Source of the DNA: Glycera tridactyla
Taxonomy: Eukaryota
Direction of reading: 5' to 3'
Length of the DNA: 64,000 nucleotides
Assembly: GCA_965644265.1 (NCBI GenBank)
Contig: OZ286468.1
Span: 62,620,001 to 62,684,000 of the forward strand
Under the pieces are notes generated by a model, which ran no database searches, was not told the origin of the DNA, and saw nothing but the letters and a program-made list of their open reading frames with translations. How positions within the stretch are numbered: position 1 is the stretch's first letter; every line of letters starts with the position of its first letter. Below are positions 1-64,000 of this stretch, one piece after another. A program made the position numbers and the translations under genes.

Positions 1-15201: not shown

Positions 15202-18200
15202 CCTCATAAGAATAAGAAAACCCAGGCTTCACATTAACAGTAATTCATGACACCGAGAGAGGGTTTCATGGGTTAACTTCTGAACGATATTGAGAATCCA
15301 CTTCAGGGGTTAACTTGATTGCTGATTTGGGCACGCACGAGCGCACACTGATCAAAGGGAGGGGCATTTGTTAAGTAGCGTATATTCCGTTTCTTGCCCC
15401 CCATAAAGAGAGAGAGCGAATATTGCTCGAAGGGGAGGAGCTGAACAAAATGAATCCATCTGTCCAGTTTTACTACTCCTAAAGCTCGTTAATTTGAGTC
15501 AACATCAACGCTGACCATTTCAAGTTGACACTCGAGATATTTCACCCATATATGGTCAGCATTTCTGACTTGGTCTCGTCTGGGAGGTGCTCATCAATTT
15601 ACACTATAGTCCCCACAGCTCGGCATGCTGTTCATAATGAAAGGCTACGAACAGGATTCTGGTATTTCACTGCGTCTGGGTGGAAGATAACTTTCATGTA
15701 AAAAGCACAAAATGTTGCAAACTAGCAGGTACATATAACAACAGATGTCAATTATCATTTCTCCAGTTGAAGTTCTCTGGGGAGATTTTCACCAAACTCC
15801 TTAGCTACATTTAGTACATACATGTATGTTCTGTACAAAGTGAGACTCACGAATTAAAGTGAAAGACCACACTGACCAGTGGGGGACAACAATGGACCTG
15901 AGGTGTGATGGGGAGACGATTGTGAGCATCTGCGGCCGCATCAGTGATGGTGCTTAGTTGCCATGGTCACTGTAGCCATCAGTTGAAGCTCGCACCTGTC
16001 CACCTGTTGGCTGCGAAGCCATGTGTAGGGTAGATTGTGGGCGCCCCGCAGCATGGACGCCGTCTCTCACACCGACCCCCTCCCGTCCTACTCAGAATAT
16101 AAACCATATAAACCAAATATCCGCTTCACTTTAATACTCACTTCAACACTGCGGAAAAAGCTGGTTCTGTAGTCATGAACAGGTTGATACCTGCAAAAAT
16201 ATGGTTTGGCACACGACATTTCCGAACGGGAAACTCCTTTTTAAATTGACTATCGGTGAGGCTTAGATCAATGGGCCAGTTCCAATGCAATATTGCGTTA
16301 CCTCTCTGAATTTCCTCAAAATATGTAATAAGGTATGGTTCAGGAAATATGTTGAAAAATGAAGGTGAACATTAAAGAGTGAAATTAGCTGGAGGGTGAG
16401 AGCTGATTTTGTGGGTAAAATCAGCCACGCTGTGCCGTTGTCCAAAAAGAGAGATAAAAATCCAATAAAATTTCAGAGATATAGTAGATGTTTGACCATA
16501 TCTAGAAGTGCCCCGAGGGATCTGCTTCTCTTTTGAATAAGATTCGGTCAGGCGTTAAATAGAGTTGCCTGCCTTGCTTTCGCTGCCTTCAAATTACCAC
16601 TATCTAGCTGACGGTGGGCATGTGCATAGAGTACAACTCGTCTATATGACGGGATGCTCACCACTTTTTAATATATACGTATATACAGCTGTCTGATGAA
16701 CAACAGAGGCACAACCAATGATTTCTACTTTGATGTGCTCTTTCAAACATGCTTTCTGTGTTGTTTATTTTCAGGCTTCCTTGGTGCCTGATGATGGTCG
16801 TTTCTCCACCTATGTCACACGGGTTGTGCGCGGGACGCAAAATCCAGTCTTTGATGAAACATTCCGCATGTAAGTAGTCGAAATGCAATCAAAAAGTCAA
16901 CATTTTGAGATAGTCATCATACCTTAAGATAGTCATCAGTATATTTATTTTGCAATGGTTGCTGCGGTAGCCTTCCCTGATCTCGACTAAGCCCTAGCAA
17001 TATAATCTCACGATATATCAGCTCATCATAGCATCAGCTACTCGTGTCATGTGATATCATATAATCAAATGAGCTGAGGTTTATTTATGGTATTTCCCTC
17101 TGTTTCAGACACATTGGTGAGAAAGATCGCAAACGCCGGATTGTTTTGTCTGTGAGACAAATGAGACCCCGCAGTGGACGAAGGTAAGAATTGTTACCGA
17201 ATTTACAACAAATATGAAAACTGAAATTTGGAGCTTCGAATGTAAAAGAAGTTCTGTTTTTGAAATCACTTGAAATATGACTTTGGAAAATTGTGATTGT
17301 GCTAGCTATATATGAATCATATTTGAGCACTATGTGCATTGTGTTTCTGATGAGGGGTTGTAAAAAGGACACGTGCATGTGTCTGTGAGGGCAAATAGTT
17401 GCAATGGTGGTTGGCTAGCTCATGCTACATCACATGAATAGTTGTCCTGGCGACGGACGCTAGTGTCCGTTAATGACCTTCTTATTATAATCGAGGGCAT
17501 CATTGGCGCGGACCTCACTGAGACCCAGGTCATCGACAATGTCCAGCTCGAATGTCATCCGTTCACTGACCACTTCAGCTCGTGTCCCTTTCACTGTGTT
17601 CATATACATGACAAAGTAAGCTTAAGGCACTAATAGCCATGTAGCAAGTTTAATGTCCTCACTGGTAAATGGATACTTTGTGAGAAGAAGTGTGACCAGT
17701 CAAAGAAGTGGGAGTTTCCGTGACTGGCACCCCGTTAAGCACTGGCGGGGTTCTGTGGGAGGACGACAGGTGTCATAATTATGGTGCGCGCCCCGATGCA
17801 CAAAAGTATTGATTTTCAGCAAGTCTCGCTGAGATCTCGTGCAGACTGAGACCTAAATCAGGACTGACACCAGTACCTCCATTTAGTAATTAGACACCGT
17901 GAGTTCACACGCCCTGTATACATTTACACGACAATAAAACTAATGAAGTGCTATGATGAGCTAGTTTAGAAGAATCACCCACATACGAGACACACCACAA
18001 ATTGTCACATTTTACTTATATTGTCAATGTTTTGCCTTTTTGTAGTGAGTTAGTGGGATGCATGTCGTTTGGTATTCGTCATATTTTGGCCCGAAGCAAA
18101 CAAGTCGGTGGCTGGTTCTACCTTCTGAATGATGAATTGGGAAAGCGCAAGCATTTACGAGTGCTCAATTCTGCCACAAGCATTTCACACGAGTCCGCCG

Positions 18201-21200
18201 CCGAGTACGATATCCACAATCTGTCGAATGCTGACGTTTCTATGGAGACAGCATCAGAGAGAGATGTGACCGGCTCCAGCAGCACAAAATCTGCCTCTCC
18301 GCTCCACGAGAGACCCACAAATACTGGTAGGTTCGTCATTCTGTCAAAAGAGCGTCATTTTCATCAACAGCCGGTCACATCATAATTGGAGCGTACCCCT
18401 TGTAGCTGGGGGGGGGGGGATCAATCTCACTCAGATTGACTTAACTAGATGTGGAATCATCTATAAGTTTTCTATGATTTCATGATGTTTATCATGGTTG
18501 GTTATTTTGAAGTGAGAGTGGGACAATGGGAGAAGCATCAAGGATTATTTCCCGATATTTTTGCCAACAGATGAAACTTCAACCTTGATCCCGTTCTAAG
18601 ATGCCGACACTCAAATTAATGGCTAATTGTTGTTTCTGGTGTTTATTTCAGATTTTATCGACATGAATGACGGCTTTCGTCAGCCAAAGATGAGACGTCT
18701 GGATGGTGCTGGTTGTTCTGCTCATGGTTATCCCGAGCAAGTACTAGATAGCCTGGATGAGGAGGTGGAAATAGTGCGTGCTACTGGTGACGACCACATG
18801 GTACAGTCTGCAGAACACCGCCACATGAGTATTTCCATCATGGCTTCCTCGGCAAACACCGTGCTTTCCTCGGGCCTCGTCCATTCGGGATCCACCACAA
18901 CATCAGCAAGAAGCAAAACACGACCTCTCTCCACCATCCCGAGCACCCCGAGCCTGCAGACTCCCGGTGGACCGCAGAATACGCCCTCCCACTCCTTCTC
19001 AACCATCCTGTCTTCGAGTTACTATGACAGCACTGGTCAGCTGTCGTGGCTGGAGGACGAGGACGAGGACGAGGACGTGTGTGATTTACGCAGCGTGGAG
19101 GAGGACTGCTGGGGCATCGTGGCTGACCTCGACAACAACAACGTCTCCAAGGACATGCTCTCCTCCACCATATCCACCACATTTGACAGCACTCTCGGGG
19201 TAAGAATCGCCACCGAATGCTCCTCCTCCCATCATCAACGTACTGATCAATTCAAAGAAGAAATGTGGCCACACAAACTGTCAAGGTCGAATCGCTAAAT
19301 AAGATGTTTTGCTCAATATACCCAGCACTTAGTTTATACAAGTGTCCAGCACAATTTGAGTGAAGGGATCTAGTGAATATAATATGAGACAGGACGTGGT
19401 GGTGAGTTCACAAATATCCAATTTTGAAATAGGTGCTACTGTTGTTGAGATGTCCCCAGGACAGCCGGTTATCCTCATATTTTCACTTTGGGATATTGGT
19501 ATTGATAACTGCAATCCAATTCATTTTTCATCTTTATTCATGACGATTTGTTCATGTGTTTTTAGGTTGATATGACGTCGACGAGTTGTAAGTGGCATCA
19601 TTTTGACTGCTTGCTTGATGCTGAGAACACTTTCGTGCAGCGCATGCAGGAGGCTACACAGCGCTTCTCACGACCTCTGCGCCATCATGTCCTTACGCAC
19701 AAGCAACACAAGACACTCTTCCAGAATATCGAAAAGGTATGCATGCAAGCTATGCGGCAAACTACTGTCCACTGTCTAAATGTTGGTGTGCTGATGGGGG
19801 GGGGGGGGCTTATATGGATATATTGTTGCCACTATCCTGCAGAATCCTCGTGCAGGTGCTTCCTCCCTTTACTTATCCCAAGTGTAGATTCCTAACCGTG
19901 TTCAAGTCGTCAGCAGAAATTGTTTCCAACAAACATTCCACTTATGATATATATGAGACAAATCACTTTTCAAGATTCAAATGAACTAGTTGGGTCTCAA
20001 TCTGTTCAAAGTCGTTTCAAGTTTAATTAAATATTGTAGTATTCAGATATTGTTATAATGGAATAGAATCATTTCTCTGCGCATCTCCCCTCGCTCTATT
20101 TCTCCCCCCCCCCCTTCATATGCTCACTCTCATTCTCATTGTCATGCTCTGTGCCTGTTTCATGGTCACTAAATCTTCCATTATGTCTCTTTCCAGCTGG
20201 TAGCAATAGCGCACTTTCACGTGAGACGACTTCGTAATGCGACTGCTCGCCACCAGATGGAGGTGAACGTTGACGTCACAATAAAGGATCATTCGGATGA
20301 GGATGACGTGGCAGTGGGTGACATCTATATGCCTCAACTGGGCCTCTTCTGTGAGGCCTACACCGCCTACTGTAATGGCCTCCCGAAGGCACTCGAGCTC
20401 CTCGACCAACTTACTGATGATGAGAAATTTCGCGCTTTCATCCAGAAATGCGAGCTCAGCGAGAAGGAACTAGACATTGTTGACTTTATTCGATTACCAG
20501 TCGTCCATATTGAGGACCTCCTCGAACAATTTGATTCGATGCTGCTTGACCTTCCATTGAGCTCGCAGGATTTCGAGGACGTGAGGACGGTGCGTGAATC
20601 GTTGCGAGCTTGTCTTCCTTCCACACCTGATAATTCACTACGCTACAGTTCCGACTCCGGCATCTCACGCACTTCCCTGGCAGCACGCACAGTCTCACAA
20701 ACATCTCTCAGCACGGTCTTCAGTGTCGATCAGCAAGTGGCTGATATCCAGAACCGACTCGTCTTCCCATCCTCGATGCAGGTATGTCGCCCATTCATCC
20801 ATCCCATGAAAGACACAGCAAACTATTGAACAACTTGATGTTCCACGTGGAAATACCATAGATACTCACTAATGAGCCCATCTACATTTATCAATTGTTC
20901 AGTCATAAGACAATCAGCCAGACTCTCAAACAATCAAGTCACCAACCACTCAGTCAGTCAGCGTTGCAATCAGTCAATCAATCAAGAGGACAATCAGTCA
21001 GCCAGTCAGCCAACCAGCCTCAGCTAGTCAGTCGATCGAGCAAAAAATCGATCTATCAGCATTTCTATCGATCGGTAGATCAACCAATTATTTACTTGAA
21101 GCAGACAGTGAATAAATGAGGCAAACAGTGTGATGTTTTGATCTGATTTTATGGCGATTTGTTTAAAATGACGGTAACACAGCACACTCGTTCGAATGTC

Positions 21201-22152
21201 CTTTTCCGACCGTACAAAAATTAAGTAGAGGCTTTTTGAATCAATAATACTCAAGACCATGTTGTTTTTGTTCTAGGCATTCCAAGTTGCTGTGCCTAAT
21301 CGTCAGGTGGTACTCTCTGACGCCATGTACATGGTTGATGGTTGGAAGTGGACCAAGGTCCAAATGACCTTATTTAGCGACGCCATCTTGGTGACGCGAC
21401 TTGACGCGTCATCAAACACGTTGACCGCCATCCGGGAACCTACTCCGCTACGTGACGTCATCGGCTGGGATTTTTCACGCTATCATCGTAAGTTTATTTC
21501 ATAGTTTTTCAAAGCAACCACTATTACCAGTGTGCAATATCACTTGCCCCGATAACATTTCCATTTCACGTTCATCGGAGATACATTTGCTGGCCTCTCT
21601 TTGCATTTCTTGCTGTCTGTCAGGCGTAGGTGCTTCGATCATTCATATCCTAGCAGTATCGCCGAGAAACATATTTTCTCCATGGAAAACTTATTGATTT
21701 TTCCCGTCGTTCATTATCATATTGATTCTTTGTGTCGTCTCTGATTGAGGTTATGATACATAAAACAAGGATGTCGTTACGGATTCTGATATCACCCACA
21801 ATGCAACATTAGCAATACAGTTCATACATATCATAGCACTAGGACATTTGAAGTGACATTCATCAGGTAAAAGTTTATAGTGATAAAGTAGACAGCTCGT
21901 TGATATTGGATAAAATCTGAACCTTTGAATTATTGTCTGTATAGGTGAATCTAATGGTCATTCTCTGTTATGTTTACAGCTTGTGAGTTTGAGATGAGCA
22001 TGAGCTCGGTGGACGATGACAGTTGCTCGGTGGCGGGTATTGCCAGTTCCTTGGTGCTGCGCGCGGCCTGCGAGGAGCAGAAGTTGACCTGGTCACGTGC
22101 CATCCAGCAGCGAATCAGGTCCTGCCGCTCACAGCGCGAATACGCTCTCTAA
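3326..22152 (+). CDS. Multi-exon gene (11 coding exons, 924 aa): C2 (RGS3-type) - Ser-rich linker - divergent DH/RhoGEF - PH; PsGEF/RGS3-N-terminus-like protein
   Basis: Hand-spliced exons 3326-3848, 11381-11434, 14911-14969, 16775-16869, 17109-17183, 18046-18326, 18652-19199, 19566-19736, 20197-20781, 21277-21487, 21980-22152. All introns are GT-AG, all phases are compatible, and the total of 2775 nt ends in TAA. The spliced C2 peptide GQLKVDI...VHEAKHL...ASLVPDD...NPVFDETF...LVGCMSFGIRHIL...GGWFYLL...LGKRKHLRV matches the RGS3-family C2 pattern as I recall it (GQLKLSI...LGCMSFGVK...GWYYLL...LGRTKHLKV). Confidence 0.85.
11381..11434 (+). CDS. Exon 2 (C2 start, GQLKVDINSTGDGILLVR)
   Basis: ctgtttcaag|GTCAACTT...CGAG|gtaact; 54 nt, phase 1-1. 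Confidence 0.85.
12725..12780 (-). mobile_element. Possible SINE/LINE 3' tail fragment
   Basis: The minus strand reads cgtcacaatatagcgcatatggcgccgatgtgacattaaatccgaaccaatc, resembling the ...GTGACGTTAAA.. tails of the family-2 SINE; only a short stretch. Confidence 0.3.
14911..14969 (+). CDS. Exon 3 (C2, VHEAKHLKQSDSERTCFYSQ)
   Basis: ctttttacag|TGCACGAG...CCCAG|gtaagc; 59 nt, phase 1-0. Confidence 0.85.
15165..15200. repeat. (GAT)n microsatellite
   Basis: Direct reading; intronic. Confidence 0.95.
16775..16869 (+). CDS. Exon 4 (C2, ASLVPDD...NPVFDETFR)
   Basis: tttattttcag|GCTTCC...CGCAT|gtaagt; 95 nt, phase 0-2; contains the C2 NPxFxExF motif. Confidence 0.9.
17109..17183 (+). CDS. Exon 5 (C2, HIGEKDRKRRIVLSVRQ)
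   Basis: ctgtttcag|ACAC...CGAAG|gtaaga; 75 nt, phase 2-2. Confidence 0.85.
18046..18326 (+). CDS. Exon 6 (C2 end, ELVGCMSFGIRHIL...GGWFYLL, then linker)
   Basis: tttttgtag|TGAG...ACTG|gtaggt; 281 nt, phase 2-1. Confidence 0.92.
18652..19199 (+). CDS. Exon 7 (Ser/Thr/acidic linker)
   Basis: tttatttcag|ATTTT...CTCGGG|gtaaga; 548 nt, phase 1-0; lies inside the 223-aa ORF 18627-19298. Confidence 0.8.
19566..19736 (+). CDS. Exon 8 (DH domain N-terminus, LLDAENTFVQRM...TLFQNIEK)
   Basis: tttttag|GTTGAT...GAAAAG|gtatgc; 171 nt, phase 0-0; resembles the Dbl CR1 pattern ELLETExxYV...LFxNIE. Confidence 0.88.
20197..20781 (+). CDS. Exon 9 (DH domain core and DH-PH linker)
   Basis: ctttccag|CTGGTA...ATGCAG|gtatgt; 585 nt, phase 0-0; VGDIY...YTAYCNGLPKALELLDQL...FRAFIQKC resembles the DH helices. 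Confidence 0.88.
21277..21487 (+). CDS. Exon 10 (PH domain N-terminal half)
   Basis: ttgttctag|GCATTC...CATC|gtaagt; 211 nt, phase 0-1; NRQVVLSD...KVQMTLFSDAILVTR resembles RhoGEF PH RxLxxxG...xLFxDxLLxxK. Confidence 0.88.
21980..22152 (+). CDS. Exon 11 (PH C-terminal helix, stop)
   Basis: tgtttacag|CTTGT...CTCTAA; LVLRAACEEQKLTWSRAIQQRI is the typical PH terminal helix with the conserved Trp. Confidence 0.88.
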
Positions 22153-22553
22153 AACTACCGCCTCGCACCCACAAAATACTTGTGATCAAGGCTTCATCTC
22201 AATACTATGGAATGGATCCCAGCTCTGTGATAATCCGCACAAAGTACGCCTACTTCCTTCCCGCCAACTATGAGACAATGCCGGCACTGCTTCACCGAGG
22301 AGGTTCCAACATTTCATGCTCTACTTTATTATGATGCCTCCCGTGGACGTGGACTTTTACACAGCTTCTATTACAAGCCTACCAGAGCAGTAATTCCTCA
22401 AGTCATGGCACAAGAACTGACGGCTGCTACAAGTAGCTATATTTGGCCATGACTTGACAGACTGCACACGTGTGTGCTTGATTTCATACCATGACTCTTC
22501 CATCTCCCTTCAATGTTCATTGTTGAACGGTTGAGCCATCATTCGCACACAAT

Positions 22554-22555
<2 letters not shown>

Positions 22556-22604
<49 letters not shown>
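22556..22604. repeat. (CA)n microsatellite downstream of the gene stop
   Basis: Direct reading. Confidence 0.95.
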
Positions 22605-22607
<3 letters not shown>

Positions 22608-25600
22608 CTGAACACACAAACATATCTATCTTACTGGTATCAGTCTGTCTGCGGTTTTATCTTTCAATTGCTGTAATGTACCCAATATCATCTCTATCAG
22701 GAAAATTGCCAAGGACACCCTTATATCATGAGTTTATATCTATTTGGCATTTTTGAGTTTTCTCCAGTTACCAACCTGCTACGTTCTTGAATTTTTGAAC
22801 TGCAGAATATCACATATAGTATTAGTGATTATTCGTATTACCCTAAAATCAAAATAAGATTAACGCTCATACTTCTTGTATATATGTAGCGGGCAAGACA
22901 TGAAGATGACCTGATTCAATATTCCTGCACATTCATTATGTGGTCGAGTTGGTCATGCAGCATACCTGATATGATTGCTTTCAAGTAGCTGATAGCTTTT
23001 CCATTCAGCGCACACATATCAGTGTCCTTCCTTGTCACCCCTAATATCTACATTGTTCATGAGTCAGTTCGCAGTGTTTTGGTGTTTTGGTGAATTGATT
23101 CATCAGCAATATGGGTTGCAATTCTACTCCGCATTTACTCCGCATTTTCCATTCAACTATATCAAACAATCAATAACTATATGTTATTTTGGGGAACGAT
23201 GTAAGGACAAATAGCGATGCGGGGTATTATTCGTCTGACCGGTGCATACAGACGGTCAAACAAGTACATGTAGAGATATTCTATATGCCACAAACCTATG
23301 TGAAAAGACAGCACGCTGAAGCATTTGCCGTTTTGCTTGTTGGTGGATCATTCATGTGTTGTCACTCACATCAGGTCTGTGATCACCACCTCAGCATCCC
23401 ACCACCACAACGCTGCACTATTGCCTTGAAAGTTGTTGTTTGTTTGTTTGTTTATTGTTTACCAAAGGTGCTTAATATTGTTTACAATACTCGCATGGAT
23501 TTGTATTCGGGCGGCGAGCATACACTACAAGAAGACAAAACGCCCTCCATTCACAAATGCCACACGCACTCATGCACACAACATCGATTCGACCACCCAG
23601 CCACGCATGCGCACACGTCCAGATGCACATATACACACCACGAAGAAGGAGATTTGATGCTCGTGCATTTTCACAGTATGCACCAACATTCTCCTGGTTT
23701 CCATTGGAAAAAATTAAAGAGACTGCATACAAATACGTACATAGTTATGTCCATATGCATACAACCAGCAACACATGTTATCGTTGAATTTTCCTTATTA
23801 AGGAAACACTGTAATTATTGTATATATGAATCCACTGATTTATCCCACCTTCATTCATCTCTAACGATGGGTGCCCATTTATATGGATATGAATGGTAGG
23901 TTATATGATGACCCTTCAAATGGTCCTTTGGCAGTCAGAATGTCGGTAGCATTACTAAGCATTGCGCCGGCGATTTTCCAAGCGCGAAGTCTATGGTGTA
24001 ATGGCAATGAAGTCAACTAACACCGACGCCTTCAGGGATTGATTGATTGATTGTTTGATTGATTGATTGATTGTTTGATTGCCTATCATCATGAAATTGG
24101 AAACATTCTGATTACCAAGGAACCAGCTGTATCACCTAGCATTGTCTGTGATAGGTGAAGCTAGCAAATGATGTGATATCTGAATGAGTTGACAGTCGAA
24201 GCTGTTCGAAGAATGCATGCAAATATGGCGTATGACGCGAAAGAAAGGCGAGGGATATGATTGTGATGTAATTGTGATGACGATGAAGGGATGTGCAGCA
24301 AACACGCGGCGTGACTGGGATGTCTCTGTGATGATTCCGCTAATGGTATCACTGGCAACCAGTCAGCTGCTGCTGCGTGTTTGCTGTGCCATCTCTCACC
24401 TCTCAAACCATGTGATATGAGACCAGTTAATTGAGCAGGTTCGACATGCCTCGACAGCAGTTTGCCCTGTACCTCAGTCTGTACAAACCGCTAAGATACA
24501 TTGTGATCCAATCTCCATCCGAGATTCCCATCCGCTGTACACTCACTGTTAATAAGCATAATTTTTTTTCGAAATTGTCGATAACCATTTATGATTAATA
24601 TTCACGATGCTAATATAGGATGAACTTCGTGTTTGCTAATTACTGCGCGTATTATTTGATAATATGAATATATCTGTGAAATTTCATTGTTGATAACTAG
24701 GCAAGGCACCTAGAGTTGACGTCATCATCACGTGATTTGATTAATTTGGTCATCTGAGTTCTGATGTCGTACGTGGACGAGTTGCCAAATAACTCTTAGT
24801 ATTAATACCTACCAAACTGTATTAAAGTGCATATATTCCATTATTTGACACCTCACTAGGTCTGTCAGGCATACTAATGTTTCACTGTTATTGTATATAT
24901 CAAGCATATGCTCATAAAATGACAATGACATCACATTGTATAAAGCGTATGTTTCACTGTATATAGATCTTACCAAGTTATGAATAATAAACTCTGATGA
25001 AACTAAATTCAGCGTGTATGTCATGATTAGCTTCCTGCCTGTTTTGTTGCACACACCTCCAATGTCTACTGTTGCATAATGTCGGATATCTTGCATCCGC
25101 TATTATCTCACTCCGCCACAAACACCGACTCAACATGTATGCGATCAAAAGGAGATTGTCTGGAGATTATGAAAGATGCTGGGATAATCAGGCAGTCAAG
25201 ATTATCCTCATGGACGATAGAGAAACAATGGCATCTTGGTTTCTCGAAAGATAAAACAAATATTTTTTCAGTTGCATCGCTATTTCAATAGGACTGTGCA
25301 TCCAAATTGAGAATTGCCACAACTTGTTATCAAACTCGATTGAGATGGAAATACGTTTCCTCCTAATCACGTACCTCGGACCAAGTTGATATTGGCCTAA
25401 TCAACTGATCAGCGGTAAATATAAACTAGGCACGTAGGCCCCAAGAGAGCAGCTGCGATATACAAACGCAGCTATTGATTGATGTTATGATCTGTAGTAA
25501 TGGTGGCAGAACATAGGCAACATGGATTCTTAGCCTCTAAAATACCAGTGTTTTCACTCACATGACTTCTCAACCCACTTCCGAACTCAAAAGAATAATA

Positions 25601-26029
25601 ATAATCTCAAATATGTAGTGGAATTTCACTATCATGGCTTTCTTCAGAAAATATCCTCACCATGTCAAGTACCGAGGCTATTATTGGAAATGGCGGCATC
25701 ATTGACTTCTGGTAGCTATAAGTATTGAGTTGAGACAACAAGCCTGTGGTGATAAGAAGTTACCTGCCACATGCTTCATTCCGATTGATGGAAGTAAAAC
25801 ATATCTATCTAACCACATGACAAGTCTGAGGTGGGCATTTCTTGAGATGGAAGTGTGCTGGCAGGCTTGACTTACAGCAGGCCACCTATCAAATGAATGG
25901 CAAGATTAGACCTGTCACCCATAAATAGCTAACAGCAGCACTGAGAAGACCAGAACCTTCACGCTTTGACAGTGGTACTGGACTGAGATCACTCAAAACA
26001 GTCAAACAAAGAAATGGAAACCGACTCAG

Positions 26030-26210
26030 GTGATTGTTTGTTTGTTTGTTTGTTTTAGTTTAACGTCACTTGAAGAAAAGAGTCACTGCATGCCGGGGGC
26101 CGTCCCTACTCTTTGCGAAAGACAGCAGTGGATCTTTAACGTGCGTAAAGGAAAAGGCTCCTAAATACACGGCCGGCCTTTGATATCCAAGTCGGCATGC
26201 ACTGGGTTTG
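26030..26210 (-). mobile_element. SINE fragment, family 2 (conserved central-domain type, (AAAC)n tail)
   Basis: The minus strand reads gcacgttaaagatccactgctgtctttcgcaaagagtagggacggccccc...gtgacgttaaac(aaac)n. It is highly similar to 37455-37678. The core resembles Deu/Nin- or Meta-type SINE domains as I recall them (not verified). Confidence 0.6.
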
Positions 26211-26269
26211 TCTGTGTGGAGAGTGGAGCATGCACCTGGCTGTGCTGTGTGGCCACTTTTTTTTTGAGT

Positions 26270-26360
26270 GGTCCACATAGTCCAGCGTGTAAGTCAGCTT
26301 GCTCCTCCACAGGCTAGGCGGTTGGTACCATGCTGGAGATCCTAGGTTCAAATCCACAAG
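26270..26360 (+). mobile_element. Possible tRNA-derived SINE head
   Basis: TAGTCCAGCGTGTAAG (A-box-like) followed by GGTTCAAATCC (B-box) at about 26345; I could not fold a complete cloverleaf. Confidence 0.35.
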
Positions 26361-26745
26361 AAATCGGATGATTTCTGAAAAATGTAATTTGTACATTTAA
26401 ATGGTGTGTCGTGAAACACGGTTTCAGCGGGAATATGTGTCGTTCAATACACTTTTTACAATGCAAATTTATGAAGCCCTGTCCTTTATATGGAGTAGGC
26501 TCTTGGTTCACATTCCTGTTTTATTTCCATGGTTTTACACATACCATCTTCAACTAGCATCGACTATATAGATAGAACGCAGCGGCCGCGGGTCATCCCC
26601 GCCAGTGCGACCAGCGGAAGCTACTTATTTGATTTGATTTCGAAAACAAGTTATTTCTTTTCGTCCAAACAATGAATTTCACACGGAATTGTCTACAGGT
26701 AGACTTACCCTTCCTAAACAACACAGTTATCATCTGATAAAGTGT

Positions 26746-26778
<33 letters not shown>

Positions 26779-26779
<1 letters not shown>

Positions 26780-27389
26780 ATCCGGCGTGGTGTAGGCTGG
26801 CAGTTTGTTGCTGGCGAGGGTGCCAAACTGGGAGGTTGATGGTTCAAATCCCATACAAGCCAAAAAATTATTTGGCGTTTGGAACACATTTGTTGCTGGC
26901 GAGGGTGCCAAACTGGGAGGTTGATGGTTCAAATCCCATACAAGCCAAAAAATTATTTGGCGTTTGGAACACATTTGTTGCTGGCGAGGTTGCCAAACTG
27001 AGAGGTTGATGGTTCAAATCCCATACAAGCCAAAAAATTATTTGGCGTTTGGAACACATTTGTTGCTGGCGAGGGTGCCAAACTGGGAGGTTGATGGTTC
27101 AAATCCCATACAAGCCAAAAAATTATTTGGCGTTTGGAACACATTTGTTGCTGGCGAGGGTGCCAAACTGGGAGGTTGATGGTTCAAATCCCATACAAGC
27201 CAAAAAATTATTTGGCGTTTGGAACACATTTGTTGCTGGCGAGGGTGCCAAACTGGGAGGTTGATGGTTCAAATCCCATACAAGCTAAAGAATAATTTGG
27301 CGTTTGGAACACATTTCATGGACCTGTTGCCAGTACAATCCCAAAATATGTCTCTGAAATGATTTCTATCACTAAAAAAATGTGTGTGT
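26779..27389 (+). mobile_element. tRNA-like SINE containing a 6x85-bp internal tandem array
   Basis: A-box-like TGGTGTAGGCTGG near 26788. B-box GGTTCAAATCC at 26841, 26926, 27011, 27096, 27181 and 27266 (period 85). The tail catttcatggacctgttgccagtacaatc...ctatcactaaaaaaa(tg)n is shared with the copy at 31484-31631. Confidence 0.7.
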
Positions 27390-40300: not shown

Positions 40301-40578
40301 TACAGAAACCATAATTCACCCACCCAACTAGCCAACAGATGTCAGTGCTACATAAGTAGTTCTCTTGCACACCACCAGGTGCTGCTCACAGTTTGTGGGT
40401 TTTATCTTTAAACTCGTCTTTAGCCTTTATAAGTGGAGGTGGTCTCTTGAAAAGGTTCGACTATATATATATATATAATAGGTTCAACAGTGTTATGAGG
40501 AGCTCAGACAGGTGTGTCTGAACTGACAGCTGCTTGACCACCTTTCTATCTTCCAATTATCCGTGTTCAGACCTATCC

Positions 40579-42930
40579 GAGAAGGTTTGGGACAGGGGAA
40601 ACGAGAAGGTTTGGGAACAGGGGAGATGAGAATGCTGGGGACAGGGGAGATGAGAAGGTTGAGGACAGGGGGATTAGAATATTGGGGACAAGAGAGGTGA
40701 GAAGGTTGAGGACAGGAGAGATGCGAAGGTTGGGGACTAGAGAGATGAGAAGGTTGAGGACAGGGGAGAAGAGAAGATTGGGGACAGGGGAGATGATAAG
40801 GATGAGGACAGGGGAGATGAGAAGGTTGGGGACAGGGGAGATGAGAAGGTTGGGGACAGGGGAGATGAGAAGATTGGGGACAGGGGAGATGAGAAGGTTG
40901 GGGACAGGGGAGATAAGAAGGTTGAGGACAGGGGAGATGAGAAGGTTGAGGACAGGGGAGATGATAAGGTTGGGGACAGGGGAGATGATAAGGTTGAGGA
41001 CAGGGGAGATGAGAAGGTTGAGGACAGGGGAGATGAGAAGGTTGAGGACAGGGGAGATGAGATGAGAAGATTAGGGACAAAGGGGATGAGAAGGTTGAGG
41101 ACATGGGAGATGAGAAGGTTGAGGACAGGGGAGATGATAAGATTGGGGACAGGGGGATGAGAAGATTAGGGACAGGGGAGATGAGAAGATTAGGGACAGG
41201 GGAGATGAGAAGATTGGGGACAGGGGGATGAGAAGATTAGGGACAGGGGAGATGAGAAGATTAGGGACAGGGGAGATGAGAAGATTGGGGACAGGGGAGA
41301 TGAGAAGGTTGGGGACAGGGGAGATGATAAGATTGGGGACAGGGGAGATGAGAAGATTAGGGACAGGGGAGATGAGAAGATTAGGGACATGGGAGATGAG
41401 ATGAGAAGGTTGAGGACAGGGGAGATGAGAAGGTTGAGGACAGGAGAGATGAGAAGATTGGGGACAGGGGAGATGAGAAGGTTGGGGACAGGGGAAATGA
41501 TAAGGTTGGGGACAGGGGAGATGAGAAGGTTGGGGACAGGGGAGATGAGAAGGTTGGGCACAGGGGAGATGAGAAGGTTGGGCACAGGGGAGATGAGAAG
41601 ATTAGGGACAGGGGAGATGAGAAGATTTGGGACAGGGGAGATGAGAAGGTTGAGGACAGGGGAGATGAGAAGATTAGGGACAGGGGAGATGAGAAGATTG
41701 GGGACAGGGGAGATGAGAAGATTAGGGACAGGGGAGATGAGAAGATTAGGGACAGGGGAGATGAGAAGATTAGGGACAGGGGAGGTGAGAAGGTTGGGGA
41801 CAGGGGAGATGAGATGAGAAGGTTGGGGACAGGGGAGATGAGAAGGTTGAGGACAGGAGAGATGAGAAGGTTGGGGACAGGGGAGATGAGAAGATTAGGG
41901 ACAGGGGAGATGAGAAGATTGGGGACAAAGGAGATGAGAAGGTTGAGGACAGGGGAGATGAGAAGATTAGGGACAAAGGAGATGAGAAGGTTGAGGACAG
42001 GGGAGATGAGAAGATAAGGGACAGGGAAGATGATAAGGATGAGGACAGGGGAGATGAGAAGGTTGGGGACAGGGGAGATGAGAAGGTTGGGGACAGGGGA
42101 GATAAGAAGATTGGGGACAGGGGAGATGGGAAGATTGGGGACAGGGGAGATGATAAGGTTGGGGACAGGGGAGATGGGAAGGTTGAGGACAGGGGAGATG
42201 AGAAGGTTGAGGACAGGGGAGATGAGATGAGAAGATTGGGGACAGGGGAGATGAGAAGGTTGGGGACAGGGGAGATGAGAAGGTTGGGGACAGGGGAGAT
42301 GAGAAGATTGGGGACAGGGGAGATGAGATGAGAAGATTGGGGACAGGGGAGATGAGAAGGTTGAGGACAGGGGAGATGATAAGGTTGGGGACAGGGGAGA
42401 TGATAAGGTTGAGGACAGGGGAGATGAGAAGGTTGAGGACAGGGGAGATGAGAAAATTAGGGACATGGGAGATGAGAAGATTAGGGACAGGGGAGATGAG
42501 AAGATTAGGGACAGGGGAGATGAGATGAGAAGGTTGGGAACAAGAGAAATGAGAAGGTTGGGGACAGGGGAGATGATAAGATTGGGGAGAGGGGAGATGA
42601 GAAGGTTGAAGACAGGGGAGATGAGAAGATTAGGGACAGGGGAGATGAGAAGATTGGGGACAGGGGCGATGAGAAGGTTGGGGACAGGGGAGATGATAAG
42701 ATTGGGGACAGGGGAGATGAAAAGGTTGAGGACAGGGGAGATGAGAAGGTTGGGGACAGGGGAGATGAGAAGGTTGGGCACAGGGGAGATGAGAAGATTA
42801 GGGGCAGGGGAGATGAGATGAGAAGGTTGGGGACAAAGGAGATGAGAAGGTTGAGGACAGGGGAGATGAGAAGGTTGAGGACAGGGGAGATGAGAAGCTT
42901 CGGGAAGGGTAGATGAGGAGATTGGGGACC
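40579..42930. repeat. 24-bp purine-rich minisatellite, roughly 95 copies
   Basis: Unit GGGGACAGGGGAGATGAGAAGGTT and variants; it produces the spurious (MRRLGTGE)n, (PQPSHLPC)n and (LLISPVPN)n ORFs. Confidence 0.95.
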
Positions 42931-43623
42931 TCCTTTCTAGCATCTCCCGCGCTTTTTTATCATTGAGACCAGACGTTATCAGAAGATGAAGGCCGTGAGG
43001 ACAATGACGACTCATCCGCTGATAGCGAGTGACAATGTCGGTTTTGAACAAGGAAAACCCAGTGAATAAATCACACATACTTTCATTCGCCACTTCAAGA
43101 CATTGTAAATCTCATCCAGCTAAAAACCTTCATAATATGGCTAATTGAGTGTCGCACTTGGAGTGTCAGCTCAAGATTAATAGCGAAATGAAAGAAGACA
43201 TTCCTAGGCTATCAAACTGAGCGAGCGCACATAAAGCACGAGGTGGCCGCACGTGGCAGGCTTGGAAACTGACATCTGTGGTGAAGGGCCAGTACTAGGT
43301 GAGGTGTTGCTGGTGGCCGCTTGATTTATGAGATGAGCTTCATGCGGACGATTTTGACAGCCCCCAGCGGCGACCAGCTTGCATCCTCACAATGCATCGT
43401 GTGCTACACTGACTCACAATCACACATTCATTGTTCAATTTCAAAAATGTTTGTTTAGTGGTTTCTGCTCTCCATTGTAAGAACTTGNNNNNNNNNNNNN
43501 NNNNNNNNNNNNNNNNNNNNNNNNNNNNNNNNNNNNNNNNNNNNNNNNNNNNNNNNNNNNNNNNNNNNNNNNNNNNNNNNNNNNNNNNNNNNNNNNNNNN
43601 NNNNNNNNNNNNNNNNNNNNNNN

Positions 43624-43930
43624 NGATGCGGTGGTTGTGGTGGCTGTGGAGCTGGTGCTGGTGATGCTGGTGGTTGTGGTGTTGGCGGTGGTGGCTGTGA
43701 TGGTGGTGGTGGTGGCTGTGATGGTGCTGGTGTTGTTGTTGGGGCTAGTGGTGGTAGTGGTGCTGGTGGTGCTGGTGCTGGTGGTGCTGGTGTTGGTGGG
43801 ACTGGTGGTGGTGTTGGGGTTGTTGGTGGTAGAGTTATTGTTGATGATGGAGGTGTTTGAGCTGTTGTTGGTGGTGATTGGCTGTGGCGGTGTTGGTGAT
43901 GATGGCAGTGGTGTTGTTGGTGTTGGTGGC
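43624..43930. repeat. Degenerate (GGT/GGC/GTT)n low-complexity tract
   Basis: Direct reading; abuts an N-run. Confidence 0.9.
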
Positions 43931-45023
43931 ATCCTGTCCACCTGTCAAGTTGCAGTCTCATCTGTGCGCGTCGATTTAGCGACATGCAATGGCCTAAGTA
44001 AGATGTGGGCTGCATGGAGAAGGTGCATGGAGGTGGAAGATGGCGGGCTACATGCCAAGTGTAGTCTTCCACTTCACAGCACATACTGAGGGATATAACA
44101 TCGACACGCGCACTTCATACACAACACACACCGCTACAATCATCCACCGCTCTCTTTGAAATTGACTGCGTCGGCATTTCTTCAAAACAAATAACCTAAT
44201 TTTATCTAATCATTCTATATATGGGAAATTGCCGGAAATAAACAGATTGTTATCTTTCTGAATATTGTCGGGCACATGCTGGCAATTTCATCATTCTATG
44301 CCAAATTGTAATTGCACCATTTAGACTGCACTGGTGCACCATTTGTTTAAGACGGAAATGTACTATAAATTTCAGATTGGAATGCACGTGTTAGGTTGAG
44401 AAAAATCACATAGATAACATCATGCACTCCTCATCCTATGCACAAATAAAGTCGATCAACGATGGAAAATCATATCCAATGCTTACAATGAAATATCTAT
44501 TAAAAAGTGGAGAGTATGCCGAAAGGAAGCAGACAATGGTGTATCTGGTGTCATATATTACAAGCATGGGTGCGCGGACTCGTGCCAGGGGTTGGGGTGG
44601 CAGGACATACGAGACACGTGCAGAGGAAGTGCTTATAGTAAGCCAGAGTGTCACTGACAGGTGTCAAGAGGATATCTATAAGTACATTGTGTATGAATAA
44701 TGATCATCTGGTTTCTCGTACACTGCATCAGTCTATAACAGTCTGAACGTCGCCGCCAACAATGCTTATACCACCTTTCTTGACAGAACACACCAACCAT
44801 ATACATTCACTACATTTAATAGATCCATATTTTCTTCTTGGACTCCATATAGAGGGCGTTTTGACTCAGAAGATACATAGTGGGACCTTTATAAAAGAAT
44901 CACAATATTCAGCAATCATCTGTCGAGCAGCCACTTTCTGATTTCCCTATGTGGTATTTTCACTATAGTTCACCACTATCAAGGAAGAGGGACCATCCTC
45001 AACCACATATAATGTATCGACTA

Positions 45024-45201
45024 CAGTCGAACCTGCTCTAAAGACCACCTCTCTATAGAGACCACCTGCCTATAAAGACGGCCCTGAGCTGCGACCGTGA
45101 TAGTATTTTCAAAAGTGAATGACCTCTCTATAAAGACCACCTGCTCATAAAGACCACTTTTTGATGCGACCGAAGGCGGTCTTTATGGACAGGTTCGACT
45201 G
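45024..45201. mobile_element. Tc1/mariner (pogo-like) MITE
   Basis: TA|CAGTCGAACCTG...CAGGTTCGACTG|TA; 178 bp, with repeated internal AAAGACCACC motifs. Confidence 0.85.
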
Positions 45202-45455
45202 TACATTATTTTGGTAGCAAAACTGAAGCAGCGTGTCAAGGAAGAGAACTTATCGATGAGAGCACAAATTTGATACTATTTCCGAAAATGAAAACCACAT
45301 TTGTCTTAACCTACACCAGAGGTTGTGTAGCATGAAGTGCCACCTGAAATCTTCCAAATCATACGCCAATGATTGTAAAACACCTCTTAGAGAATTCTCG
45401 AGATTAACGACTTCACATACTATCAAGTGGCATGCCGTATTTGCTTTACAGAGTA

Positions 45456-45604
45456 CAGTCAAACCTGTCGCGTAGCAAAATGGCCTTTGTAGACAGATGG
45501 CTTCTGTAGAGTGGTCGTTTACTATTTTCACAGTCTCAGCTCAGAGTGGCCTTTGTAGGCAGGTGGCCGTTGTATACAGGTGGTCTCTCGAGCAGGTCCG
45601 ACTG
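45456..45604. mobile_element. Tc1/mariner (pogo-like) MITE, degraded right end
   Basis: TA|CAGTCAAACCTG...CAGGTCCGACTG|CA. Confidence 0.65.
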
Positions 45605-45615
45605 CACTCCTCATA

Positions 45616-45929
45616 CAATCGAACCTGTCGACAAAGACTGCCCTCGATCGCATCAAGAGAGGTGGCCTTTGTAGAGAGGTGGTCTTTGTAGAGAGGTAGC
45701 CTTTGTAGAGAGGTGGCCTTTGTAGAGAGGTAGCCTTTGTAGAGAGGTGGTCTTTGTAGAGAGGTGGTCTTTGTAGAGAGGTGGCCTTTGTAGAGAGGTG
45801 GCCTTTGTAGAGAGGTAGCCTTTGTAGAGAGGTGGTCTTTGTAGAGCGGTCATTCACTGTAGAAAACATTCTCACGGTCACAGATCGGGTTGGCCATTGT
45901 AGACAGGTCGTCTCAAGCTGGTTCGAGTG
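45616..45929. mobile_element. MITE with an internal 17-bp tandem expansion
   Basis: TA|CAATCGAACCTG...CTGGTTCGAGTG|TA, enclosing about 11 copies of AGAGAGGTGGCCTTTGT (about 45656-45848). Confidence 0.65.
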
Positions 45930-48884
45930 TATATTTGATATTGGGTTGTACTCCTGCAGATACATCATTAATAAGGGAATCTGTGTGTTGTGTCTTTCTT
46001 CAAAAATGGACACAGCAATATTTTCATTTCTCTTCCACTTTTCTCTCTGCATATATCACATAGATAACAGATCATTATCAGTGACTAACTCGCAGTATTA
46101 CCATAATCAATTATGTTTCCTGAACAATTGAGCTATGTAGCTCTTGATATTTATGACACTGTATATATGATCTGATTTACTCTGCCGCAAGTTTCAGGTG
46201 GAATTGAAGTGTGCAAAGCGATATGGCAGCTAGCAGATGGCCGTAGAGAGCATGTAAGATATTTGGACGCTGTGAGTTACTGCGAGCACCAACAACACCA
46301 TTATTGCCACCACTGACCGCCAGGAAAACGTCAGCAAAACAACCGACCTGCCATCCTCTCTCTCTTTTTGTTAAGCTTACCCTGCCTGTCTTGCCTACCT
46401 AAATGCTTGCCTGCCTACCCACATGTGTGTATGTCTGTTTGACGGTTTGCCTGTCTCCCAACCCACATAACTACCTGTTTATCTTCCTAACCACTCATTT
46501 ACCAACCTATATATTTGTCTAGTTATCTACCTACGCACTGATCTACCTATCAGCCAACCACCTACTCGATTGCCTGCCTGCCTACTTACCAACCTGCCTG
46601 CCTACTTGTGACAGCACTGGGAAATGTGAAAGTGGTGCACGAAAAAACTGATACTGGGGACAAGCTCGCCTTTGTCAGTTTTTCTTCTAATTGTGCAACG
46701 GAAACTGTTATAATTCGAAATTTGCAAATGAGCCGTACGAGGGAATGAATTTTTTAGGGAAGCAAAATAACTGCTCGGCTGTGCCCCACCATCCCCGTCA
46801 GGACTCATTTCATTGGTGCGTAGATGCATACAACGTTGATGCTTTCTCTATAAGTGGAAATATTCGCTACCCCGCCTTTTCTCCACACATCTAATTTGTG
46901 GTGAAGTGATCGCCTGGCCCTAATTGTGGATATTATAGCGATCACTGGCCAAGCATATGCACTCAGTGTTCATGGTACTATTGGCGCGTGAACAGGCGCG
47001 AGAAGCATAATGACTGACAAAAAAGGTCGAATGGATATTTACTTGAATTTGATGAACAATAGTTCAATGGCTCACGAATCCAAGGGCCACCATGTAGCAA
47101 ATGTTCNNNNNNNNNNNNNNNNNNNNNNNNNNNNNNNNNNNNNNNNNNNNNNNNNNNNNNNNNNNNNNNNNNNNNNNNNNNNNNNNNNNNNNNNNNNNNN
47201 NNNNNNNNNNNNNNNNNNNNNNNNNNNNNNNNNNNNNNNNNNNTGAGTGCCTATATATCCTTACCAAAAAGCATATTTCATTTATATATGTCATGAAGCG
47301 TGATTGAATTATTGTATTGTTCATGTCGAGGGTGGGGGGGGGGAGCTGTCATTGCGATCAGCTGCCACTGAGTGTCGCCCGGTAGAGTAGGCACCTCACT
47401 GAAGGACCGTTATGCTTAGGAACATCCACTATCTTTTTTAACTCATCTCAGGTGTGATTTATCCATATAAATCACACATTCAGAGCATTCGTTTGCTGGA
47501 GAAGTGCCGCTTTACCTAATGGTGTCTACAAAGATCAGCCAAGCGATAATCTAATAGTATGTCAGCCGTTACACAACCTTTCACCAGAAGCCAGTGAGTT
47601 AAGTGAAAACATGTTGCCAGGGTGAACCCAAACAGAGCGCATTTGACTGACGCGAGGCTTGATTCAGGCCCAACAACATGAGAGTAACATTCAAATTCGA
47701 AAGACAGTTGATGGATCAATATATCAGGTAGGCCTGTGGGCCGGAAGGAAGTATGCCTTGCAAGGGGTTGATTGATTTATTGAGTGATTGATTGAGTGAG
47801 TGATTGGGTGATTGATTGATCGGTCACCCAGTCTATAAACCGTCAGCGCTAATCTGGCTGATCTCTCACAAATCTTCGAAGCTACTGCGGCTACTGGACA
47901 TTGTGATGCACAGATGGCAGAGGACATTCAGATGGCAGTGGTTAGATGAAAAGCTGCCTGCGGGCAACACTCATATATCCGTTTCTCATGATGGTTTCTG
48001 GAATGCTCAGATAGTATATGTGTAACAGATCCACACGGCATTGCTATTTGCCTGCTATGTATTTGAGATATGTCAAAGGAATGGACATGTTCTGCCAGCA
48101 CCGCGCAACATATCACAATAGACCGCAGGCTACGGGGTCCATTTTCTAAATGCCTCTGTAGGATGACCATGAGATGCTTTTGACCTCTGTTTGACCTTGC
48201 CCACTGGATGAGTGCAGTACTCATTGGTAGCATCGATTTCCACTTTTTTATCGTAAATATTCATTTCCATGTTTGGTACAACCTGGCTAATCAGAAAAAC
48301 ATAGTTTTCCCGGGATGCATGGTACAAGGTTGACCCATGTAGCCCACGGCCTATGATCACAGCTAGTAGCTAAGAGTAGCCCATCAGCAATTCATGCAAA
48401 ACCCTGGCCAGATCTCATAACATGTGTCACCAACAAAAATCCAATAAATAACCTGAGGAAGAGCGGGGTCCAAAAGCCGTTTTGGTTGTCCCAAAAAGGT
48501 CATGATAACCTGGGATCTCTATGTAACTACTTGATTTTCGCTAGAGAAGAAAGCCAATATGTTGCTGCCCCGATGTTCACAAACTGGAGTCATGTGCATT
48601 TACTGACAATGCTTTCCCTAGTCGACCCCGGGTAGTGTTAAGTTTTACATAGCTAATATAGGTGCAAGATTAATACAACAATACCACAGCATGATGCTGA
48701 ATATATTACATCTGGAGAAGTTCATCTGCATAACTGCAACACCTGTTTAGTCGGCGATATTTTTTTTTTACTTAGTGGCCCGTTTCGACAATTCTGAACA
48801 ATCTCCAAGATGAAGTAGCCCATTCCGCGATGTATTTACAATGAGAAACAGCCTGCGTGACGGGCTATCTATCTATCTATTCGA

Positions 48885-49545
48885 TTCAATTCAATTCAAA
48901 ACTCTTTATTTATACTCGTGAAACATGCATAAACAGTATATACACAACCACAGTTAGTTCTAAACAGCAGAGCTTCATCCAGTGGCCACGAGTTAGAGAA
49001 CTCGGAAACTTTTCTAAGTCACTCATACGAAAATAGTCACCATCTGTGAATATGTATATAAAAGATGTAAATTTTACCATAGAATATTAGTAACAGTAAC
49101 AGAGAATTTCGGGTATGAAAGAAGAATCTAGAGGGATGATTACACAAATATACATGAGAAATATGTACAGGTCAAGCAAAGATGGAAAAGAGATAGTGAT
49201 TAAGGAGAGGAAAGAAAGTGAGGGTAGGGGAAACGTAGGTAGGTGGTCAGAAATAAGGAAAAAAGAAAGGAGCAATACTGACAAATTAGTTCCTAGGATA
49301 AACGCATACGTTTACAGTTGACTGCAAAATAGTCTTCTATGATAGTCTGATGAAGAGTAATAATTGTAGCAGTGCATGTGTGATAGTCTCATGTTACTGT
49401 TCCAAGTTCCCATGCAGTATTTCCCTTCACGAGACTTGATTTAAAGACATTTATTCTACTTGAATTTCTCAAATCGGGTGGTGAGGTATTCCAAACACGT
49501 GCTGCTCTGTGGTAAATATTTCAACGGCATTTCTGCAATCTAGGT
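48885..49545 (-). mobile_element. 5'-truncated CR1/L2-group LINE remnant (ORF2 C-terminus, 3' UTR and short-repeat tail)
   Basis: The minus strand near 49430-49520 translates YHRAARVWNTSPPDLRNSSRINVFKSSL (pattern F..R...WNxLP...S...FK..L) and ends in a (TTGAA)n-like tail at about 48885-48900. Confidence 0.55.
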
Positions 49546-50819
49546 TAGGGAATTCTTAGATTTCAACCAGTCAGGCAGTGTGTCAGACATCCGCCCATCT
49601 GTCTATCTATATATCTGTCTGTCTGACTTTCCGTTTCTCACTTGCTCCTACTCTTGTACCCGTGTCTATCTGTCCGTTCATCAGAAGATATTGGCAGAAT
49701 GATTACACAGTTTCAGAAACGCTATAAACACTCATCATGCCGTTAAGAATGTATCTCCGCTAATGTGGATGCGTTTCTCCTGTCCCTGCCAATGATGAAA
49801 AATGTGATATCAGCGTGACTCGTTCTAGTTTGATGAGGTAACATGTCTGCCAGCTATAGGCTAGCCATCATTCTGGCTGGCCACTGCTGAATCAGCAACT
49901 CTCGGGTGGAGAATTAAGACCAAGGGCGTGTGTGAGCATTTGTAAATAGTATTGTCATCCGATGTATAAAAACCTACACGGGTCAGCTTCATTGTCATCC
50001 ACCCAAATGCCAAAATAAGTTGACAGCTGTGCTATCGTGATTCAGTCACTTCAAACATACGATGCATTTGTGCTTGTTAAAATTATGGTAATTTATTCAA
50101 CATTTCAGAGGAAAGACATTACATTCAACATACTTGTCTAAATTTGTATTGCGAATCCTCTTCGTTACCCGGCTTGTATGTTGCTTGAGATACCACATCG
50201 AATATGCAAAAACATTACGTTTCGTCCACATGCCACACGTAGATTACTTCTCTCCGTTTCCATCATTGGCATGATTATGAGGGACAGGTGAGGTGCACTT
50301 TACAAGTTTTATCTGAATAGTCTGGAAGTTTTTGTCACGACCATGATGACATGTAAGCCTAGTACAACTATCTCTAACCCTAATCGTGAGAAAAGGGGAC
50401 TTCCGAAAACATTGTCTTGTCATATTGATCTGGGAACTTCCAAAGCGCACACTATTTTGTTCATTTTATTTCATAAGTGTAGCTGAGAATATAGAAAAAG
50501 ATAGGTACCTGCCAATATAAAACTGATAAATTATCATGAAGAAGATGGTAGATATATAATTACATAACCAATTGTATGCGAAAGTGAACCAGGATTCGTT
50601 GAAAGCTATTTAAGAAACTGGATATTTCATCCTATTTTGTTCTTGTCCTGACGACCAGACAGGGTATTCAATACACCCGTGACAAAGGATCTGTCACCGG
50701 TCGTTGCTAAAATGAAAGACGTCCAAGGTGATGGTTGATGAGACTACTATCAGTATCGGGAGCTTGACGCGAACCAGTAATGGGAGGTTAGGCCTAGAGT
50801 TAACGTAGGCTAACCATCA

Positions 50820-50895
50820 TCAGTTGCCTGTTTTACGGGGGGCACCCCGAAGGATTCACAAAGGATAAGAGTGCGTTAATTGGCTTCGTGCTCCA
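50820..50895. repeat. DIRS 3' inverted terminal repeat (partner of 57562-57636)
   Basis: 50858-50895 is the exact reverse complement of 57562-57599 (38 bp). The outer part aligns only imperfectly. Confidence 0.85.
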
Positions 50896-50963
50896 ACTTT
50901 GACGACCATGCGACAATGACAAGTTTCTAAAAGGATTCACAAGGGTGGGCAACCCGAGGTGGG

Positions 50964-51092
50964 CTTTGTGAATCCTTCGGGGTGCCCCCCGTAAAACAGG
51001 CAACTGATGATGGTTAGCCTACGTTAACTCTAGGCCTAACCTCCCATCAGGTGCCTCCGTTTTCACGGAGTGCACCCCTTCGGACAAAGGAT
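50964..51092 (-). repeat. DIRS internal complementary region (ICR)
   Basis: 50964-51047 is the exact reverse complement of 50780-50863 (84 bp). 51047-51092 is the exact reverse complement of 57591-57636 (46 bp). The two halves share T51047. Confidence 0.93.
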
Positions 51093-51596
51093 TTTTGTAG
51101 ATTGTTATTTTCGTATGGACCTTAAGTGCGGTCACCTACATGTTATACCATCTCGATTTGGCGAAGGGCTTTTACCCGATCTCGTATCTCATCCCATGTG
51201 GTGTCATCTTTCGGTTCTCCCACCAAAAATACTAACTCTGCATGGACTTCCTGGCGGATTGTGACTGGATCACATGTGGGGCAATCACAAGGTGCCTGTC
51301 TGATAAGGATACAGTGATTTATGTGTAACACCACTGCCTTGATGATCTCACCATCAAATAATTTGTGCACCGTTACTTTCTCTGCCACAAAACTCTGGTC
51401 CCAAGGCGTTGGCAGGTTCATAGAGTACGACATCTGAAACAAATTGTATTCATGAGTTCCTGTGATAACACGTAATCCATCAAACTTTGAGTGGGGAAAT
51501 CGATGAAAAAACGACTGGAAATGTCACTTATATATGTAAGGTGTATATGTGATACTCAAACAATAGCCTGTGGTTCCCCTGTAACGTCTGGCACTC

Positions 51597-52586
51597 TCAC
51601 ACTTGCTGGGCCATGCTTGAACTGGATGTTGGTAATACTGATAATGCCAAATTTGCCACAGGGTTGATTGGCCGCAGGTAATAATGCCTGAATACAGATT
51701 CGGATTTCCAATCGATAGCTTGCATTATTTCTGTGATGGGTAGCTTCAAGGCAGCCTTGCTGGCCGCAGCTGATCTGGTGGAATGAGCAGTATATTTGAG
51801 GTCAATGCCTGCCTTTCTAAGAGTACGTTTTATCCAACCACTGATCGTAATTGTCGATGCTTGCTTTGTTGGTTCATTTGATGTGAGAAATAATTTGGAA
51901 ATGTTTCTACGTAGTGGTTTGGTCACCTTCATGTATTGTAAAAGGCATCGTACCACACAAATGTTGTCATTGCCTTGTATTACTGGTAAAACAATTGAAG
52001 GCGTCTTTCTTTTTCCACTGGTTTGTTTCATTCGTTCTTTTACATGGAAAATGACACATGTATTTGTTATTGTCAGGTGTTTCAGATCTAGGGCATGGAG
52101 TGTTTGCACTCTTTGACCTGTCGCTAAAGCTATGAGAGTGGCCAGCTTCTTATTCAGCTCAAAAAGCGAGAGTTGCTCATTTTTTGGTCCATTTTTCAAA
52201 AAATCTATGACTACATCTGGATCCCAGATGGTCTCATGTTTCGCTCTAGGGGGTTTGTCCAAGCCAATACCCCTAAAAAATCTTTTTAAAATTGGCATGG
52301 GAGTATCAGCTCCTGTAGTTAGTAGCCGAAAAGTAGTTAGTGCCGACTTGGCCACTCTCACTACTGCTATAGATTCACTTTCTCTGTATAATTCTGACAG
52401 GAAATTTATCATATTGTTTTCAGTTGGGTAATCGGGATCCAACTGCCATTTAAGGCAAAACCCCTCCCATTTGTCCAGATAGGACTTATACTGCTTGAGG
52501 GTACTTGCTCTCCATGATCCCAAGATAGCTCTTTTAGCTTCATCTGATATTTGTAACTTTTCCACCGCTCTCCTGAGACATGGCAC
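51597..52586 (-). CDS. DIRS ORF3, tyrosine recombinase
   Basis: 329-aa ORF overlapping the pol 3' end by 178 bp. Catalytic set present: R (ATGQR), K (MKQT), HxxR (HSTR), W (IDW), Y (RHYY). N-terminal core-binding region RASTLKQYKSYLDKW. Confidence 0.93.
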   Translation of the reverse strand: MPCLRRAVEKLQISDEAKRAILGSWRASTLKQYKSYLDKWEGFCLKWQLDPDYPTENNMINFLSELYRESESIAVVRVAKSALTTFRLLTTGADTPMPILKRFFRGIGLDKPPRAKHETIWDPDVVIDFLKNGPKNEQLSLFELNKKLATLIALATGQRVQTLHALDLKHLTITNTCVIFHVKERMKQTSGKRKTPSIVLPVIQGNDNICVVRCLLQYMKVTKPLRRNISKLFLTSNEPTKQASTITISGWIKRTLRKAGIDLKYTAHSTRSAAASKAALKLPITEIMQAIDWKSESVFRHYYLRPINPVANLALSVLPTSSSSMAQQV

Positions 52587-54499
52587 ATCAGGAGATTGAG
52601 GTGCCCCTGGAGAGGGTGTGTTCTTTTTGGATCGTGTGGCAATTGAATTGTTTCGTTTGTGACCAGTATTTCAATTGGATTTTGGACTAGGCATTTCAGA
52701 AGTTGTCCGAACCATGCGGCAGTTGGCCAATTTGGGGTTACCAGTATCGCCTCCACCTTGTCCAGTTGTATCCTTTGCAGGACTTTTGCCACCACACTGA
52801 AAGGCGGAAAACAATAAATCAGTTCATATTGTCTCCAATCTAGGAGGAAAGCATCAACGGCAACAGCAAAAGGATCATAATGATAGGACACGTAGGCATC
52901 AACCTTCTTATTCAGTCTAGAAGCAAACATGTCAATCGTTGGTCTAACTTTGAGTACTTTACATCCTGTTTGAAAAATGCTATTCTTTAAGCTCCATTCC
53001 GTTCTATCATTGAACAATCTACTCAAATTGTCAGCCACTTCATTTTCTACACCTGGAATATGGGTGGCTGTTAGCTGTACTCTAAGATTTAGAGCCCATA
53101 GCCACAATCGCCTGGCCTCCTCATTGCAGGTATTTGATCTACATCCCCCTTGGTTGTTAATGTATGTAACTGTGGTGGCATTGTCAGAGAAAATAAGTAT
53201 GTGTTTTCCAGCAACTAATCTCTGCAATGCTTTCAGTCCTAAGAAGACTGCCCGCAATTCTAAAACATTTATGTGCAGTTTTTGTTCATTTTCATGCCAT
53301 CTACCCTGTGCATTGTCCTTCGTGTTCTCACAGTGAATGCCCCATCCTATAAGTGATGCATCCGTTTTCATATTCAACTGGACTGGTATTGGTAACAGTC
53401 TTCTAGGCTCATTTTTAGCTACTGATAACCACCACCTGATGTCTGGTAAAATTTCTTGTGGGGTGGAGAACTTTCCCTCGAGATTGCCCTTCATTTCCTT
53501 GACAGCCTGGTTTCTGTGTCGCTCTAGTCTGTGTTTGAATAGATTCCCATTTTCCACCCCTGGTATGCAAGCCTGCATGGTGCCTAATAGCTCCATGGTT
53601 TGTCTGATGGTGGCTTGGTTGTGTACTAACGGGCGTGCTCTCTCACACAGTTTTTCTGATTTATCCTTGGTTATAGCTGCCGTCATATCCTGTGTATTTA
53701 GTGTAAAACCTAGGTGTTCAATGCACTGGGTAGGGTATACTACTGATTTTTTGTCATTCACCACAAATCCCAGAGATCTCAAGAGTTCTATGGTATAGGT
53801 TCCTTCTTCCCGGCATTTTTGTTCTGTGTCACACTGTAACCAAATGTCATCCAGATAGATGGAAGTGGTAATCCCTCTCGCTCGTAAATGCGCCATAATG
53901 GGCTTTGTGATCTTCGTGAATATTCGGGGGGACGGTGATAGTCCCATGGGTAGAGCTCTGTATTGGTAATGCTTCCCACCCCATTTGAAACGTAAATATT
54001 TCCTATCAGATGGGTGAATAAGGATGCTGTAATATGCATCCTGTAAATCAATCGACATCATCCAGTGATTGGGCTGCATCAGCTGCATGCAAGTTGTCAG
54101 TGTGTCCATTTTGAATTTTTGTTTCTCCATGAACTTTTTAAGTGGTTTCAAATTTATGATAAGTCTATACTGGCCCAGTGTTTTCTTGGGTGTGAGGAAT
54201 ACGGTTGAATAATAGTCACCCTCCTCTGGTAAGCATACCTCTATTACATTGTTTTTCAAAAGTTTCTGTATTTCATGTTCCAGAGGGCGCCTAAGGTGTT
54301 GTTGCACTATGGTGGGTGGTCTCTGGAGTTGCTGTGGTTTTTTGCTGAACTCTATCCTCAGTCCCGTGGCTAGTATGCGCAGGATGTATTGGTTTGATGT
54401 GATTGTCCGCCAAGTTTTCATGCAATGCTGGGTACCTCCTGTCATAGTATTTGAGCTGGTACTTACATTTGTAGGAGGTGTTGCTCTGTCGAGTGCCAT
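52409..54499 (-). CDS. DIRS ORF2, reverse transcriptase - RNase H - N6-adenine methyltransferase-like domain
   Basis: 696-aa ORF. RT motifs RLIINLK, SIDLQDAY, LPMGLSPSPRIFTK, YLDD. RNase H motifs TDAS..GWG, HINVLEL, SDN, HIPGVENEVADNLSR. MT-like region IDMFASRLN...DAF...YCFPPF...PNWPTAAWF. Confidence 0.95.
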   Translation of the reverse strand: MALDRATPPTNVSTSSNTMTGGTQHCMKTWRTITSNQYILRILATGLRIEFSKKPQQLQRPPTIVQQHLRRPLEHEIQKLLKNNVIEVCLPEEGDYYSTVFLTPKKTLGQYRLIINLKPLKKFMEKQKFKMDTLTTCMQLMQPNHWMMSIDLQDAYYSILIHPSDRKYLRFKWGGKHYQYRALPMGLSPSPRIFTKITKPIMAHLRARGITTSIYLDDIWLQCDTEQKCREEGTYTIELLRSLGFVVNDKKSVVYPTQCIEHLGFTLNTQDMTAAITKDKSEKLCERARPLVHNQATIRQTMELLGTMQACIPGVENGNLFKHRLERHRNQAVKEMKGNLEGKFSTPQEILPDIRWWLSVAKNEPRRLLPIPVQLNMKTDASLIGWGIHCENTKDNAQGRWHENEQKLHINVLELRAVFLGLKALQRLVAGKHILIFSDNATTVTYINNQGGCRSNTCNEEARRLWLWALNLRVQLTATHIPGVENEVADNLSRLFNDRTEWSLKNSIFQTGCKVLKVRPTIDMFASRLNKKVDAYVSYHYDPFAVAVDAFLLDWRQYELIYCFPPFSVVAKVLQRIQLDKVEAILVTPNWPTAAWFGQLLKCLVQNPIEILVTNETIQLPHDPKRTHPLQGHLNLLMCHVSGERWKSYKYQMKLKELSWDHGEQVPSSSISPIWTNGRGFALNGSWIPITQLKTI

Positions 54500-54501
54500 C
54501 G

Positions 54502-56487
54502 CTACATTGGTCTGCCACGTGAGCCTCTTCTGTATTTATGCAGACTATTACCATAGTCAGAATAGCCTGACTGGGAAGAAGTGCCAGGGTTGGGGTTGTC
54601 TGAAGTGCTTCGTTTCTGTCCCCTGCCCCTGCCTGTGCCAGATTCTAGGTTTTTGCTCTCCTCCTCTCTACCCTCACTCTGGTGCCAACAGCCACGTGCT
54701 CTGCCTCGATTACCGCGTCCGCGATTTCCTCTATCGAACCTCGAGATGCGTTCCGATATAGCCTGGGATTCTGCTACTTCTTTTAATTCTTTGGCAATGT
54801 CCCCGAACAACAATTTACCAAAGGGGATCTTTTTTGCACAAAGTGCCCTATAAGGCCCCAGCTGCGGTCGCAGTGCAAAACGTCTTAATAAAGTGAGTTC
54901 AATTTGAGCCGCTGCCAGTGATTGTAGCGTAGTTAGTAATTTGGTCGCCAAATCGCCGTTTGATGGTGCCTTGTTCACGAGCAAGTCATTGAGCAAATAT
55001 ACTAAAGGGGTTGCACCTTTTGAGACCAAAATTTGAACCTGTCTCCTTTTGAAATCCGCATTTCTTGGGAAATCCTCCATGCGGGCCATTATTTCAGTAT
55101 TGGTTGTAGGAGGTCGGAGTTCTGTGACATTTTCTGGTACTAGTATATTTTTTACCAGGTTCTCAATCGCCTCCTTAGTGAGTTTTGAAGTTAACATTTC
55201 TTTGATTTTAACCGCCAATTGTTCTGAAATTCCAGGGCCTGTTCTGCCCTCTTCTAGATAATCATCATCCGTGGAATGAAGTAGTCGCAAAATGTTATTA
55301 TTCAAATCATCATTTGCCGGGAGTGGCCCCCCTGTACCACCTGGCAGCTGTGCCTCCTGCTCATGTAACAGCGTGTTATGGGACGGAACACTCTGCGTTA
55401 CAGCTGGAGCTGTGTGTCTATCTGATGGGGGAAACATATCAACTAATTGGCTTGCTACTGTTGTCAGCCCACCTTGCTCCACCACTGTTTGTGTTACGTT
55501 TTTGTCTGTATCTGCCTTTTTCGTCTTTGTTGATTTATTCTTTTGTTTAGCGTCCTTTCGTTCCTGGAATCTGACCTTTGGCAAATCCGCTTGCCTCTTA
55601 TCTGTCACCGGTAGCATACGCGGGTCTTGTGGTGGATCTAATTCATTCGCTGCGAGTGGAATGTTTGGCACGTGCCCGGTGGCTCCCTGAGGCCGAGTTT
55701 GATTAGATGCTATCTTAGCCACATCATTTGATGTAACTTCATTCTCAGGGTCTGAAATATCTTCATAGTGCCCTGCATAGTAATCAGCTGGGTCCATGTC
55801 TGAGTCCTCCTCATCAGAGGAAGATATTTCATGTTCTTTCTGTGTATTATTTTCTGTCTGTACTGGCTCCACCGGCCCCGAAACGCCCGCAACAGGCAAG
55901 TTATTTTTATTTGCTTCTGAAGCAGCCACTGTCTGCACAATTTGTGTCAATAAGGCTTGCATTTGCTGTTTGAATGGTTCAAGCTCTCGTCTGATCAGTT
56001 CTGAGTGGCTTTGGTCTAAAGTAGGGCTAGTGGTCATAACTTCCAGTGGACCCTGGTCTTTCTCTAGGGGAGTTGTTTGTTCTTGTGATTGCGTTAGTAG
56101 TAGGTTTTCAACAGCCGAGATTGTTTCTTGGCTATCATATTCACGTTCAGTGTCATGCAATTCATTTGAGTTTGTGTCTATCAAGGAGGCTTCTGCTTCT
56201 GAAAAGGCCTGAAGAATGGTAGAAGTGGCATTACTTGTCTCAGACTCTGGCACAGGCAAGGTAGGGTTAATTGCTACACGTTTGCTTTTACGTGGTTTTT
56301 TGGAGGCATTTACCTGCTTTTTTGCTTTTCTGTCAGTATATTCACAATATGTGTCCTCTGGCACTCCTTCTCCATTTGACTTATCCTCCATGGTGTAGTC
56401 ACTTAACTCACTTTTCACTTTAGTGAATATGGGGCAGGTTGGCACATGTGTCGTGTTTGGCTTCCAAGTAGGAAAAGGCAGATTCAC
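54502..56487 (-). CDS. DIRS ORF1, gag-like protein
   Basis: 661-codon ORF; the first ATG gives MEDKSNG about 32 codons in. GPGISEQLA...PENVTELRPPTTNTEIM...DFKRRQVQ resembles invertebrate DIRS gag; basic RG-rich C-terminus; located upstream of pol. Confidence 0.8.
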   Translation of the reverse strand: MNLPFPTWKPNTTHVPTCPIFTKVKSELSDYTMEDKSNGEGVPEDTYCEYTDRKAKKQVNASKKPRKSKRVAINPTLPVPESETSNATSTILQAFSEAEASLIDTNSNELHDTEREYDSQETISAVENLLLTQSQEQTTPLEKDQGPLEVMTTSPTLDQSHSELIRRELEPFKQQMQALLTQIVQTVAASEANKNNLPVAGVSGPVEPVQTENNTQKEHEISSSDEEDSDMDPADYYAGHYEDISDPENEVTSNDVAKIASNQTRPQGATGHVPNIPLAANELDPPQDPRMLPVTDKRQADLPKVRFQERKDAKQKNKSTKTKKADTDKNVTQTVVEQGGLTTVASQLVDMFPPSDRHTAPAVTQSVPSHNTLLHEQEAQLPGGTGGPLPANDDLNNNILRLLHSTDDDYLEEGRTGPGISEQLAVKIKEMLTSKLTKEAIENLVKNILVPENVTELRPPTTNTEIMARMEDFPRNADFKRRQVQILVSKGATPLVYLLNDLLVNKAPSNGDLATKLLTTLQSLAAAQIELTLLRRFALRPQLGPYRALCAKKIPFGKLLFGDIAKELKEVAESQAISERISRFDRGNRGRGNRGRARGCWHQSEGREEESKNLESGTGRGRGQKRSTSDNPNPGTSSQSGYSDYGNSLHKYRRGSRGRPM

Positions 56488-57253
56488 TCTCTAATCTCGC
56501 GGGATTTGGTTAATCTCACGTGATATTCTCTCTCTTCCGGTAGCTCTCTGAGTGGCCAGCCATAGTGTTCACTTTACATATTCTATTGCACTACCGACCT
56601 TCACGGCTGCCCCGCCGTCTGACCCAGTGGCCTCTTTTCAGTATTATGTAATTTTTTCGATGCCCCAGTTCTTTTTTACCCTCGTTTGCTTGGTCTCTTG
56701 ACCTGCATTCCTTGTGGGTCATGGTCTGGACATTATTCTGTCTGCCATTTTGGTCAGTTCTCACTTTGCTTTTTCCTTATTCTAGATTTATAATTCCTTC
56801 ATTTTTGGCTTGCTTAAATCAGATTCCATTTCTCTAGGCCTGTATGCCTTCTCAATAGTCAATTTCTGCATTGACATAAGTTTTTGTTTGTAATCAAACT
56901 TTTCTGTTTGTAACATGTATTCTGTGCCTATTGTTCCTTTTTAAGGACCACTTCTCTACTCAAACCACTTGCTCTGCATCTATCACAGAACCTTCATTAA
57001 TTGTTGGTCTCTCTATGGAGACTTTTTCTTTTAATCCTCGTTTCCCGTGATCAATCTGTTCCTCTCGAGGTCTGATTGTATATTTCTGTAATATCCTCCT
57101 TCTCATCATAGAGCCCATCAAAAACTAGACCCGAGGTGATGGTCATACCATCTCTGATCATATAGTCACAAGTATGTGTCTATGGCCCTTTCTCTCTAGT
57201 TTCAACTCTTTCAGGTGATTTTCACACTGCCGTGTGGGGATTTCACTGAAAAC

Positions 57254-57484
57254 CCCATGTCTCTCATACCTTTCAGTGTATGATAGCCTTATTGTTGGAG
57301 ACTGAACTCTAGTTCAGTTTCCTTTCTCTTTTTCTGGCCTCATTGAGCCTAGGGTTACTGTCAGTTATATCCCATGTCTCTCATACCCTTTCAGTGTATG
57401 ATAGCCTTATTGTTGGAGACTGAACTCTAGTTCAGTTTTCTTTCTCTCTTCCTGGCCTCATTGAGCCTAGGGTTACTGTCAGTT
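57254..57484. repeat. 117-bp tandem duplication in the DIRS 5' leader
   Basis: cccatgtctctcatacc...gggttactgtcagtt starts at 57254 and again at 57371, near-identical. Confidence 0.9.
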
Positions 57485-57561
57485 GCCAGTCACATCCCCC
57501 CCCCCCCTATTGGTGGGAGCGGGAGGTTCCGATGTTGACCGCACGAAACCATTGCACTGAC

Positions 57562-57636
57562 TGGAGCACGAAGCCAATTAACGCACTCTTATCCTTTGTC
57601 CGAAGGGGTGCACTCCGTGAAAACGGAGGCACCTGA
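57562..57636. repeat. DIRS 5' inverted terminal repeat
   Basis: Partner of 50820-50895. Contains the hairpin CTCCGT-GAAA-ACGGAG at 57613-57628. Confidence 0.85.
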
Positions 57637-57699
57637 AGCTAGCTGACTGATATGTCACTGCTCTACAGTTACTGCTTCCTTTATGCTCGTTGGAGCTGT

Positions 57700-58060
57700 T
57701 TGTGCTACGGTTGTGGTGGTGGTAGCGGCTGTGGTGGAGGAGTTGGTGGTGGTTGAGCAGCTGAGGTAGCAGGAGTGCCCCAGTGCCACCGCTATCGCCG
57801 CCACCACCGCCATCACCGCCTTCTCTGTCACCGCTGTCACCACCACCACCACCACCACCACCACCACCACCACCACCAGCAGCGTCACCAACAGCACCAG
57901 CGCCGCCTCCTCTGCCACCGCCACCGCCACCGCCACCGCCACCGCCACCGCCACCGCCACAAAACCCACCAGCGCCAGCACACCGCCACTTCAATAATCA
58001 CCACCCCCAACAGCGGCGGCAGCAGCAACAGCAACAGCAACAACAACAACCACACCATGA
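57700..58060. repeat. Composite (GGT)n / (CCA)n / (CCGCCA)n / (CAG,CAA)n tract next to the DIRS 5' end
   Basis: Direct reading. Confidence 0.9.
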
Positions 58061-61000
58061 CATACACAAACACAAACGTCGCCGCGGACACTTGCATTGT
58101 CATGACCAGCAACAGCAGCTTTCCAGCAGAGGTAAGACCAGTCAGCCTCAATGGACCTTATTCAGATGTGAATGCCTGGAAGTTTGCGTCGACCGATCCG
58201 GCTGGTTTGGTGGCCTTGTCATGATACCACATGTGTCTATCGGAAACAGCCTGTATGTTATTGACTATGACAGGCGACACACGCACGCTTCCCTGTCTAA
58301 CACAACATCTCAACATCTATTATCGTATTACATATCAATTAAGTTATTCAACTGCAAGCACCTAACGGGTCATTAAAGAGGACAAACGTCAACAGCCGCC
58401 TGGTTACCATATCTAGCACATCATTGTTACATCCTACATGCCAGCAGATGGACGCAACACCAGTCTCTCGCTCATCATTGTCCTCACAATTCACAGCACA
58501 CTCAACATGCGCAAAGTTCATAATTTTTCACTGGCAGGACAACTGGCAGGACAGTAGGCAGACAGGTGGCCGGGGAACGATATTAATAATACTCACGCGA
58601 CTTTCTTCCACACGCCTTTCTCTGAATACATGAGCAGATATACCTCCACCACGCAGATGCGGATGGAAGCTTAGAATTGCTACCTGTTCAAATATTCTTC
58701 CAATCTTGTGCAACATTACCGCATTACTTGATCAATTATCCGGGAGATTGGCCGGCGATGAACACATGAAGATGTGGACAAGAAAACGAAGGGGGTAGAG
58801 AGCAGAAATAGATAGAGAGGGGAGAAGTAGAGAGGGCTGGAGAGGGGGAGACAGACAGATAACAGACAGAGACAGGGACCGACAGACAAACACAGACCGA
58901 GAGGGGATGAGCCAAATTGGTGAACAGATAGACAGACGATCGGCAGAAAGACCATCAGCCGAACAGAGTGTTCGAGACAATCGGACAGACATAGATAATG
59001 AAAGGAAAAGAGAATCAAACAGACCGTCAGGCAAACCAACGAACAGACAGACAGGCAGAAAACAAACATACTAAGAGACAGGCAGGTGAGGGACGTGGAG
59101 AGAGGGTGCAAATTAGGTTATTGCTGCACGGACATTTGCGAGTGAGGAAGGTAGATGAGACGTGGGCAATATGCCAACAATTAGGCAACATGCCACACAG
59201 CCACGTGCACCCGACCTTTGTCTTTCACGTAAGTCACCTGCAACAGAAAGTGTTTAATGAGAAGGTGGTGGCTGGCTGCTCTGCTGGCTTACACCTCAAA
59301 CTTGATGAGGGCACGCGAGGCGTGCGGCCGCACCACATAATGGCATAATTGCTAATTGTTGACTTACTCATCATCAATTCGCGTGTACCCGTTATACCTC
59401 CTCACCAAGCCACCCACCTGACATTGTGACGTCACCGAGTTTCCTACGACAACCAGATTCACGCCAATACTATCACAACATACCTGGTCCTCACACGGTC
59501 TTCACATATCATTCAACCATCATTAAAGTTCAGTTTGTAAGTTTATTTATTGATCTATTGATGCGGGATACCAATGTTGGAGACGAGTCATACCACAGTT
59601 GTAGTTATCAGGTTTGTTTTCACTCGTCTCAGTCATGCGTCTACTTCATTTATCCGTCTTTTGAAGAATAAAACCGATGATACAATTCATCCCCCACCCA
59701 TTGCTGATCATTGCAGACCGCATACCCTGGCCTCCATAAACACGCACTCATACCCAGATTGAAGAGACACAAAAGGCCCGATTGCCGGCAGGGGTTTTGT
59801 GAAACAAAGAAATGGCGGCTAGATCAGGAACGTAGAATTCATGCATCCGAGCCGCGGAAGCCCATCTTTGTCACCTCCACAAAGTAGACATGTAGTTGTC
59901 TCTGAGAAACTCCAGAAGCACCGAGACAAGATAGATGTACAAGTGTTACACACATACAGGTGACATGCTTGCGAACATGCCGCCATGCTGTCCACGAGAC
60001 TAGAGCTGCTGACGTCCCAGCATGTCTGAAGGCATGTAATAAATCAGTCACCTGTCAGTTCCACCAATACTCAGCCCATCAACCGTCCTCGATTTAGAAG
60101 AATCCGCATCCATTATTGTAGTGGTGAGCGATATACGAGTAAATTGTTGGTTTGAGGAAGGCACGTGTCATGTAGTAGCATGGCATTATGAATGAGAGTG
60201 ACGATTAAATTTGACGTTAGTTTGTGCTATCTTGTCATGTGGCATGTGCGTCGTCACGTCATTCCAACATAAGATGGCTGTTATCAGCACATATCAGCGG
60301 CATAGACTGCCCTGTCAGCTTGATGGCTTATTACAGGATGGCGTGCGCCCTCCTCGGGCCACAGCTTCACGTTTTACCCGACAACTCTCAAGCCAAATAC
60401 ATCTGTCTCGCTGGCATATAACATGTATACTGTTTGTACACATACCACGTGGAAACCATCCAATCCCACTGAGCCTCTGCACTCAGTTATGGTCGAGGTA
60501 TTGCAGGTACCAGAGAGAGAATTCTCCCAACTAGTCTATTGTTCTGGAGTAAAACTGTGAAGGTTTGCGGTGAGTTCTCGGTGCTCCAGCTGACACGGCT
60601 GTTGAAAAACATCTCTTCTACTAACGAGTATCTAGGAACATCTTAGACGGCCCAGCTTGATATCTTCATCCAAATTCTTGGCGCGTCTCGCTGTCTTATT
60701 AAGGTTGGGTATTCAGTGAAATAATCCAACCTGGTCCTCGTCATTGGCTGATGAAGACGTCGATCATTATGTCCTCAACTTCACCAGAACCCGGTAAAAG
60801 TGTGTAGAAACGGATTTTTTTTTCAATCCGATGACAAATTTTGCGTATGTAAAGCAGCATATATTTTAGATATAAGTTCCTAGAGAATTCTGCTTAAGGT
60901 ATGAATACTGTAACCAGAATAATTATCGAATCGATGAGAGTAGGTGATGTCTCCAATTGCAGCACATAGGATTGATGATGGAGGTTTCAACAAAAGGCCT

Positions 61001-64000
61001 CATGGTGCACTTGGTGCCACCAGCCTCCAGAATGCAGAAAACGATATCTGCTCATGGTTTCCCACATTTTATATGTGTGTGCAGGCCGATACTCACCGGT
61101 GGATGAACTGTTCATTCCGCATACAGGTACACTCTTACATCCTGCCTGCCTGCAGTCTGTCTTGCGATCACACCAGCAAGAAATCTACTCGTAAACTCTA
61201 TCCAGAACACTTTTGAAATCTGAAGTCATATGCACTTAGCCACCGCGTCAGCGCTGGTCACTCTCGGTTGTCGTGTTGTGTACGTGCACCAACACCCCAG
61301 TAGTGCTGGGCGTCTTATCCTACCTACTCATAGATGGTTATCAAATCAGCTCCAGCTTGAGTGAGGTCCGAGGCTGAGTTAGGCATTACACTGATTCTGA
61401 CCTGAGCCATTCAGCCACCCGGGATGGTATGGAAGTGTTCTCAGTGATGTCACCCTACAACAGGATCCGGTCTCCCTACAACCAAAGACGAGCGATTTCT
61501 GGTTATTTGTGCTGATTTTACACTAGTCAGCAGTACTCAGCAGTCTAGATCACCGAGCAGCTGACAAAGACGTCCCTGTACTATTTAGAGACACTGATGT
61601 CACAACACCACCAACACCATCAACATGAACACCACAATTGCAACAGTAACTGCGAGAGAGGTATACGCGCAAAACAAATACAGAGCTCATTTATAGTAAT
61701 TTGCGGCGATTTGTTTGACAGGTTAGGGGAGAATGTAGGTGTATATGTCTCAATCGGCATAAGACTATTTGCTTAGACTTAATGTAGGGGCGAGCGAGAA
61801 CAGGAACCACAAGTTATGGAATTGTTCACACAAAAAAGCCTAGCTGCATGTCACATGTTGAGGTGTAATTGATTCTTGAAGAGAAGACACTCATCAAGCA
61901 CACATTGTTCCTAATTAGCTTCCTTCCTAACAGATGTCTCCCGTGCTCGGGCTTGCCATTCAATATGCATTTGGAAAGACCTACAGACAAAAATGACAGA
62001 TTGTGGACAAAAATGTGACTAGTTACACGCAACATTGCGATGGCTTATTTTTCTGACACCTTGAACACCTTGGCTTCTCGAACACTGAATGTAATAGTGC
62101 TGTCATTGTCCTCACCAAGGCGGGGTTTCCTCAATAGTTCTGCACAGAAAGGAGAGCCAGAAGCGGTAACATCAGCAAAATATGCTTCATGTGTGAAATA
62201 TTGAAAGCGCTGTCATTTCTCTGCGTCTATAAAGGAGAGATGATTGACTCCTGTATGATATCGTCTTAATTCAAACCAATATGACACCGGGTTGGTGGAG
62301 CACTGATATGTAGTCATGTCGGAGACAGACTTATATTCTTCAATTCATCACATGAGCGGAATATCTCATCATCATTACTGACCTCACAGAAATTATTCCC
62401 CTTGAATCACTTCTGTGACGCCATATTTCAGATCCTTTCATTGTGGAAGCACCCCGGCACCCCCAGCCTCCAATGTTATGGTAGGCCCATCCCTGGCACT
62501 GAGGTCTCCAAAGAGGTATCCCTGAAAACGTGGACAAAACTGACACCAACTTTACAACCATGTATTGGGATGAATGTTACCGAATCCATCCATGTATCTT
62601 ATTGTTGTATTCTATGGTGAGCCAACTCTTGCAACAAGTGACAAATATGAGTAAGATGTGTTATCCGACTTGATGATGGCTGAGAGGAGTTTTTTCTGCC
62701 TGCGTGTGTAGGAGTGTCACGCCATGTGGTCATCATGGCAGCAATTACCGTGAAATCGTCCCTAATGAGAGTGCCATGACAATAGAGGAGGCTGCAGTCA
62801 TTGATGAAGAGAACGTGCAACAGGCGATGGAGCTGTGCGTCTGTGTATGGANNNNNNNNNNNNNNNNNNNNNNNNNNNNNNNNNNNNNNNNNNNNNNNNN
62901 NNNNNNNNNNNNNNNNNNNNNNNNNNNNNNNNNNNNNNNNNNNNNNNNNNNNNNNNNNNNNNNNNNNNNNNNNNNNNNNNNNNNNNNNNNNNNNNNNNNN
63001 NNNNNNNNNNNNNNNNNNNNNGGAGCAATGGTCCCCCTCACTTCATCATATGATATCTATACTATCTGATAATGAAATACTAGAGCGAGATTGAGTAGCC
63101 GTGCTGCCAGAATGTTGCTGCTGATTGTCCTTCACAGTCACGACAGGTGTCCCACCATTTCAGAAATGCATGTTCAGCAATAATTGTATACGTTTGCACC
63201 GAGAACTGCGTCATCTGTTTTCAGATCATGAAATACTTTTGAGTGTGCTCCTTGTCTCACATCCTCGGCCAACTGCACGAGCTCACATTCTTGATCTGCT
63301 CAACGAGAGAGAAACTCACCAGAACGCCAATCGAGAAGCACGCCCAAGTAAGACAGACATGTCTGCATGCAGATGACGAGACTGTCGATACTGTCGAGAC
63401 GTGCACATTGGTGGGCGTACTACCAGCAGCACCTACTGCAAACCATCTCACAACTCCAGGTCGAAAGTCACGTCTGAGTCTATAGTTACTTCATTTATTA
63501 CATTGAATACATGATATGGGAGATGTTGTCAAATCACTGCTCCAAGATACTCTGGCATAATTCCCAAGACTCTGGAAACGTCATAGTCTGCCATTGTTGA
63601 TCTTCATGCAGTGTTGATCTTCATGCTTCATTGGACTTGAAGTGAAATTGATGTTGACTGCATCAATGCCGAGCCCGAGATCACCCCATCACAGTCTATA
63701 CGTATACCAAGAAAGCAGTGACCAGCGGGTAACATTGTGGCCATTTCTGTATCGACGGCACCGGCTGGGCCAGCGGATCTCACTAGTGGAAATACAGGGC
63801 ACAAGACTGCTTTGCACTCTGACTATCTGCATGGTATCACTCACTATTACGTAGGGTTGCATCGAATGTGGCTTTCTTCACAATTCACTATTTTTAATGC
63901 GAATATAGATATCGAAAATGGCCAAATGCTTTTCATTTTGGACTGACCAAGGTCATGGTCCTCAGAGTGCAGTGGAGTTGGAGGAAGGTAGTAAATATAA

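What the first reader, a model, noticed from the sequence alone, without database searches (positions are those of the whole stretch)
50780..57636. Complete, apparently transposition-competent DIRS1 element
Seen: all three ORFs are open (661, 696 and 329 codons) with intact RT YLDD, RNase H and YR R-K-HxxR-W-Y residues. The 84-, 46- and 38-bp terminal matches have no mismatch. There is no TSD, and the inferred empty site reads ...GAACCAGTA(A)GCTAGCTG.... Established: DIRS1 elements replicate through a circular DNA intermediate integrated by the tyrosine recombinase. Inference: this is a very recent insertion from a possibly active and possibly undescribed family, in a window where the LINE copies are decayed.
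Basis: partly seen in the sequence, partly recalled or inferred. Interest (0 to 1): 0.7.

Follow-up and report, generated by a model that had tools for sequence, protein, structure and literature searches.

The report
Young but defective DIRS1-like retrotransposon copy
This is a real, young tyrosine-recombinase (DIRS1-like) retrotransposon. It is not the complete, jump-ready copy it first seemed: it has lost 635 bp, including the end of a conserved fourth gene, and carries a private stop codon at the start of its recombinase gene.

Summary
Window 50780-57636 (minus strand) is a DIRS1-like element. It has a gag-like ORF, an RT/RNase H/methyltransferase-like ORF and a tyrosine-recombinase ORF. 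The 84-, 46- and 38-nt terminus/ICR matches are perfect, and there is no target-site duplication.

The reading "complete, apparently transposition-competent" does not hold. The 2.04-Gb genome has four copies at 99.3-99.6 % identity, in different flanks. Against its three sisters, the window copy:
- lacks 635 bp at window 51148/51149, which removes the last 34 codons of a fourth ORF;
- carries a private CGA>TGA at 52671-52673, 14 codons after the recombinase start codon that sister copies and related families share.

It has 18 private substitutions (0.27 %), so it is young but not brand-new. Each sister copy is also broken somewhere.

The family itself was active recently. Contigs from four public runs (probably transcriptomes) carry the long, stop-free form. 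Two of those runs hold a 5' junction at a site on another chromosome where the reference has none.

The most novel point is the fourth gene (130 aa). It occurs in at least six DIRS families of this genome and is under purifying selection. It has no detectable homologue or known fold. Its ATG always follows a canonical splice acceptor. This scan had already noted a hidden fourth gene on other DNA of this genome (s1-314057).

The parts
57562..57636 (-). Left (5') terminus. The outer 37 nt (57600-57636) are complementary only to the left ICR; the inner 38 nt (57562-57599) are the conserved ITR.
   Evidence: Inverted repeats I2 and I3, 100 %. Sister copies start at the same base.
56392..57561 (-). 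5' leader of about 1.15 kb. It holds a 118-bp tandem duplication (57254-57484, two units) and 28 ATG triplets.
   Evidence: Direct repeats D2 and D3. The C51 sister copy has one unit only. ATG count.
54502..56391 (-). ORF1, gag-like: 629 aa from the first ATG, with no Pfam domain. A candidate splice donor CAG|GTAAAT lies after codon 26 (window 56314|56313).
52409..54499 (-). ORF2, 696 aa: reverse transcriptase (YLDD), RNase H and a C-terminal Dam-like methyltransferase region. Its ATG lies 2 nt after the ORF1 stop.
   Evidence: Pfam RVT_1 2.3e-23, RT_RNaseH and RVT_3. Dam 0.0029, below the curated cut-off. Junction sequence.
51597..52715 (-). ORF3, tyrosine recombinase. The shared ATG is at 52715-52713. 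A private TGA at 52673-52671 (CGA in all relatives) leaves only 52586..51597 open.
   Evidence: All four sequencing runs read G (that is, CGA) at 52673.
51434..51450 (-). Polypyrimidine tract plus CAG directly before the ORF4 ATG: a candidate 3' splice site, kept in six DIRS families.
51143..51433 (-). ORF4, truncated here to 96 aa (130 aa in relatives). It is a conserved fourth gene of unknown function.
51148..51149 (.). Junction of a 635-bp deletion private to this copy, with 2-nt GG microhomology. The lost segment holds ORF4 codons 97-130, 3' UTR and a nested MITE of about 160 bp.
   Evidence: Contigs of X1-X4 run on into the long form at this point.
50964..51092 (-). Internal complementary region. 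The right half (50964-51047) and the left half (51047-51092) overlap by one base, which marks the circle junction.
   Evidence: Inverted repeats I1 and I2.
50780..50895 (-). Right (3') terminus. The outer 78 nt (right extension plus divergent ITR) are complementary to the right ICR; the inner 38 nt are the conserved ITR.
   Evidence: Inverted repeats I1 and I3. End confirmed against sister copies.

Best explanation
The stretch is one insertion of a young, low-copy DIRS1-like retrotransposon family. The full-length form is about 7.4-7.5 kb and carries four genes: gag-like, RT/RNase H/methyltransferase-like, tyrosine recombinase, and a conserved 130-aa ORF4.

How such elements are thought to work (from the literature, not shown here): the element is transcribed and reverse-transcribed. 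The internal complementary region then serves to restore and join the two termini. The tyrosine recombinase inserts the product at a short A/T-rich site without a target-site duplication.

This copy keeps all of its cis parts (both termini and the ICR, with perfect matches). It is most likely not autonomous, for two reasons:
- a 635-bp deletion removed the conserved C-terminal quarter of ORF4 and the 3' UTR;
- a CpG transition made a stop codon 14 codons after the start codon that sister copies and related families share for the recombinase.

At best it could be moved in trans by proteins from other elements. It was inserted roughly at the time of a small burst that also gave three sister copies. 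Since then it has gained about 0.27 % private substitutions.
For: - Architecture: ITR/ICR; RT, RNase H, YR, weak Dam.
- Independent insertions without target-site duplication.
- Four copies in a star-like pattern: private substitutions are 18 (window), 11, 16 and 30 over 6732 columns, with one shared site.
- The deletion is derived. All three sisters have the 635 bp. An approximately 85 % relative on C34 matches part of it. The lost ORF4 residues are conserved in families that share only 30-50 % identity.
- The nonsense codon is private. It is synonymous in ORF2. The frame is open, with an ATG at or near the same place, in the three sisters, L041 and L043. No slippery heptamer is shared by the related families in the ORF2/ORF3 overlap.
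- Private substitutions across the four copies are 37 nonsynonymous to 20 synonymous, close to the neutral expectation.
- Contigs of four runs carry the long form and CGA, and none of the 16 window-private letters within the stretch laid (all 18 lie in the element).
Against: - How DIRS elements translate overlapping ORFs is unknown. If the recombinase is made by frameshifting from ORF2 downstream of the stop, the TGA would not matter. The window family has one GGGTTTT heptamer in the overlap.
- ORF4's function is unknown, so its C-terminus may not be needed for transposition.
- It cannot be told whether the deletion arose before or after insertion.
- The window copy's own private coding changes are 7 nonsynonymous to 8 synonymous. 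That ratio hints weakly that some arose in a still-selected lineage.
Confidence: 0.78

Rival explanations
1. One reading: a complete, autonomous and currently transposition-competent DIRS1 element from a very recent insertion.
For: The three classical ORFs are open over all catalytic domains. The terminus/ICR matches are perfect. Sister copies are 99.3-99.6 % identical. The family is probably transcribed, and it has a junction absent from the reference.
Against: This copy has a private 635-bp deletion that truncates a gene under purifying selection. It has a private stop just after the shared recombinase ATG. It carries 18 private substitutions. No contig shows its diagnostic letters or its deletion junction. 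The perfect repeats carry little weight at this divergence, where P(0 mismatches) is about 0.4.
Confidence: 0.1
2. The short form is a non-autonomous deletion derivative that was already deleted when it inserted. On this reading it was copied in trans by proteins of full-length relatives, so the deletion pre-dates the insertion.
For: The cis parts (termini and ICR) are intact and perfect. The 2-nt microhomology at the junction fits template switching during reverse transcription as well as it fits genomic deletion. [quoted passage not shown] Another note of this scan reports a mini-DIRS in this genome (s1-349751, not tested here).
Against: Only one place in the genome carries this junction. 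No contig in four runs bridges it.
Confidence: 0.25
3. The four copies arose by segmental duplication, not by transposition.
For: Segmental duplications exist in this genome. Three identical termini of a related family lie 78.6 kb apart on C11.
Against: The flanks of the four copies are unrelated right up to the element ends. The window flanks are unique in the genome.
Confidence: 0.01

Closest known systems
Mollusc-type DIRS1-like elements (AcaDIRS1/2 of Aplysia californica; LgDIRS1/3 of Lottia gigantea; Piednoel et al. 2011, PMC3266345, Table 3)
   Same: The terminus layout is nearly the same. The divergent and conserved ITR parts are of similar small size (published 30-36 / 31-36 nt; here 37 / 38). 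The right extension is about 41-48 nt, there is no left extension, and the ICR halves are about 45 and 85 nt (here 46 and 84). The gene order is gag, then RT/RH/MT, then YR, and there is no target-site duplication.
   Different: The full-length family here is 7.4-7.5 kb, against a published range of 3974-6283 bp. The ICR halves overlap by 1 nt (T/A), not by a 3-nt NTT/AAN junction. There is a long ORF2/ORF3 overlap, which was reported as absent in Mollusca, and a fourth conserved ORF. ORF2 identity to anything in the protein collection is at most 44 %. The host is not known to me, so the mollusc resemblance is only structural.
DIRS-1 of Dictyostelium discoideum (the prototype)
   Same: It has a tyrosine recombinase, RT/RNase H, ITRs and an ICR complementary to both ends. 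The ICR-dependent replication model applies to both.
   Different: The ORF order differs (the YR overlaps pol in DIRS-1). DIRS-1 has much longer ITRs (about 300 nt) and three ORFs only. Its mechanism was tested experimentally; nothing was tested here.
Spliced 3' accessory or env genes of retroviruses and some Ty3/gypsy elements (an analogy for ORF4 only)
   Same: A small extra gene lies downstream of the enzymatic genes. A conserved splice acceptor sits directly before its start codon.
   Different: ORF4 has no signal peptide or membrane segment, and no sequence or fold similarity to any known protein. Splicing has not been shown.

Membership tests
DIRS1-like superfamily (order DIRS) | Tyrosine recombinase with R-K-HxxR-(H/W)-Y in place of a DDE integrase | tested here: met
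   Pfam Phage_integrase 4.5e-12. R159, K183/187, H268, R271, W293 and Y303 are invariant in the alignment.
DIRS1-like superfamily (order DIRS) | Reverse transcriptase plus RNase H in one pol ORF | tested here: met
   RVT_1 2.3e-23. RT_RNaseH 9.7e-5 and RVT_3 4.5e-4 are both just under their curated cut-offs. YLDD is present.
DIRS1-like superfamily (order DIRS) | Methyltransferase (Dam-like) domain after RNase H | tested here: inconclusive
   The C-terminal 230 aa hit PF05869 Dam at E 0.0029, 17.7 bits, below the 28.1 cut-off. Many 40 % homologues carry PF05869.
DIRS1-like superfamily (order DIRS) | Inverted terminal repeats plus an internal complementary region whose two halves complement the two termini and meet at the circle junction | tested here: met
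   Three 100 % inverted repeats with exactly this geometry. Related families L041 and L043 have the same layout. The overlap is 1 nt, not the usual 3.
DIRS1-like superfamily (order DIRS) | Insertion without target-site duplication | tested here: met
   Four copies show no duplication. In 11 of 18 related 3' junctions the flank starts with TA after CCCA(T/A).
DIRS1-like superfamily (order DIRS) | Three ORFs (gag, pol, YR) | tested here: not met
   Full-length members have a fourth conserved ORF. This is an addition to the canonical set, not a loss from it.
PAT-like / Ngaro elements | Split direct repeats at the ends, no ICR; no MT domain in Ngaro | tested here: not met
   The only direct repeats are an internal 118-bp tandem duplication and a flanking microsatellite. 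The termini are inverted and an ICR is present.
Autonomous (coding-complete) copy of its own family | All genes of the full-length family open from their shared start codons | tested here: not met
   ORF4 is truncated by the 635-bp deletion. A TGA lies 14 codons after the shared YR ATG.

The most novel reading that the evidence does not exclude
The DIRS1-like elements of this genome form a four-gene variant. A conserved 130-aa protein with no known homologue or fold is encoded downstream of the recombinase. It would be expressed from a spliced subgenomic mRNA, through a conserved acceptor directly before its ATG. A conserved phase-0 donor about 20-26 codons into gag may fuse a short gag N-terminus to it. 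That would be the first accessory, env-position gene described for tyrosine-recombinase retrotransposons.
Probability: 0.45. Interest if true: 0.65.

Novelty: new variant of a known kind. Interest (0 to 1): 0.45.

Why it matters
As a single insertion this is ordinary: one slightly decayed copy of a young DIRS1-like family.

It matters in two ways. First, it shows that open ORFs and perfect terminal repeats do not by themselves show competence. Comparison with sister copies found two private lesions that reading one copy alone could not reveal.

Second, the comparison exposed a fourth gene in the DIRS elements of this genome. It is constrained as strongly as the reverse transcriptase and has a conserved splice acceptor. 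DIRS elements are described as three-ORF elements whose expression and replication are poorly understood. A conserved accessory gene and a subgenomic RNA would be new handles on their biology.

The family also has evidence of recent activity (a junction absent from the reference, and probable transcripts). This genome may therefore be a useful natural system for studying metazoan DIRS mobility.

Tried and rejected
- ORF4 identity. Pfam gave nothing significant. A word search of 5.8 billion proteins gave nothing. A profile search of 1.84 billion representatives gave two weak hits (E 2.5e-5 and 2.6e-4); the one inspected, P0136, is an artefactual tandem-repeat protein. ESM Atlas gave nothing usable.
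- ORF4 fold. The AlphaFold2 model is confident (pLDDT 83). Foldseek against PDB and BFVD, and VIA-align wide, gave no match above background: best Z 5.8, best E 0.009. Weak hits include several PD-(D/E)XK-type nucleases (AddAB, UL24, tRNA-splicing endonuclease). ORF4 shows no D...(D/E)xK motif, so I do not adopt that reading.
- -1 frameshift as the route to the recombinase. No slippery heptamer is shared by the related families.
- Empty site or alternative haplotype in the assembly. The flanks are unique, apart from a 75-nt repeat and a microsatellite.
- Fetching 20 more ORF4-bearing elements. The donor site could therefore be compared in three families only.
- Selection on private changes. 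The overall ratio is close to neutral.
- Consensus sequences. None was built or saved. Copies were compared column by column at variable sites only.

Full report
**1. The observation**

On the minus strand of window 50780-57636 there are three large ORFs of 661, 696 and 329 codons. Pfam finds RVT_1 (2.3e-23) and RNase H-like domains in the second, and a phage-integrase catalytic domain (4.5e-12) in the third. It finds nothing in the first, as is usual for DIRS gag-like ORFs. The last 230 residues of ORF2 weakly match Dam methyltransferase (E 0.0029, below the cut-off).

Three inverted repeats are 100 % complementary: 50780-50863 with 50964-51047 (84 nt), 51047-51092 with 57591-57636 (46 nt), and 50858-50895 with 57562-57599 (38 nt). 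Read in the element's orientation they give:
- a 75-nt left terminus;
- a 116-nt right terminus with a right extension;
- a 38-nt conserved ITR core;
- a 129-nt ICR whose two halves complement the two termini and overlap by one base.

This is the DIRS1-like layout described by Piednoel et al. 2011 (PMC3266345). The sizes are closest to their mollusc elements. One caveat: the 661 and 329 figures count from GTG. From ATG, ORF1 is 629 aa and ORF3 only 271 aa.

**2. Copies in the genome**

The window lies on contig C28 of a 2.04-Gb assembly. A whole-genome search finds three near-identical sister copies:
- C1:22548173-22555681;
- C51:77071798-77079169;
- C31:78008300 onward, which is split by about 17 kb of foreign DNA.

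It also finds an approximately 85 % fragmentary relative on C34, several families at about 65-68 % identity, and dozens of termini of other DIRS families at about 80 %.

The four copies have unrelated flanks right up to the element ends and no target-site duplication. They are therefore independent insertions, not segmental duplicates.

The counts are window 18, C1 11, C51 16 and C31 30 over 6732 columns, and pairwise divergence is 0.42-0.72 %. This is a star-like burst. The window copy's 0.27 % private divergence means it is young but not brand-new. On assumed rates of 1-5e-9 per site per year (my assumption, since the host rate is unknown), its age is of the order of 0.5-3 million years. At this divergence about 0.9 mismatches are expected in the 168 repeat pairs. 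The perfect repeats (P about 0.4) therefore add nothing to the dating.

**3. Why this copy is not complete**

(a) *The deletion.* All three sisters have 635 bp at window 51148|51149 that this copy lacks, and the junction shows a 2-nt GG microhomology.
- The segment is not simply an inserted repeat. Only its middle 160 bp or so is a very abundant MITE, with more than 2,300 first-look candidates. The remaining 475 bp or so occur only in the three sisters. The approximately 85 % C34 relative matches part of the segment.
- The deletion cuts a fourth ORF from 130 aa in the sisters to 96 aa here.

(b) *The stop codon.* In the recombinase frame the sisters are open for 408 codons, with an ATG giving 372 aa. 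The window copy has TGA instead of CGA at 52673-52671, 14 codons after that ATG.
- The change is a CpG transition. It is synonymous in the overlapping ORF2 frame and private to this copy.
- Two families with about 65 % nucleotide identity to this one (L041 on C1, L043 on C13) also have their recombinase ATG at or near the same place, and they share the N-terminal extension.
- No slippery heptamer is conserved in the overlap, so independent initiation at that ATG is the more likely route.
- The next ATG in the window copy would remove about 100 residues, including conserved N-terminal residues such as W25, Y33 and W40, which are invariant across families.

(c) *Other private changes.* They include E>K at an acidic position conserved across families in the recombinase, and F>L at an invariant position in ORF4.

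Each sister copy is also damaged: C1 has a stop in ORF1, C51 has a frameshift in ORF1 and a stop in ORF2, and C31 has a frameshift in ORF2 plus the large insertion. Across copies, private coding changes are 37 nonsynonymous to 20 synonymous, close to neutral.

**4. Evidence from public runs**

Four runs from two organism labels and two studies hold the element. All are stored as contigs, and the tool only guesses that two are RNA.

Laid on window 50300-56299, their contigs cover the element at about 99.6 % identity, with one 5.8-kb contig in X1. None covers the unique flank at 50300-50779. That is what transcriptomes would give, not genome shotgun data, but the runs are not proven to be RNA.

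All four runs run on into the long form at 51148/51149 and read G (CGA, no stop) at 52673. They carry the sister-copy letter at all 16 window-private sites inside the stretch laid. There is thus no sign of this copy, or its deletion junction, in those data. Contigs do drop rare variants, so this is not proof of absence.

The single 'joint' reported (51083 back to 50858) is just the left terminus, which lies outside the stretch laid.

X1 and X2 also hold a short contig that joins a 28-nt foreign sequence to the element's 5' end. That 28-mer occurs once in the reference, at C4:24900306-24900333. The flank-element junction does not occur in the reference. These samples therefore carry an insertion of this family that the reference lacks. 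The same contigs differ from all four reference copies at four sites, which fits a fifth source copy.

**5. The fourth gene**

- *Distribution.* ORF4 is present and intact (130 aa) in the sisters, L041 and L043. Six-frame search finds at least 85 matches in the genome, most full-length and free of stops, and the positions checked (about ten matches against termini) lie about 2 kb upstream of DIRS termini.
- *Selection.* Between L041 and L043, pN is 0.17 and pS is 0.98. That is as constrained as ORF2, at 0.17 and 0.80.
- *Homology and fold.* It has no Pfam family, no word-search hit, and only two weak hits among 1.84 billion representatives, the one inspected being a tandem-repeat artefact. An AlphaFold2 model is confident (pLDDT 83; three long strands, a 27-residue helix, two more strands), yet it matches no solved or viral fold above background.
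- *Splice acceptor.* In all six families for which I hold sequence, the ORF4 ATG is directly preceded by a pyrimidine-rich tract ending in CAG or TAG. The surrounding non-coding sequence is otherwise unalignable.
- *Candidate donor.* AAG/CAG|GTAA sits at the same codon boundary 20-26 codons into ORF1 in three families. It is in phase 0, which would fuse the gag N-terminus to ORF4 in frame. This donor is weak evidence on its own, because a conserved K-K-V motif encodes it.

Splicing is therefore inferred, not shown. The full-text search found no paper that links DIRS elements with an ORF4. The 2011 overview describes three ORFs and a maximum length of 6283 bp.

**6. Target site**

After the terminal CCCA(T/A), the flank begins with TA in 11 of 18 independent junctions of this and related families. 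This fits the A/T-rich AWAAT|G site that another agent derived from 180 junctions in this genome (s1-347598). Two of the four copies lack the final T. The one-base 'junction' is therefore not always present on both sides.

**7. Verdict**

This is a genuine DIRS1-like element from a young family that was active recently. This particular copy is a defective member with intact cis sequences. [quoted passage not shown] The claim of a circular DNA intermediate is a model, not an established fact. That paper found mostly linear single-stranded cDNA.

- Only one read-laying run was available.
- Repbase and Dfam are not on hand.
- The host organism is coded and unknown to me.

Noticed in passing
L002:8339-8503 (C1 sister copy); absent from the window copy: A MITE-like repeat of about 150-160 bp is nested in the 3' UTR of all three sister copies and in the expressed contigs. 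It has more than 2,300 first-look candidates in the genome at about 90-93 % identity. An element already carrying this MITE therefore went on transposing.
   Followed up: partly
G000 C4:24900306-24900333 (not fetched): Runs X1 and X2 hold a contig that joins this unique 28-mer to the family's 5' end. The reference has the 28-mer but not the junction. This is a non-reference, possibly polymorphic, insertion that may be the main transcribed copy in X1.
   Followed up: partly
L041:1541-8728 and L043:822-8220: Two related DIRS families (about 65 % nucleotide identity to this one) each have a copy with all four ORFs open and perfect or near-perfect terminus/ICR repeats. In both, the ORF1 stop and the ORF2 start overlap (ATGATG).
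   Followed up: partly
window 57254-57484: There is a 118-bp tandem duplication in the 5' leader. The window, C1 and C31 copies have two units; the C51 copy has one.
   Followed up: yes
G000 C11:12565922, 12644524, 12723126: Three identical DIRS termini with identical flanks lie exactly 78.6 kb apart. This is a tandem segmental duplication that contains a DIRS element of another family.
   Followed up: no
window 40579-42929: A 24-bp minisatellite of about 97 copies at 87 % match, with strong G-over-C skew. It explains the long spurious minus-strand ORFs there.
   Followed up: partly
window 20221-20829 (+): An open frame with a RhoGEF domain (Pfam 1.1e-9), probably an exon of a host gene about 30 kb from the element.
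   Followed up: no
window 57780-57960: A (CCA/CAC/CGC)n triplet-repeat tract lies directly beside the element's 5' end and gives coding-looking ORFs on both strands. It has no Pfam match.
   Followed up: partly
window 51503-51511: The A6 run here is about A15 in the contigs of X1 and X2. Their assemblies break at this homopolymer, which is a length difference between copies.
   Followed up: no
L004/L005 (C31:78013571-78030679): The C31 sister copy is interrupted inside the recombinase gene by about 17 kb of foreign DNA, which I did not examine.
   Followed up: no
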